IMG/VR virus record: IMGVR_UViG_3300025309_000012
DNA from: an uncultured virus (IMG/VR IMGVR_UViG_3300025309_000012)
Taxonomy: Duplodnaviria; Heunggongvirae; Uroviricota; Caudoviricetes
Direction: 5' to 3' (one strand)
Length of the DNA: 64,000 nt
The notes beneath the pieces are model-generated. The model had not been told where the DNA came from, did not search any database, and worked only from the letters and a program-made list of their open reading frames with translations. A program made the position numbers and the translations under genes. This document shows positions 1 through 64,000 of this stretch, piece by piece. Each line of letters opens with the position of its first letter. Position 1 is the stretch's first letter.

Positions 1-313
1 GAAGAGTTTGATAATTTTATTCACGGCACATATTATTGTCCGGATTGTGGTGCAATGGTAGTTGCTGGTCTTCCTCATCCAGACGTATGTGAAAAGTGCT
101 TAAACGAGAAAAAGGATTAAATGTTGGGGTTAAATATGCATGAAAAATGTATAAAGTGTAAATATAGAGAACATTATGTGAGTAATTCAAACCAAGATCA
201 TATCAATTTGTGTATAGTTTTACCATATGAAGAAGATGAGGAAATAACGACTTGGCTTGATGTTGAAGATTTTGATTCATCAGATTGTTGTTATTTCAAA
301 GAGGTTAGGAATA

Positions 314-781
314 TTGAGTAAGACTAAACTAAAATCAATTGATATTGAAATAGCAGTCGCGGCTTATTTAAATTTCAGGCATAATTTAATTGTGCCTAAT
401 GTGTGTTGGGGCATTCATATTCATGAATGTGATTTGCTTGTCATTACTAAAGCTGGTTACGCATGGGAAGTTGAAATTAAAGTTAGTAAAGCCGATTTAA
501 TAAAAGACACAGATAAGAGGCATGGGCATAAAGACAATCGAATTAAAGACCTTTATTTTGCCATGCCTGAAGAAATGAAAGATTGCATAGACCATGTTCC
601 AGAACGAGCGGGTATTATTTTAGTTAAAAACAATTTGAGATGCCAGACCATTAAAAAGCCTATTTCAAATCGAAATGCAGTCCCATTTAGTGATAGAGAA
701 AAATATAAAGTTGCGAGACTGGGTGCGTTACGTATTTGGGGACTGAAAAGAAAAATTATTAAGAAAGATAAAGAGGATTAG
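314..781 (+). CDS. PD-(D/E)XK nuclease-like protein (MmcB-like)
   Basis: ECDLL...EVEIKVSKADL motif; start probably TTG at 314 after GAGGTTAGGA rather than 257. Confidence 0.6.
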   Translation: MSKTKLKSIDIEIAVAAYLNFRHNLIVPNVCWGIHIHECDLLVITKAGYAWEVEIKVSKADLIKDTDKRHGHKDNRIKDLYFAMPEEMKDCIDHVPERAGIILVKNNLRCQTIKKPISNRNAVPFSDREKYKVARLGALRIWGLKRKIIKKDKED

Positions 782-1714
782 ATGAAGATGTTATGTTTTG
801 GTGATATTCATGCCAGATCAAATAACCCCAGATATAGGGTTGATGAATATTGGCAAACTTTATTGAATAAAATAGAATTTGGGCTAAATCTTGGGCTTGC
901 TAATAATTGTGAATATGTTGCCATGCCTGGAGATATCTTTGAAACACATAGAGTTTCAAATGCTGTTATTAGCAAAATGATAGATACAATGCTTAAATAT
1001 GGATATTTAAACATGACTTTTTTAGGCGTAGTTGGCAATCATGACGCACCATTTCATAATTTGAAATTGGAAAATTGTCCACTAAATGTTTTACAATCAG
1101 CACAAGTATTGGAAATTTTAGATAAAAACCCATATAACGACGATACTGCAAGTGATGGCAAGATTAATTTTTACGGTGCAAGTTGGGGTCAAACAATTCC
1201 TGAAATTAAAGATAAAGCAGCTTTTAATATTTTATTAATTCATAAAATGATAATTGGTGAAGACAAGATTTGGGAAGGGCAAGAACATTATGTCAGTGCT
1301 CGTACATTACTCGCTAAAAATGGATTCGATTTAATTATATCTGGGGATAATCATAATTGTTTTACTTCTGAATATTCAAAAAAAGTTTTACTGAATATGG
1401 GGAGTTTGGGTCGTATGACGGCTGGACAATTAGAGCATAAGCCGAAAGTTGCTATTTATGATACTAGCAATAGAACATATGAATTGTTTGAAGTTCCAAT
1501 TCAACCTTCTTCAGTTGTTTTCAATTTAGATGAGATCAGACATAAAAAACAAATAGCTGAAGAAAATGCTAAAATAAAAGAATATGTTAATTTTCTTAGT
1601 AGCAATGAAGAAAAGCAGGATTGGAATTATGTAAAGAATTTAAATAATTTTATGCTCAATAATGACATAAGAGACGAGATTAAAGAAATTGTCTTACAGA
1701 CATTGGAGGATTGA
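782..1714 (+). CDS. SbcD/Mre11-like metallophosphoesterase nuclease subunit
   Basis: GDIH, PGDIF, GNHD, GDNH, NMGSL..R motifs. Confidence 0.85.
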   Translation: MKMLCFGDIHARSNNPRYRVDEYWQTLLNKIEFGLNLGLANNCEYVAMPGDIFETHRVSNAVISKMIDTMLKYGYLNMTFLGVVGNHDAPFHNLKLENCPLNVLQSAQVLEILDKNPYNDDTASDGKINFYGASWGQTIPEIKDKAAFNILLIHKMIIGEDKIWEGQEHYVSARTLLAKNGFDLIISGDNHNCFTSEYSKKVLLNMGSLGRMTAGQLEHKPKVAIYDTSNRTYELFEVPIQPSSVVFNLDEIRHKKQIAEENAKIKEYVNFLSSNEEKQDWNYVKNLNNFMLNNDIRDEIKEIVLQTLED

Positions 1715-1715
1715 C

Positions 1716-1919
1716 GTGCCTCTTAGAGATTACTGTTGTAAAAATTGTCAATTTGTGATAGAAGATAAGTTAGTGTTTGCTGAAAACGAAGCGGAAGCTA
1801 TTTCATGTCCTAATTGCGGAAGCACTGCTTACAAGCTTCCTTCATTTGCTAATTTTGTCATAAAAGGGTATAATGCAAAGAACGGATATTCAAAAACAGA
1901 GGCTAATAATGGAAAATAA
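1716..1919 (+). CDS. FmdB-like zinc-ribbon protein
   Basis: PLRDYCCKNC...CPNCGS...F.IKG; GTG start after GGAGGA. Confidence 0.7.
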   Translation: MPLRDYCCKNCQFVIEDKLVFAENEAEAISCPNCGSTAYKLPSFANFVIKGYNAKNGYSKTEANNGK

Positions 1920-2053
1920 GTCTTGGTGTGTTTGCACAAATTATAATTGTCAATATGAAGGTGGATATGCGGAACCATATTCATTCTGTCCAGGGTGTGG
2001 GAATATTTTAGAGCCAACAAAAATAAGCATTGAAGAAAATGTAGAGGAAGACA

Positions 2054-2299
2054 ATGATTGATTTAAAACAGATTTCAACAGATTTAGAAAAATTAAATAA
2101 AGAAATTGTAAGTGCTGAAAAAGAACTTCTACAAGCTGAGGCTCAAAGAGATTTGCTTCAAAAACAAGGTTTAGAATTTGGCGTAAAAAATGTCAAAGAA
2201 GCTAAAAAGCAGATACTAGATAATGACAAAGAATTGGCAGATCTAGCTAATGAAATAGAAGAAAAATATAATAACTTAAAGGCTTTGTATGAATGGTAA
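2054..2299 (+). CDS. small coiled-coil protein
   Basis: heptad-rich 81 aa ORF with GAGGA RBS. Confidence 0.55.
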   Translation: MIDLKQISTDLEKLNKEIVSAEKELLQAEAQRDLLQKQGLEFGVKNVKEAKKQILDNDKELADLANEIEEKYNNLKALYEW

Positions 2300-2473
2300 A
2301 TTGATTTTAAGGAAAATATGGGACCATATTGCAAGATGTTTGGGGATTGTAGCGGTTATATTTATTATTTCATTTTGGCTAGGGTTCGGATTTTATTTTG
2401 GCATAATCTCAGCCTCTAATTTAGATTTCCTTATTTATGGATAATTTTTAATAGTATAAAATATATTAAAACA

Positions 2474-3178
2474 ATGATAAATAAAACAGAATTATCAAAT
2501 ATAAGAACAAAAGTCAATGACTTACTTGCTGATTTAAGGTCTTTAAACTCTTCTTTAAAAAATGAAGAAGAGAAAAAAATTAAGTATGAAAAGTACGGCC
2601 TCAGTGCTTTAGAGGCGAGAGCAATAATTCAGAATGTTTCGAAATCAACACAACAATTACTTGAAAAACAATTTAATTCGCTAGTCACACTTGCCATACA
2701 ATCTGTATTTCAAGACGATAGAGAATTTTCAATTGAATTTGTTGAAAAACGGAACAAGACAGAAGTTGAATGTTTTATAATTAAAGACGGACAAAAAATA
2801 GGACTATATGAAGGAGGTGGGGGATTAGTTGATGTAACAGCTATTGGTTGCACAATCGCTTTCTGGAATTTAGAGAGAAAAACAAGACCTATTTTTATTT
2901 TAGATGAAAAGTTCAAATTTCTCCATAGCCCGACATTACAGAAAAATTTGAGTCAGGTTTTAAAACTTATATCAGAAAAATTGGGCCTGCAATTTATTTT
3001 AATAACCGATCAATCTGATATTGTTGGTGATAAAGAATTCGGCGTTATTAAAGGCGAAATTTATGAAGTAAAGCCAACAGAAATTCAATGTCCTGAATGC
3101 GGAATAGCTTGTCTTTACTCTTATGTAAAAGACCAGACAGAAATATTTAGATGTAAGAATTGCGATTATATGGAGTAA
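2474..3178 (+). CDS. SbcC/Rad50-like ABC ATPase, C-terminal half only
   Basis: coiled coil, degenerate signature YEGGGG, Walker B FILDE, LQFILIT; no Walker A. Confidence 0.7.
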   Translation: MINKTELSNIRTKVNDLLADLRSLNSSLKNEEEKKIKYEKYGLSALEARAIIQNVSKSTQQLLEKQFNSLVTLAIQSVFQDDREFSIEFVEKRNKTEVECFIIKDGQKIGLYEGGGGLVDVTAIGCTIAFWNLERKTRPIFILDEKFKFLHSPTLQKNLSQVLKLISEKLGLQFILITDQSDIVGDKEFGVIKGEIYEVKPTEIQCPECGIACLYSYVKDQTEIFRCKNCDYME

Positions 3179-3419
3179 AAATGAAAATTTTATGTATTAA
3201 AGATGTTATAATGCAGGATGGAGAAATTGCTTTTTATAAAAATAAATCATACTTTACCTCATTCGATCCAGATAAAATAAATTTTAATATTATTGACCAT
3301 GTTGGGTTGTTTGCGGTTAATAGTGAAATATCCTTAGAACATAATATGACAAGACATTTTTTAAAAGAACATTTTTCATTGGATAAACATGAAGATAAGA
3401 CAGTTATAGTGGAGTAAAA

Positions 3420-3938
3420 ATGAAAATCGTTATAATCTTAAATGGTTATCCACGTAGTGGTAAAGATAGCTTTGCCAAATTTATAGGCCAGGCTTTGTTA
3501 GATAAAGGCGTACAAACCGATATTGTCAGTTCTGTATGTAATGTTAAAGATGCGGCAAAAATTTTGGGTTGGGATGGCGAAAAAACAGAAGTAAATAGAA
3601 AAGCTTTGTCTGATTTAAAAGATTTGTCTACAAAATATTGGGAAGGCCCATTCAATTTAATGTCAAATTGTGTCATGAAGATGAAAGAAAATCATTGCTT
3701 CGTATTCATGATTAGAGAACCAGAAGAAATTGAAAAATTTGTAGCTAGATTTCCACAATCAGTTTCGGTATTTATGAAAAGAGATGAGGCGAAAATAGAT
3801 TGTCTTAATCACGCCGATCAAAGCGTAGAAAATTATATTTATGATTATTACATTTACAATAACGAAGATTTAAAAAATTTATCAACTCAAGCACAGTTAT
3901 TAATAGAAAGGATAATTTATTATGGACAAACTAGATAA
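3420..3938 (+). CDS. P-loop nucleotide kinase-like protein (dNMP kinase type)
   Basis: GYPRSGKD Walker A, IREPEE, NHAD..V..Y.YD. Confidence 0.65.
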   Translation: MKIVIILNGYPRSGKDSFAKFIGQALLDKGVQTDIVSSVCNVKDAAKILGWDGEKTEVNRKALSDLKDLSTKYWEGPFNLMSNCVMKMKENHCFVFMIREPEEIEKFVARFPQSVSVFMKRDEAKIDCLNHADQSVENYIYDYYIYNNEDLKNLSTQAQLLIERIIYYGQTR

Positions 3939-4336
3939 GGAAAAATTAGACTTGCTCCAAGCCATGGCAATTTTATTTGAAGAATACGAAGATGTTGCCA
4001 GTCATACAATTGATTGCAGTATTAGCTTTGGTGACGATCCTTGTGAAGTACATTACTACAGTCCAGAAGAAGACAAGCCATTTTGCACAAGGTATGAAGA
4101 ATGAAAATAGAACTAGAAGAAAATCAAGCCGCTTTGATCCTAACCCTTGAAGAAGATGGAGAAAGCTGCAATATGAGAATTGTTTATGACAGAGGCCATG
4201 ACGATTTTCTACCAATTAATATCCAAATGTTATACGCTGTTGCGGAATTATTTCAAGGCAGTGAACAATTTATGGAAAGTATTCATAAAACAATTGTTGA
4301 AATTTTTAAAGAACCCACAACACATTAGGAGCGGTT

Positions 4337-5011
4337 ATGGAAGTAAAGGTTTTAGGTGAATATGGTTATGAATTTGCAAGATATGGATTTTCTCTAAGTT
4401 TTAAAGAGAGGTCTATTAAACCAACTGATTGGATGCTTTGCCCTAAAAATTGTCACAAAGAGTGCAGCGATTGTGATATTTTTGAAAGGCAGCAACATTA
4501 TGATAAAGTTTTAATTAAAAATGCAAATAGAGAAGGGGGCCACAATAAATTTTTAGAACACATATCTGTTTGGCTTGATGTTGAAGCTCCGTTAGAACTA
4601 TGGAAGCAAATCGACACCTATCGGGTCGGTCCAAGTAAACAGTCAGAGTCAACAATGCATACTTTAGATAAAAGAGATATGGCTGTTGAAGATTTTGATT
4701 TAGACGAAAAAGAACTAGAAAAAGAATGTATTTTAGACCCAACTGACATTGGGGACAAAAACCCTAGCTTAAAGCATATTTTAGGTTTATATTTGCAATA
4801 TCTTAATTTTATGCCGTCAAGAATTAAGTCGAAACTATTACCTCAAGGTTACAAACAAAGGCGTGAAATTGTTTTAAACTACAAAGTATTGCGACATATT
4901 ATCAACCAAAGAAAGGGACATAAATTACCTGAATGGCAATTTTTTATTAAATCAATTTATGAGCAAATTGAAAGACCAGAACTATTGCCCGAATACCCAT
5001 ATGAAAGATAA
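4337..5011 (+). CDS. ThyX-like flavin-dependent thymidylate synthase family protein
   Basis: HNKFLEHI, DTYRVG..QSESTMH, LLPQG, NYKVLRHI..QR..H.L.EW. Confidence 0.65.
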   Translation: MEVKVLGEYGYEFARYGFSLSFKERSIKPTDWMLCPKNCHKECSDCDIFERQQHYDKVLIKNANREGGHNKFLEHISVWLDVEAPLELWKQIDTYRVGPSKQSESTMHTLDKRDMAVEDFDLDEKELEKECILDPTDIGDKNPSLKHILGLYLQYLNFMPSRIKSKLLPQGYKQRREIVLNYKVLRHIINQRKGHKLPEWQFFIKSIYEQIERPELLPEYPYER

Positions 5012-5178
5012 ATATTATAAAAATATGACATTCTGTGTCTTTGAAGAATGTACGTTCTATCAAGATTGTGGTAGGAGATTAACAGAAAAAGATAAAAAAG
5101 ATGCCATTGAATGGTTTGGGTCTGACAAAGCCATAATTCAAATTTATCTTGATAAACCATATTGTTTTGAAGGAGAAG

Positions 5179-5769
5179 ATGAAAATATACTGTGATTATG
5201 ACAGCACTCTTAATACCTTAGCTCAGGCTTGGACAGATTGGGCAAATAGGCTTTATCATACTAATATTACTACAAAAGACATTTTGCACTGGAATTGGAT
5301 GGGAGAAAGATTCGGAGGAAGTGTTAATGATTTTTGGAAAAATGCCGATATTTATAAGAATGATGTTGTCACCGTACTTCCTGGTTCAATTCCTTTTATA
5401 AAAACCTTACAATCTTTATTTGGGAAAGAAAATGTATTTATTGTAACCCATTCATGGCCGGGAACAGAAGTAGAAAAAGACAAACAAATTAGAAGAAAAT
5501 TTGGTTTTATAAATATTATTCATGAAGCAGATAAATTTAGAGTAACAAATGATGGGATTTTAATTGACGACAGAGCCTGTACAGTAGGCTATCATTGTCA
5601 GATAAATAAAATGAGAGGAATTGTATTTAACAATAACAACAATTACGGTTGGTCAACAAAAGAATTTATTGAAGATTTTGAAACAGTACAGACCTTAGTT
5701 AGCTTTAAACAAAGCTATGAAGATACTTTCGAATATTTGGTTAAATTATATAAAGATGGTGTTTATTAA
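5179..5769 (+). CDS. 5'(3')-deoxyribonucleotidase (HAD family)
   Basis: MKIYCDYDSTL motif I and ILIDD; ATG after AAGGAG. Confidence 0.75.
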   Translation: MKIYCDYDSTLNTLAQAWTDWANRLYHTNITTKDILHWNWMGERFGGSVNDFWKNADIYKNDVVTVLPGSIPFIKTLQSLFGKENVFIVTHSWPGTEVEKDKQIRRKFGFINIIHEADKFRVTNDGILIDDRACTVGYHCQINKMRGIVFNNNNNYGWSTKEFIEDFETVQTLVSFKQSYEDTFEYLVKLYKDGVY

Positions 5770-6474
5770 TATGAAATACATGGGGAGTAAAAGGAGAATT
5801 GCAAAACACATATTGCCAATAATTTTAAAAGATAGAAAAGAAGAACAATGGTATGTAGAACCATTTGTCGGTGGTGCAAACATAATTGATAAAGTAGTTG
5901 GTAATAGGATTGGAGCAGATTGCAATGGATATTTAATTGCTCTTTTAAAAGAAATGCAAAATGATGAAATGATTTTCCCTTTATTGGGGAAGAAAAATAC
6001 AAAGAGATCCGGCAGAATAAAGAAAAATATCCAAGTTGGTTAGTAGGATATGTTGGCTTTCAATTATCTTTTGGCGCTAAGTTTTTTGGTGGATATAGAA
6101 GAGATAGCAAAAGTGTCAGAAATTATGAAAATGAAGCTATGCAAAATTTAAAAGCACAACAAAATTTAAAAGCACAACAAAATTTAATAAAAGATGTTTT
6201 ATTTTATTGCAATGATTATAAAAATATTGAAATTCCTAAAAACAGCATAATTTATTGTGACCCCCCATATAAAAATACTACTGGGTATAATAATAAATTT
6301 AATCATAATGAGTTTTGGGAATGGTGTGAATTAAAATCAAATGAAGGGCACAAAGTTTTTATATCAGAATATAAGGCCCCAATAAAATTCAAATGTGTTT
6401 GGTCAATGCCAGTAAAGACAAAAATTGATGTAAATTCAAAGAAGAATAGCATTGAAAAACTTTTTACAATTTAA
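5770..6474 (+). pseudogene. Dam/D12-class DNA adenine methyltransferase, frameshifted near 5975-5983
   Basis: MKYMGSK..YVEPFVGGA in one frame; in the -1 frame the reading runs GEEKYKEI..SFGAKFFGGY into IYCDPPY (6139..6474). May be a sequencing error. Confidence 0.75.
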
Positions 6475-6549
6475 TACAAGAAAGAAAATATTGTAGATAC
6501 TGTCAGGAATGGCCTTAACACCGCTTAGGTTAGGCGATTGGTATATTTA

Positions 6550-6565
6550 GCATACCTGACTATGG
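6550..6565 (+). repeat. GCATACCTGACTATGG site, copy 1
   Basis: identical 16-mer at 58144-58159; 14-bp core inverted at 57235-57248. Confidence 0.8.
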
Positions 6566-6611
6566 AAGGTAATAAAAATGTCTTAAAACGAATTGAGGAG
6601 GGCGGGTTGGA

Positions 6612-6812
6612 ATGGATACAAAAATAGATGCGTTTAATCGTACATTTTCAATTTTATGTGTTTGTGTAGTAACTGGATATATGGCTAGCGTTGGTTATGA
6701 AGTTTCAGACATTAGCATAATTGTAGAAAAGCTCGCATATTTAGCCGGGGCTTATATCGGCGTAAAAGAAGTTGGAAATATCATTGCCTCAGTAAAGGAG
6801 AACAAGCAATGA
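6612..6812 (+). CDS. small two-TM membrane protein (holin-like)
   Basis: two hydrophobic segments, charged C-terminus, strong RBS. Confidence 0.45.
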   Translation: MDTKIDAFNRTFSILCVCVVTGYMASVGYEVSDISIIVEKLAYLAGAYIGVKEVGNIIASVKENKQ

Positions 6813-7267
6813 AAGTATTGCTTTATCAAGGAATTAGTGTTGTATCAAAAATAATCAAATGGCAGACAAGAAGTCAATATAGCCATGCCGCAGTTGAACT
6901 AGATGATAGCAGTGTTATTGAATCCTGGCATAAGGGAGTAGAACACGTTAAAGATTATCGAACAAATCATACTAGCGGAACAGTTGTTGATGTTTTTGGG
7001 ATTAAAGCTCCATCAGAAAACATCGACCTTGCCGAATCTATTTTTCTAAAACAAGTTGGAAGAAAGTATGATTTTCAAGGAGTATTCAATTTTGTAACAA
7101 GAGAAGACATTAATGTTGATGAACGCTTGTTTTGTTCTGAATCAGTTATGACTGGGTTTAATGAAGCAGGTATTTATTTGCTGGAAAGGATTAAACCAAA
7201 TCTCGTTTCCCCACGTGATATTCATATTTCACCCTTGCTTTATTTTATTGAGAAAAGAATTGTATAG
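6809..7267 (+). CDS. permuted papain-like NlpC/P60 (YiiX/YebB) amidase
   Basis: SQYSHAAV, GRKYD, LFCSE, VSP motifs. Confidence 0.8.
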   Translation: MKVLLYQGISVVSKIIKWQTRSQYSHAAVELDDSSVIESWHKGVEHVKDYRTNHTSGTVVDVFGIKAPSENIDLAESIFLKQVGRKYDFQGVFNFVTREDINVDERLFCSESVMTGFNEAGIYLLERIKPNLVSPRDIHISPLLYFIEKRIV

Positions 7268-7418
7268 AGGTAAGTTATGAGAAAAGAAGAATTAAGTAGA
7301 GAAATACTGGCTGATGAGGCATGGAAAATGGAGTTAGGCGATCTTTGTGAAAGAGTTTTGAGATATAGTTATACTCCGGGTATTCATGACGAAATTTTGC
7401 TAGAAAGATGTAGAAAGC

Positions 7419-7853
7419 ATGATATTGGAGAAAAACAAAATCATCCTAATGAACGTTCTTGATCCATATTTTATAAAAATTGATGAAACCTTAATTCCTT
7501 ATCTTGGCGATATGCTAACTGAATTGTGTGAGTGCAAGTTAGAGGTTTGTCTAATCCCATCGCAGAATGACAGCACAAGAGAAGATGGAGGCATGATCAG
7601 AGTCTGTATTGGTAAAAATCCGGAGTGGTATAGTAATTTATGTTCTTCATATATTAGAAAATCAAAAAAGATAAAGAAACAAAGAACGATTATTAAAAGA
7701 AAAAATGTAATTGAATTGTTAGAACATATGATAAGAAATGGCTACAGCAAAAGTAAATATTGTGATTATTTGGTTAAAATTGCTACAGATAAGAAACAAG
7801 TTGAAGACCAGTACACATTAAATCAATTTGAACCATGGAATGATCAATTTTGA
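7419..7853 (+). CDS. hypothetical protein
   Basis: 144 aa ORF overlapping both neighbours. Confidence 0.5.
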   Translation: MILEKNKIILMNVLDPYFIKIDETLIPYLGDMLTELCECKLEVCLIPSQNDSTREDGGMIRVCIGKNPEWYSNLCSSYIRKSKKIKKQRTIIKRKNVIELLEHMIRNGYSKSKYCDYLVKIATDKKQVEDQYTLNQFEPWNDQF

Positions 7854-8209
7854 GGACAATTATAGCTGGATCAAGATCAATTGAAAGTTATATAGAATTA
7901 TTAAAAGCTATCTCTAAAATTGATTTTAAAATAACAGTTGTAATAAGTGGTGGAGCACATGGTGCAGACAAATTAGGCGAAAAATATGCAAAAAGACACG
8001 GAATTCCATTAGAAATATATGAAGCCAATTGGGATAGATATGGTAAAGGAGCGGGGCATATCAGGAATTCTTTAATGGCTGATAAAGCAGAAGCGTTGAT
8101 TTGTTTATGGGATGGAAAGAGCAATGGCAGTGCTGATATGATTAAAAAAGCAAGGGTGAATAATTTAATTACTAAAGTTTTTATTAAAGGAATGGAAGGG
8201 GAAAAATAA
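7850..8209 (+). CDS. SLOG/YspA-like protein (DUF2493 type)
   Basis: IIAGSR, VISGGA.GAD, AG.IRN..MA, WDGKS.G. Confidence 0.8.
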   Translation: MRTIIAGSRSIESYIELLKAISKIDFKITVVISGGAHGADKLGEKYAKRHGIPLEIYEANWDRYGKGAGHIRNSLMADKAEALICLWDGKSNGSADMIKKARVNNLITKVFIKGMEGEK

Positions 8210-8650
8210 ATGACAGTGTGGGTCAATGTTTTGAGAGAAGACAAGAGTTTGCCAATGCCAGAATTTAATTATGAAGGAGACGCAGGTTTTGACTTAAGAA
8301 GCGCAGAAGATGTTGTTATTTATCCAAATATGCCGTTACCTGCTAAGATCTCTACTGGAATGAGATTTAGTATCCCTCTAGGATATTGCATGGAAGTTCA
8401 TTCAAGAAGTGGATTAGCGGCTAAAAATCACTTGTTTGTAACCAATGGCCCTGGCATAATTGATAGTGTCTATACAGGCATTGTTTACGTATTATTAACT
8501 AATTTGGGCGAAGATCCTGTTCATATCAAACACGGTCAAAGGATTGCACAAGGCATTATTAAGAAATTGCCAGAAGTTATTTTTAAAGAAGTTGATACTA
8601 TTAAAGAAACTAAAAGGGGTGATAAAGGATTCGGAAGTAGCGGTATTTAA
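8210..8650 (+). CDS. dut: trimeric dUTPase
   Basis: AGFDL, SRSGLA, GIIDS.Y.G, RIAQ, RGDKGFGSSG. Confidence 0.95.
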   Translation: MTVWVNVLREDKSLPMPEFNYEGDAGFDLRSAEDVVIYPNMPLPAKISTGMRFSIPLGYCMEVHSRSGLAAKNHLFVTNGPGIIDSVYTGIVYVLLTNLGEDPVHIKHGQRIAQGIIKKLPEVIFKEVDTIKETKRGDKGFGSSGI

Positions 8651-8676
8651 AATCTGGTATTAACAATTATCTTAGA

Positions 8677-8710
8677 AAGGCAAGGTATGTACCTTGCCTT
8701 GTTTTGTCTT
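8677..8710 (+). terminator. intrinsic terminator-like hairpin between dut and nrdJ
   Basis: AAGGCAAGGT-ATGT-ACCTTGCCTT perfect 10-bp stem followed by GTTTTGTCTT. Confidence 0.6.
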
Positions 8711-8727
8711 AGGAGGTTTTTTATAAA

Positions 8728-10644
8728 ATGAATGATTTCCAGAAATATATCCATATTTCTAAATACGCTAGATATTTAGATAAAGAAAAAAGAAGAGAGA
8801 CATGGGAAGAGACAGTCAGTCGATATGTCCAATTCTGGGAAAGAAAATATCCAGAATTAATTATGGGCGATTTTAAAACAGAGATGTTTAATGTCATTTA
8901 TAATTTAGAATCAATGCCTTCTATGCGAGCATTAATGACATCAGGAAAGGCTTTAGAAAGAGACAATGCCTCTGGATACAATTGTACTGGTTGTGCTATA
9001 ACAAACCCAAGGGTTTTTGACGAATTGTTTTACTTGCTTATGTGCGGCTGTGGCTGCGGATTTTCAGTCGAAAGACAATATATTGTAAAACTACCTGAAG
9101 TGCCAGAAGAATTTTTTAAAAGTGATACTATTATATCAGTAGCAGATTCAAAAATAGGATGGGCATCAGCGTTAAGAGAATTAATAAGTTTGCTTTATGC
9201 CGGTAAAATTCCTAAATGGGATTTATCTAAAATAAGGCCCGCTGGAGCAAGATTGAAAACATTTGGTGGAAGAGCAAGTGGTCCTGATCCATTAAATTCA
9301 TTATTTAATTTTGTTGTAAAAACATTTAAAAATGCTACTGGTCAAAGACTTAACAGTTTAGAATGCCACGACATTATGTGTAAAATTGCAGATACAGTTA
9401 TTGTCGGTTCAGTAAGAAGGGCGGCGATGATTAGTTTCTCTAATCTATCAGATGATAGAATGAGAAGAGCAAAGAAAGGGGAATTTTGGTTAACTGCTCC
9501 TCAAAGATCATTAGCTAATAATTCTACAGCATATACAGAAAAACCAGATCTCGACGCTTTCTCAAAAGAATGGAGAAATCAATACATTTCTAAATCTGGA
9601 GAGAGGGGAATCGTAAATAAAATAGCTTTAAAGAAAAAAGCAGAATCTTGTGGAAGGGAATATGAAGGAGATTATATTTTAAATCCTTGCGCTGAAGCTA
9701 TTTTAAGAGATTCAGGACAAATGTGTAACTTATCAGAAGTTGTTATAAGACCAGAGGATTCATTAGAAGAATTAAAAAGAAAAGTAAAATGGGCGGCAAT
9801 TTTAGGAACACTCCAGTCAACCTTAACCGATTTCCGTTATTTGAGAAAAATATGGAAAGATAATATAAAAGAAGAAAGATTACTTGGAATTTCATTGACT
9901 GGCATTATGGACCATCCAGTAATGAGCGGAGAATGGGATAAATTCGATGATACTGTATGGGATCATTCAAGCTTTTGCGGTACATTTTCACTAAAAGAAG
10001 TCTTAGAAATATTAAAACAAACGGCAAGAGAAACGAATGAAATATGGGCAAATAAATTAGAAATAAACAAATCAAAACAATTGTCTTTAATAAAACCTAG
10101 CGGAACAGTTTCACAACTCGTTAATTGTTCTTCTGGAATACACCCTCGAATGTTCCCTTATTACATTAGAAGAGTCAGACAAGATAAAAAAGATCCATTG
10201 TCTAATCTCATGATTGACCAAGGTGTTCCATTTATAGAAGAACAGGATAAATATATTTTCTCTTTTTATATAAAATCACCAGAAAATGCTATAACTTCTG
10301 ATAATGTAAATGCTTTAGATCAATTAGTATTATGGAAAATATATCGTAATTATTGGTGTGATGGGAATCCAAGTCAAACAATCTACTATACAGATGACGA
10401 ATATTTTGCTATAGCTGATTGGATATGGAAAAATTGGGATGAAATAGGAGGTCTTTCATTTTTTCCTAAAAATGATCATTGTTATGAAAATGCACCATAC
10501 CAACAAATTACACAAAAAGAATATGAAAAGGCTATCTCAACCTTCCCAAAAATTGACTGGACTCAATTAATAAATTATGAAAAGGAAGATTTAACAACCT
10601 CTAATCAAGAGTTCGCATGTAGTGGAGGAAGTTGCGAAATTTAG
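8728..10644 (+). CDS. nrdJ: class II (adenosylcobalamin-dependent) monomeric ribonucleotide reductase
   Basis: RRETWEE, PSMR, YNC, NPCAE, CNLSEV, IKPSGT, C-terminal CSGGSCEI. Confidence 0.92.
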   Translation: MNDFQKYIHISKYARYLDKEKRRETWEETVSRYVQFWERKYPELIMGDFKTEMFNVIYNLESMPSMRALMTSGKALERDNASGYNCTGCAITNPRVFDELFYLLMCGCGCGFSVERQYIVKLPEVPEEFFKSDTIISVADSKIGWASALRELISLLYAGKIPKWDLSKIRPAGARLKTFGGRASGPDPLNSLFNFVVKTFKNATGQRLNSLECHDIMCKIADTVIVGSVRRAAMISFSNLSDDRMRRAKKGEFWLTAPQRSLANNSTAYTEKPDLDAFSKEWRNQYISKSGERGIVNKIALKKKAESCGREYEGDYILNPCAEAILRDSGQMCNLSEVVIRPEDSLEELKRKVKWAAILGTLQSTLTDFRYLRKIWKDNIKEERLLGISLTGIMDHPVMSGEWDKFDDTVWDHSSFCGTFSLKEVLEILKQTARETNEIWANKLEINKSKQLSLIKPSGTVSQLVNCSSGIHPRMFPYYIRRVRQDKKDPLSNLMIDQGVPFIEEQDKYIFSFYIKSPENAITSDNVNALDQLVLWKIYRNYWCDGNPSQTIYYTDDEYFAIADWIWKNWDEIGGLSFFPKNDHCYENAPYQQITQKEYEKAISTFPKIDWTQLINYEKEDLTTSNQEFACSGGSCEI

Positions 10645-10647
10645 TCC

Positions 10648-10676
10648 TTGCATTTATTTTGAAAACGTGGTATAAA
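10648..10676 (+). promoter_or_regulatory. sigma70-type promoter
   Basis: TTGCAT-17-TATAAA with TG extension. Confidence 0.5.
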
Positions 10677-10938
10677 GATAGTTATGGAAACAAAAGTTAA
10701 AGAGTTGGTATAGAAATTAGACATCTATTAACAGCAAGAGGACAGAAATGGCTGAGATTAAAATTGTTATTGATGAGAAAAAACTAAAGGAGCTTATTTC
10801 AGATCATCTTTACGATCTGTTTGGAAGCCTTACTTTTACTGAAGAAGAAATTAGTATAATGGTAAAATCTAAACAGAATTATAAAAGTGAGTGGGAGAAA
10901 GCAGATTTTAAAGCAGAAATAAATAAAAGTTTTTAACC

Positions 10939-11601
10939 ATGACAAATCAAGAAATAACAATTTTAACCTCAGTTAAAACAATCTTAGAATACTTGGATTC
11001 AAAATATGGTTTTAAACTAAACTCAGTAAGGTTTCACAAACTCATTAAATCACAAGGATTCCCCGTAACTAAAATTGGAATCAAGTATGCGGCAAGAACT
11101 GATTTTATTGACAAGTGGATTGACGATTTATTTAACAATAAAATTATTGAAAATATTAGAAATAGATATGATTTAGTTAGAAAACCTGAAAGAAAAGGAC
11201 CAAGTAAATTTATTGATAAGGTAAAATACAGATACCCTAAAAAGAGAGGTAGAAAAAAAACCTGGAAAGAAGAAATAGATACTAAAAGTTGGGAATTTTT
11301 TCTTAAGAAAATAGATTTGGTATTGCCATGGTATGATAATAAAAACCGAAACATGATTTATTCAAGTGCTAAGAAGCTGATCTTAAATAAATGTTCAGTT
11401 ACACTTATTGTGAATGTTATAGAGCAATGTATGTGGGCTTCGTATCGTGAAGCCCTTCATGCATATCAAAAAGAAGGCACACCTTTTCTTAATTTTAGAG
11501 AAAGAAAGAAATTTGGGAGCTGGAAAGAAAAAGTAAGGGGGAAATTAACAATTGGAGATAACGTCTCAATTAATAAAGAAGATAAACCAATTAAAGAATG
11601 A
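10939..11601 (+). CDS. basic putative DNA-binding protein
   Basis: N-terminal excisionase/HTH-like GFPVTKIG..YAA...IDKW; lysine-rich. Confidence 0.4.
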   Translation: MTNQEITILTSVKTILEYLDSKYGFKLNSVRFHKLIKSQGFPVTKIGIKYAARTDFIDKWIDDLFNNKIIENIRNRYDLVRKPERKGPSKFIDKVKYRYPKKRGRKKTWKEEIDTKSWEFFLKKIDLVLPWYDNKNRNMIYSSAKKLILNKCSVTLIVNVIEQCMWASYREALHAYQKEGTPFLNFRERKKFGSWKEKVRGKLTIGDNVSINKEDKPIKE

Positions 11602-11822
11602 CAATTACGTTCCTTTAAAATTACAGTTTAATGAAAGTACGTATATTAAAATTTTAGAGGAATGTAATTTTATAAAGAAAGAAAACGGAGAATATATTTG
11701 GTATTCTCCTAAATTAGTAGAAACGAGTTCTAACACACCTGGGGTCAATACATTTTTTGGCCTGCCATTTGTCATTGAAGACGAAGGTTTCGATTGGGCT
11801 ATAGTTTCAGAGGAGAAAAGTA

Positions 11823-12173
11823 ATGGATGAAATAGATAAGTTGGGTATGAAAGCAAATCTAGTTAATGAAATTTGCGGATTAAATCACGGCCATTGGGAT
11901 TGTCCAGATCCACAAGCAGTTGATTATATTGTAGCACCATTTGGATATAAAGTCGGAGACATAGAATACATGCAAACACAAGAATTTGCTATTCCTGTTT
12001 GTAAGTGCTGTGCAGAAACATTATATAGCAATGACAAGGAGTGGATTCTGTACTATTGTATAAATTGTAATAGCTCGCAATGGATAATTAGACAATTGAT
12101 GGGCATTAACAGCCAAAGACCAATGGTTGAATGGCTTGACGAATGCCCCAAATGTAAGGCTCAGACTTTATAA
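11823..12173 (+). CDS. Cys-rich hypothetical protein
   Basis: several CxxC motifs; last gene of the + block. Confidence 0.5.
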   Translation: MDEIDKLGMKANLVNEICGLNHGHWDCPDPQAVDYIVAPFGYKVGDIEYMQTQEFAIPVCKCCAETLYSNDKEWILYYCINCNSSQWIIRQLMGINSQRPMVEWLDECPKCKAQTL

Positions 12174-12421
12174 AATCTTACATTATCAATCTGTTTGACG
12201 AAACTTGTTTTGGTCGCCCATTTAGGTGCGCTAATGCTAATATCGTAATAACTATTAGCATTAGCGACTTCGGTTATATCTTTTCCAAACCAAGCCTTAG
12301 CTTTTACTCTATTCAAAATAACAGCAGCAATTCCTGTCTTAACTTCTTTACTTGCGCCTCTAGCTTCTCTCCAAATCATTAAAGCTAAAAATACAGTATC
12401 GGCTATTTTTAATAATTCCAT
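12161..12421 (-). CDS. SleB/Hydrolase_2-like endolysin, apparently internally deleted
   Basis: LALMIWREARG..AVILNRV and SYY..PKWA..QID..RFY present; central QFS segment absent; only 86 aa. Confidence 0.65.
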   Translation of the reverse strand: MELLKIADTVFLALMIWREARGASKEVKTGIAAVILNRVKAKAWFGKDITEVANANSYYDISISAPKWATKTSFVKQIDNVRFYKV

Positions 12422-12531
12422 TTCTCACATTTGGCAATTTATACAAACGCAACCACAATAAATACATTTTTCTTTATTGCTGCCATTCTCAATTTCAAAA
12501 ACCATACCACAATTTTTGCAAATATAAATTA

Positions 12532-12813
12532 TCATTTTCTCCCATTTTCTCTCAATATAGAATCCATCATATCTGTTTCTAAACTTTTAATTCTAGCCGC
12601 ATTATTTTTTATATCTGCTTCTGCCTTAACAATCGTCAAGTTTTCCATTGATATTGAATTACTCAAAACACCAAAACCAGTTTCCATTTTGTCAACTCTT
12701 TTAATTATATATCCCTGCATACCTACCATTATCACTACTGCGATTCCAATTACCCATTGAGTCACAGTAAAGCGTGTACAGGTTTCGACATTACAGCTTT
12801 TCACCATAGTCAT
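12532..12813 (-). CDS. single-TM membrane protein (holin/spanin-like)
   Basis: one TM plus coiled coil, upstream of the endolysin. Confidence 0.45.
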   Translation of the reverse strand: MTMVKSCNVETCTRFTVTQWVIGIAVVIMVGMQGYIIKRVDKMETGFGVLSNSISMENLTIVKAEADIKNNAARIKSLETDMMDSILRENGRK

Positions 12814-13034
12814 TCTCCTTATATTCTATAAGAGACAAAGCTTCATATAAATAACATCTTTCCAAAACAAGATTTATCTCTTTTTTATTTTCAACTATAA
12901 AATCATTATCCATAATTAATTCATATATTATCTGTTTTTAAATACCCTCTGCCATAAATTGTACAATTACCACAACTGACACATCTTTTTTTGTCTTTTG
13001 TGAATTTATACATTTACAATCCTTGGTTAAATTA

Positions 13035-15035
13035 TCACCACTCAGCAGCATAAATTGGGACATAGCCAAGTAAAACTCCACTTGAGTTATAAATAGGCCA
13101 GGCTTTAGATGTTGCTCCTGATGGTGTGTTGGCATTACTAGTGGTATTCCCTACTCCCAATCCATCACCAGCTCCAAGAGACAAAACATTAGCCGCTGTA
13201 CGACTCAGAGTTACATCTACTGCTGTCGCTCCACCAGCACCAAAAGACATAACTCCATCGCCAGTTAAATTAAATGTAGGTTGAGCATCTAAAGTTCCAC
13301 CAGTAGATTGATGAACTCGAAGAACAATATTTGCCCCACCTCGGACTACTTGGATATAATCATTGTCCACAATTCTAATATAATTATCTTCATCAGCCAT
13401 CCAGCCATTGTAATTATCAAAAAATTCAAAGATTGTAGTTGTTGAGTTATTAGTAATATTAGATGCTGTAACTGGACGAAAATCATTTGACATTTGACCA
13501 CTTGTTATATATGTATAATAAGCAGTCGCGGCTATTGTTCCACCTTTAAGACCTCCGTCTTTACATCTTAAAAACTCCACATTGATACAATTAGAAAGAT
13601 CAAACGCTGGGATGCCTGCTTCAGTAGCAAATGAACTACGATCAAATAGAATACCTCTAGGAATTTCCCCACCTTCATTAGAAATTTTTAAACCTACTGC
13701 TCCGGCATCAGGAGATGGGTAGCCTATGCTTTCAATATGATGACGGACAAAGCTATAACGTCCACCTGCAGCAACATGAATCCCATGTAAACTATTAGCT
13801 TCGGTCACAACATCTATAAGCGTAACACCAAACGGACCACTGTTAACATCAGCTAAAGCTTCAGTTAAATTACCATCGAAATGGATGCCTACCTTCCCAC
13901 CCCAATAAGCACCACCTTTAAAATTCATAGTAGTGCCATCAGCAACGTATGCCTGGTACTCTGTGTTGTCCCAACTATTCACGTTGTCTATTGAAGTTTC
14001 AAGACATCTTATCAGATAAAGGCCTGCATTAGTAAATCCAGTAACTTTAAGCTCTTTAATGGTCATACTCTGTGCAACACCGTAAAGAGCCAGCCCATTA
14101 GTCCCTGTCCCACCTCCATCAAGATACAAATTAGTAAACTCAAGTCCCCTGGTCCAGTTAGCAGGATGCTGAACCTGAGAGTAGGTATTAAATATCGGAA
14201 CAGCCGCAGTTGATACTAATTTCCCATTTCTGAAGATCCAATCTAGTCTAGGAGTAGAACCTGCTCCTGGGTCTGGTAAAGTGAGAACTGTCCCTATTCC
14301 ATATCCCAACACACCACTTGCAGAAAAATCAAATATCCGATTAGTTGAAGTTCCAACTGAATCAATCATAGACTGAAGTTCTGTACTAACATCTGTGCCA
14401 TCACCAATACCAACCCACCATCCAGCATATAAAACAGTATCGGGATAACCAGAAAAATCAGTCACTAAATTTGCCCCAATCCAATACTGCCCAGGAGAAG
14501 CAACAACCCCACCAGTTATAACTAATGTCTCGGTTCCGCCTCCAGCAGTACCATCAAAATAACCGCCTTCAGAAAGATTTAATATCCCATTAACTGTTAA
14601 TGTAACCCCATCTGCTAAAGTAGTTATACAACCCTTAACACCTCGTAAAGTCAGTGTTGTAGGGGAAGCCAGATCAGCACTAACTGTATTATCTACATCA
14701 AGGGCTAAAATAGTTTCTGTTGCGCCGATATCGGTTAAAGCAGCGCTTAAACTGCCTGCATAATCAGCATATAAATATTTTATCCCTTCTTCTCCAACAT
14801 TATGCAAATCCCACCATAAATTTCCGGGATTAGAATCGGGAATAATAACCCATGGGGAATTTTCAACAGCTCCAACACTCTCTTTCAACAAATATTGTCT
14901 AGCTCTACCAGCAACATATGTTAAAGCGACATCGCCTGCCGCTAAACTAGCGCCGTCAATAGCGTCTAAATTACCTGTTCCCCCAGACCAGGCACCTCCA
15001 CCAATTAACCCCGTTGTTTTATAAAAAGTAGCCAT
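13035..15035 (-). CDS. tail spike/fibre with right-handed beta-helix (depolymerase-like)
   Basis: GDGTDVSTELQSMID followed by parallel beta-helix repeats; last tail gene. Confidence 0.75.
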   Translation of the reverse strand: MATFYKTTGLIGGGAWSGGTGNLDAIDGASLAAGDVALTYVAGRARQYLLKESVGAVENSPWVIIPDSNPGNLWWDLHNVGEEGIKYLYADYAGSLSAALTDIGATETILALDVDNTVSADLASPTTLTLRGVKGCITTLADGVTLTVNGILNLSEGGYFDGTAGGGTETLVITGGVVASPGQYWIGANLVTDFSGYPDTVLYAGWWVGIGDGTDVSTELQSMIDSVGTSTNRIFDFSASGVLGYGIGTVLTLPDPGAGSTPRLDWIFRNGKLVSTAAVPIFNTYSQVQHPANWTRGLEFTNLYLDGGGTGTNGLALYGVAQSMTIKELKVTGFTNAGLYLIRCLETSIDNVNSWDNTEYQAYVADGTTMNFKGGAYWGGKVGIHFDGNLTEALADVNSGPFGVTLIDVVTEANSLHGIHVAAGGRYSFVRHHIESIGYPSPDAGAVGLKISNEGGEIPRGILFDRSSFATEAGIPAFDLSNCINVEFLRCKDGGLKGGTIAATAYYTYITSGQMSNDFRPVTASNITNNSTTTIFEFFDNYNGWMADEDNYIRIVDNDYIQVVRGGANIVLRVHQSTGGTLDAQPTFNLTGDGVMSFGAGGATAVDVTLSRTAANVLSLGAGDGLGVGNTTSNANTPSGATSKAWPIYNSSGVLLGYVPIYAAEW

Positions 15036-15193
15036 TAATTACCCCCTAAGTCATTTTGAACGTTAGTTATGACCTTATTTTTCATTTCATTAATTTGTGT
15101 TTTTAAAACCTGAATTTCTTCATTGGCAAGTCTTAAATTTATTGTCAATTCCCCTACGATTTGAAGAATTTTATTTAATTTATCTTGGTCCAT
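15035..15193 (-). CDS. 52 aa coiled-coil protein (MDQDKLNKILQIVGEL...), not in the ORF track
   Basis: GGGGAG RBS; TAATG overlap with the tail spike start. Confidence 0.6.
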   Translation of the reverse strand: MDQDKLNKILQIVGELTINLRLANEEIQVLKTQINEMKNKVITNVQNDLGGN

Positions 15194-15205
15194 ATCTTCT
15201 CCCCA

Positions 15206-17965
15206 TTAAGCTGTTGCTGCAACTAAAACATAAATTGTTGAACCACCAAAATCAACTTCAACTGTCCCTACCGGAGTCGTATTAGATCCTGTAGTTCCGG
15301 CACTATGCATAACGTCTTGAGTTAAAACCTGAAGAGTTGTTAGCCCAGAAATAGAACCACCTGTTATACTAACATTGTCAGAAGCTTGTGTAGAAATACT
15401 ACCAATACCTAAAGTTGATCTTGCCGCAATATTATTCGCATCATCTAATAAAGTTCGCGCAAAGGGAGTTATATCTGTTTCTGCCGCTGTATTTGCAGCA
15501 GTTGTATATACCATCTTATCGGCAGCAGTCCCCAACCCTGCAATACTTGTTAAAAACACATCGTAAGCTTGAATATCGACTCCAATTTCTAAATCAATAG
15601 AAGCTAGAAAAGTAGCTGTATCTTCAATCGTTAATACCTCACCTGTTGGGACAGTAATACTCCCTTCAAAATATGGAGCTGTCCCATCAGTATAAATTTG
15701 GAAGACAACGCCGAGTACAGAGTCATAACCTATTAACCCACTTGGGCTAATTTGAACATAATTACTTCCAGTATATGATTTTATTCTTTGATTTGCAGAA
15801 TCTATTTCAACTCCATCAACAGATAACATTGTTGATGTCAGAGTGAAGCCACCAATAGTTCCACCACTAGCATAAATAGACTCACAATAATTATTTCCAC
15901 TCTCATCAATTCTAAAAGGAGCTGTTGAAGGCGTAGCTCCACCCGCCCAAATTCTCCAATCCGTAGCCCCAGTTACTTCACTATTTAAACCAACTAAACC
16001 ATTACTAGCGGTAAGACTATATTGATTTGCAGTAAACCCACATAATTTATTCACTCCTGATCCGTCTAATCTTAATATAGAAACAGCATTTGAATCTAAA
16101 ATTTCAAGGCCATAGTCATTTGTCCCCAAATCTCCTATTTTTAATCTAGTTGTCCCATTTTCAACAAATTTTTGAATAGGCTCATTAGGATCAAAATAAA
16201 TATAATTTACCCCTGCTCCAATTCTAAAAACACCCTTAACTGTATTTTGAGTATTGCCAGTACTAGTTGTTGAATCTGGCCCAGAGATCATAGGTGAATA
16301 AACTTGAGCAGAACTGGTATCATCTAAAACTGTTAAAGTAGTAACAGATAGGTCTGCAAAATCATCTAAAGCTTCTTTAAACTGAATACAATTTATACTT
16401 ATTCCACTAGCTCTGGTAAAAGAAATAGAATCAATCAAAGCCGTATATGTTCCACCATATTTAGCAGAACTAATTGTTATAGCATCATCAGGATTTAAAC
16501 CAAGTAATTTATATTTCCCAGAAAAAGAAATATTAGCTTTTTGTAATAAACGGCGTTGATAATACAAAATTCCAATTTTTTGCGCTACATCTGAATTTTG
16601 TATAAATGGGATATTTAGGTTTGATGTAGATATATCATCAGTGCTTGTTTTTGCAGGAACCAAAACTTTAATAAATTTGTCTTGAGCTTCATTGGTTTGT
16701 TGAAATGAAATATATCCAGAATCAGATTGAGTTTGTGTGACAAGGTTATAATTAAAGGAACCCATTCCAACAGTATTGGGGTTAATTACAATAGCTTCAT
16801 CAATTGTTTTTTGGCTAGCTTTAATTAAAGGTTGTAGTTCTATTTTATCATTAACAATTAAAGTAGAATGACAACAATTTAACAATTCGCCCAAAACTTC
16901 TGCTTTTGGCCTTTTATAATAATAGGCATAATTAAATAAAATGCCTTGACTGTCATATGTTGCTTTTGATGTAATAAAACTATCACCTATATCAATACTA
17001 GGTACGCCCATATCAAGCAAAACGAACTTAATTGCATCTGCTGGATTATGAATATTAGTTGTATTGGACTTATCAAATTGACATGGGATATCAAGGAAAG
17101 TATCTCCCTGCATCCACAATCCATTAGCATCAGCGTCTCCATCTCCATTGCTATCTGCAATTATGGCTTTTAAAACAGAATAATTTGTTGAATTCAGGGT
17201 TTTAGAAGTTTTGCCAAATGTATAAGAACTAGCATCCCATTCAGACTTAGCATTCCCCCATGCTCGTGGAGATCTGACTTTATGGATATTATAGTCATAT
17301 CCTGCCTCTCCGAGCAAATAATACCTTTGGTTCGTTATATAAATTGAACGCAAAGGTATATAAGCTTTCCCAATAGGTACTGGTACACAAATATTATCAT
17401 CGTTCACATCAGAACTAATACTTAATTCTTTAACTAATTTAGTATTTGGGTAATCACCACGTAAATATTTTTGTAACCAATCCTCGCAGGTAAACTTTAT
17501 TTGATTATATACTTCTTCAGATCTTCTAATATTAAATTTAAAAAAACGAATAATTGCATCATCAGTACCGTTGCCAACGATTAACCTTATCAAAAGTGTG
17601 GCATCAATAAAATCAGCAGCAGTTAAAGACGCACTTGCATTGCCAACAGAAAAAGACATTTCACTAGGCGCAATTATACCATATTCTGACCTAGACCGAT
17701 TTAAAGTTACGCCACTAAATGTTTCTGGTACAATTTTAAACGCATAAACGTCTGTATTAGCCCAAAAGTCAATGCCAGCAGCCCATGATATGCCAGAAGC
17801 CCAAACACCGCTTAGAGAAGCGTTTAGGGTCGTTAAATCACTATCTGCTTTGGTACTCCACAAATACTTAACATTTGCAGCAGTAGTTATTTCAAACAAC
17901 CAGTCAATGGTTTTATAATTTGAATCAACTAAAGCTTGTTTTGTTGTATTAAAAGTTATTGACAT
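15206..17965 (-). CDS. tail tip/baseplate hub protein with fibre-like C-terminus
   Basis: position after distal tail gene; VPVPIG, NPADAI, GTIGGF, IGVDIQAYD repeats; probable start MSITF. Confidence 0.7.
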   Translation of the reverse strand: MSITFNTTKQALVDSNYKTIDWLFEITTAANVKYLWSTKADSDLTTLNASLSGVWASGISWAAGIDFWANTDVYAFKIVPETFSGVTLNRSRSEYGIIAPSEMSFSVGNASASLTAADFIDATLLIRLIVGNGTDDAIIRFFKFNIRRSEEVYNQIKFTCEDWLQKYLRGDYPNTKLVKELSISSDVNDDNICVPVPIGKAYIPLRSIYITNQRYYLLGEAGYDYNIHKVRSPRAWGNAKSEWDASSYTFGKTSKTLNSTNYSVLKAIIADSNGDGDADANGLWMQGDTFLDIPCQFDKSNTTNIHNPADAIKFVLLDMGVPSIDIGDSFITSKATYDSQGILFNYAYYYKRPKAEVLGELLNCCHSTLIVNDKIELQPLIKASQKTIDEAIVINPNTVGMGSFNYNLVTQTQSDSGYISFQQTNEAQDKFIKVLVPAKTSTDDISTSNLNIPFIQNSDVAQKIGILYYQRRLLQKANISFSGKYKLLGLNPDDAITISSAKYGGTYTALIDSISFTRASGISINCIQFKEALDDFADLSVTTLTVLDDTSSAQVYSPMISGPDSTTSTGNTQNTVKGVFRIGAGVNYIYFDPNEPIQKFVENGTTRLKIGDLGTNDYGLEILDSNAVSILRLDGSGVNKLCGFTANQYSLTASNGLVGLNSEVTGATDWRIWAGGATPSTAPFRIDESGNNYCESIYASGGTIGGFTLTSTMLSVDGVEIDSANQRIKSYTGSNYVQISPSGLIGYDSVLGVVFQIYTDGTAPYFEGSITVPTGEVLTIEDTATFLASIDLEIGVDIQAYDVFLTSIAGLGTAADKMVYTTAANTAAETDITPFARTLLDDANNIAARSTLGIGSISTQASDNVSITGGSISGLTTLQVLTQDVMHSAGTTGSNTTPVGTVEVDFGGSTIYVLVAATA

Positions 17966-17966
17966 T

Positions 17967-18386
17967 TTAATCAGCGATCCTACCAACTACTTTTAGTCTT
18001 ACATCAGGAATTGTATGAAGTCCAGGAACAGAAATGCTCCTATTAAGCTTGCCCGCAAACCTTACAACATATGTATGACCTCCAGCATCGGCAGGGGCAG
18101 TCCATTTAAATGTCCTTGACATACCATTTCCTTTAGCTGCGTCATGATAAAAATCAATTATTGTACCGGCATCACTAGAATCTTTATTGTTCCATCTCAG
18201 AGTAATAAAAAATATTGACGTATTGGATAAAGCTATTCTTTCTTCACTTCCGTCATCACCTGTTAATATCACCGCCGATTTTTCCCCTTCTTCAACAATG
18301 ACATCGCTTGGGCTAACACTTAGTGTTGTAGTTGAGTAATCTGGGGTAACAGTACTTAAATAGTCATAAAGCTCTTGATTCGCCAT
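17967..18386 (-). CDS. distal tail/minor tail protein
   Basis: directly after tape measure; DGSEER, F.W..P...Y.VRF pattern. Confidence 0.6.
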   Translation of the reverse strand: MANQELYDYLSTVTPDYSTTTLSVSPSDVIVEEGEKSAVILTGDDGSEERIALSNTSIFFITLRWNNKDSSDAGTIIDFYHDAAKGNGMSRTFKWTAPADAGGHTYVVRFAGKLNRSISVPGLHTIPDVRLKVVGRIAD

Positions 18387-21300
18387 TATACACTCCCAAT
18401 AGCACTAATTAATTCTACATCTCCACTTCTAATAGCAGAAACAACAAGATCAGAAATAGTCTTATCCCCTATTTTAATAGTCAAGTTAATTCCACCTTCT
18501 CCAGGGATTAAATATGGTTCAATAGCTTTTAAAATACCTGCTCCAATTTTTTCACCATCAACTAAAACATCGGAAGTGCTGACAACAAGATTTCTTAAAG
18601 TTCCACTTGGTCCAAATAATTCATTATACAAATCTTTATAATCGGTTTCATCACCAGTAAAATTCTTTAAAAATGGCAGATATTGTGAAGATACAAAATC
18701 CATCAATGAATTTGTTGCATCCGTATCCCCAGATCTTGATAAGCCCAATAATTCATTATACCTATTCTGATATTGTTCAACGCTTTGAACAGGAGCGAGG
18801 TCACTAAATTGAATATTGTTCACAAAATCAAGATAATCCTTTACAAGCTGAATCATCGGATTTACATCAAGAGATTGAGACGTTGCTTTAATTTGATCTA
18901 CTTGGACTTTATATGCTTGATTTAGAACTCCAAGATTCATGCCCAAACTATTAGCTAAAGCAGTTTGTTCTTCATACCACTTATTCAATTGCTTGAGTTG
19001 GTATTCAGCATCAGTCATGGTATTTTTGTCAATTATGTCCTGCCAACTTGCTTGCAATTCTTTAATTTGTGTAATATAATCAAAAATCGCCTGAATTCCA
19101 CTCATAGCTATATCAATATTTTCCAAAGCCTTTGTAAGACCTGCTTCGTCAGATATTTTCCCTATTTTCATTATATCCAATGCATCTGTCAAAGCGGCTT
19201 GAATTTTGTTTTTAGCAATATTAGAAAAAACAGAAAGATCTAATTCATTAAAATCACTTTGTAATGCTTTTCTCATAATGCCAACACTACCAGAAATTAA
19301 GGGAGTGATAACACCAGAAGTAAATGCTTTTACAACATTAGCAACAGTTGCCTGTGCCTCACCAGCGTCTTCAGCCTGATAATATTGACCAATGGTAATT
19401 GCGCTAGATTTTGGCTTGTTGCCAACAATAGTACTACCAGAAGTAAAAGAGCTTTCTCGACTTCCAACGGCAACGGCACTAAAATTCTTTAAAAATGTTT
19501 CATATTGATTAGAAGCGGCTTTGCCGAACATTGAAATCTGACTAGAAAACATTGATGTTAGCTGATTCAAAGCAGAAGATAAAGAGCCTGTCAATGCATC
19601 AGCCGCTGGCGCAAAACTAGCACTGCCTCCTTTTCTATCATATGGAGTATTTTTACCTGTTTGGACAAATCCTTGACCAGATTTATAATCTAATGTATAA
19701 TTACTATACATATAAGCGCGTTCTTTATTATTCCCAAATAAAGAGCCAACCCCCAAAGCACCTAACATTCCACCAAGAATTGCCCCGATACCAGCACCCC
19801 ATGGACCAAAATAAGCTCCAACTTGTGCGCCTGCATATGCACCAGCGCCAGCGCCAGCGCCCTCAGCAGCAGATTGTCCAAAATCTTTACCATTTAATAA
19901 GCCCGCAATAAAAGTAGTGATACCAGCAGTCCAACCACCAAAGGCGGCACTTGACATGTTGGAAACACCAAATGCGGCAGAATCAAGGGCATTACCAAAC
20001 ATATTAGTTGAGGTAGTTAGGGAGTTTACAGACGATGCCATATTGGTAAGGCCCCAAGAAACACTACTTTGCAGTGCAGCCGACGATGCTGCATAAGAAC
20101 CAGGATTTAAGACCTCATTCCCTAAAGACAATGCTCCAGGTAGATATGAACCATTAGAAGCCATAGCCGCAGAAGAAACGCCAGCCGCACCACCTAATGA
20201 ACTTAAAGAGCTGCTTAAACTGCCGCTACTCCCACTCACCTGCATTTGAGTCTGACCCCAAAGCCAAGCACTCACCATTTCAGCAACAGCTTTTTTAAAC
20301 AAATCATTTAAAGAATCAATATCAAATTTCCAATCATATAACCACTGAGCAGTTAGATCTTGTAGATTGTCATACATGTTCTCCCAAATTCTTTCTACCT
20401 TTTTTCTAAATTCATCATGTTCATATTCTAATTGCTTTATACCATTATTTTTAGCATCTAATAACGCTTCTTTATATTCTTTTGCCTTTTCAGTTGGGAA
20501 AACAGGTTGTTCTCCTTGTGCAATAAGTTTCTCATTTGCAGCTATTACGCCATTTAAAACCTCTATCATTTTCTCATATTCTATATTAAGAGAATGAAGG
20601 CCCTTTTGTAATGGAGTTAAATTCCCACTTTCATTATATTTATTAACAAATTCATCAAGCTTATCAGTTAATTTGCTAATATCTCCTTTAAGAATTTGAG
20701 CGTTTAAATCTTTAATTGTTTGCTCAAGTTTTTTGCCTTCGGGACTCGCTTTTTTTAAATATTCAGCCAGCAACTCCAAATTTTTATTATATTTTTGTAA
20801 AGCGCTGTCTCCTTTATCAAAAGCAGATGCTTGTGATTCCAGTCTATTTTGTAAAGTTTCTAAAGAAGAGTCTGCCTTCATAGCAGCTTTATTTTTATCA
20901 AACTCTATAGATGCAGCCATAAGATCAGCAGATAAATTCTTAGCGGCATTACCAGCTTTCTCAATTCTTAATCTCCATTCATCAGTAACTAATAAAGCCG
21001 CCATCTCAGAAGCTTTAGATTCATCCAAGGCCGAATCTTTTACTTTAATTTTATCAATTAATTGCTGAAGGTCGTTGATTGTTTTCTCATTATCAATACC
21101 TTTAGACGTAGCCATAATCATATCTACATATTTTTGGCTATTTTCCCCCGCCATAGCAATCGTTGCTTGCCATTCTTTACTAGCTAAAGTCGCGGCCATT
21201 TCAGACTCTTTAGATTTGTCCAAAGCCGCAGTTTTAATATTTAACGAATCAGCTAATTGCTGAAGCTTTTTTTGAGCAGTTAGAGAATCAATAGAACCGG

Positions 21301-23341
21301 CTGTTTTATTCACCTCTGCCGTAAGCTTCTCTAGTTCATTTCTTGCATTATATCCACCATCTTTTAAGCTATTTAAATCTTCTGCGAACTGTCCGGTAAT
21401 CATTTTTGCATTAGCTTCAGCAGCAGCAGAATTGTTAGTTGATTCTTTTAGTTCTTCAAGTTTTGTTTTTAAAGAGGATAAATATTCTTTTACTTTCGTA
21501 GTTTTTTCAGAAATATCCGATGGGGATAGTGTGCCCTCAATTGCGGGGATTATTTCAGAGCTTATGGTACTACTTGTTTCTGTTTTACCATAGATAATTT
21601 GGTCTGACTTTTGTTTCCTCACTTCCATTTCAGCTTGCAATTGCAATGCTTTTTCAGCTTCTTTATTAGTCAATCCTAATTTATCAGCCAATTGGCTAAA
21701 TTTATCTACTAAAGTACCTAAAAAACCCCAAGCCTGAAGGCCGGAAAAATAATAAACAAATTTCCCGCCTAATTCAACAAGGTATAGCATCCCGCTTATT
21801 AATTTACTTATTCCCTTACTTGTCATTGTTAATGAGCCATCTGCATTCATTAACAATGCGTTCCACTTTTCAGCTAAAGAAATAAGATTCTCATAAGTCC
21901 GCTTAAACCCGTCTCTTAAAATCCTATTGTGAATAGTCTCCATAGTAGAACCGATTACAGCCCAGTTGTGCTGTAAATCTTTACTTGCAGGGCCAAAACC
22001 AACAAGTAAAGCGCCTACCTTTTCTATTAACACACCTTGTTGTCGCCACGTAACAAGGTGAGATTTTATTTCAGGGTCAATTGACTGAAGGGTTTTGACT
22101 AAAATATTAGAATCTCTCAACTGGCCCTGAACCAAAGACCTGATCTCTTGTCTCATTTGGATTTCTTGGTTCTGGCCTTGGGTCAAGAGTTTTAAAGCAT
22201 TTGCTATATTGGTGAATCCGTCCAATGTGCCTTGATTAGCAGTATCTATCTTTACAGAACCTTTAATAAATTGTTCTGCCATAATAGTTAAATCTCTGCC
22301 ACTTGCAACAGTCCTAGCATCTAAAATTTCCATTGTTTGGACTAATTTTGTCGCTTCTTGCTTTGCCCCTGCATAAATTTCACCTACATTGCTTAAATTA
22401 ATATTTCTGTCAAATGTAGTTAAAAATGCTGCCATGCTAGCAATACTTACTTGGTAATCTTCGACAGCTTTTAGACCTTTAACAAACTCATCTCTAACAG
22501 CCCTCAGAATAGCGTACATTGCAGCAATAGCACCGGTAGCAATAGCAAAGCCGGGGGCTGCTAACAAAACTTGTTTTGAAATAGCAACAGTATTTTGAAG
22601 ATATGATTTTTGAGGCCCAAGACTGGCATTATATTCTTTTCTTGCCTGTTCAATCCCTCTGGTAAGTTGATTATATTGATTTTTATCTTGAGAAGCAGAG
22701 GCTTTTTGGGCGAACCTTTCCTGAGCATCATACATTTGCTGCCAGCTCTTCATTTGAGAAGTAGCTGCTCTTTGCACTGTTTGGGAATATTGATATTGAG
22801 CCTTAGCATCAGCCGCATAATAATCTTGAGACAATCTTTGTCTTTGCGTAAAAGCGGCCTTTTCTTCTTTTAATTGCTGTTGGTTTAAGGCTGTTTTTGA
22901 TTTTAAAGAAGAAGAATCAAGCTGTTCCTGAAGTTTTAGCTGTTGCTGATTTAAAGCTGTTTTTGATTTTAGAATAGACGCATCGATTTGCTGAATTTCT
23001 TTTAACTGTTGTTGATTTAAAGCAGTCCTAGCTCTTAAAGTATCAGACATAGATTGTCTGATATATTTTTCATAATTCAAATTGCCTTGCATAATAGCAG
23101 CACTAGCTTTATCATTTGTTCTAATAGATTCAGCAACTGCTTTTTTTGTAGCCCTGTCTTTTTCAGCTATAAATTTATTATATTCTTCTAATTGACTGCT
23201 AGTAGATTTTTTAGCAGAAGCAATATTAATACTTTCAATTTCTCGGGCAGACCTCTCCACCTCTGCTTTTTGTTTTAACAAAGCGTCTTTAAATTGAGAA
23301 ATATCAAGCTTTAATTGAATAAATATTTCGCCAAGTCGCAT
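18386..23341 (-). CDS. tail tape measure protein
   Basis: 1651 aa, helical, MRLGEIFIQLKLD start, Gly/Ala-rich hydrophobic stretch, follows the chaperone pair. Confidence 0.9.
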   Translation of the reverse strand: MRLGEIFIQLKLDISQFKDALLKQKAEVERSAREIESINIASAKKSTSSQLEEYNKFIAEKDRATKKAVAESIRTNDKASAAIMQGNLNYEKYIRQSMSDTLRARTALNQQQLKEIQQIDASILKSKTALNQQQLKLQEQLDSSSLKSKTALNQQQLKEEKAAFTQRQRLSQDYYAADAKAQYQYSQTVQRAATSQMKSWQQMYDAQERFAQKASASQDKNQYNQLTRGIEQARKEYNASLGPQKSYLQNTVAISKQVLLAAPGFAIATGAIAAMYAILRAVRDEFVKGLKAVEDYQVSIASMAAFLTTFDRNINLSNVGEIYAGAKQEATKLVQTMEILDARTVASGRDLTIMAEQFIKGSVKIDTANQGTLDGFTNIANALKLLTQGQNQEIQMRQEIRSLVQGQLRDSNILVKTLQSIDPEIKSHLVTWRQQGVLIEKVGALLVGFGPASKDLQHNWAVIGSTMETIHNRILRDGFKRTYENLISLAEKWNALLMNADGSLTMTSKGISKLISGMLYLVELGGKFVYYFSGLQAWGFLGTLVDKFSQLADKLGLTNKEAEKALQLQAEMEVRKQKSDQIIYGKTETSSTISSEIIPAIEGTLSPSDISEKTTKVKEYLSSLKTKLEELKESTNNSAAAEANAKMITGQFAEDLNSLKDGGYNARNELEKLTAEVNKTAGSIDSLTAQKKLQQLADSLNIKTAALDKSKESEMAATLASKEWQATIAMAGENSQKYVDMIMATSKGIDNEKTINDLQQLIDKIKVKDSALDESKASEMAALLVTDEWRLRIEKAGNAAKNLSADLMAASIEFDKNKAAMKADSSLETLQNRLESQASAFDKGDSALQKYNKNLELLAEYLKKASPEGKKLEQTIKDLNAQILKGDISKLTDKLDEFVNKYNESGNLTPLQKGLHSLNIEYEKMIEVLNGVIAANEKLIAQGEQPVFPTEKAKEYKEALLDAKNNGIKQLEYEHDEFRKKVERIWENMYDNLQDLTAQWLYDWKFDIDSLNDLFKKAVAEMVSAWLWGQTQMQVSGSSGSLSSSLSSLGGAAGVSSAAMASNGSYLPGALSLGNEVLNPGSYAASSAALQSSVSWGLTNMASSVNSLTTSTNMFGNALDSAAFGVSNMSSAAFGGWTAGITTFIAGLLNGKDFGQSAAEGAGAGAGAYAGAQVGAYFGPWGAGIGAILGGMLGALGVGSLFGNNKERAYMYSNYTLDYKSGQGFVQTGKNTPYDRKGGSASFAPAADALTGSLSSALNQLTSMFSSQISMFGKAASNQYETFLKNFSAVAVGSRESSFTSGSTIVGNKPKSSAITIGQYYQAEDAGEAQATVANVVKAFTSGVITPLISGSVGIMRKALQSDFNELDLSVFSNIAKNKIQAALTDALDIMKIGKISDEAGLTKALENIDIAMSGIQAIFDYITQIKELQASWQDIIDKNTMTDAEYQLKQLNKWYEEQTALANSLGMNLGVLNQAYKVQVDQIKATSQSLDVNPMIQLVKDYLDFVNNIQFSDLAPVQSVEQYQNRYNELLGLSRSGDTDATNSLMDFVSSQYLPFLKNFTGDETDYKDLYNELFGPSGTLRNLVVSTSDVLVDGEKIGAGILKAIEPYLIPGEGGINLTIKIGDKTISDLVVSAIRSGDVELISAIGSV

Positions 23342-23390
23342 ATTATACCAAACAATTAAAAGAATTCATAAATAATACCCCTAAAATAGA

Positions 23391-23432
23391 AAATGGCTAG
23401 GAAATAACCATTAAATTATTTCCTAGCCATTT
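23391..23432 (-). terminator. 17-bp perfect hairpin followed by a U-rich tract on the - strand
   Basis: AAATGGCTAGGAAATAA / TTATTTCCTAGCCATTT. Confidence 0.6.
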
Positions 23433-23767
23433 CTTGGATTTGCCTCTTCTATCTTTTTAATATGATTGAAAATTTTCAAAACTTTTTCAAACGTTTTGAC
23501 TCTATCCCCAACCTTCAATTCATCAATTAATTTCCAAATAGGCTCATGTTTTAATGCGACCGATTTTATGCCACCAAACCCACCAACCCAAATCCTTTGA
23601 TCGCTTACTAAATTCCAAATCCTTATTGCGTCACCGTTAGATAACCAAAGACTCGGCATACATTCAGCACACGGAGGGTCTTGAAATTGGTGTATTGCAA
23701 GTTTTTTACAAGTCTTGCAATCAAATTTCTTAGTGGCTAACCTCTCCGCATACTCAATTAGTTTTTT
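23423..23767 (-). CDS. tail assembly chaperone T-like extension, read by -1 frameshift
   Basis: -1 frame open from the slippery site (KLIEYAERLATKKFDCKTC...CAECMPSLW) into ORF 23423..23659. Confidence 0.75.
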   Translation of the reverse strand, partial: KKLIEYAERLATKKFDCKTCKKLAIHQFQDPPCAECMPSLWLSNGDAIRIWNLVSDQRIWVGGFGGIKSVALKHEPIWKLIDELKVGDRVKTFEKVLKIFNHIKKIEEANPRNG

Positions 23768-24171
23768 ACTTCTTCATCCTCAACCAAGTCCAGTTCCTTC
23801 TGTAGCTCGCCCAGACACTTATTAGCCCATTTAGCAAACACAGGACTGCCATAAAATAATTTGAGTTTATTTTCATCTGTACAAGGTATTGACTCCCCAT
23901 TTTTTTGCATCAATGTCCACGTCTCAATTTGATAGCAGATAATGGCATCATTAAACTTCATCATGATATCATCATTACCATCAACATCAATTACACTGTC
24001 CATTCTTCTTGTAAGAGTGTTGGGAATATATTTCTGTTTTGACTTAAGACCTAATTTTTTTCTAATTTCTTGCATTTTTTCATCAGGAATAAGCCTGAAA
24101 TTAACACTCTCAGTTTTATTTTCATCCCAATAAAATTCCCGTGATGGGTTCAAACATTCCAAATCCCACAT
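23758..24171 (-). CDS. tail assembly chaperone (G-like)
   Basis: between major tail and tape measure genes; ends EEVKN on the slippery heptamer AAAAAAC. Confidence 0.8.
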   Translation of the reverse strand: MWDLECLNPSREFYWDENKTESVNFRLIPDEKMQEIRKKLGLKSKQKYIPNTLTRRMDSVIDVDGNDDIMMKFNDAIICYQIETWTLMQKNGESIPCTDENKLKLFYGSPVFAKWANKCLGELQKELDLVEDEEVKN

Positions 24172-24916
24172 AAATTTTTCTCTCCCTTTTTATGTTTCTC
24201 TTTATGGCACTTCTTACAGAATGTTTGCCCATTGCCAACATTCCAAAGTTCACCACAATTTTCAGCTTCTTCTATTGTCTTAATCTCGTTTTCTTTTATT
24301 ATCTTAGCAAATTCTTTAATATGATGAGCGTTTAGATCACCGTTACCTCTAATAAGACACTTTTCACATGTAAAATCATCTCTGATAAAAACAAGATTTC
24401 TCCATTCTTTATATTTATCGAGCTTTCTTATTCTTTTTACTAAACTAGTAATTCCACCTTTCCAATTAGGATTTTTATCTCCATTCTTTTGCTTCACTAA
24501 TTTACTTATTTTTAATTTATGTTCTTCAGTAAATTTTTTACCTAAATGAGAATCACTTATTTTCTTTTTACTTTCTTCTGTATGAGTCTTACCTAATAAA
24601 GAATTGCTAATTTTATTTTTGTCTCTTCGGTATGATGTTTCCCATAAAAGGGATTTCCTTCACCTACAAGACTAATTTTCAAAGCAACACTTATCTTTTT
24701 ATTATGGATCTCTGGCCTATTTTTATTATAGTGCCCAGAGATATATTTATTCCAAACTAATTTCCATCTATCAAAGGAAACATGTTCTCCACAACCACAA
24801 GAATATAATGGAGACATTTTATTTTTTAAATTATCCAAATGTCCTTTTATAAACTTATGCCTTTTATTTGTTACAATTTCACCACAACCACACAAGCAAA
24901 ATCTAATATCACCCAT
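24150..24916 (-). pseudogene. NUMOD3-repeat HNH homing endonuclease split by a 1-nt frameshift near 24615-24620
   Basis: CLCGCG, NPFYGKHHTEETK; the -1 frame continues KISNSLLGKTHTEESKKKIS...NPNWKGG...RDDFTC..C...HHIK...N..T.C..CH. Confidence 0.8.
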
Positions 24917-24950
24917 TTTTAATATCTCTGTAATATCACTGATTATAAAA

Positions 24951-25004
24951 TAATAGGCAACAAGTTCAGAATACTTGCTTTCGGTTGGCCAACCTAGCCC
25001 ATTA
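24951..25004 (-). ncRNA. putative structured leader motif, copy A
   Basis: P1-UA-P2-GAAA-P3-P1' fold shared with copies B and C. Confidence 0.55.
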
Positions 25005-25012
25005 CAATCAAA

Positions 25013-25429
25013 TTATACCAACGTCATAAAACCAGAAACTTTGCAAGAAAATGAAGCAGTAACTAACTGTGATTTATCAGCATCTACGTTCCATTCCGTA
25101 ATCCAGACATAGGATAACGGGTTAGTAGTTGATGGAGTATAATAACTGTTATCGTCTATATAGAAACGGATATCACTTACACTCGTGTTACTAGCATTGT
25201 AATTTCGTAATGAGGTCTGACCGTTAGCATCAGTACCGTCAAACAATCCGTTAAAACTAATAGTCCCACCATCACGTAAACCCGGACGAAATTGTTTCCA
25301 TTCATCTCCAAATGCTGAAGTTTCCAACAGATCTGTGGTGACGCCTGACATTGACCACGTTCCCATTAAAGAAATACTATTTGATCCTAAAGTTACTTTA
25401 CCATCAGCACCTCTATAAGATGTCGCCAT
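25013..25429 (-). CDS. major tail (tube) protein
   Basis: ETSAFGDEWKQF.PGL.DGGTISF, S.SCKVSG; position. Confidence 0.85.
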   Translation of the reverse strand: MATSYRGADGKVTLGSNSISLMGTWSMSGVTTDLLETSAFGDEWKQFRPGLRDGGTISFNGLFDGTDANGQTSLRNYNASNTSVSDIRFYIDDNSYYTPSTTNPLSYVWITEWNVDADKSQLVTASFSCKVSGFMTLV

Positions 25430-25432
25430 ATT

Positions 25433-26089
25433 TTAACCCTCCATATTTTGCAATTTCTTCACATGTTTATATAAAGCATATGTTGACCAATTTATTTCTA
25501 AAGTTGACAAATGCCCTATATCTATAGTCGTATCACAAAAAATACGATACCCATTCTGTTTCAATTTATAACAAAAACCAATATCTTCTCCAACAAGACT
25601 TCCTTTTTCATCTCTACCAAATTCAAACCAAGGAGGGTCTATCTTCAAAAAGACCTCAGTATTATACAATACGCAACCACATCCAGTAGCATCAATTTCG
25701 AGCAACTCTTTTCTTTCTCTCGAATCTAAAATATCCTCATCTGAAACATGGACATACATACTTGGAATCCCGCGATATAAAATACAATCAAATCCCGGAT
25801 ACCTACGATGAACTATAGAAGAAGTTACATCTTTATTATGAGATAAAAGTTTTTCAATCGTATCTACAGGGAATACCTGATCACTGTCCATCATCAATAA
25901 ATGAGTACAACCATTTTCTAAAGCTCTTTCAACTAGCTGATTTCTAACATCAGCAATATTCATTCCACTATATTGAGGCCTTAGATATAAAAAACTCGGC
26001 TTTCGCATCATTACAAAACTATCAAGAAACGCTGCTGGGACCGTTGGGTCTACTAATGGAATTCCTATAGCAAGTTTAATTTTTTCCAT
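25433..26089 (-). CDS. GT-A fold glycosyltransferase (GT2-like), paralog 1
   Basis: RNQLV, THLLMMDSD, GCGCVL, PWF, GEDIGFC, IGH. Confidence 0.8.
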   Translation of the reverse strand: MEKIKLAIGIPLVDPTVPAAFLDSFVMMRKPSFLYLRPQYSGMNIADVRNQLVERALENGCTHLLMMDSDQVFPVDTIEKLLSHNKDVTSSIVHRRYPGFDCILYRGIPSMYVHVSDEDILDSRERKELLEIDATGCGCVLYNTEVFLKIDPPWFEFGRDEKGSLVGEDIGFCYKLKQNGYRIFCDTTIDIGHLSTLEINWSTYALYKHVKKLQNMEG

Positions 26090-26102
26090 AATTTCTCCCG
26101 AA

Positions 26103-26894
26103 TTATAGGTTATTCAAAAACTCTTCAATTTCTTTATCTGTTTTATTTTGTTTCTTCAAAAGATAAAGACACTTATTTCTTTTTAATAGTTTATCAACAT
26201 TTAAGCTTTTAACTGTTGATTCATGTGCTTGATGTAAAGTCAGTAGATCATCTCTTAAGATAAATCCTATCCCACTTTTTTCTACATCGTCCCTAAAGGC
26301 ATCATCATCATAAGCATAGCCCTTACTAAATCTTTCATCAAATCCACCCATCTTTAAATAATTTTCTTTTGATAAACAACTACAAAAATGATATCTCGCA
26401 TTCCTAAATTTTGTATGTTGATACCAAGAATGATGTTCGTATTTAAAACTATCAAAGGAATCAGAGAATAATTTAAATTTGTGGATATTCTCACAACCGC
26501 ATACTATATAAGAATTTGGTTGATTGTCAAAGATCTTGTCAAACCCGGCCAGAATATTTTCTTTATGAAAAACTTCTGGATTTGTTATGCAAATATATTC
26601 ACCGCTCGCTTTAGAAACACCTAAATTAAATAATGGAGCGGGGTTATGATTATTGATAAAATTAGATTCTACCAACTTGATATCAATATACTTATCGGCA
26701 TTTTTAGTAAAAAACTTTAATATTTCTTTTAATTTATGGTGTTCTTTACCATCCTCTCTGTTTTTAACATCTTCAACAATTATTACTTCATAATCATCTC
26801 TATTTTTATAATGATGATAGTAAGACAACAATGTATTATGCAGCCATCCAGCCCTTTTTATATACGGGAATACTATTGAATATTTTTTACTCAT
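26103..26894 (-). CDS. glycosyltransferase (GT2 with GT7-like C-terminus)
   Basis: YSIVFPY, YEVIIVED, NLGV..A.GEY, GGFDERF..GYAYDD. Confidence 0.8.
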   Translation of the reverse strand: MSKKYSIVFPYIKRAGWLHNTLLSYYHHYKNRDDYEVIIVEDVKNREDGKEHHKLKEILKFFTKNADKYIDIKLVESNFINNHNPAPLFNLGVSKASGEYICITNPEVFHKENILAGFDKIFDNQPNSYIVCGCENIHKFKLFSDSFDSFKYEHHSWYQHTKFRNARYHFCSCLSKENYLKMGGFDERFSKGYAYDDDAFRDDVEKSGIGFILRDDLLTLHQAHESTVKSLNVDKLLKRNKCLYLLKKQNKTDKEIEEFLNNL

Positions 26895-27711
26895 TAATAC
26901 CAGCCATTAATTTTAGAAGAAAATTGTCAAAGGTTTCAATATTTTCTTGTGTTACAATATTTTCGTATTCACTAGTTTTTTCAGCACCAGCAAACCAATG
27001 AATACCAACCGTATTCTCAAATAAATTAGAGTGCTTGCCAAAAATTAATTCAATTTGTCTCCAGTCAAATGGATAGACAGTTGTAAATGGAATATTATCA
27101 ATTTTACATTCATGTTTTTCTGAAAAATCTTCAGTATTTTTTTTGTTATATTTAAAAAAAGAAGTAAATAAATCTCTCCCAATTGTTTGATATTGCAAAT
27201 TATCTATTTTATTTATAGAGTTTACACACATATCAAACAATTGTTTAAAAAATTTATTATCCCCAGCACTTGCCAAAAATCCAATATTATGACAATTATA
27301 GTGATAACAAATTAGAGTATCTTTATTTTCAAATTTATTAAAAATTTTATCTACAGAAGAAGTATAAAAAATATCAAAGTCTGACCACAAGCCCCCAACA
27401 GATGAAAGCAAACTCAATCTTAATAAATCCGACTTATGAACTTCAGATATTTCTTTGGCTAATTTAAAATCAGTTTCAACCAAAGACACATTTTTTATAT
27501 TAGCCAAATCATCAAAATAGTCCTTCCCTACAGGGCAATATTTTTTTTGTTCAAACCCATCCCATTTAATTTCTTTATTAATATTTTTAGGATAGTAAAC
27601 AAAAATTTGCCAATCCGGGTTTAATTTAGAAAAAGAAACAACTGTCAAATATTTCATATAAGACAATGGTTTATTTTTACCCCAATATAGATGAATTTTC
27701 TTAGGTATCAT
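26887..27711 (-). CDS. GT32/DXD-family glycosyltransferase
   Basis: MIPKKIHLYW, KSDLLRL..L...GGLWSDFD, GIHW. Confidence 0.8.
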   Translation of the reverse strand: MIPKKIHLYWGKNKPLSYMKYLTVVSFSKLNPDWQIFVYYPKNINKEIKWDGFEQKKYCPVGKDYFDDLANIKNVSLVETDFKLAKEISEVHKSDLLRLSLLSSVGGLWSDFDIFYTSSVDKIFNKFENKDTLICYHYNCHNIGFLASAGDNKFFKQLFDMCVNSINKIDNLQYQTIGRDLFTSFFKYNKKNTEDFSEKHECKIDNIPFTTVYPFDWRQIELIFGKHSNLFENTVGIHWFAGAEKTSEYENIVTQENIETFDNFLLKLMAGINE

Positions 27712-28256
27712 TTATTCTCCCAAATCGCATACGTATTTTTGTCAATATTATCTGTAGATGTTTTAAACCCAAATTTTTTAAATACTCTATCTGGTATAAA
27801 ACATTTGTGCTCTTGATATTTGTTTATTCCAGTGCCTTTCCAATCTGAATCTGGAGAGTTCTCCATCCATTCAAATATATTATTTTTCTGACCCAACCAA
27901 TTGATGTTAATATTGTCAAAGAAATGAGATGGTGTATAAATAATAACCTTTTTTCTAGCCATTCTTTTCATCTTTTTTATAAGATTATAAGCTTCTTTAA
28001 AATCAAGATGCTCTAATATATCTAAGGCAATTACAACATCAATTGTGTTTATTCCAAATTCATATTTTGTTATATCGGCACAAATAGCATTTACGCCCAG
28101 CAACTTAATTTTATTTATATAAGGCTCATATATATCAAATCCAACAAAAGATTTACACCTTAACCCCATAACCTCTTGCAATACCCCGCATCCAAGGCTT
28201 GAAACAGAATCGTTTCCAGTTATTTCTTTTTGAACTAAATCACCTAGCCAATTCAT
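27708..28256 (-). CDS. class I SAM-dependent methyltransferase
   Basis: SLGCG, GFDI, ADI, DVVIALDILEHL, YTP. Confidence 0.75.
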   Translation of the reverse strand: MNWLGDLVQKEITGNDSVSSLGCGVLQEVMGLRCKSFVGFDIYEPYINKIKLLGVNAICADITKYEFGINTIDVVIALDILEHLDFKEAYNLIKKMKRMARKKVIIYTPSHFFDNININWLGQKNNIFEWMENSPDSDWKGTGINKYQEHKCFIPDRVFKKFGFKTSTDNIDKNTYAIWENK

Positions 28257-28264
28257 AGTAAGCC

Positions 28265-29326
28265 TTAAATAAAATTAATATGTTTTGGTTTATCTTTGAT
28301 ACAATAATTTATGAATTCATTTTTAGCTTTATAAAGACAAGGATTTTTACATCTCAGATCAGGATTATGAGATTTAAACATATTGATCTTGTCATCACTC
28401 ATCCACAAATCTTTGAACGATTGATTTTTTATAGAACCAATCTTCCCTTTTTTATTATACGCAAGTGTACAGCAAGTATAGACATTATAATCAGCCCCTA
28501 CATAAGCAAGTAAATCTTTTGTAGGACAAAAATTATAGTCTTGAACTCCCTCAAACATGTCTTTCATTCTATCATTAAAAAGATTAAAAACAGTAAAATT
28601 ATCATCAGATAGTTCTTGAGCTTTTTTAGCCAACTCAAAAGAATCTTCATATATGCCATCAAAATAAGAATAGCCATCTGGGGTAAAAGCAGCAGATATT
28701 CTAAAATTATCTACTCCAATTTCTTTAAATAATTTTGCTGCATCAAATATTTCTTTGTAATTATATTTGTTAACAACAAATCCTGCTCCTATAACACTAT
28801 CTTTTTTGTATTTAACTAAATTTTTAATATTTTCAATAGTCCTGAAAAACATCTTTTTATTTACTTTTCTAAAAGATGAATATGTTTCTGGTGTAGCACA
28901 ATCAACTGATATTCTAACCCAAGCTGAATCGCTTAAAATCTTACACAATTCATCATCTAACGCCATGCCATTTGAAACTAGAGCTAGTTCTAGTTTTCTA
29001 TCTAATATATCTCTGAATATATTTTTAATTTTTGGGTGGACAAGAGGCTCTCCTCCTCCGGTTATTTGAATAGCTCTTACCCCCATATCAACACAAGAAT
29101 CTAACGTTTCAACAATTTTTTCATAAGAAAGTAAGTCTTTATCATTAAATATTTCATTTGATTTATTCCCCTTCAAGCGATACGCACATGTTAAACAAGA
29201 ATTGTTACACTTATTTGACGGAATAATCTGGACTTGCAATGGATTTGGTTGTTCTCCATCTTTAAACTGAATTAATTTGTCAAAGCTATGAATAATTTTG
29301 TATGGTGAATATTCCTCTTTAATCAT
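28265..29326 (-). CDS. radical SAM enzyme with SPASM/twitch-like C-terminus
   Basis: CNNSCLTC, TGGGEP, RISVD, C...VYTCC...IGSI..QSF...W...C...C. Confidence 0.9.
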   Translation of the reverse strand: MIKEEYSPYKIIHSFDKLIQFKDGEQPNPLQVQIIPSNKCNNSCLTCAYRLKGNKSNEIFNDKDLLSYEKIVETLDSCVDMGVRAIQITGGGEPLVHPKIKNIFRDILDRKLELALVSNGMALDDELCKILSDSAWVRISVDCATPETYSSFRKVNKKMFFRTIENIKNLVKYKKDSVIGAGFVVNKYNYKEIFDAAKLFKEIGVDNFRISAAFTPDGYSYFDGIYEDSFELAKKAQELSDDNFTVFNLFNDRMKDMFEGVQDYNFCPTKDLLAYVGADYNVYTCCTLAYNKKGKIGSIKNQSFKDLWMSDDKINMFKSHNPDLRCKNPCLYKAKNEFINYCIKDKPKHINFI

Positions 29327-29952
29327 TTTTCTCCCCTATTCCAAATTGCCGAAAACTCTTTATCTACTTCAACTGTCCCCAAATGTTTATTTGTACAACT
29401 CGTATCTATAAATATTTTATAGCCAGCTTGTTTAACTAAATTACAAAAATAAACGTCTTCACCAATATCGAATTGAATGTTAGGATCTGGATTTTTCATA
29501 AAAGAAAAATAAGGCTTTTTAATTTTGTTGAAAACATCCATATTAACTAATAAACATGCTGCGCCAACACTATCTACTTCAATTAACTCATTCTCTGGGA
29601 CATTATCTATCGTTTTATAATTGTTTATCATACCATTAAAAGCACAGACTGAATATGGTGTAGTCCTCATAAAAGACAACCCAGATACAATAGGTAAGTT
29701 GTGTGAAAGTAACTTAATTATTGTATCTGGGTTATGTCGATGGTCTACATCAAGAAAAAGTATGTGCGTACAGTTGTATTTTTGTGCGGCGTCAACTAAT
29801 TGATTTCTCATTGATGCCAGTCCTTGATAACCACCAGCTCTAAAAAATACGTGATTATCAGGCTTGCGCATAGCCATGAACGATTCAAAAAATTCAACTG
29901 GTACTGTATTGTGTGTTAATGGCACTCCTATAGCTAATTTTACGTCTTTCAT
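29323..29952 (-). CDS. GT-A fold glycosyltransferase (GT2-like), paralog 2
   Basis: RNQLV, THILFLDVD, GAACLL, GEDVYFC, KHLG. Confidence 0.8.
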   Translation of the reverse strand: MKDVKLAIGVPLTHNTVPVEFFESFMAMRKPDNHVFFRAGGYQGLASMRNQLVDAAQKYNCTHILFLDVDHRHNPDTIIKLLSHNLPIVSGLSFMRTTPYSVCAFNGMINNYKTIDNVPENELIEVDSVGAACLLVNMDVFNKIKKPYFSFMKNPDPNIQFDIGEDVYFCNLVKQAGYKIFIDTSCTNKHLGTVEVDKEFSAIWNRGEK

Positions 29953-30007
29953 TTTTCTCCCGATAATGAATGTTTTATTTTTCTTATCGGAAAATTATAA
30001 AAAGACT

Positions 30008-30427
30008 TTAACTTTTTTGAATAACAACGTTAAATTCGATTGAGTAAACCCAAGATTCATCTTCTTCTATCCAAAACGGGCCAAATATATTCTTTAACCC
30101 CATTCTATGACTATTATATCCTGTTATAGATAATTTATAATTATTAAACTGAGTAATTAAATAGCCTAAAATCGTACCTGCTTCAGAAGAAGAATTTATT
30201 GTATTAGAATGAATATTAAATTGGCAAGTGATGTCATCAATCGCTTGTGTCTGATCAGAAACTGAATTAAAAAAACAGTCATAAGAATGGTTAAATAAAA
30301 AATATCTAACAAATGGAAAGACTGGAACTTGTGGGGCCTTTACAAAATATAACCTGCTACCTATAGATGTATTAAAATTACTAGAAGCCGTTCCCCTTGA
30401 ATAAATTGCAGTAGAAATAGAATTCAT
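30008..30427 (-). CDS. tail terminator/completion protein
   Basis: RLYFVKAPQ...FPFV, QFNI; position. Confidence 0.7.
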   Translation of the reverse strand: MNSISTAIYSRGTASSNFNTSIGSRLYFVKAPQVPVFPFVRYFLFNHSYDCFFNSVSDQTQAIDDITCQFNIHSNTINSSSEAGTILGYLITQFNNYKLSITGYNSHRMGLKNIFGPFWIEEDESWVYSIEFNVVIQKS

Positions 30428-30894
30428 TATTTTCCTAAATATTTTTTAAATATATTTAAAATTTCAGATGTATTTTGCTTTAACTGTGGTCTCAAAAATG
30501 GCCTTTTAGCAGAATACCATGTCAGGCCCAACTCATGTCTGACACCGTTATCATTTGTAGTTCCAACTCTCCCAAAAATTGCTTGGATATTGTTACCATA
30601 AATAATTGGGCTTATTTTGCTATCTCCACTTTCTGCCCCACCACTTTCTCCCCCAGATGTCACCCAAGAAATAGACCCGTTCAAATCACCAGTATCTGGA
30701 GCAGGAGGAACACCAGGGACAGAAGCTTGATGCAAACCTTGTCCTGGGACTTTAGATGGCCACATTCTGCCCGTACCTTCAATCATAGAATCTCTAACAT
30801 TAGCTGTCACGGCGACACAGCTTTCTTTAATTGCTTCTTCGCCAATAGTTTTAACAGCAGCCAAAACCTTGTCGTCAAACCAAACAGCTTTCAT
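30427..30894 (-). CDS. HK97 gp10-like neck protein
   Basis: HQASVPG.PPA.DTGDL..SI, ELG...KRPFLRP. Confidence 0.8.
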   Translation of the reverse strand: MKAVWFDDKVLAAVKTIGEEAIKESCVAVTANVRDSMIEGTGRMWPSKVPGQGLHQASVPGVPPAPDTGDLNGSISWVTSGGESGGAESGDSKISPIIYGNNIQAIFGRVGTTNDNGVRHELGLTWYSAKRPFLRPQLKQNTSEILNIFKKYLGK

Positions 30895-31208
30895 TCTACT
30901 TTCTTCAATTCTAATGATAGCGTAATATTCTTATTGGCGAGATTATCTACAAAATTTATTTGATATAATATACCATCACAAAATGCCCTATCTTTCTCTG
31001 TTACAACAATATCTTTTGGAAAATCACAGTTAAAATAATGCGTAGAAATAGTTTTTGTCGAATCGTTGACAAATCTTTCCCTGGCTTTAAAAGCAATAAG
31101 AGTCCCTTTTAAAGTCTTAATGCCATACCAAGACGTTGTGTAACCACCCATTCCATCAGAAACAGATGTCTGTCTATGTATTTCTAATTTGACTTTATGG
31201 CCAACCAT
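30891..31208 (-). CDS. head closure protein (SPP1 gp16-like)
   Basis: SDGMGG...W, TH, DR, Y.I..V. Confidence 0.8.
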   Translation of the reverse strand: MVGHKVKLEIHRQTSVSDGMGGYTTSWYGIKTLKGTLIAFKARERFVNDSTKTISTHYFNCDFPKDIVVTEKDRAFCDGILYQINFVDNLANKNITLSLELKKVE

Positions 31209-31210
31209 TA

Positions 31211-32368
31211 CTATACCTTGCGTTTTTTATATCTTTCAAGAATCATTTTAGCTTCTTTTGGAAAATCTCCAGCTTCAAAAACAGATAAAACAGAATTATT
31301 ACCAACCCTATATTGAGTTAGGCCAAACCCATCTTCATTCCTTCTATTGTAAAAATACTTCACCAATATTTTTACCGCCAGTTGCAAATTTTTCGGCATA
31401 TTGTCAGCAGAATACCCAGCAGTATAATCAACATAGATATTTCTAAAACCTTCTGGCCATCCACCAAATTTCCGAATTTGAGCTTTATCTAAATCAACAT
31501 AAAAACTATCTTCATGATCGTCTGTTTTATATAAATCAACCCAATTACTGTCTATCACATTTAGCCCATACACAGGAATCAATTCTGTGGACTTAACGCT
31601 ACCGTAGACAGACGAAAGAATTTCTGCTTCCCATCCATTGCCTAAGGCGTTAATCGCGGCTACAACAGCCGTTACAGTAGTATTAGAGGCAAATGTAACA
31701 GAAGTATCGGCAGTACCATCTAAAACAAGTCTTAACCCAGTTGTAGTAACAGAGACAGTTGCTGTTGATGTTGAGTTAGTGTTTCTGACTTTCATTACTC
31801 CAATTATCCATACCGCAACTCTATCTACTGCTGTTATGGGATAATTGTTTAAATTAATTATAGAACCGCCGCTACTATCGTACCTTTCCAATCTATAACT
31901 TGTTTCTTCAAATACGCGTCTACAATAATCAGAAACAAGTCCTTCAACATCTTCTCTGATTATATCAACTATCAGAGTTGGATCTCCGGCTTCAATATCT
32001 GAGACTATAGTTTGAGCCGCACTTTTATTGCTATCAAGTCCAAGTGTAAGTCCGGCGTCAGAACTTGTATGAGTATAAGCAATTGTCTTGCCCGTTCCAG
32101 CATTTATAGTAAAAAGTCTTGTTGTAGAAGAATATGATACAGCAAATGTTATTACACCTGTGCCGGTCAAAGTAGTGTTTGCGTTCATTTGAGTCTGAAG
32201 ATGAGAGGCTAGCCCAGATCCATCATATGTACCATCACTCAAATCTATATTTACTGGACCACCACTAGAACTAGTAAGATTAAGAGTGTTATTCGCTTTA
32301 GTTATTGTAAAATATCCTTTATCAATATCTAAAAATGTAAGACAATCATCTAAACTTACAATGGCCAT
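31211..32368 (-). CDS. head-tail adaptor (gp6/gp15-like) enlarged by Ser/Thr-rich insertions
   Basis: IVSLDD..TFL, YCRR.F, YTAGY...P..L.LAV..LV...YN.R; 385 aa. Confidence 0.7.
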   Translation of the reverse strand: MAIVSLDDCLTFLDIDKGYFTITKANNTLNLTSSSGGPVNIDLSDGTYDGSGLASHLQTQMNANTTLTGTGVITFAVSYSSTTRLFTINAGTGKTIAYTHTSSDAGLTLGLDSNKSAAQTIVSDIEAGDPTLIVDIIREDVEGLVSDYCRRVFEETSYRLERYDSSGGSIINLNNYPITAVDRVAVWIIGVMKVRNTNSTSTATVSVTTTGLRLVLDGTADTSVTFASNTTVTAVVAAINALGNGWEAEILSSVYGSVKSTELIPVYGLNVIDSNWVDLYKTDDHEDSFYVDLDKAQIRKFGGWPEGFRNIYVDYTAGYSADNMPKNLQLAVKILVKYFYNRRNEDGFGLTQYRVGNNSVLSVFEAGDFPKEAKMILERYKKRKV

Positions 32369-32380
32369 AATTTTACCTAA

Positions 32381-32695
32381 TTATTCTTGATCTACAAATT
32401 TATTATAAAGACTCATGTGCTCTTCAGTCAAAAAATCTTTTTCTTTACAAACTTTTAATCTGCCTTTAATTATATTTAAAACATTTTTAGGAATATAAAA
32501 TTCTTTTTCAGAATCATTAGTCCATTTAACTTCTCCATCTTCTTGATGGGTTATTGAGTACAAGTCATGCTCATCTTCAGTAAAAGACAAATATCTTAGA
32601 CAATCTTGATACATACCATAAATAGTCATGTCCACTTCTTGAGGCAATAAATTTAAAAGCAAGATCCTATCAAAAACACTCAACTTAATCAACAT
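32381..32695 (-). CDS. hypothetical protein
   Basis: 104 aa ORF with GGGAGAG RBS. Confidence 0.55.
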   Translation of the reverse strand: MLIKLSVFDRILLLNLLPQEVDMTIYGMYQDCLRYLSFTEDEHDLYSITHQEDGEVKWTNDSEKEFYIPKNVLNIIKGRLKVCKEKDFLTEEHMSLYNKFVDQE

Positions 32696-32716
32696 TTAAA
32701 TCTCTCCCGTCTAAAG

Positions 32717-33109
32717 TTATGGCGAAACTGAAATCGTGACTTTCTTTTCAGGGTTAACGTAGAAATTGATTGGCTTAATGATACGGTCATGAGCCACCCA
32801 TTTTACCTCAGTTGAATAATCACTTTCGTAACCATAGACATCATAAGCTGTGGCGGCGAAATAATAGGTTGTTCCAACAACAAGATCCCCTACTGAGCCC
32901 TCAACATGACCATCCACCATTGTGCCCATTTTCTGGTCAACATCTAAAGTGTATTTTTTTGACGCTGTGCCATAGTAGATCTTATACCCGGCAAGGCTGG
33001 TCTCTGCATTTGGAGACCAAGAGAACCTTGCCTCGGCAGCAAAAGCATAACTGGATAAGAATAAAACAAAAATAGTCGCAAAACAAATTTTCTTTAACAT
33101 AATTTTCAC
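32717..33109 (-). CDS. fibronectin type III domain protein with N-terminal signal peptide
   Basis: FATIFVLFLSSYAFA; W..N....LAGYKIYYG...TTYYFAATAYD..G.ES.YS.E. Confidence 0.8.
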   Translation of the reverse strand: MKIMLKKICFATIFVLFLSSYAFAAEARFSWSPNAETSLAGYKIYYGTASKKYTLDVDQKMGTMVDGHVEGSVGDLVVGTTYYFAATAYDVYGYESDYSTEVKWVAHDRIIKPINFYVNPEKKVTISVSP

Positions 33110-33717
33110 CTTGGATTAAATCTCTCCCAATATGTTTGATCTATTTCAATTGTACCTAAATGTTTGTTATCACAACCGGTATCACAATATATTTTATATC
33201 CAGCCTGTTTAGCCTTTAAACAAAATGCAAAATCTTCACTTACAACACCGTCGCCAAACCTATAATTCATTTCGAACCAAGGATAATTAATTTCTTTAAA
33301 AACACTGACATCAACCAATAATGAAGCAGCTCCAATAGCATCTACTTCAATTAATTCATTTTTATTCCATTGTATTATATTCTTGAATTTATCACCATCT
33401 TGTTCGAATATAATTGGGTCATATGGATAAGAACGCCTAAAAGATAAACCAGATACAATATCTTTATCATGTGACAATAATTTAAGGATGGTATCGGAAT
33501 GATGTCTATGATCTGTATCAAGGAACAATATATGGCTAAATGTCCCATCTTTAAGAACGGCATGAATTATTGAATTTCGTTGATCGTCTACTCTTCCCCT
33601 ATTCCCAATTATTACACTATGTTGGGGTTTCTTCAACTCTATCCATGATTCAAAAAATTTGGTCGATAAAAAATCCCAGTTGCAAGGAAGACCAATGGCG
33701 ATGTTAATATTACCCAT
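33106..33717 (-). CDS. GT-A fold glycosyltransferase (GT2-like), paralog 3
   Basis: SHILFLDTD, GAASLL, PWF, SEDFAFC, KHLG. Confidence 0.8.
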   Translation of the reverse strand: MGNINIAIGLPCNWDFLSTKFFESWIELKKPQHSVIIGNRGRVDDQRNSIIHAVLKDGTFSHILFLDTDHRHHSDTILKLLSHDKDIVSGLSFRRSYPYDPIIFEQDGDKFKNIIQWNKNELIEVDAIGAASLLVDVSVFKEINYPWFEMNYRFGDGVVSEDFAFCLKAKQAGYKIYCDTGCDNKHLGTIEIDQTYWERFNPR

Positions 33718-34445
33718 TACAAACACCAGCTAATTGCTAGTTCCGGGAAGTTTAATTTATGAGGCAATCCTTCTCTTATAATAAATTTATCTCTTGCTAA
33801 TGCTGCATCTTTAGCAGTTTTAAATGTTGTTTTGTTAAATACTGTCTTCCCATCATTTCTTACAATTGCAGAAAAAGATTTTCTCTCCGGTTTATAAGAC
33901 ACCCCACAATATCCAGAAGTGTTATTCGACTGTAATAATCTTTTATTAAATCCATTCTCTCTTATAGTTATAAATCTACAATTCCAAGGAGCATAAGGAC
34001 CATCATTATCGATTCGATCTAATTGAAGACCTTCTTCCCATCCATTATTTAAACACCAATCATTAAACACGGGGAATTCAAACACCCATTCACTACATAC
34101 ATAAATTCCACGCCCACCATAACTGTCATACGATCCATTATTCACATTTGAACATCTACTATTGATATGTTTCCAAAGTGAATAAATTTTATTCCTTGAT
34201 TTTCTTCCACCCATCCCATGAATTGTGGATCTCTCTACTAATTTCTCTATTTTAAGACAGCCGCAAGATTGTGATTTCCCACTCCTCAAAACTTGTAAAT
34301 TAACTAATTTAATTGTCTCTTTATCACATAAACATTTTACAACGACTAGCCTACCTTGCCTCTGACTATATGGCAAATCAGCATAAATTACAACCCATCT
34401 TCCATAAACGCATCCCAAAACATATTCTTTTACATTATTACTCAT
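33717..34445 (-). CDS. HNH homing endonuclease with AP2-like C-terminus
   Basis: SQSCGC, YGGRGI.VC.EW, LDRIDNDG.Y.P.NCRF, NTSGY.GV; ATG after AGGAGG. Confidence 0.85.
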   Translation of the reverse strand: MSNNVKEYVLGCVYGRWVVIYADLPYSQRQGRLVVVKCLCDKETIKLVNLQVLRSGKSQSCGCLKIEKLVERSTIHGMGGRKSRNKIYSLWKHINSRCSNVNNGSYDSYGGRGIYVCSEWVFEFPVFNDWCLNNGWEEGLQLDRIDNDGPYAPWNCRFITIRENGFNKRLLQSNNTSGYCGVSYKPERKSFSAIVRNDGKTVFNKTTFKTAKDAALARDKFIIREGLPHKLNFPELAISWCL

Positions 34446-34470
34446 AGTATTCCTCCTATACAATCCATAA

Positions 34471-34531
34471 TATATTGAGAGAAGAGGTGGATTAAATCTC
34501 TTGTCGGGTGCGCTCCCTATCCCTCAATATA
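34471..34531 (-). ncRNA. putative structured leader motif, copy B
   Basis: P1-UA-P2-GACA-P3-P1'; loop AAUCCA complementary to downstream UGGAUU. Confidence 0.6.
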
Positions 34532-34539
34532 ACTATATT

Positions 34540-34857
34540 CTAACTTGCGTAAACCACTAATCCTTTGATTACATGGAGATTTGTTACGGCACCACTGGCA
34601 AAATCAGCACCAGCAGTTGAACCGACTGTATAGGCTGCTACATTTAAACTTGTCCCCATATCGGCTGAACCCACCACGATCAGTTTATCAGCGGACTGAT
34701 CCCAAAGCATGTATTTGCCAGTAGTATCGCCATAACATTTAAAATCCAAACCAGTAGCGTCTTCCCCTAAAACAATACCAGTTGTTGCACCAGTACCTAC
34801 TTTCTTAAAAATTAGGCTTCCACTTGACCATTCTGATTTAACTAAAGTAACGGGCAT
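34540..34857 (-). CDS. small virion protein (head fibre/decoration-like)
   Basis: Gly/Thr-rich, strong RBS, downstream of capsid genes. Confidence 0.5.
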   Translation of the reverse strand: MPVTLVKSEWSSGSLIFKKVGTGATTGIVLGEDATGLDFKCYGDTTGKYMLWDQSADKLIVVGSADMGTSLNVAAYTVGSTAGADFASGAVTNLHVIKGLVVYAS

Positions 34858-34908
34858 AATTATATCCTCCTAATCCATACAAATGTTTATCAGCGGTGGT
34901 TCCGCATT

Positions 34909-35130
34909 CTACTTCTTATTCTTGCCTTTCTTAACTTTTGGGTCTTTTACCATCTTATCTTTTATCGGAAAGTCTAACGACTTATTCTCTATTTTAGAAT
35001 CGAGAATAACAACGATACCTTTACTTTCCAAATCCAATGCTTTCTGTTTTAATATAGTCATTTTCATTGGGGCTTTATTCCCCATCCACTCCCCAATGAA
35101 TTCTACTTTTACATATTCTAATTTATTCAT
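34909..35130 (-). CDS. small basic head-region protein
   Basis: A..L...G and DKMVK..K.K pattern common after capsid genes. Confidence 0.5.
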   Translation of the reverse strand: MNKLEYVKVEFIGEWMGNKAPMKMTILKQKALDLESKGIVVILDSKIENKSLDFPIKDKMVKDPKVKKGKNKK

Positions 35131-35148
35131 TTTCTCCCTGCTTTAAAG

Positions 35149-35180
35149 ACAAAGCTTGAGTGAAATATCTCAAGCTTTGT
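35149..35180 (-). terminator. 12-bp hairpin after capsid-associated gene
   Basis: ACAAAGCTTGAG / CTCAAGCTTTGT. Confidence 0.55.
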
Positions 35181-35193
35181 TTAAATCAATAAA

Positions 35194-35679
35194 TTAAACA
35201 ATGGCTGTTGGTTTTACTTCTTGGATAATCTTACCACCACCAAGAATACATACAATTGTCCCATCTACTGGGTCATCAGTAGTTTCATCAGTGGCGAGCC
35301 TTGCATATTTATCAGTACCAGAAAGTCTAGAACTATCGATCTCAATCGCATAAATTTGGTCGCTACCAGCAGTAGTTGTGAACCCATACGCAGTAGCTGT
35401 CTGCATATCAGACCAAGTATCACCACTAGTACAAGTCCAATAATTAAATGCTACAGTTGTCGCAGTTGAAGGCGTAACATCATCACAACTTTCAACACTG
35501 ATACGTGCAACACCAGTAGAACCAGCCGCTTTTTGAATTACCCAAAGACACTGTTCGTATTTGCCAAGATTAACAATATCCGTATTAGGACTACCATTAA
35601 ACAAATCCTCATAAGCTGCTTGACTAGCACTAGGCATGGCGTTTACAACATGAACATTCTGAAAAAGTCTTCCACCCAT
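35194..35679 (-). CDS. capsid decoration/cement-like protein
   Basis: beta-rich 161 aa protein directly after the MCP, GGAGG RBS. Confidence 0.55.
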   Translation of the reverse strand: MGGRLFQNVHVVNAMPSASQAAYEDLFNGSPNTDIVNLGKYEQCLWVIQKAAGSTGVARISVESCDDVTPSTATTVAFNYWTCTSGDTWSDMQTATAYGFTTTAGSDQIYAIEIDSSRLSGTDKYARLATDETTDDPVDGTIVCILGGGKIIQEVKPTAIV

Positions 35680-35733
35680 AATTTATACCTCCATATTTAT
35701 ATTATAAAATTATACCCCCTACGATATTAATAA

Positions 35734-35803
35734 AATGTGGAAGCTAAGACGGGAGATTTCTTAGCTTATCAACTTTAGTTTAAAACCAAAGCCTATCCAC
35801 ACT
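35734..35803 (-). ncRNA. putative structured leader motif, copy C
   Basis: P1-UA-P2-GAUA-P3-P1'; loop CUCCC complementary to downstream GGGGG/GGAG. Confidence 0.55.
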
Positions 35804-35810
35804 AATATTA

Positions 35811-37091
35811 TTAACTTCTTGAAGTAATTACAATAAACGGAGAAATTGTGTCAGAACTGGCCTCTGGAGGCACCAATGCCTGCGGCATCCAGCTTTGACC
35901 AGCAACGTAAAAGCGCCACCGATATGCCATCTGATCAACGTCGAATTTTAGGTGCATAGAAGTGTCAAAACCAATACCACCATCACCACTAAGCATACCG
36001 AGTAGATACTGTTTCATGTCAGCAAGAATCAAATCGCCAGCAGTGCCTAAAGCTTTTGCATGGTGGCTAAAAACAACAGGGAGCCCAAACAACGTATTAT
36101 ACGGTTTCCCACTAGCCCCACCCGCTGGCATAAATACAGGGACACCAGCGGTGCCTACAGTTAGAGACATGCTTGCAAGCTGAGGAAGAGTATTGGGGTT
36201 GGCAATCCAAACAGCATTAGATGGATTAATGCAACGCGCATACATTTTAATAACATTTTCCCAAACAATGGTCGTAGCTGGTTGACCAGTCTCAGCAGTG
36301 ATAGAGACAAGACAAGGGGCAGAGAGTAACCCCTGTGGCTGGCCAGCGCCAGTACCTTTAAGGATAACCCTGTTCATTTCATAATTAAAACCATCAGTAA
36401 ACCCTTCACGCAATATATTCTCCATACTCATAGGAGAAAAGCGAAGAATTTCATCACTAGCATAGGCAAGAGCTGTTACTTTATGAAGATTTAGATTAAT
36501 ATAACCAAACTTGATATTCTTTTCAGTAAGAGACCCTTCCTCTTCAGTCCATTGCCAAGCAACGTTACCATATACCAAGTTCCCAGATTTATCGAAACCA
36601 TTGACATAAGGAATTTTTACAGAATTTGACTGCATAGGAATTTGAGTACACCGACCCATCAACTCATTCTGTTCTTTAGCCGCAACAAGAAGGTTTTGCC
36701 GAAATTCTTCAGGAACCAGATAACCACCGGCTTCGCCGTCACCAACATTCTGAGAAGGAGAACCAGCAGCTTTAATGGTTGCACAATTATCTTCCCATTT
36801 AGAAAGTTCTGGAGAGAGTTTACGATATCCAGACTGAGCAGCTTTAGCAACATCAGTTGCAAAGTGGGCAAGTGTTTTAAACCCAGCCTTCTTATCTTTT
36901 TCTGCTTCACTCTGACCAACCACAATACGTTTTTCAATCGGCTCTACTGCGGCTTTAATTTTTGCATCAATTTCAAGAGCAAGCGATTCTTTAAACTTAA
37001 GAACAGCGCCTTCAACTACGGAAGCAGCACCCTTGCTGATAACTTCATTAAGTTCATCAATAGTCATCTTACTTTTAGTTTCTTCAGCCAT
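35811..37091 (-). CDS. major capsid protein, HK97 fold
   Basis: GGYLVPEEF, W..E, S.EIL, GTGAGQPQG, LFGLPV, GDLILAD. Confidence 0.95.
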   Translation of the reverse strand: MAEETKSKMTIDELNEVISKGAASVVEGAVLKFKESLALEIDAKIKAAVEPIEKRIVVGQSEAEKDKKAGFKTLAHFATDVAKAAQSGYRKLSPELSKWEDNCATIKAAGSPSQNVGDGEAGGYLVPEEFRQNLLVAAKEQNELMGRCTQIPMQSNSVKIPYVNGFDKSGNLVYGNVAWQWTEEEGSLTEKNIKFGYINLNLHKVTALAYASDEILRFSPMSMENILREGFTDGFNYEMNRVILKGTGAGQPQGLLSAPCLVSITAETGQPATTIVWENVIKMYARCINPSNAVWIANPNTLPQLASMSLTVGTAGVPVFMPAGGASGKPYNTLFGLPVVFSHHAKALGTAGDLILADMKQYLLGMLSGDGGIGFDTSMHLKFDVDQMAYRWRFYVAGQSWMPQALVPPEASSDTISPFIVITSRS

Positions 37092-37164
37092 TTTATTTTA
37101 TCCTCCAAATTTTATTTTATGTTTAATAATCGCCTAATATCTCTTGTATGATATCTCTAGCAAT

Positions 37165-39630
37165 TTAATCCTCAAATTCAATTATACCCTTAGCTTTTTT
37201 AATTCTATCTTCCACTAAATCAGAAAGATCGATCTCATCAAATGTCTTTTTAACTTTATCAACAAATATATCTTTTATTTGAATAGCATCAAAGTCAAAT
37301 TCGACTTCTGATTTTTTAACCGGGATTTCTATTTCTATAAAATCAATGCTTTTTGTCTCTATATTATTGCCAATATCTTTTTTCTTATCTACGTTCTTTA
37401 AATCTTGAATTAAGCATCTTTGCTCTTTCATTTGTTCTAAAGACTGAATTAGAGCTTCTTCAATACTAATTCCATCATCTTCAGCAATCATTTTAGCAAA
37501 TTCTACTAATTCTTTTAAATGAGCGCCAGAATATCCATCTGTTAATTTAGCAAACTCAGTTATAATATCCTTATCGGCATCTTTTATAAAAAACTTTAAT
37601 AGTTTTATTCTGTTATCTTCATCTGGAAGTGAAAAATTTATAATATGATGAAACCTACCAGGCCTATCAATCAATGCGTCTGGAATATCTTCTGGGAAAT
37701 TTGAAGTTAAAATAGTTAGAACACCTTTATTTTCCCTTATCCCATCCATTTCAGTTTTTAACAAATCAACAGTATAGCCACTAAGCCATGTATCAATATC
37801 TTCTAAAAAGAAAACACTAGGCGCAAGAGTTCTAGCCATTTCAAAGCCAATGCCTAAAGCACTAGCAGCTCCCCAGCCAAAATCTTTAGATGAAGCCCAG
37901 ATAAAAGTCGTATCTGCTTTATTCATCAAAATCTTCCCAGTTAATGTTTTGCCCGTACCTGGGGAACCAATAAACATCATTCCACGACTAGGAGACTTTG
38001 TAGATAATTTTTCAATATTCTTCTTAATTTTATCCTTTGCTTCATCATTTGGGAAAATGACATCATCCCATCCTATTTCCTTAACCTCAAGAAATTCTCC
38101 ACCAATAGAAAATTTTTCACCTTTAAGATAATTATTCTCATCAACCCATTTTATAGCATCTCTGACAAACGATTTATTTAATTCAATATTTTTATTAGAA
38201 GTAAAAATATCAATACTTAAACCACCCCAATTTTTATAAATTTGAAAAACAAACCTATCACCATCATTTGATTTATAAAATTGAGTTCCAGTTACTAAAA
38301 ACTCTTCTTCTAATTTTGAATTCAATTTCACAACAGAATGCTGCAATGGGATTTCAGATCCATTACCATAAAAATTTCTTTGATCAAGGAGTTCATGCTT
38401 AGACAAAACATTCTTAAATGCAGAAAGAAAATTGCCTTTCATAGCATTCGGGATAAAAAAATCTGTAGTGAAAATATCTTTTATTTTACACCCCAAATAT
38501 TTCGTAAAAATTTTATATTCAAATCCTGCCGGTTCTGTCCTTACTTGAGTAATATCAAAATCATTGACATATTCTTTTTTTATTTTTTCTAAATCAACAT
38601 TTTTTACTTTTAAAGAATTGAAAAATTTAATTCTTGCATCTATTACATCTGTTTCCTTTTTAATCTCTACTTCCTGTTTCTCTTTATTAAAATCATCCAA
38701 TTCTTTTTCAATGATTATGTCTATGTCTATCTCTGATTCTGATTCTTTAACATCCTCTAATTCCTGATCTTTCTCAATTAAAGTTTCATCAATATCCACA
38801 TTATCGGAAATTAACTCCCCTTCCGGTTCATTAATAACGACAGTTTTTTCAATTATTTCTTTATCGGAATCTTTAGTTACGTCTTCATTATTTTCTTTAC
38901 TGCTAATAAATTCTATATCAACATACCAATTGCCCATTTTTTTGATATCTTCTTTTTCCTTACTTATGAAGTCATCACCAGCCAATAATCCAAAAACTTC
39001 ATCAGGGATATTTATTTCTTTAACTATTTCTTCTTTTTTCTTTTCTAAATCAACAAACCCAACAATTTTTGCTTTCTCATTATCTTGGTCAATTTCATTT
39101 ACAAAATCAACAATAGATTTTGTAGTAATCTCTCCATTAGCCACTCTTTCTACTAATGCTGAGTAATGGTCCGGCACTACAACAGCTGATATTTCCAAAA
39201 GTTCAACTTTTTTAAAAACCCTATCAGGGATTTTGCCGCCTCTAGTATATTTTTTTATTTCAACTTCATTCATATCATCTTTATATAAAATTTCTTTAGG
39301 AATAAAGCCTACAGAAAATGCATTCATAACTCCGCTAGAGTATAACTTGTAAAAAGTTTCTCCTTCTTCAGTTTCAGCAAACTTAACCTTGAATTTTAAT
39401 CCCTGACCAGGATAGACTTTAGTCCAAGCTGCCCTACCAATAGGAGGTCTATCATATTTATGGAAAGCGGGGATGACAGGATTTTCTATAAAATTTTCTA
39501 ATTCCCAAGCATTATCATCAATTAAATCTCCACTTCTATCTATAGAATCTGATTTATTCGCATAAGCAACTACAGATTTTTCTACCTCATTCACTTCTTT
39601 TTGAAAAATATTTTTAAATAACTTTTCCAT
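37165..39630 (-). CDS. HK97-type prohead protease fused to an AAA+ ATPase
   Basis: DRSGD, NPVI..H...PIG, FSVGF, LLEIS.V; then GSPGTGKT, FLEDID, TSN, DRPGRF, GYSGAHL. Confidence 0.85.
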   Translation of the reverse strand: MEKLFKNIFQKEVNEVEKSVVAYANKSDSIDRSGDLIDDNAWELENFIENPVIPAFHKYDRPPIGRAAWTKVYPGQGLKFKVKFAETEEGETFYKLYSSGVMNAFSVGFIPKEILYKDDMNEVEIKKYTRGGKIPDRVFKKVELLEISAVVVPDHYSALVERVANGEITTKSIVDFVNEIDQDNEKAKIVGFVDLEKKKEEIVKEINIPDEVFGLLAGDDFISKEKEDIKKMGNWYVDIEFISSKENNEDVTKDSDKEIIEKTVVINEPEGELISDNVDIDETLIEKDQELEDVKESESEIDIDIIIEKELDDFNKEKQEVEIKKETDVIDARIKFFNSLKVKNVDLEKIKKEYVNDFDITQVRTEPAGFEYKIFTKYLGCKIKDIFTTDFFIPNAMKGNFLSAFKNVLSKHELLDQRNFYGNGSEIPLQHSVVKLNSKLEEEFLVTGTQFYKSNDGDRFVFQIYKNWGGLSIDIFTSNKNIELNKSFVRDAIKWVDENNYLKGEKFSIGGEFLEVKEIGWDDVIFPNDEAKDKIKKNIEKLSTKSPSRGMMFIGSPGTGKTLTGKILMNKADTTFIWASSKDFGWGAASALGIGFEMARTLAPSVFFLEDIDTWLSGYTVDLLKTEMDGIRENKGVLTILTSNFPEDIPDALIDRPGRFHHIINFSLPDEDNRIKLLKFFIKDADKDIITEFAKLTDGYSGAHLKELVEFAKMIAEDDGISIEEALIQSLEQMKEQRCLIQDLKNVDKKKDIGNNIETKSIDFIEIEIPVKKSEVEFDFDAIQIKDIFVDKVKKTFDEIDLSDLVEDRIKKAKGIIEFED

Positions 39631-40468
39631 TATATAATCCCTCTAAAAAATCTTTTTTAAATTTATAAAATTGTTCCGGCGTAGTTATTTTACCATATAT
39701 TTTATGGAATAATTTATGTTCATCATTGTTTAATGTCACAACATTATTAATATCAAATAAAATATTTTTAAATTTTATCCAATTGTCTTTATTAATATTA
39801 TTTTCTCTAATTATTGTTGACAAAGATTTTAAATGATGATGGATTAATTTGCTCCTATTATTTTTATTCAATATAATTGATTTATATTCATCTCTTTTAA
39901 AACACCTTTCTCTATTTTTAATATAACCAGAAGACTTCCTTATTAAATCTTGCAAAGATGTTAACCCGCCCTTCCATTGTGGACTATTTTCTTTAATATA
40001 CTTACCAACCCTAGCACAATCTGTACATTTTTTAGAACAATATTTTCTTTTACTTCCACGCCTGTATAAATTCAGCATCCGTTTATTAAAAATTTTATAT
40101 TCTTTGCCACAATATTCACAAATTAAAAATATTGTTGAGACATCTTTTTTATTATTATCATAACATATACGAGAACAATACTTTTGATTAGATTTATTAC
40201 TTTTGGGTTTATACGTCTTACCACAATATTCACAAATTTTATTTTCTATAAATATTTTATCGAAGGCATAACAATAATGAGAACAATATTTCCTTCCATC
40301 TTTTATTTCAGAATTCCTTGCTTTATAGGCTATACCGCAATATCCACAAATAAGGCAAACACTATTATTTTTAATAGATTTTTTATTTTTACAAATAGAA
40401 GAACAATATTTTTTTCTTTTGATACTAGTTTCAAATTCTATAGAACAAAATTCACATTTTTTAATCAT
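39614..40468 (-). CDS. HNH-like endonuclease with four tandem CxxC...YCS..C zinc-ribbon repeats
   Basis: repeats, SPQWKGG, KRDEY, HH, NN.VTL...H..FH..YG. Confidence 0.7.
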   Translation of the reverse strand: MIKKCEFCSIEFETSIKRKKYCSSICKNKKSIKNNSVCLICGYCGIAYKARNSEIKDGRKYCSHYCYAFDKIFIENKICEYCGKTYKPKSNKSNQKYCSRICYDNNKKDVSTIFLICEYCGKEYKIFNKRMLNLYRRGSKRKYCSKKCTDCARVGKYIKENSPQWKGGLTSLQDLIRKSSGYIKNRERCFKRDEYKSIILNKNNRSKLIHHHLKSLSTIIRENNINKDNWIKFKNILFDINNVVTLNNDEHKLFHKIYGKITTPEQFYKFKKDFLEGLYNGKVI

Positions 40469-40686
40469 AATAAATTCTTCTCATTCAATCACACCAATAA
40501 TTACATTGGATAAGAAATTTATTATCGCCAATTTTTTTTATTACAGAACCGTCATCAATCCCCATACATTTACATTCTTTGTTCGCTATACATTTCAATT
40601 TAGTTTTATCATGATTATATCTTGGACAAAATTCATAATTTTCTGGGATTAGCTGATTTTTATTGTTTTGTACTGCACGAACAAGA

Positions 40687-41463
40687 TTAATCATGATATT
40701 CCTTTTTTAATTTTTCCAATGAATAGGTTTGGGTGTCAAATCTCCCTTCTTTAAATGAATCGAGTAAAACCAAGCCTTTCCAATATTCAGTAATTCTGCC
40801 GTGTACATAATCTTCATGTTTTTCAAAAAAACAACCTACACTTAATATTTGTTGTAAATCATCTTGCCCATGCCTTTTAAAACCTTCATACTCCATACTG
40901 TGAACATGAGCAAAGACACAACTCGTAAACATTAATTGGCTAACTTTTTTTGTAATATTCACCCCACAAACTTCTTTTGTTTTATTAAATGGAATATGTG
41001 TAAAATTTATTTTATTTATATTTAAATATTCTCTGTAAGGAATAAATTTTATATTCCTTTCTTTTAATTTTAGATCTTTTTCTATACTTACTAGACCTTC
41101 AAAAGTTGGATCATATTCTAAATATCTGTTGAGACGATTTCCATGATTACCGTTAAGATAATAAACATTTGGTCTATATATTTTTAATTTTTGCAATCTT
41201 TGCTTTTCTTGTAATTCTAAAAGTTCATAAAATATAATATCTAAAGCTTCGTTCCCTTTATCTATTTCTTTTTTATATCTTTTACCTTCCATTCTTTGTC
41301 GTTTATCTTTATCAAAAAATGACAAACAACTCATTGTTAAAAAATCACCCATAAAAATAATAACATCTGGTTTTTTATCTATAATAAATTTACTTAACAA
41401 CTTAAACCTACTTAAATCATCAAGTTCATCTATATGACAATCACCTATTGGCAATATTAACAA
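40687..41463 (-). CDS. calcineurin-like metallophosphoesterase
   Basis: GDCH, MGDF, GNH, AHVH. Confidence 0.8.
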   Translation of the reverse strand: MLILPIGDCHIDELDDLSRFKLLSKFIIDKKPDVIIFMGDFLTMSCLSFFDKDKRQRMEGKRYKKEIDKGNEALDIIFYELLELQEKQRLQKLKIYRPNVYYLNGNHGNRLNRYLEYDPTFEGLVSIEKDLKLKERNIKFIPYREYLNINKINFTHIPFNKTKEVCGVNITKKVSQLMFTSCVFAHVHSMEYEGFKRHGQDDLQQILSVGCFFEKHEDYVHGRITEYWKGLVLLDSFKEGRFDTQTYSLEKLKKEYHD

Positions 41464-41534
41464 TTATTATCCTCTAATTAAATTATTAAAATAAAATCAG
41501 TTGCAAAAATGCGAATGCTATTGTTGCTGTCACC

Positions 41535-43361
41535 TTATTTAAACCTTACCGAACCTGCGCCTTCTTTAGACCTTACCGAACCAACAGACTCAGTTGATGC
41601 CACAATGCTGAAACTCGCTTCCGTGCTTGTTGCGTTTGCGTTGCCAGAACCATCAATACACCTGATGTAATAAGTGTATGCCGCGTTGCAATCCAGGTTT
41701 ACGAGGCTTGTGGTGTGTGTAGTTCCCCCGCCACCTGAGAAAGTAAAATCCATATCGGCGTAGGCTTCATCGGTAAGGCTTCCTTTGCAGGTGGCAGACT
41801 CATCTGTTGTCGCGCCAAGCACTTTGGTTGTTGGGTCCGAGGGGCAGGATAGTTCTCCGGTAAGCGTAACGCCAGAGATAACCGGCGGGTCAAGGTGTGT
41901 GATGGTGATAACCGGGCTCGCAACGATGGCTGCAGATCCGGTGAGGATTGAGGCCGGGATTGTTGCTGTTATCGTCTCATCTGCTGAGACGTCATAAGCA
42001 TCTACTTTTACAATTAGAGTTATCTGCGTATCACTGTTACGGATGCAGTCAGCGTACGTCCAGTTTGCTTCATCATCCCAACTGCCTGCCCCAGACAATG
42101 AGCCGTTGAAACCAGCCAGTAATGCGGTAGTGGCTGCGTTATCAGCACAAGCCGTCGCAATAAAGGTGTCGCCATCCAACGTGATGATTATTGTCTGGTC
42201 ATCTCCGGCAAGCTCTGTTTCAGTTACTCCGCCTGTTACGGCTGTGCCTGTGAGTGTTGCGTTTACCCCTAACATGGCAAAATATGTAGGCCCTATACGA
42301 CTGCCATCAATAATAAAATCATCGACATAGTAGGCCATATCCAAGGCTTCCGAAATTTCTCTGATAAGAAACGAATGGTTGCCACCAAAGAAAAACTTAT
42401 TATAATTGTAGTCCTGGCCTGCCTCAACTACAACTCCGTCTGTTTTTGTAAATATTTTTGTAACATTCCCTTCAGCATCGTACAACCACATTTCAGAGAC
42501 AGCATCGGCATTCCCTGCCGTTCCTGTGGTTTGATGGAATTCTATCCCAAACCACTGCTCATTGCCGATAGCTGTCCCCAAAAACGGCTTAATGCTATAC
42601 GCAGTGCCTCCACCGTCTACGGCATCATATGCCTCGTACAGCAGGTCATTATTCCAGTCTGCATCATAAGCCGAATCGAGACGGAGGCCTGGTTTGAAAA
42701 ATAACTCATACCCGTAGGTTGCTCCTGTTTTTATGTCCGGCAAATAATGTGATTGCCCATAAACCTGGCCTTGCCCATCTGCCTGAGCGTATTCGTCATA
42801 TATTGAACTGGCTGAGTATGCCCCAGCCACAAGAGTGTTAAATTTGTAATAACTCCAATACCCGGTGAAATTTCCGCTTTCATCCCTGTAAGGGAAATGG
42901 TTGTAGGGCATCTTCACCATATAGAAAATATAAATGTCATCATAACCAGAATCTATGGTCCCTGATGTTGCATACCCATCACCAAGCGTGAAGTACAAGC
43001 CGAACCTGGAAGGTCCTTTGTGGTCAACCGTGCCTTGTTGGGATAGATCAAGCCGTAACGACTTACCTGTGCCCTGCCAAACATTTGCTGCCCCATGATT
43101 TGCAATCCAATCATAGGTGCTATCGGTGCTTGACTGGTAATAATACATGTTCCAGATTGAAGCTGAATTATCTGCTGATTTAGTTGGCAAATTATTAAAA
43201 TAATACCCAACTCCTGTTGATGTTCCACTCCAGTCATTAAGCTGGTCGAAAGTCTCTACAATATCAAAACCGGCACCTTCAAGATCTGACTGCCAATCAG
43301 CCACAGCCTGGACCGGCAAGGCCAATATGATGAAAAGCAAAAACTTAATAGCCACTTGCAT
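41535..43361 (-). CDS. secreted acidic protein with a lectin/lyase-like beta-sandwich and Ig-like C-terminus
   Basis: signal peptide KFLLFIILALPVQAVA; WFGIEFH, YYVDDFII; probable start at 43361. Confidence 0.55.
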   Translation of the reverse strand: MQVAIKFLLFIILALPVQAVADWQSDLEGAGFDIVETFDQLNDWSGTSTGVGYYFNNLPTKSADNSASIWNMYYYQSSTDSTYDWIANHGAANVWQGTGKSLRLDLSQQGTVDHKGPSRFGLYFTLGDGYATSGTIDSGYDDIYIFYMVKMPYNHFPYRDESGNFTGYWSYYKFNTLVAGAYSASSIYDEYAQADGQGQVYGQSHYLPDIKTGATYGYELFFKPGLRLDSAYDADWNNDLLYEAYDAVDGGGTAYSIKPFLGTAIGNEQWFGIEFHQTTGTAGNADAVSEMWLYDAEGNVTKIFTKTDGVVVEAGQDYNYNKFFFGGNHSFLIREISEALDMAYYVDDFIIDGSRIGPTYFAMLGVNATLTGTAVTGGVTETELAGDDQTIIITLDGDTFIATACADNAATTALLAGFNGSLSGAGSWDDEANWTYADCIRNSDTQITLIVKVDAYDVSADETITATIPASILTGSAAIVASPVITITHLDPPVISGVTLTGELSCPSDPTTKVLGATTDESATCKGSLTDEAYADMDFTFSGGGGTTHTTSLVNLDCNAAYTYYIRCIDGSGNANATSTEASFSIVASTESVGSVRSKEGAGSVRFK

Positions 43362-44115
43362 TATACACCTTCCCGTTGTCAATATATCCATCAGAGGTTA
43401 AAACTGTAGCGCTAGCCCCGCCCCATGCAAACACGGTGTTAGAACCAGTAGACGCGGCAGGGTCGTTGTCTGCTTCCGCAGTAACACAGTTGGTTGTGCC
43501 GTCAGCGTCACAAGTTTTTACATACATGTCATTTCCTGCCGCCGTCTCTTCTATCCACCCAGCTTCAAAATAAAACCACTCGCCTTCCGCACGGCCACTG
43601 CTGGCAGGGATGTTTACTGTATCCGCTGTACCGCCCCCGGTATGTGTGAGCAAAAGAAGGATATCAGCGGCATCACCTAGCGATGCAAAAGACAAAAATA
43701 CCCGGTTTGATGTATCCAAAACGTTGTACCATATGTACTGCGCATCAGCATACATCCCAGTGCCAACATAACACCTGCCAGAAATTTTCCCGTCTGAAAC
43801 AAGATCAGTTGCAGTTGTAAACTCGGCCCTGGAGCTTGCCCCATCACCATGGATTGCTGATGCGCCGTCATAGAATTGATCGGTCGTTCTTGCTGCGCCA
43901 CTCTGATAAGTGGGAGATGTATCTTCCGTCGAGCACCCGGCAGGAGTTCCGGTTGTTACGTCATCCGTCTCCATGTGCCAGGAGTGGATCAGTGTCCCGG
44001 TACAGGAGTCTCCGGCAGTGGCAGTCTCATTTACATTGTTTTCCCCGCCCGGACCCCAGGCAAAGGCCTGAAACGGTGCGAGAAGAAGTGCAAGAAATAA
44101 AAACCGCTTTATCAT
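43345..44115 (-). CDS. secreted LamG/ConA-like protein
   Basis: signal peptide MIKRFLFLALLLAPFQAFA; GEWFYF..W, GYIDN.KVYN. Confidence 0.55.
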   Translation of the reverse strand: MIKRFLFLALLLAPFQAFAWGPGGENNVNETATAGDSCTGTLIHSWHMETDDVTTGTPAGCSTEDTSPTYQSGAARTTDQFYDGASAIHGDGASSRAEFTTATDLVSDGKISGRCYVGTGMYADAQYIWYNVLDTSNRVFLSFASLGDAADILLLLTHTGGGTADTVNIPASSGRAEGEWFYFEAGWIEETAAGNDMYVKTCDADGTTNCVTAEADNDPAASTGSNTVFAWGGASATVLTSDGYIDNGKVYNASGY

Positions 44116-45131
44116 GAAGCACCCCCATCAACCCAGGTTCCGCTGCGGCCATTGGTATTGGCCTTCGTGGTTGACCGGTTGTGGATGCAGATAAAATTCC
44201 CAGCTGCTCCGGGGCTGTCAAGTTCGTACCCAGCTCCGGCAAGAGCGGCACCATCCAGGTAAATTGTCATGCCGTCAGATTGAGGGTCAATCTTCACAAC
44301 ATTGGCACCGTCAGAATAGACACACCCTGAATAGTCAGCGATCGCCGGCCAGAGTATTGTTGTGGCCGCATTGATGTACCACCACGATCCAGACTGAAGA
44401 GGACCGGGGGCAAGCTTCCATACGTCCCCATCGTCCCAGTTATTATCGGTTCCACCTGTCAAAGTACCGACCAAAGTCGTGCCTGCATTATCTATAACCG
44501 GCGCGACTGACCCATCGGTTACGTTGTAAACCGTCATGCCTATGCAGCCGTCAACCGGCAGTGACTCGCTGGAATCGGTCATAAAAGCAGCATCGGCACC
44601 ACCATCATGCACGCCCTCGGTGGTGGTCAAAGAAAAGCTTTTCGTATGGCCGTTGATTGTTCCGCTGCTTTCGACGACCATGTCATTAGAAAAAGAGACT
44701 GCGACATTTGAAAGATCCAGTGTTGCAAGTGCCTCAATCCAGCCCTGCACCTTCGTCGCCATGTAAGTTGCAAAGTCAGTCAGGGCAACCTGCACCATCG
44801 TGCCGTTGTCGTTTACTACGGCCCGGTCAGCATCGACAAGCGTGGTGGCTGTTGCGGCTGTATCGCCATCAGATGTGGCTGTAAGCTCGGTTGCGGACGG
44901 TGTCATGTTGGTTATCCCAGACACGGTTAATGCAAACGGCGCATATACATCCTCGCCGATCAATGCCTGAATCTCTGCCGAGGTGTCCACGGTTGGATCT
45001 TGCTCTGTTGCCGCGTTCGTGCCGCCCTTATTGGCGTCCTGATAGCCGTTGTTGTCAGCGTCAAGCTCAACCGCTAAGGCTTTCCAGGGAATCAGCAGAA
45101 CAAGTGCCGCTATCAATAGAATTTTATTCAT
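44112..45131 (-). CDS. secreted Thr/Asp-rich fibre-like protein
   Basis: signal peptide MNKILLIAALVLLIPWKALA; VYNVTDGS, LTGGTDNNWDDGD. Confidence 0.55.
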   Translation of the reverse strand: MNKILLIAALVLLIPWKALAVELDADNNGYQDANKGGTNAATEQDPTVDTSAEIQALIGEDVYAPFALTVSGITNMTPSATELTATSDGDTAATATTLVDADRAVVNDNGTMVQVALTDFATYMATKVQGWIEALATLDLSNVAVSFSNDMVVESSGTINGHTKSFSLTTTEGVHDGGADAAFMTDSSESLPVDGCIGMTVYNVTDGSVAPVIDNAGTTLVGTLTGGTDNNWDDGDVWKLAPGPLQSGSWWYINAATTILWPAIADYSGCVYSDGANVVKIDPQSDGMTIYLDGAALAGAGYELDSPGAAGNFICIHNRSTTKANTNGRSGTWVDGGAS

Positions 45132-45142
45132 TTGTCATCTCC

Positions 45143-46780
45143 TTACCATGTAGCGGTTTCACCGCCGAAAGTTGCTGATTCACCACCAAAAGTTACTAGC
45201 TCGATATGCAATCTACCCCCACCCAACGAATAACTGTCAGGTGTCCCCAGAAACCACAGGGGCGGCGGCATTGTCATGCCTTTGCACAACTCGTATGCGC
45301 CGATTGGCTCGCCAGACCCGCAATAGATATTGTCGTGGGCGGTGCCGGCGTCAAAGAGCGATTTGAGGCGGGGACGGCCTTGAGTGTCGAGGAGGGGATT
45401 GTCGGTTAAGTCGGTGGCGTCGAGCGTTATGTCATTGTCAGGTGCATTGTAAACAAGGTTGTCGTGCTCCACAGCGACAGATCCCGCGCTTGTTTCAAAC
45501 CCTTTGCTTGTCGGGCTGTCACAGAGGTTATTAATCCACGTAGTGGTATTGCCTATGTTGTCACCGTCAGCTTGACTAAAGCAAACATTTGGGGAAATAA
45601 CAGTGTTGCCAATCCATCGATTCCCACTACTCTCGTTGCTAGCGTTCCTCAACCCCATGCCGCTTGAACCACTTACGAGATTATGCTCTACAAGGTTTCC
45701 AGTTCCTTTGAAAATGCTTATGCCCCGCCCCCCGCAAGCCGCGTTGGTGTTTTTAATAATATTTCTGGCGACATAATTGCCTGTTGACAACAGTGTGTCA
45801 TCGGTGTTCGACCAATCCAAGATAATGCCACATCCGTCGCAACTTGCCGTGTCAACACTATCAATCCTGTTATCGATTACGTCAACCTCGTTAATCCAAT
45901 GGAGCTGAAGGCAATTTACCATTGGGTAGTCCGAGTCACCACATTGTCCTACATGATTATCCTCTATTGTGCTGGCTAAAGTTGCACCGTTGATGCCACC
46001 AGGAAGACCCATAAACGGTCCCCGTGTGTGGTCAACATCATTCCTCGCAACAGTCAATCCTTCGACTCTATGCCCTCCGCTCCAGACATCTGCGTCAGCG
46101 GTGCCGAATATGAAATTTTTGAGGTAGTCGCCAATGTTATCGGTAATGGAGATATTATACGGGTGTTTCGCATTTGCTCCCGCCTGCGCCATCCTGATCC
46201 CTTCCATTGTCCCATTGCTGCGAAAATCATTGTGGTGAAAATTTATGTTGTAGGAATCAGCGGTTGACGTGTAGATATCAAGGCATGTCTGGGATGTGTC
46301 CGAATCGCAAATAATATTCTTCACTTCAACATCATGTTGCCCGAAAAAGTACACTATGCGCCCGAGAGCGGCGCCGCCCGCAAACGTCAGAGTGCCGAGG
46401 CCGTCAATTTGATAGCACCCTCTACCAGCTACCCCAAAAAGAAATCCTTGCGTTGCGGAGTAAGACAAAACCGGTGCATCCCCAAAAGCTGGCGCAAAAT
46501 AATACAGCGCATCCGATGTGCCGGTGGCCCTGACGATAAGCTGCCCGTCAATGGGGCCAGCATCGTCGCAAAAGTAAATTGTATCACCCGGGGTCATATC
46601 CGCGGCGTCTGTTCCCCAGTTATCTTGCGCGGAAAACCAAGACTCATCATGGGCAGTAGCACAACTTGTACCTGAATCATCGCCTTGAGTTGCCCCAGCA
46701 ATGTAGACGCCCTTCGCCCCCGCCACGGACGGCATGGCCAACATGAGGGACAGAAGCAGGGCTAGAATTTTCTTGATCAT
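45143..46780 (-). CDS. secreted right-handed parallel beta-helix protein
   Basis: signal peptide MIKKILALLLSLMLAMPSVAGA; D.G.SC..A, PGDTIY, Asn-ladder repeats. Confidence 0.65.
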   Translation of the reverse strand: MIKKILALLLSLMLAMPSVAGAKGVYIAGATQGDDSGTSCATAHDESWFSAQDNWGTDAADMTPGDTIYFCDDAGPIDGQLIVRATGTSDALYYFAPAFGDAPVLSYSATQGFLFGVAGRGCYQIDGLGTLTFAGGAALGRIVYFFGQHDVEVKNIICDSDTSQTCLDIYTSTADSYNINFHHNDFRSNGTMEGIRMAQAGANAKHPYNISITDNIGDYLKNFIFGTADADVWSGGHRVEGLTVARNDVDHTRGPFMGLPGGINGATLASTIEDNHVGQCGDSDYPMVNCLQLHWINEVDVIDNRIDSVDTASCDGCGIILDWSNTDDTLLSTGNYVARNIIKNTNAACGGRGISIFKGTGNLVEHNLVSGSSGMGLRNASNESSGNRWIGNTVISPNVCFSQADGDNIGNTTTWINNLCDSPTSKGFETSAGSVAVEHDNLVYNAPDNDITLDATDLTDNPLLDTQGRPRLKSLFDAGTAHDNIYCGSGEPIGAYELCKGMTMPPPLWFLGTPDSYSLGGGRLHIELVTFGGESATFGGETATW

Positions 46781-47106
46781 TTTACCCTCGTTAACGTGAA
46801 CTCAAATCTTTCAATCCCGCCTTTGTACAAAATACCCCTGAATGTGCCGTCATCCTGCTCTTCAACAACATCGATAATGTCACAGAAAAATTCATGGTTT
46901 TTCGGGTGGTTATAGTCAAGGCAGTATTTTTCCCCGTTCGTGCTCACGTAGAAATGCGCCCCCTCAATCCCCACGGCCCGGTTGAATCCCTCGCCGTCCT
47001 TGATGATCTTGTGGTCGCCAAGCGGGTTGAAAATGCTTGCCCAGCCGTGACAGGTCACTGCCCATTCGCCGTCAAGATTCATAATATTATCAACCCAAAA
47101 GTTCAT
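46777..47106 (-). CDS. hypothetical protein, first gene of the GC-rich cassette
   Basis: 109 aa ORF overlapping the next start. Confidence 0.5.
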   Translation of the reverse strand: MNFWVDNIMNLDGEWAVTCHGWASIFNPLGDHKIIKDGEGFNRAVGIEGAHFYVSTNGEKYCLDYNHPKNHEFFCDIIDVVEEQDDGTFRGILYKGGIERFEFTLTRVK

Positions 47107-47109
47107 ATA

Positions 47110-47577
47110 TTAAAGCAAAGTAATAATAATTGTCCCAGTAGCACTAACACCACTATTTGACGCAATATCAAGTTGTAATGTAGTTGGGCTTCCAATTGGA
47201 TAATTAGCGTTATTACTGTCAATCATTGAATATTTTTCAATAGTATCACTCGTATCTATATTAGATAAAGCAGTCCCAAATACATCTACTCCAGCATCAT
47301 CTTTTAATGTTATATCAGCAACACCAGTCGTTACAGGAGTAGAGCCGGGTATATGCCTTATCTTTAAAATAAATCCATAATATCTACTTACAGAAATCCG
47401 TGTCGCAGTAGATAAAGACCCATCAGCAGCAGTTTCATACTCTATTGTTAGTGTTCTTAACCCAGACATTGTACTTTTTGATACAGAAAATGTTACAAGT
47501 TCTGCACAATAAACATTAATTGGGACAAATAAAAACAAAAACAAAAAAACCAATCTTTTAACCATCTTATCCTCCAA
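47110..47577 (-). CDS. putative secreted/virion protein
   Basis: KRLVFLFLFLFVPINVYC hydrophobic leader; DITLKDDAGVDV. Confidence 0.5.
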   Translation of the reverse strand: MEDKMVKRLVFLFLFLFVPINVYCAELVTFSVSKSTMSGLRTLTIEYETAADGSLSTATRISVSRYYGFILKIRHIPGSTPVTTGVADITLKDDAGVDVFGTALSNIDTSDTIEKYSMIDSNNANYPIGSPTTLQLDIASNSGVSATGTIIITLL

Positions 47578-47583
47578 CTATTG

Positions 47584-48960
47584 TTAATTTTGCAGAACAG
47601 CTAATTTTTTAGGATTATCAATTATATTTCCAGCGCCAGTACCTTGAGCTATATTAGATAAAACGCCATCCATAGTTGTCATGTTGACCGCAATTAATGG
47701 TTCATCAAATCTTTTATCAAATTTTTCCTTACCCAATCCTGTTCTAACTTCATTAATTGATTCAATTCCTGTTTGAACATGTTTAATTCTTTCATTTAAC
47801 AATTCTTCTCTTGAGTCAGGAACGCAATTATCATATGCTAGAAACAATTTTTCATCATATCGCCAAATCAATTTTTCATTTAACTTTTCTTCAATTCTTC
47901 TCAATCTCGGTTGGATTGTAAAACTCATATATTGATATATAGCAGCGTCTACATTCGCTCTGTTCGCTTCTTTACTATACATACCTAGTGCTTGTCCAAA
48001 AGCGTTTAAAATCAACTCTCTTATCTTTTCTCTGCCACCAAGATAAGACATTTCTTTAGGCGAAGTTCCAACTGGTTTAAATTTTAAACCACTATCAAGT
48101 AATGGCATTTTCCCCGCATTTTTAGGGCCAGTAAACGCTTGTTTAATTTCAGCCTTTAATCTTTCAAATTCATGATCTCCTAGTTCACTATCTGTTTCAA
48201 ATGTCCCTGACAATGTTCCTTGATTTTTGAACATTGCTTCTTCATATTCATTTATAGAATGGTTTAATGAATATTCTTCAGTAATAGAAGAAAAAGGAGG
48301 GAACCCATAATAAACAGATTTTGGATTTGGCATTTTAAAATGAATCACAGCTTTTTCTTTTAAATCTATAGACTGTGTTCCTTTTTGATATTGATAACCA
48401 GAAATAAAACTTTTACTATCTGGAACAACTTTACAATTTTGTGGCGGAATAATCCAAATTTCTTTTGGGATACCCATTCTGTCTTCAAGAATATGCCAGA
48501 ATGTATTTCCAGTAAGTTCCTGATACAACTGCGTCATTTGCATCAGGTCAAAATTATTCATGAAATTGTTTACATTTTTTTTCAAATCAAGAAATGGATG
48601 ATCAAGAACTTCTTCAAATTCGCTAGCTTTTCTAACAGAAGTTATATTTGATAGAAATGGATTTTCCCTAATAAAAGCGTCTTGAGATTTTGAAATATTT
48701 CTCGTAGGAAAATTTTTTATTTTTTGGCCTTTCTTATTTTTTGCCACATAAAGTCTAAGAGGAATATTTGCTACACTATCAGCATTTTTAGAACTTGCAA
48801 TATATACCCAAGACTTATAAGAATTCACCATCGCATTAAAATCATCTTCTGGGTACAACTCTCTGCCATATTGCCATGGGTAAAGCCATGGCAATGACGT
48901 TCTTTTTCTTCCAACTCTAGCAGCTCTCATTTCAATTTCATATTTAAAAGGGTCTATCAT
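47584..48960 (-). CDS. portal protein (HK97 family)
   Basis: WVY, ELTGN.FW, VIHFK.PNP...YYG, NAGK..LL..GL.F, TIQP.L..IE. Confidence 0.92.
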   Translation of the reverse strand: MIDPFKYEIEMRAARVGRKRTSLPWLYPWQYGRELYPEDDFNAMVNSYKSWVYIASSKNADSVANIPLRLYVAKNKKGQKIKNFPTRNISKSQDAFIRENPFLSNITSVRKASEFEEVLDHPFLDLKKNVNNFMNNFDLMQMTQLYQELTGNTFWHILEDRMGIPKEIWIIPPQNCKVVPDSKSFISGYQYQKGTQSIDLKEKAVIHFKMPNPKSVYYGFPPFSSITEEYSLNHSINEYEEAMFKNQGTLSGTFETDSELGDHEFERLKAEIKQAFTGPKNAGKMPLLDSGLKFKPVGTSPKEMSYLGGREKIRELILNAFGQALGMYSKEANRANVDAAIYQYMSFTIQPRLRRIEEKLNEKLIWRYDEKLFLAYDNCVPDSREELLNERIKHVQTGIESINEVRTGLGKEKFDKRFDEPLIAVNMTTMDGVLSNIAQGTGAGNIIDNPKKLAVLQN

Positions 48961-49291
48961 TATTTATTTCCTTGAGAAGCTTCAAGATAAACTTTATACC
49001 TATTTTTAAAAAAGTCTTCATGAAAATATTTTTCAATAAACTCTTTTTTTTCTGTATCAAAATATTCTGTAATAATATACAATTTATTTTCTTCTGGTTC
49101 TAATTCTCTTAAAATAAAATCTGGTGATGAGGAATAGTCTTTAATATAAAATTCTATCCCATCATGAATTAATAAAAGACCTTTTGGAAATATTTCTTCT
49201 AATTTTGCAGAAAAAAAATAATAATTTTGAGCCAAATTTTTTGTTGCAAATATATAAAAAATATTGTAAAGTAGTTTAAAAATATTTTTTA

Positions 49292-51040
49292 TCATATTAC
49301 TCTTATATGAGGAATCGCAGGCTCAAAGAAACATTGCATTAAAGAAGCAAACTTGTCTGGGCTTCTCCCAATCTTCTTTTTAATTGTTTTCTTATCACTT
49401 ACTTTAATTTTACCACTACTTTGGTCTTCGTAATATTCAAACGCGAGCATCTCTTCCCTTAAATCATTATCATCCGGAATCATAGCTGAAGGATCTTTCT
49501 TAAGCCAGTCAGCTATGGTCCAGGCCAACTCATCTCTTATTAAATGAAACTTACCCAATTCACATTTTTTTTGACTTGGTGAACTTACATAAACTTTTCT
49601 GGCATTAATATGGCATCTTGCCATTTCTTTATGACAAACAGGGCACTTATAAATACTTTCATCAAGATAAGTTGTTTTATAATGAGAGCATTCATTATTT
49701 TCACACCTCCAATACCACATTCTACCAACTCTCGGAGGTATTGCAGCCCCAATCCCGTCAGCTTCTACATTAGCCTGATCTGCATCCAAACTTACATAAA
49801 TTTTACTAAGTCTATCTGATGATTTATCTAAATCAACACCCTTCCAACTTTCAAATCCATCTATATAATTACCATATCTTTTAGCAACACAACAATTATC
49901 TCCACCCTCATCAGCAACGTCCATTCCTAGTAATGGCTTAATCCCTTTTATTACATCCTTCCCGTATGTTGCCCGATAAAGTTTCCATCTACTTACAGCA
50001 TTATCTATATCCACCATACTTATTAGAGAACTTTCTGTACAAGATGGGTACTCCCCTAAAACCTTATAGGAAAAAGCAGGATTTGTTACAACCCTCCATC
50101 CACCCTTTAAAGGTGGATAGAATTCATTATTTCCTGAAGGTTTTTCACCAGTAACCCCAATTAAAAATTCAGGAACTTCAAAACAAGATTTATCAACCTC
50201 TTCATCATCCCTTAACTCTCTTGACCAGCTATTAATCCTTTCAACAACTTTATCTCTACTTACTGCTCCTGGAATTAAATTTTTGCCACTCACTACATTT
50301 GGGTGATTAAATGCAGACATTGTGATTACATTTGCTTTGCCTTTAGTCAATTCATAGACATACCCAGATTGACGTTTTGGGTTATACATATTTAATTGCC
50401 TACTGCCATCACCTGAAAGACACCCATCCTCGCCTTTAAAAACCTCATCTGGGATAGCATCACTTTCATCATTTTCATAAAAAAGATAATCTGCATGCTG
50501 CCCACTAAATTTAGCTTCTCTTTCCTCAGCAGAACCAGTGGATGGAATTGTTTTTCCAGTTATAAAATGTTTTCCACTACTTTCTCCGTAATCATCTTCT
50601 TTGCTATTTAAATTAATGTCATCTGTTATTTTTAAATTTAAAATTCTATCACTTTTAAATAATTTTCTATTTTTAACAACAATCTCTACTATCTCACTCC
50701 AAAGTTTTTCCTTTAAATTATTTTCAGGAGGAGCAGCAACGGCAATTGTTTGTGATTTTGGGAAACAGCGATAATGCCAAATAGCAAGAGCTGCGGCACA
50801 AAAGGTTTTTCCAGTTCCGGTCGCTGATTTAACAACTGTGACTTTATTGTCTCTAACAGATTCAGCAATTTTAATTAAATCATCAGGAATTATTTTTATT
50901 TTTAAAATTTCTCTAAAAAAAACAACTGGATCTTTTTGATATTTCGTATAATCTATATCATCCAGCAAGACCGATTTTATTTCATCTTCATTAAAAAGAT
51001 TAGCAAGCAAATCTAAAGCTTTTTCATCTATGCCCATCAT
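49292..51040 (-). CDS. terL: terminase large subunit
   Basis: SATGTGKT, NDE, YNP, GMDVA..GGD, EADGIGA, GRSPD. Confidence 0.9.
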   Translation of the reverse strand: MMGIDEKALDLLANLFNEDEIKSVLLDDIDYTKYQKDPVVFFREILKIKIIPDDLIKIAESVRDNKVTVVKSATGTGKTFCAAALAIWHYRCFPKSQTIAVAAPPENNLKEKLWSEIVEIVVKNRKLFKSDRILNLKITDDINLNSKEDDYGESSGKHFITGKTIPSTGSAEEREAKFSGQHADYLFYENDESDAIPDEVFKGEDGCLSGDGSRQLNMYNPKRQSGYVYELTKGKANVITMSAFNHPNVVSGKNLIPGAVSRDKVVERINSWSRELRDDEEVDKSCFEVPEFLIGVTGEKPSGNNEFYPPLKGGWRVVTNPAFSYKVLGEYPSCTESSLISMVDIDNAVSRWKLYRATYGKDVIKGIKPLLGMDVADEGGDNCCVAKRYGNYIDGFESWKGVDLDKSSDRLSKIYVSLDADQANVEADGIGAAIPPRVGRMWYWRCENNECSHYKTTYLDESIYKCPVCHKEMARCHINARKVYVSSPSQKKCELGKFHLIRDELAWTIADWLKKDPSAMIPDDNDLREEMLAFEYYEDQSSGKIKVSDKKTIKKKIGRSPDKFASLMQCFFEPAIPHIRVI

Positions 51041-51735
51041 TTATTCCCAATACGACGAGCCAAACCTACTTTAATCGAATCTTGAACTTCTTTAGGAAAC
51101 ATCGAAATCAAAGTTTTTAAATCAACAGGGATTTTTCTATCATTGTCTTGTTCAAACATCCCCAAGTGTTTTGCCAAGGCATCGAGCGCACTTTTTTTAT
51201 CAACTGTTTTTAGTTCTTTGATATACGATTCTAATTTCTCATTGCCGTCTTTATCTTTAACAGTTTTAACACCAATACTTAGTCCGGATATAACAGCAGC
51301 GGTATCTCTATCCATTTCAGATAAATTTTTTAAACTATTGTCTTCGTTATATAAATCCTTTACATTGGAGTAAGCAAGTTTGGCATATTCTGTTAAAACA
51401 CGTTCTTGAGTTATTTGCAGTTTTACACTAATCTGTTTTTGAAGTCTTTCAATTTCTCTTCTTACTTTTGGATTTGAAAGGAGTCTTGAACCAGCAGCTC
51501 CAGCATTCCATAATGAATAACCCGCTTTTTGAGCGGCTTTTTCTTCGTTATACCAAATTACATATTCTTGACAAAATCTTGAAACACGAAAAGGAAGGTC
51601 TTCACCTTCCTCAATTGTTTCTAACGAATGAACTTCATTGACTAATTCATTATAATCGTCGACAGAGTAATCTTCGGTTTTAATTCTCTCCATTTGTTGA
51701 TTTAAATTATCTTGTTTTAATATTTTTTTATCCAT
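51037..51735 (-). CDS. terS: terminase small subunit
   Basis: RFCQEY...N...AA.KAGYS...GSRLL.NP, DKKSAL..LAKHLGMF. Confidence 0.9.
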   Translation of the reverse strand: MDKKILKQDNLNQQMERIKTEDYSVDDYNELVNEVHSLETIEEGEDLPFRVSRFCQEYVIWYNEEKAAQKAGYSLWNAGAAGSRLLSNPKVRREIERLQKQISVKLQITQERVLTEYAKLAYSNVKDLYNEDNSLKNLSEMDRDTAAVISGLSIGVKTVKDKDGNEKLESYIKELKTVDKKSALDALAKHLGMFEQDNDRKIPVDLKTLISMFPKEVQDSIKVGLARRIGNK

Positions 51736-51741
51736 AATTAT

Positions 51742-51818
51742 TGGGGTGAAGTGTGAGAATCGAACTCACTAGAACCTGATTCACAGTCAGGAGGATCAAC
51801 CGTTTTCCTTACTCCACC
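51742..51818 (-). tRNA. tRNA-His(GUG)
   Basis: 8-bp acceptor with G-1 (GGTGGAGT/ACTTCACC), anticodon arm CCTGA-CTGTGAA-TCAGG, GTTCGATT T-loop, encoded CCA. Confidence 0.9.
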
Positions 51819-52719
51819 ATAAAATTTTATTCAATAACTACAAATTCGTTTATGATAGAATCTACTTTTCTAATAACTTCTTCAAGTGTTTCTTTTTTTA
51901 TCATGCACTCAAGTTCAAGCTCTGGACAAGACTGGGTTAGGGAATCTAATTGATCTAATTCATCTCTCCACTCATCAGTCATCTCTTCTAACAATTCAAT
52001 AATTTCATCATCCATATCAATTCCAATTCATTCTAAGTTTATTTACTTATCGGCATAAGTTAGCAAAAACTTTAATATTTTTATTCTTCTAATTCAAGAT
52101 ACTCTTCATTGAATCTTTCAATCGATTCTCTTTCTAAATTTTTATTTTTTAAAGCCTTCCCAAATCTATCTCTCATCTTTATTTTTGGCTTTATTTTTTT
52201 ATTAAATTTTTTACTTTTGTGCTTTGTTTTAAAATCATCTTCTTGAAACACTTTTATCCCTCTTTTTTATTTTCTATCTCCAAATAAAATCCAAACATCG
52301 CCTTTTAAAATTTTATGTGGTATTTCTGGTATATCATATTTTCTTAATTTTTTAAATTCTTCTAAATCTAAAACAATCGCAATCCCGTTTTTGTCATCTG
52401 CGTAAATACAATTATTTATTTTTAATCCATTGAATCTAATTTGAATGTTTGAAATTAAATTAGATTCAATGGCTTTCTTAAGATCTATTTTCATTTCAAA
52501 CAACTCCTAAATTAATCTGGCATTCTTTTATGTCAAGGATTTCTATATTGTCAAGAAATCTACATTTTTTAATATTATTCTCTTTGTCCAAAACAATGTA
52601 TGGACAAATTTTAACAACTGCTGTTTTATTTTCAAACTGGCATTTTATAATTTGGTAACAATAAAATCCCTCAGGTATTAATTCAACTGGCATTTGTTGG
52701 TTCATATATAACTCCCATA

Positions 52720-52748
52720 AATATAATCATTGCAAATAACGTTGTCAA
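52720..52748 (-). promoter_or_regulatory. leftward sigma70-type promoter heading the late block
   Basis: TTGACA-17-TATATT upstream of GGGAG RBS and ORF 52496..52705. Confidence 0.6.
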
Positions 52749-52915
52749 GTACTAGATCCAATTTGCTATAACAACTTATCGGAATATTTTTATCAAACTT
52801 TAATAACATTATTTTTCAATCATAACATTCAAAATGTTAGCATTAAATTTTATGTTATTAATTTGAGTTTTAGTAAACAGATTGTAAAAGCAAAGTTTTT
52901 AAAAAAAATAATAAT

Positions 52916-53193
52916 AAGCCACAACGTGGCTTGAGTGTTTGCGCAAGCAAACACATTTTCATAATTTTTTATTAATATTTTTATGAAAATAAAAATATAT
53001 TCGTAGAATAATCTTGTAAAGATTTATTCCTTAATATCTTGTAGAATATATTAGTCAATTTTGTCTATGACCAAGAAACCTATTTTTGTCTATGATTCAT
53101 CGCCATTTTTGACTATGAACAGTCATTAAATTTGCCAAAAATGACTATAGTTTCTATACCAAATTTTAGTCAGTACTTGACAAAATTGACTAA
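52916..53193. other. putative replication origin (hairpins, AT-rich tract, iterons)
   Basis: three TTTTG(T/A)CTATGA repeats, a 15-bp inverted repeat and three palindromes next to an initiator-like gene. Confidence 0.5.
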
Positions 53194-53205
53194 AGATGTT
53201 ACCTT
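53177..53205 (+). promoter_or_regulatory. rightward promoter of the initiator-like gene
   Basis: TTGACA-17-TACCTT with TG extension. Confidence 0.55.
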
Positions 53206-53234
53206 CTATGTCTATAGTTAAAAATTAAAAAGAG

Positions 53235-53663
53235 GTGGAAATGGAAACAGAAATTAATCCAAGTATAAGGCCGGGTTTGCTAACAATTCCAATTGAATTA
53301 GTTATGAACCCGAACATTCCAGAGAGTTCAAAAACTTTGTTTGGTGTTTTTAATTTATACAAAAATAAAACAGGAGGATGTTGGGCAAGCAATTCTTTTT
53401 TATTTTCAATACTTAGGCATAATGAAAGAACAATTACTAGAAATATTAAAATATTATCGGATTGGCATTATATAAAAATTGAAAATAAAAACAGGTCAAA
53501 TAAAAGGAGAATTTTTATTTGTGGCTATCAAGAAATATATGGCGATATTTGTGATAAAATTTATGACACAAGAAGAAATCCAGAAAAATTAGATAATGAA
53601 TTTGTTAAAAGCGAATTTTTAAGATTAAAAAATGAATTTATTAAGAAAAATGATTGCATATAA
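53235..53663 (+). CDS. winged-helix replication initiator-like protein (N-terminal domain only)
   Basis: IP......I....K.LFG, GGCWASN..L, RTITR.I..L...YI. Confidence 0.7.
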   Translation: MEMETEINPSIRPGLLTIPIELVMNPNIPESSKTLFGVFNLYKNKTGGCWASNSFLFSILRHNERTITRNIKILSDWHYIKIENKNRSNKRRIFICGYQEIYGDICDKIYDTRRNPEKLDNEFVKSEFLRLKNEFIKKNDCI

Positions 53664-53964
53664 ATTGTTTAGAAAAAGAAAAGATCAGACACTTGCGCCA
53701 TTATTTATTAATAAAAGACAGGTCATAGTTTTAAATCAATGGCTAGAAGCAGAAGAACATCAAACCAATGGCTATGCTTTTAGACCGGGTTGGCATTGTT
53801 GTGTAAAACCATTTGCCCCACATTTATCAGAAAAAGACAGAGCCTGGTATAAAGTTGAAATTGAAAATTATGAATTTTTTACCAGACCAGAAAGTCAAGG
53901 TGGGGTCTGGGTTTTGGCACAAAGAATGAAAGCTTTAGAAGAAATTAATAAAGAAGTGAATTAA
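53650..53964 (+). CDS. conserved-looking phage hypothetical protein
   Basis: AYKLFR.RKD.TL.PLFIN, RPGWH, APHL, RPESQGG.W. Confidence 0.6.
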   Translation: MIAYKLFRKRKDQTLAPLFINKRQVIVLNQWLEAEEHQTNGYAFRPGWHCCVKPFAPHLSEKDRAWYKVEIENYEFFTRPESQGGVWVLAQRMKALEEINKEVN

Positions 53965-54282
53965 ATAATTATAAAATTAAGATATGGCTTAATTAAAATG
54001 AATCGTAAATTCCCAATAAAAGAAGAAATTTGCAATATTTGTTATAGTGTGGGTAAAATTCACCTTAATAAATTTACAGATACTTTTTCTGATATGTCAA
54101 TAAAAGATGGTGTTTGTTATAAATGTAGAGGAACGGGATTTGTTATTAAAGAAATGAGCATTGATGAAAAACTAGAATATTTATTAAATGCAGTAATGGA
54201 TAATTTAAAATGAAAAATTATTATTTTCTGTAACAAGAAAAGATTTTGATGTCCAAACATTTTGTTCTGGTACAGGAGTTTT

Positions 54283-54768
54283 ATGACAATTAAACATGGC
54301 ATGTGTAAAACTAAAGAATATTACACATGGAGGAATATAATAAATAGATGCCTTTATAAAGATGGGATAAATTATCCAGATTATGGTGGGAAAGGAATAA
54401 CCATTTGTGATGAATGGAAAAATAGTTTTATGAAATTTGTCAATGATGTCGGTTTATGCCCAGATGATAAATCTTCATTAGATAGAATAGAGAATACAAA
54501 AGGTTACTATAAAGAAAATTGTAGATGGGCAACTTGCTCGGAACAAGCTATGAATAGAGGACCAAAGAAAGATGGGATAGTAAAATTCAAAGGAGTTGTT
54601 TACGAACCAAAGAAAAAATTATATAGAGCTAGAATAATGTCAAACGGGAAAACAAAATCTCTTGGTAGGAGGAAGACTGCTGAAGAGGCAGCGAAACTTT
54701 ATGATAAAGCAGCAGAAGAATTGTTTGGTGAATTTGTTTTAACCAATAAAAAGCTCGGCCTGCTATAA
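54283..54768 (+). CDS. HNH endonuclease with AP2 domain
   Basis: HGM..T.EY..W, YGGKGI.IC.EW, SLDRI.N..GY...NCRWAT, AEEAA..YD.AA...FGEF. Confidence 0.85.
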   Translation: MTIKHGMCKTKEYYTWRNIINRCLYKDGINYPDYGGKGITICDEWKNSFMKFVNDVGLCPDDKSSLDRIENTKGYYKENCRWATCSEQAMNRGPKKDGIVKFKGVVYEPKKKLYRARIMSNGKTKSLGRRKTAEEAAKLYDKAAEELFGEFVLTNKKLGLL

Positions 54769-54901
54769 TTTACAAAACTGATAAAAATTATATATAATAT
54801 TTTGACTTTGACATAAGCAAATACAAATATTTTCGTAAAAACGAACCCATACCCATTGACAAAAGCTTATAATTGTGGTATGGTATTTTTAAGAGGACAA
54901 G

Positions 54902-55066
54902 ATGTGGACAGACAATGATATCCCAAGTTGTATTTACGATACCATGGCTTGCGAGGATTGTGGAGCTTGCAGGCCTTCGCCACTGCAAAAATATTTAGAA
55001 CAAAAAGAAATTGGTGAAGACGAAGACGAAGACGAAGAATTAGACGTTGAAAATTTAAAGGATTGA
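54902..55066 (+). CDS. 54 aa Cys-containing protein with acidic tail, not in the ORF track
   Basis: GAGGA RBS; upstream TTGACA-17-TATGGT at 54856-54884. Confidence 0.5.
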   Translation: MWTDNDIPSCIYDTMACEDCGACRPSPLQKYLEQKEIGEDEDEDEELDVENLKD

Positions 55067-55909
55067 TATTAAATTAAAATGTTACCTAAGAATTGGCACA
55101 CATACAAGCGTTTATACTATCATGCGAGGAGGTATAAAATGCCTAAATATAGCATGTATAAAAGAACAATTCATCCCGTACCTAAAATGCCGACTTGGTA
55201 TGTTGTGGCTTTGGCAATATTATTTATAATTGGATTGATGATTTTATGAAAAATATATTTTAACAGACGGATTCGATCAAAATAAAGTTATTGGTGAAAG
55301 CTGATTAAAATCTAGTTCTTCTAAAAATTTTATATATTTTTCTGTAATCTCAATTTCATCAATAAATTTATCCTATGGTGGAGTTTTAAAAGATGGAGAA
55401 TTAACTATCACACAATTTGCAATTATACTAAATGATAATCGAAGAAAGTAAAGCTATATCTGAAAAACAATACAAGGCTTTAGATAATTTTGTAAGTTTT
55501 GGGCCGATTAATAAAATTCAGACTTTTAAACATAAATGCTATTTATGGTGAATATGTAGGATGGGTTAAAATCTATCCACGTTGTGGGTTGTGGAAATAA
55601 TAAGATTAATTGGACTTAATGGATTAAATATATGAGAACATTGATCAGACTTATTCGAATTGATTTCGATAACCTTGAGAATAGAGATTGTATTTATACA
55701 AAATCTATTGGGACTTTTGTTGATGAAAATATTGGGGCATCTGCTTCAGAAAAAGTAGGAGATTTTATTAAAAACATGAAGCCCGAAAAACTATATTTAG
55801 GCTGGGATATGAATATTTATCCTAAATATAAATTAGAAATTGAATATTTCCAGTGATTATAAATTTATGTAATACTTTTCAATTTTCTTAAAATATAAAA
55901 TCAAGCGTA

Positions 55910-56200
55910 AAGTGCCCAACCTCGACCTATGGGGTGGGGTGCTTCGGGAAAAATGACCCCATACCCTATGACCTATCCTGCCTTAATCACTTTCCTAACA
56001 ATCCTAACAACATTTAGTTCTCCCTAACTATCTTTACCTACCCTAATCAGTTCAACCTAGCCCAACACAATACACAAGTCTTAATAAAGTTAGGTTAGCT
56101 TGACTTTGTTATATAACACCAAGTTTTTAAAACCCGTCTTTATATATTTAGGCCGTCCTAATTAGTTAAACCCTGCCTAATCATCTATTACCAGCATTAC
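55910..56200. other. non-coding, compositionally skewed region, possible genome terminus or packaging site
   Basis: G-runs, TATGGGGT/ACCCCATA inverted repeat, then many CCTA/CCTAA words; no ORFs. Confidence 0.4.
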
Positions 56201-56655
56201 AATCTAAAGCAAGCCTGCCATAAGCAATGTCTGTGCCTGATAAATATTTATTTTCTTTTTATTCATCTATTATAGTATTACTAATGTTGTTAGGCGTGTT
56301 ATGGCCTTAAATAATCGTTTGCTTAACCGTAGTGAGGCGATTACAGGCTTGCATGTGCTAGTATTAGAAAATATATTTCGCTTAACCTTGCGATTTTGAT
56401 GTATTAAGTGCGTGTTTTGATTATGTTTATTTCCTAACAATAGCAGTATTGATGTGCTTTAGTTATGGTATAAGTCTTGCTTTGTTATGCTACTTCTATG
56501 CCCATATGCTGTTAATTGTGCGTTTTTGGGGTAAATAGTCTGACATTATAAACGCTATTAATGATATGTATTTATTCGTCTTTATTTTAAATTATTATTT
56601 CTTTTAATATCAAACACTTATGCGCAAGTATGTGTAATGATTGATAAAGAAATAT

Positions 56656-56684
56656 TTGACTTATATAAATTAACTTATTATCTT
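56656..56684 (+). promoter_or_regulatory. early sigma70-type promoter
   Basis: TTGACT-17-TATCTT before the first early gene. Confidence 0.5.
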
Positions 56685-56731
56685 GTAATTAACATCAGCC
56701 ATTAAGAACAATTACAAAGTGAGGTATAGTT

Positions 56732-57055
56732 ATGAAAGCATCTACAAAGGTATACAGAGTGCTTAGAGCAATGACCGTACATGTACCATACAATGACATC
56801 GAAATAGATATAGAAGCACTGCAAAACGTTAAAGGCGGGGATTTTATTATAGGTATACGCAAGCTTGGCACAACTAGCTTTATTTATCGAAAACCGTGTA
56901 CTAATTGGCTTGATGAATACAAGGAAGTGACAGATACATGGCCTAATATTGAATGGTATTGCGGCAGTGTTAATGAAGGTTGGATTGTGTCATTAAGTGA
57001 TAAAGACGTACCAAAAATGCTCAATAATTGGCTTTATATGCATTTTGCTAAGTGA
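56732..57055 (+). CDS. early hypothetical protein
   Basis: GAGGT RBS, 107 aa. Confidence 0.6.
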   Translation: MKASTKVYRVLRAMTVHVPYNDIEIDIEALQNVKGGDFIIGIRKLGTTSFIYRKPCTNWLDEYKEVTDTWPNIEWYCGSVNEGWIVSLSDKDVPKMLNNWLYMHFAK

Positions 57056-57063
57056 GGCTAATT

Positions 57064-57225
57064 ATGAATACCAATAAAAGAGATGCACTCAAGATTAAGA
57101 TGGCCTCAAGTCTTTATTTTCTCATGCCTGTTAAAGTCAGACTCCAGGCAGTCAAAGAGCTTGAAGGCTTGCTTGAGACAGGTTCATTGCCTGATATTAA
57201 ATACGTTAGAGTATATGCGTTTTAG
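57064..57225 (+). CDS. 53 aa early hypothetical protein (MNTNKRDALKIK...)
   Basis: GAGG RBS; more plausible than the overlapping tracked ORF 57083..57316. Confidence 0.5.
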   Translation: MNTNKRDALKIKMASSLYFLMPVKVRLQAVKELEGLLETGSLPDIKYVRVYAF

Positions 57226-57234
57226 ACTAGCTGG

Positions 57235-57248
57235 CATAGTCAGGTATG
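57235..57248 (-). repeat. CATACCTGACTATG site, copy 2 (inverted)
   Basis: exact reverse complement of the core at 6551 and 58145. Confidence 0.8.
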
Positions 57249-58143
57249 GCTTGAGTTTAAAAACGTCTATACCATGCCTTTACGGTACCTTAAAATTGAA
57301 ATTAGGGAGCAAGTGAGATTATGAAAACAGATAGAGACGTTGACGCTATGACATACGAAATTTTAACTGATGAAACATTGGCAGTTAAAGACAAATATTA
57401 TATCCGCACTAAATACCCGTTTTGTTATTGTACTGATAGAATGACAAAAAAGCAGGTTGAAAATGTGGCAAAGTCTATGCGGAACCTTGGTTTTACTGTA
57501 ATAGGTAAGACAAAATAAGGTAAGACAATGAAAACAATGCTAATAACGGCTTGGATTATGTTTTTAGTTGTGATGGCGGTTCAGACAGTTTTGACAATCT
57601 TTACTTTTTGAGGACAAGATTATGAAAGATCTGACAAAGAAAGAATCTAAAGACATGCCTGAAGAAAGAAGGATATTTATTGTTATGCTTGTAACGGGAT
57701 CTGATTTTAAAACGGCAAAACAATATTTGATTGCAGAAGAATGGAATATTGACAATGCCGTTATTTCTCTTAAAGGCGATAGAAGATAAATTGCTTTAAA
57801 CTAGTTCAAACAGTCTTAAACCATGATTGACACAATTTCAATAAAATCAACAACTTATTTTTTAAGAAAAGAAAAAACTCCATATATAACTTATTAAAAA
57901 CAGCTATTATAACTCATTGATATTAAAAGATAAGTGAGGAAATAAGAGCTATTAAGAGCAAATGAGAGGATAAGACCATGAAAAAGTATGAAGTGATTCT
58001 TAAAAGTGGCGAGATCGGCATTTACTTTGGCCGGAAAAAACCTAAGGAAGGAGACAGGGTTAAAATACACATTGGCAATGGCGTTTTTGTCCACGGCTTT
58101 GTCTATGACGTTATGGATTGATTTAAGCCATTTTTAAAACCTG

Positions 58144-58159
58144 GCATACCTGACTATGG
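58144..58159 (+). repeat. GCATACCTGACTATGG site, copy 3
   Basis: identical to 6550-6565. Confidence 0.8.
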
Positions 58160-58230
58160 TTTTAATCTAAAAACAGTTCTACGGGCCTAATAGGTGCCTT
58201 TAAGACATATCTAAATCATGAGGTGAGGTT

Positions 58231-58746
58231 ATGAGAACAATTACAGTGAGAATTTACACGTTTGATGAATTGAATGATAAGAGCAAAGAAAAGGCCATTG
58301 GAAATTTAAGCGATATAAACATTAGTCATGAATGGTGGGATTATACTTTTGAAGATGCTGAAAACATTGGATTGAAAATCAGTGCTTTTGATATCGGTAG
58401 AGGATCTTACGTTAAAGGTAAATTTATTTATTCCGCCGCCGAAGTTGCAGCAAATATTTTACGCGACCATGGTGAAAAGTGTGATACATACCGAACTGCG
58501 GAAGACTTTCTGACAACCTGGCAACCGGTTTTTAACGATTACATGGATGAAGAGCATGAAAATTATGAAAGCAGGGAAAGTGAGGACAAATTGCAAGAGA
58601 TTGAAGAAGAATTTTTACGCTCATTGTGTGAGGACTATCGTATTATGTTGCAAAAAAATTATGAATATTTAACCAGTGGAGAAGCGATAATTGAAACAAT
58701 TCAGGCAAACGAATATGAATTTACAGAAAACGGAGAATTGTATTAG
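58231..58746 (+). CDS. acidic early hypothetical protein
   Basis: IYTFDEL...KEKA, YEYLTS.EAI.ETI.ANEYEF.ENG; GAGGTGAGG RBS. Confidence 0.65.
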   Translation: MRTITVRIYTFDELNDKSKEKAIGNLSDINISHEWWDYTFEDAENIGLKISAFDIGRGSYVKGKFIYSAAEVAANILRDHGEKCDTYRTAEDFLTTWQPVFNDYMDEEHENYESRESEDKLQEIEEEFLRSLCEDYRIMLQKNYEYLTSGEAIIETIQANEYEFTENGELY

Positions 58747-58861
58747 GTATGATTTAAGACGTTTTCAAACTTCAATGCCTGTACATACCAGGATATTTTA
58801 AATCAAGCTGTATGGTGGGTTTAAAGGCCTGCAATCAACTAATAACTAGTGAGGTGAGGTT

Positions 58862-59130
58862 ATGACTAGTTCAGAATTAAAATATAGGCATGAAACAAAT
58901 AACCCCGGTTCATGTTTTTCACCCGAAATAATATGAAATTTGCTGGTGATACCATGAAAAATTATGGTGTTCGTGAATCAGCGGTAATTACGAACTATGA
59001 CAATAACGGCGATTATACCGAATCAGGGATTGTTATTGAATGCTGGGAATTATATCGCCGCAAGCCTGTAAAACATGGATTGTCAAAGAGTGCGTTTTTC
59101 AACAAAATTACTTTCAAAGTTGTTAAATAA
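58862..59130 (+). pseudogene. early hypothetical gene with apparent 1-nt frameshift near 58910
   Basis: RBS-led MTSSELKYRHETNNPGS joins FFTRNNMKFAGDTMKNYGVR in the -1 frame. Confidence 0.55.
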
Positions 59131-59276
59131 CAAATTGAAACGGTTTCATGTTCAAGGTTTGTAAGGTATTGATATTATTAGCGCGTGTTTGCATCATTTG
59201 CATGTTTTAATTATAAGAGTTAATGAATTTTCAATCTTCTTGACTCTGATTAAAACCAAACCTTAAAGGAGAGATT

Positions 59277-59444
59277 ATGAAGATCAATGAAATTATGGCA
59301 ATGACACACAAAGAATTTGCAGTTAAGATCAAGACTTTTAAAGCGAGCTGTGAAAAGGCTGGTGTTGAACCTACAAAGCGACAGGCCAGCAAATACAGGC
59401 TCAAGAAGGGCAAAGCATATATGGCTAAAGAGGCGAGCAAATGA
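59277..59444 (+). CDS. 55 aa basic protein (..CEKAGVEPTKRQASKYR..), not in the ORF track
   Basis: AAGGAG RBS. Confidence 0.6.
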   Translation: MKINEIMAMTHKEFAVKIKTFKASCEKAGVEPTKRQASKYRLKKGKAYMAKEASK

Positions 59445-59932
59445 GGCCATGGCAGCTTGCTCTTGTCTTTGCCATGGTTTATGCCCTTGCAAGCTATGTC
59501 GAGTTCTGTTTGTAATAGTTGTGTATACACAATTGAAAAGGAGAATGCTATGAAGCTAAGTCTTGCGGGCTGGTTCTGGTTGTCTTACTTTGCTCTGATT
59601 TTATTTTTGTTAAAATTTTGCTATAACTGAATTTGTATGAATTTTTTGTATTGCATAAAACGCAATAATAATTGTTTCGTGTTGCGTGAAGTGAAATACC
59701 ATATAACGGGAATTGTATGACGGGCCTATACAGGATATTTTCTTGTTATAAAACTTTGAAATAAACTCTAAAAGGGGCGGATATGAAGTATTACATTATT
59801 TTTTGCACTTCTTCTAACAACTTAATTTGTTTCACTTCTTCATACTCTAGCCATATTGAAGAAATTTTTGACGTTATCCAAGCTGAAAATATCTATGAAT
59901 TCAACTGTTAAAAATAAAATAAAGGCAATATC

Positions 59933-60304
59933 ATGACCACTTACATTGATATAACGGGTTCTAATATCAAAACCGGGCCTTGGATTCACAAGGTAAGTAC
60001 TAAAGCCTTTACATTCAAAACCGTTAATGGCATTAGGTTTGCCATAACTGAAAACAACTACTACCTTGATACTAAAGCCGATAAGATCAGATATCAGTTT
60101 ATGTCTTGTGCTGGTTGTTCATGGAAACATAGTTATGTCATTTATATGGAAGTAAGACCTAATGTTTTTGTTTATTTTATTCAATGCACTGAATACGATC
60201 TTGATATGAGGATAAAGCAATGCTCTGATGTTTATCACAATTATGATTATCCAAACAATTTTGAAGTAGATGCATATATAAATCAATTGCAGAGAAAGGT
60301 ATGA
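59933..60304 (+). CDS. early hypothetical protein
   Basis: 123 aa ORF with AAGG RBS. Confidence 0.5.
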   Translation: MTTYIDITGSNIKTGPWIHKVSTKAFTFKTVNGIRFAITENNYYLDTKADKIRYQFMSCAGCSWKHSYVIYMEVRPNVFVYFIQCTEYDLDMRIKQCSDVYHNYDYPNNFEVDAYINQLQRKV

Positions 60305-60976
60305 TTATGAAAATTATTGCCATTGCTTGTAATGACAGATTTTTTACTATAGGCAAAACTAGGAGAAAAATTATTACAAGCAATGGTTGCAATGAACCTT
60401 GTAAGAACAGATTTTATTGCCCGAAACGAAATTGGCTTATGTTAGAAAAATGTCCGTTCCTGAATTTGAACGAATGCAATAATTTTGTCAAAATGTGTGG
60501 GAAAATTTAGCTATAACCGAAAAGACGTGAATTTTATTTTATCAGTTTTTATAACAATTTGTGGAAAACTGGCTATAACTGAAAGGACGTGAATTCATGG
60601 CTTATTTATAACCGGTTTTAATTATTTTGTTATAACCTTGTTTTTATCTTGATTTTATTTGTTTTTGGTGTATAATTTTAAATAAGATAAACAAAAATTA
60701 AAGGAGAAAGTTATGAAGAATGAAAGATATATTGTAGTAAACAGAAGTTATTGGCAAAAAGTGATCCTTCTATTAAAGCAAGCATTTATGGTGCTGTACC
60801 TTATTTGTCAGAAGAAGACCAGCTGGATTGGGAAATAAAAGAAAACGGATATAATATCATAAACACAAAAAATAATTGTGTTTATGGTAATTCATATTTC
60901 CCTTATTACTGGACAAAAAGGAAGCTCAGGATATCTGCGATAAGAGAAATCAATTAAAATTTAAAAGGAGAAAATT

Positions 60977-61855
60977 ATGAAAACTGATTATTCAGAACTT
61001 AAAGGCGAGGAAGTAATTTTTATTAATGACGCAGGGGAAGATGAACCTCAAGAGGTGTTAGATTCGTATTTCATCGACATTGAAGAGTTCGATGAATTTT
61101 ACAATGAAAGCACATCATTGTGCGTAGTTAGTGCTCGTAAGGGTATGGGGAAATCTGCTCTCTTGTCTCGCTTAGAATATAAACTTCGTAATTCAAGCGA
61201 TTATGAGAACCCAATTATTGTCAGATCCACAGGAAATGCACTGCTTGGGTTGGGTGATTTTCAAGGTAAAGATCAAGCATATTTAGAAAATTATTGGAAG
61301 CAAATTGTCTGTAAGAAAATCAATATTGAGATTGGTAAGCTCATTGGATTTGCTTTGGCAGATAACGAAATATCAATGGTTGAGGCAGCAGAGCTTGAAG
61401 GAATTAAGAGCAAAAACCTTGTTGGTGCTCTTGTGTCTAGAATTAAAGGAAAAATTCCGTATTTAAATTTAGAACTGAAAAAAAGCATACCTGATAACTG
61501 GGAACAGTTACTTAAGACGTACCAGGAAAGTCACAGTAAATCAGCGGTTTGGGTTTTAATAGACGACATTGATGCGAAATATTTAGATACTGAAGAGTAT
61601 CAAATTAGGATTGGTTCTTTTTTTAGTGCTATAAGAGGACTTGTCCATGATGTTAAAAATTTAAATATTCGTGTAACAGTGAGAACGGATGTTTGGCACA
61701 ATCTAAGATATCTTGAGGATTTGGATAAATTGGAACAGTATTTGATTGAAATAAACTGGACCAAAAATAGAACGAAAGAAATGCTTGCAAAGCGCATATC
61801 ATCAAATGCATTCAAAGCGGCAAATATGATGTTGGGGAAAGGAAAAAATTTGTAG
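60977..61855 (+). CDS. truncated Sll1717/FunZ-like P-loop ATPase fused to a phage gene start
   Basis: NDAGEDE....L.SYF, SARKGMGKSA, VLIDDID, VRTDVW, I.W. Confidence 0.65.
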   Translation: MKTDYSELKGEEVIFINDAGEDEPQEVLDSYFIDIEEFDEFYNESTSLCVVSARKGMGKSALLSRLEYKLRNSSDYENPIIVRSTGNALLGLGDFQGKDQAYLENYWKQIVCKKINIEIGKLIGFALADNEISMVEAAELEGIKSKNLVGALVSRIKGKIPYLNLELKKSIPDNWEQLLKTYQESHSKSAVWVLIDDIDAKYLDTEEYQIRIGSFFSAIRGLVHDVKNLNIRVTVRTDVWHNLRYLEDLDKLEQYLIEINWTKNRTKEMLAKRISSNAFKAANMMLGKGKNL

Positions 61856-62179
61856 ATCAAAGTAATTGCAAGGGCAATCTCCAGTGCTCATTTAAATAAC
61901 GGCAATGGGTGAAGTCATGAATATAAAATTGTATTGTAAAAGTATGGGGAAAATTTTTAGAGTAACCAAAGTCGCTTTAAATGATCAAGAAGCAAATGAT
62001 TATTGCTCAAAACATAAAGATCAAGGAGTAATAGCAGTAGACAATAAAAATGGCCTGGTTTATATCGCTGAGTTCTATTCTTCTAAAGTTCCATCAAGCG
62101 TATTGCCTGACTAAAACAAAAGATATACTTTGAAAATAAATCTATAACTGAAATAACGTGAATTTTTTGGAGGTGATAA

Positions 62180-63790
62180 ATGAGCATTAACGGCCTTATC
62201 AAAGAAATAAAAGCAAGCAATCAAGACTTTGAATTCTATCCCACGACCAATGAGATTATTGATTTGATCAGAACAGACTTAAAAGAACCTTATAAGGAAG
62301 GGATTTTCAAATCTGTTTTAGATTGTGGAGCTGGAAACGGTCAGACTTTAGATAAATTGACAGATGGCGACAAATACGCCATTGAAAAATCAGAAATACT
62401 TATTAGCGCAATGCCTGCTAATATTTTCATAGTAGGTACTGAATTTTTTGAAAACTCGCTAATTGATAAAAAAGTCGATGTAGTTTTCTGCAATCCTCCA
62501 TATAGTCAGTACCGGGAATGGGCGGTAAAGATTATTAATGAAGCAAATTGCAATTGTATTTACTTGGTATTGCCTGAAAGATGGAAAAACCAGCCCGAAA
62601 TAAAAGCTTGTATTGAAGGCAGAAAAGCAAGTTTTAAAGTATTAGGAAATTTCGATTTTCTTGAAGCTGATAGAAAATCGAAAGCAAAAGCAGATGTTAT
62701 TAAAATTAGTTTAAATACGATTTCAAGGTATAGTAATTCTGCTAGCCCGGACATAGATCCTTTCAGTTTATGGGTAGAAAAAACGTTTCCTATTAACAGT
62801 CAAAAAACAAATTTAAAAGAACAAGAACAGAAATTTAGAGAAAAAATAAATGAATTAGTACCAGGCCGTGGACTTGCAAACACTTTAGTCAGTTTGTATC
62901 AAAATGAACTCAATGTTTTGCAGACTAATTTTGCTAACATATCGGGCCTTGATTTTACAATTTTTTCTGAGTTGAAAATTGATTTTGCCTCAATTGTTCA
63001 TTTGCTAAAATCAAGGATTGTAAATTTGAAAACTAAATACTGGCGTGAACTTTTTGACCATTTTGAGCCAGTAACAAATAGGCTTACATCTGCAAGCAGA
63101 AAAGCTTTACTTGACACATTGACTAAAAATATCGGCGTTGATTTTAATGAAAACAATATTTATGCCGTAACTTTGTGGGCGATTAAAAACGCTAATCATT
63201 ATTTTGATCAGCAATTAATTGACGTTTATGTAGGCTTGTCTAAAAAAGCGAATTGCATTAAATACAAGTCAAATCTGAATACGTGGGAAAATGATCATTG
63301 GCGATTTAACGAAATATATAGAGACGGCAAAGCAGGCTCTTATTGCCTTGATTATCGTTGTGTGCTTGAGTTCTACAACACATTTGATACTAGCAGCTAT
63401 GGGCAATATGATTACCCCAAAGGGCTTAAAAACAGTGTTCACGACGCTATTAATGATATTATCGCCATAGCTAAAAATTTAGGCTTTGCTTGTAATAGTT
63501 CTGAAAATAGTTTAAACAAAGACTGGAAACCAGGGCAAAGCAATGATTTTTATATGAATGATGGCAAGATCTTGATGAATGTCAGGGCATATAAAAACGG
63601 AAACATTCATTTTAAATTTGATCAAAAGTTTTTGAAAAGCTTGAATATAGAATTCGGTAGACTAAAGGGATGGCTTAGGAATGCGAAACAAGCCAGTCAA
63701 GAAATGGATATAACAGAGACAGAGGCTAAAAAATATTTCAAAACCAATTTTAGCCTTGAATATTCAGCGGTTAAAAGTATTACTAATTAA
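62180..63790 (+). CDS. N6-adenine methyltransferase domain plus DUF4942-like C-terminal domain
   Basis: EFYPT, VLDCGAGNG, FCNPPY, YKNGNIHFK. Confidence 0.75.
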   Translation: MSINGLIKEIKASNQDFEFYPTTNEIIDLIRTDLKEPYKEGIFKSVLDCGAGNGQTLDKLTDGDKYAIEKSEILISAMPANIFIVGTEFFENSLIDKKVDVVFCNPPYSQYREWAVKIINEANCNCIYLVLPERWKNQPEIKACIEGRKASFKVLGNFDFLEADRKSKAKADVIKISLNTISRYSNSASPDIDPFSLWVEKTFPINSQKTNLKEQEQKFREKINELVPGRGLANTLVSLYQNELNVLQTNFANISGLDFTIFSELKIDFASIVHLLKSRIVNLKTKYWRELFDHFEPVTNRLTSASRKALLDTLTKNIGVDFNENNIYAVTLWAIKNANHYFDQQLIDVYVGLSKKANCIKYKSNLNTWENDHWRFNEIYRDGKAGSYCLDYRCVLEFYNTFDTSSYGQYDYPKGLKNSVHDAINDIIAIAKNLGFACNSSENSLNKDWKPGQSNDFYMNDGKILMNVRAYKNGNIHFKFDQKFLKSLNIEFGRLKGWLRNAKQASQEMDITETEAKKYFKTNFSLEYSAVKSITN

Positions 63791-64000
63791 GGAGAGATTA
63801 TGAAAGTTAAATGCATTAATAACATTGATATGAAAGGTATTTTAGAAATTGGCAAAATATATACAGTCGAGAAGGAAGAAGGTAGATATTATCATCTTAA
63901 AGAAACGTTAAACATAGGCGGCTGTTATTGGAAAACTAGATTTGAAAAGGTAAGGGATGATAAAACAAACAGCAATTCAATTACCAAGAAAGATATTCGA

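Follow-up and report, generated by a model that had tools for sequence, protein, structure and literature searches.

A GC-rich block of fibre-like and sugar-acting proteins with predicted Sec-type leaders in the head operon of a groundwater tailed phage

Virion proteins of tailed phages are assembled in the cytoplasm and normally carry no signal peptides. Tailspike and depolymerase modules such as P22 gp9 and the CBA120 TSPs lack leaders; they fold in the cytoplasm and are anchored through their N-termini. Their beta-helix or lyase bodies are swapped against a constant anchor and are mobile across unrelated phages, as in the locus described here; however, the constant part of our beta-helix protein is C-terminal, and the beta-helix, fibre, tip and lyase-like proteins each carry a leader. 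Phage genes can also use Sec, as the present module appears to do; examples are the leader-bearing envelope proteins lambda Lom (located among tail genes), T4 RI and fOg44 Lys44 (PMC12309495, PMC6116005). These are single membrane, regulatory or lysis proteins, whereas the module here is a multi-gene set of fibre and enzyme proteins.

The closest system is that of Cellulophaga phage phi10:1 (KC821618), which shares an HK97-type capsid and adjacent late genes with Sec-type leaders with our phage. All four of gp091-gp094 bear leaders by our heuristic and are annotated as structural by MS/MS in KC821618, where the leaders are not recorded. In contrast to the block described below, gp091-gp095 (gp095 being a pectate lyase) lie at the tail end and are native rather than GC-foreign, and their mature ends often start with Gln. 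A tblastn search of gp091-gp095 against the module proteins returned nothing at E 0.01, and the phi10:1 cluster is analogous, not homologous, to the module here. Proteins that merely co-purify with the particles could be among those detected by MS in phi10:1 preparations.

The window, a stretch of 64,000 nucleotides, belongs to an HK97-type groundwater phage in which five genes at 41535-47106 on the minus strand form a block within the head-gene operon. An initial annotation had listed ORFs of 545, 339, 256 and about 608 aa, and a further one at 47110..47577, with Sec-type leaders, and all were found on the minus strand where it had placed them; with alternative starts, the 608-aa ORF extends to 618 aa from an upstream ATG and the last of the five, of 151 aa, to 155 aa from a TTG. 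The features of the region are as follows:

47584..48960, minus strand: portal gene, upstream flank (PF04860, E 3e-51)
47110..47565, minus strand: 151-aa protein with predicted Sec-type leader, single jelly-roll (ATG with GGAGG upstream; AF2 pLDDT 87)
46777..47106, minus strand: 109-aa leaderless gene, first of the GC-rich block (in contig L337, a 68% identical counterpart follows the GH108 endolysin gene)
45143..46780, minus strand: 545-aa protein with predicted Sec-type leader, right-handed beta-helix by homology (homolog P0238), 14 Cys
45146..45421, minus strand: C-terminal anchor, roughly 90 aa long and constant among the beta-helix proteins (body differs, anchor common)
44112..45131, minus strand: 339-aa fibre-like mosaic with predicted Sec-type leader (N-module, shaft repeat, mid domain, GGAS-ending C-terminal domain)
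43345..44115, minus strand: 256-aa LamG/ConA-like protein with predicted Sec-type leader (Atlas LamG-like rows, TM 0.58-0.72, mostly viral clusters)
41535..43361, minus strand: 608-aa polysaccharide-lyase-like protein with predicted Sec-type leader (AF2 pLDDT 86)
41496..41533, minus strand: probably what is left of the beginning of the holin-like gene with which the cassette ends in L005 and L089 (28/41 nt match in the aligned stretch)
40687..41463, minus strand: low-GC metallophosphoesterase, downstream flank (phrog_221)
32717..33109, minus strand: small FN3-like gene with predicted Sec-type leader before the head-tail adaptor (fn3, E 7.8e-4; phrog minor tail protein, E 1.5e-5)

In the sliding-window scan that the initial annotation had proposed, the block stood out with a GC content of 0.497 across 41535-47106, against 0.325 elsewhere in the record and 0.367 in the highest equal-sized window outside it, and the GC3 of its genes was 0.45-0.61. 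The claim of a GC-rich cassette thus holds for this interval but does not extend to the 151-aa gene, which is native-like (GC 0.33, GC3 0.18). Four consecutive leader-bearing ORFs had been described, and leaders are indeed predicted on four, but the block also includes the leaderless 109-aa gene; similarly, it does lie between portal and protease, but the metallophosphoesterase and an HNH-like gene separate it from the protease. A 73% homolog of the metallophosphoesterase occupies the corresponding interval of the cassette-free relative L009. All five frames of the block are intact, coupled and co-oriented in this late operon. No terminator-like site was found at either junction, and promoter-like matches were weak only. 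Pfam, PHROG and NCBIfam gave no match for the six window proteins (151, 109, 545, 339, 256 and 608 aa).

The right junction is bridged by contigs X7, X8 and X11 of other runs and the left one by X7, X8 and X15, the support being assembled contigs rather than raw reads; IMG/VR contigs L003 and L004 also span both junctions. With both junctions supported in contigs of other runs, a chimeric assembly, the concern behind the junction check, is ruled out. A suspected terminal repeat was rejected.

The proposal of a recent acquisition was supported, with the amendment that the donor appears to be another phage and not a bacterial chromosome. By comparison, the block came from higher-GC phages, a pool of about 48-50% GC, and the donor-type contig L337 carries its first two genes. 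A bacterial-chromosome origin was not supported by genome samples (401 per phylum), although such samples cannot show absence: the GGAS alignment hit 4/401 genomes in the phylum of G001, in each case through the mid domain alone, and the lyase-domain alignment hit 2/401 in the same phylum (partially) and 0/401 in the phylum of G002. In the close relative L005, the 3' half of the block is replaced by a different intact set, and the 5' half has been patchily re-exchanged, with 64-100% nucleotide identity against 95-98% in the long flanks. The holin-like gene of L005 matches phrog_9990 and, weakly, holin_lambda (E 0.038). Judged from these alignments, the slot is swappable and the block represents one of its alleles. 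It is accessory, since relatives with 60-63% portal identity lack it and the phage has its own leaderless tail-end proteins of 926 and 666 aa; the N-terminus of the native 666-aa protein had been suspected of a link with P0007, but none was seen. The block could instead be cargo that was captured recently and is inactive or decaying in this phage, but this is quite unlikely: the unameliorated GC and, at the 3' end of the block, the leftover of a truncated holin-like gene would fit, but five intact coupled frames would not, and the refilling of the L005 slot with an intact set together with the patchy re-exchange points to repeated selection.

The module as a whole (jelly-roll, beta-helix with constant C-terminal anchor, fibre, LamG tip and lyase-like enzyme) is widespread, and unrelated phages of sipho- and podovirus-like type carry homologous modules in their structural operons. 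Like receptor-binding and depolymerase modules, it is located in a structural operon and joins a constant anchor to an exchangeable body; leaderless cytoplasmic assembly, the third mark of such modules, does not apply, with leaders predicted on 4/5 block genes as well as on the native low-GC 151-aa gene preceding the block. Leaders were called by a heuristic (basic n-region, uncharged hydrophobic core, small-residue cleavage site) and not by SignalP. The five leaders have uncharged cores with a mean KD of 2.7-3.6 and predicted cleavage sites AGA, ALA, AFA, AVA and VYC, and no lipobox or twin-Arg motif was seen in them by eye. Among the other ORFs of at least 100 aa in the record, the heuristic fired on 4/104, with one clear leader, that of the FN3-like gene (32717-33109). 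In L251, a homolog of this gene adjoins a leader-bearing jelly-roll gene, and the FN3-like gene probably belongs with the exported set. Judging by these leaders, the fibre-like and sugar-acting block proteins probably leave the cytoplasm.

The 151-aa jelly-roll gene is the one with which modules of this kind usually begin in other phages. Capsid chains, one a cement protein, make up 3 of its 8 best fold matches by VIA (GP4 8h89_J, Z 7.8; Pam1 7eel_H, Z 7.4; KHP40 cement, Z 6.9), these being middling scores (Z <8) level with unrelated beta-sandwiches, and Foldseek against the PDB gave nothing at E 0.001. The cement or decoration proteins of KHP30/KHP40, Pam1 and GP4 are likewise small single jelly-rolls, and the family of the 151-aa protein, like them, often follows capsid or portal genes. 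However, it shares only 5-11% identity with them, its fold match is middling, a leader is present, and its position varies among portal, capsid, tail and internal-protein regions. Family members occur both with and without a leader, and a disulfide rationale for export was not supported because Cys counts are equal in the two groups. For the 109-aa gene, the best Atlas match is a viral cluster without a name (0.97), with DUF4334/GXWXG only at 0.87.

The beta-helix homolog P0238, which carries PF13229, is 54% identical over 91% of the 545-aa protein, while P0243-P0249 match only 12-26% of this query at 50-85% identity. Its C-terminal anchor is 82% identical in L337 and also occurs on further contigs of the same runs. 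Such a combination of constant anchor and variable body is the receptor-binding-protein pattern. The 339-aa protein contains a tail-fibre shaft repeat at about 72-130 and a virion-type mid domain at 168-243. The 256-aa protein, which sits after the GGAS domain and has an N-terminal peptide shorter than the family pattern, is likely the fibre tip. In tblastn against 50,697 cultured-phage records, no match was found for the 545-aa, 339-aa and mature 151-aa proteins; the cultured-phage matches were weak only, namely one in MetMV with a family member as query and one of the shaft repeat to the tail fibre of a pelagiphage (E 0.1).

The same parts are found with and without leaders. All 57/57 non-redundant 5'-complete proteins with the shaft repeat are leaderless, and the mid domain occurs in 87 leaderless and 12 leader-bearing proteins. 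Leaderless carriers include tail fibres, podovirus tail proteins (phrog_376, E 3e-152) and a virion structural protein, and other carriers have Collar or S74 domains. In L248 and L272, the jelly-rolls are 87.5% identical, and the two-gene pair is leader-bearing in one and leaderless in the other; the start of the beta-helix protein that follows reads M-ATYYV in one phage and leader-ATYYV in its partner, and the C-terminus is common to both. The next gene has a leader at 13/19 leader-bearing but 5/36 leaderless jelly-roll loci (p 1.4e-4), and the gene after the GGAS domain has one at 25/30 loci, the loci in neither count being phylogenetically independent. The idea that these N-terminal stretches are cytoplasmic pro-peptides or membrane tethers and that assembly is ordinary draws on the heuristic nature of the calls. 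We consider it very unlikely given the canonical n/h/c anatomy in five genes against a low background of calls, the unrelated leaders that precede a mature start matching the leaderless start, and an acidic double-disulfide repeat in a sister cassette (E 3.4e-7, below the curated cut-off).

The glycan-binding and glycan-degrading folds proposed initially were recovered as lyase-like by fold, LamG-like by Atlas and beta-helix by homology. The 608-aa protein consists of a lyase-like beta-jelly-roll, two more beta-rich domains and a short repeated C-terminal tail. The AF2 model, VIA and Foldseek agree on a beta-jelly-roll lyase fold for its N-domain, with VIA matches to the glucuronan lyase 2zzj (Z 16.8, rmsd 3.2 over 225), PL14 5gmt (Z 15.5; Foldseek E 2.7e-8) and vAL-1 (Z 13.8). 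It thus shares its fold with PL20/PL14/PL36 lyases (Z 13.7-16.8) but only 8-11% identity, and PDB sequence searches with the lyase and beta-helix alignments gave no useful match. K173, R119, Y201, E274 and Y294 are invariant in 26 homologs, and Pfam PL14 was matched by 1/26 family members (E 0.0096). CBA120 TSP2 appeared as a weak row in the fold search, and neurotoxin binding-domain rows were dismissed as generic lectin jelly-rolls scoring below the lyases. Homologs of the lyase-like domain also carry dockerin, FN3 or T9SS tails, one labelled Desulfobacteraceae, so the domain also serves cell-secreted proteins.

These dockerin- or T9SS-tailed homologs, the leaders, the lyase-like and beta-helix folds and the lysis genes near the module in L337, L092, L179 and L005 are also what would be expected if the proteins were exported but never joined the virion. 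A free or cell-surface complex would then strip or mask the capsule or matrix of the infected cell, easing progeny release, blocking competing phages or pre-digesting neighbour cells. Free depolymerase activity in plaques is known (PMC6116005). This explanation, the main alternative to the one favoured below, is possible but doubtful, as it leaves unexplained the set-wise export of non-enzymatic fibre-shaft, virion-domain and cement-like parts, and the mature N-terminus and C-terminal anchor shared with leaderless twins.

We lean slightly towards a glycan-binding and glycan-cutting appendage that is exported and would join the virion afterwards. Comparison shows that the block entered the head operon behind a jelly-roll gene that is native there and likewise predicted to be exported, and the block genes would be read late in infection with the head genes. 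From leader anatomy and established Sec biology, the proteins would cross the inner membrane, have their leaders removed and reach their folded state in the periplasm or outside the cell, some of them with disulfides. Conservation suggests assembly through constant joints: the C-terminal anchor of the beta-helix protein, the N-module of the fibre and, as a third, the GGAS domain of the fibre paired with the short peptide at the N-terminus of the protein encoded next. The appendage may dock on finished particles at or after lysis, possibly via the cement-like jelly-roll, and would bind and cut the acidic surface polysaccharide of the next host; swapping of variable bodies between constant joints would retune glycan specificity. 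Among the three options raised initially, that of decorations which join virions after maturing outside the cytoplasm fits best because virion proteins elsewhere contain the module parts without leaders. Less likely is a superinfection shield of the lysogen type, because the genes are co-oriented and coupled in a late operon and no integrase (PF00589 or PF07508) was matched in this linear, 81%-complete record (G000).

A broader proposition is evenly poised in our judgement: many unrelated tailed phages may run a second, extracytoplasmic assembly line, in which fibre, tip, beta-helix, lyase and a cement-like adaptor would be exported by Sec, mature in the periplasm and attach to particles at lysis. 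The module could switch between cytoplasmic and exported forms as all its genes gain or lose leaders, and its constant joints would let it move across wide GC boundaries. A literature search, confined mostly to open-access papers, yielded no account of Sec-exported virion fibres. The L248/L272 pair and the cultured phage phi10:1 make the question directly testable. If exported parts do join virions, secreted, disulfide-bonded bacterial glycan enzymes and lectins could become host-range parts without re-adaptation, the phage's own assembly line would be spared exposure to glycan enzymes, and it would be wrong to set aside phage genes with leaders as mere host-takeover genes.

The cassette lies in the head region of a linear virus record of 113,349 nt (G000, 81% complete), from which the window differs at 29 positions, none of them in the cassette. 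On the minus strand, the gene order is terminase, portal, 151 aa, 109 aa, 545 aa, 339 aa, 256 aa, 608 aa, metallophosphoesterase, HNH-like gene, prohead protease fused to an AAA domain, and HK97-type capsid.

47110-47565 (-): gene of the 151-aa jelly-roll protein
41535-47106 (-): block of five genes (109, 545, 339, 256 and 608 aa)
37165-39630 (-): prohead protease (Peptidase_S78) with C-terminal AAA ATPase fusion, 821 aa
25433-29952 and 33106-33726 (-): glycosyltransferase-like genes, a methyltransferase and a radical SAM/SPASM gene within the head-tail region

GC content was 0.497 in the five genes at 41535-47106 against 0.325 for the remainder, with sharp steps at each end. Canonical Sec-type leaders were found on the 151-, 545-, 339-, 256- and 608-aa proteins with a heuristic based on hydrophobicity and charge, which fired on 4 of the 104 other ORFs. 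The GC richness described in the initial annotation stands for the block, but not for the 151-aa gene, whose composition is native. Just outside the window, a 150-aa ORF with a lipoprotein-type leader lies among early genes (G000 106038-106490, +). Homologs of the protease-AAA fusion span 844-882 aa in the phage loci L006, L007 and L010, and only 468 aa in L009. The glycosyltransferase-like cluster may serve virion glycosylation; locus L090 carries a homologous gene near its own exported module. G000 1-1219 and the last 1.5 kb share duplicated genes (89-92% identity) and do not form an exact terminal repeat.

The cassette is real and no assembly artefact. The portal is identical in four IMG/VR contigs, of which two extend across both junctions and the other two across the left junction; the 608-aa protein is present on 27 contigs. 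Contigs from four sequencing runs not marked as possible sources also bridge the junctions. Among five relatives at 60-63% portal identity, the whole portal-protease interval is visible without the block in four, and the fifth ends too early. In run X15 (2.6 million letters), a 17,036-nt contig is identical over window 45354-49500 and, if it comes from a single-cell genome, may indicate the host.

The block is foreign and has been exchanged in modules, bearing out the acquired module proposed initially. In L005/L089 (portal 93%), the same slot holds counterparts of the 151-, 109- and 545-aa genes, while the 3' half carries different leader-bearing genes (a 446-aa fibre, a CBM96/DNRLRE protein and a Pel9A-like beta-helix) and ends in a holin-like gene; the window probably retains the first codons of this holin-like gene. 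Nucleotide identity is patchy in the 5' half (64-100%) and 95-98% in the long flanks. The phage contig L337 (48% GC) encodes a GH108 endolysin, a homolog (68%) of the 109-aa protein, and a leader-bearing beta-helix with a different body, of which the C-terminal 90 aa match those of the 545-aa protein (82%). Summed depth over this anchor region and over the 109-aa gene is raised in three runs by other contigs, which match mainly there. We infer that the block has been exchanged repeatedly with phages of higher GC in a local pool.

The 151-aa family has leaderless twins. Its 83 matches include three spurious repeat proteins. A leader was called in 67 matches, and the short forms begin where the mature exported form begins. 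On a quick tree built from 72 rows, the leader label must change nine times, with at least three of these changes forced by strong branches (at least four as labelled, before the mislabelling of L279 is considered). Leaders co-occur, the next gene being leader-bearing in 13/19 loci with a leader-bearing jelly-roll against 5/36 with a leaderless one (p 1.4e-4; 64 non-redundant but not independent loci, 55 with a next gene, L271 mis-called leaderless). In the syntenic phages L248 and L272, jelly-roll and beta-helix both lack leaders in one phage and both carry them in the other. L248 comes from a Smithella MAG contig that bears two integrase genes; in L344-L346 (G001 contig C120, Smithella MAG), two genomes of temperate phages adjoin on one contig with two integrase genes. 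The relative L009 has a leaderless family member immediately before the head-tail adaptor (19896-20264). The jelly-roll fold is cement-like and not diagnostic.

Homology identifies the 545-aa protein as a beta-helix; 7 of 14 matches are confined to its C-terminal part. The 339-aa protein is a mosaic, its domains counted in non-redundant 5'-complete ORFs within fetched loci. Apart from the 339-aa protein itself, its shaft repeat occurs in 57 proteins, all of them leaderless (five incomplete set aside). The mid domain alone occurs in 87 leaderless versus 12 leader-bearing proteins (13 set aside), and mid plus C-terminal domain in 19 leader-bearing versus three called leaderless (10 set aside); by eye, two of those three look leader-bearing. 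Twelve leaderless carriers were scanned: five matched tail/structural PHROGs, four only families of unknown function and three nothing. Of 30 loci, 25 carry a leader on the gene that follows the C-terminal domain (the window's own was missed by the heuristic; six loci lack a next gene), and the mature N-termini there often consist of a short hydrophobic peptide together with glycines.

The 256-aa protein is LamG-like. The 608-aa N-domain gave a good structure model with glucuronan and alginate lyases as nearest folds, suggesting lyase activity. Since homologs P0122 (73% to this N-domain) and P0242 (36% to the 545-aa body) end in the same dockerin-like tail, the enzyme bodies also serve in what are probably cellular secreted proteins.

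The phi10:1 record of Cellulophaga phage is reportedly from Holmfeldt 2013. In this GenBank record, gp091-gp094 are labelled structural on MS/MS evidence; leaders were found on each of the four, as well as on the pectate lyase gp095. These proteins show no sequence similarity to the cassette. We lean slightly towards attachment of the exported proteins to the virion. Cassette genes would be co-expressed late and the leader-bearing proteins exported by Sec; they may assemble through the constant joints, judging from conservation. The appendage would dock on particles at lysis and act on acidic host polysaccharide. That the exported enzymes remain off the particle is the main alternative, and less likely. 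PMC6116005 describes free depolymerases, leader-bearing lysins and RI, and PMC12309495 describes Lom. Passages of PMC5723332 contained nothing pertinent, and a literature search, mostly of listings and abstract openings, found no description of Sec-exported virion fibres. The cassette is probably a kind of phage receptor-binding and depolymerase module, distinguished by its export leaders and documented leader switch.
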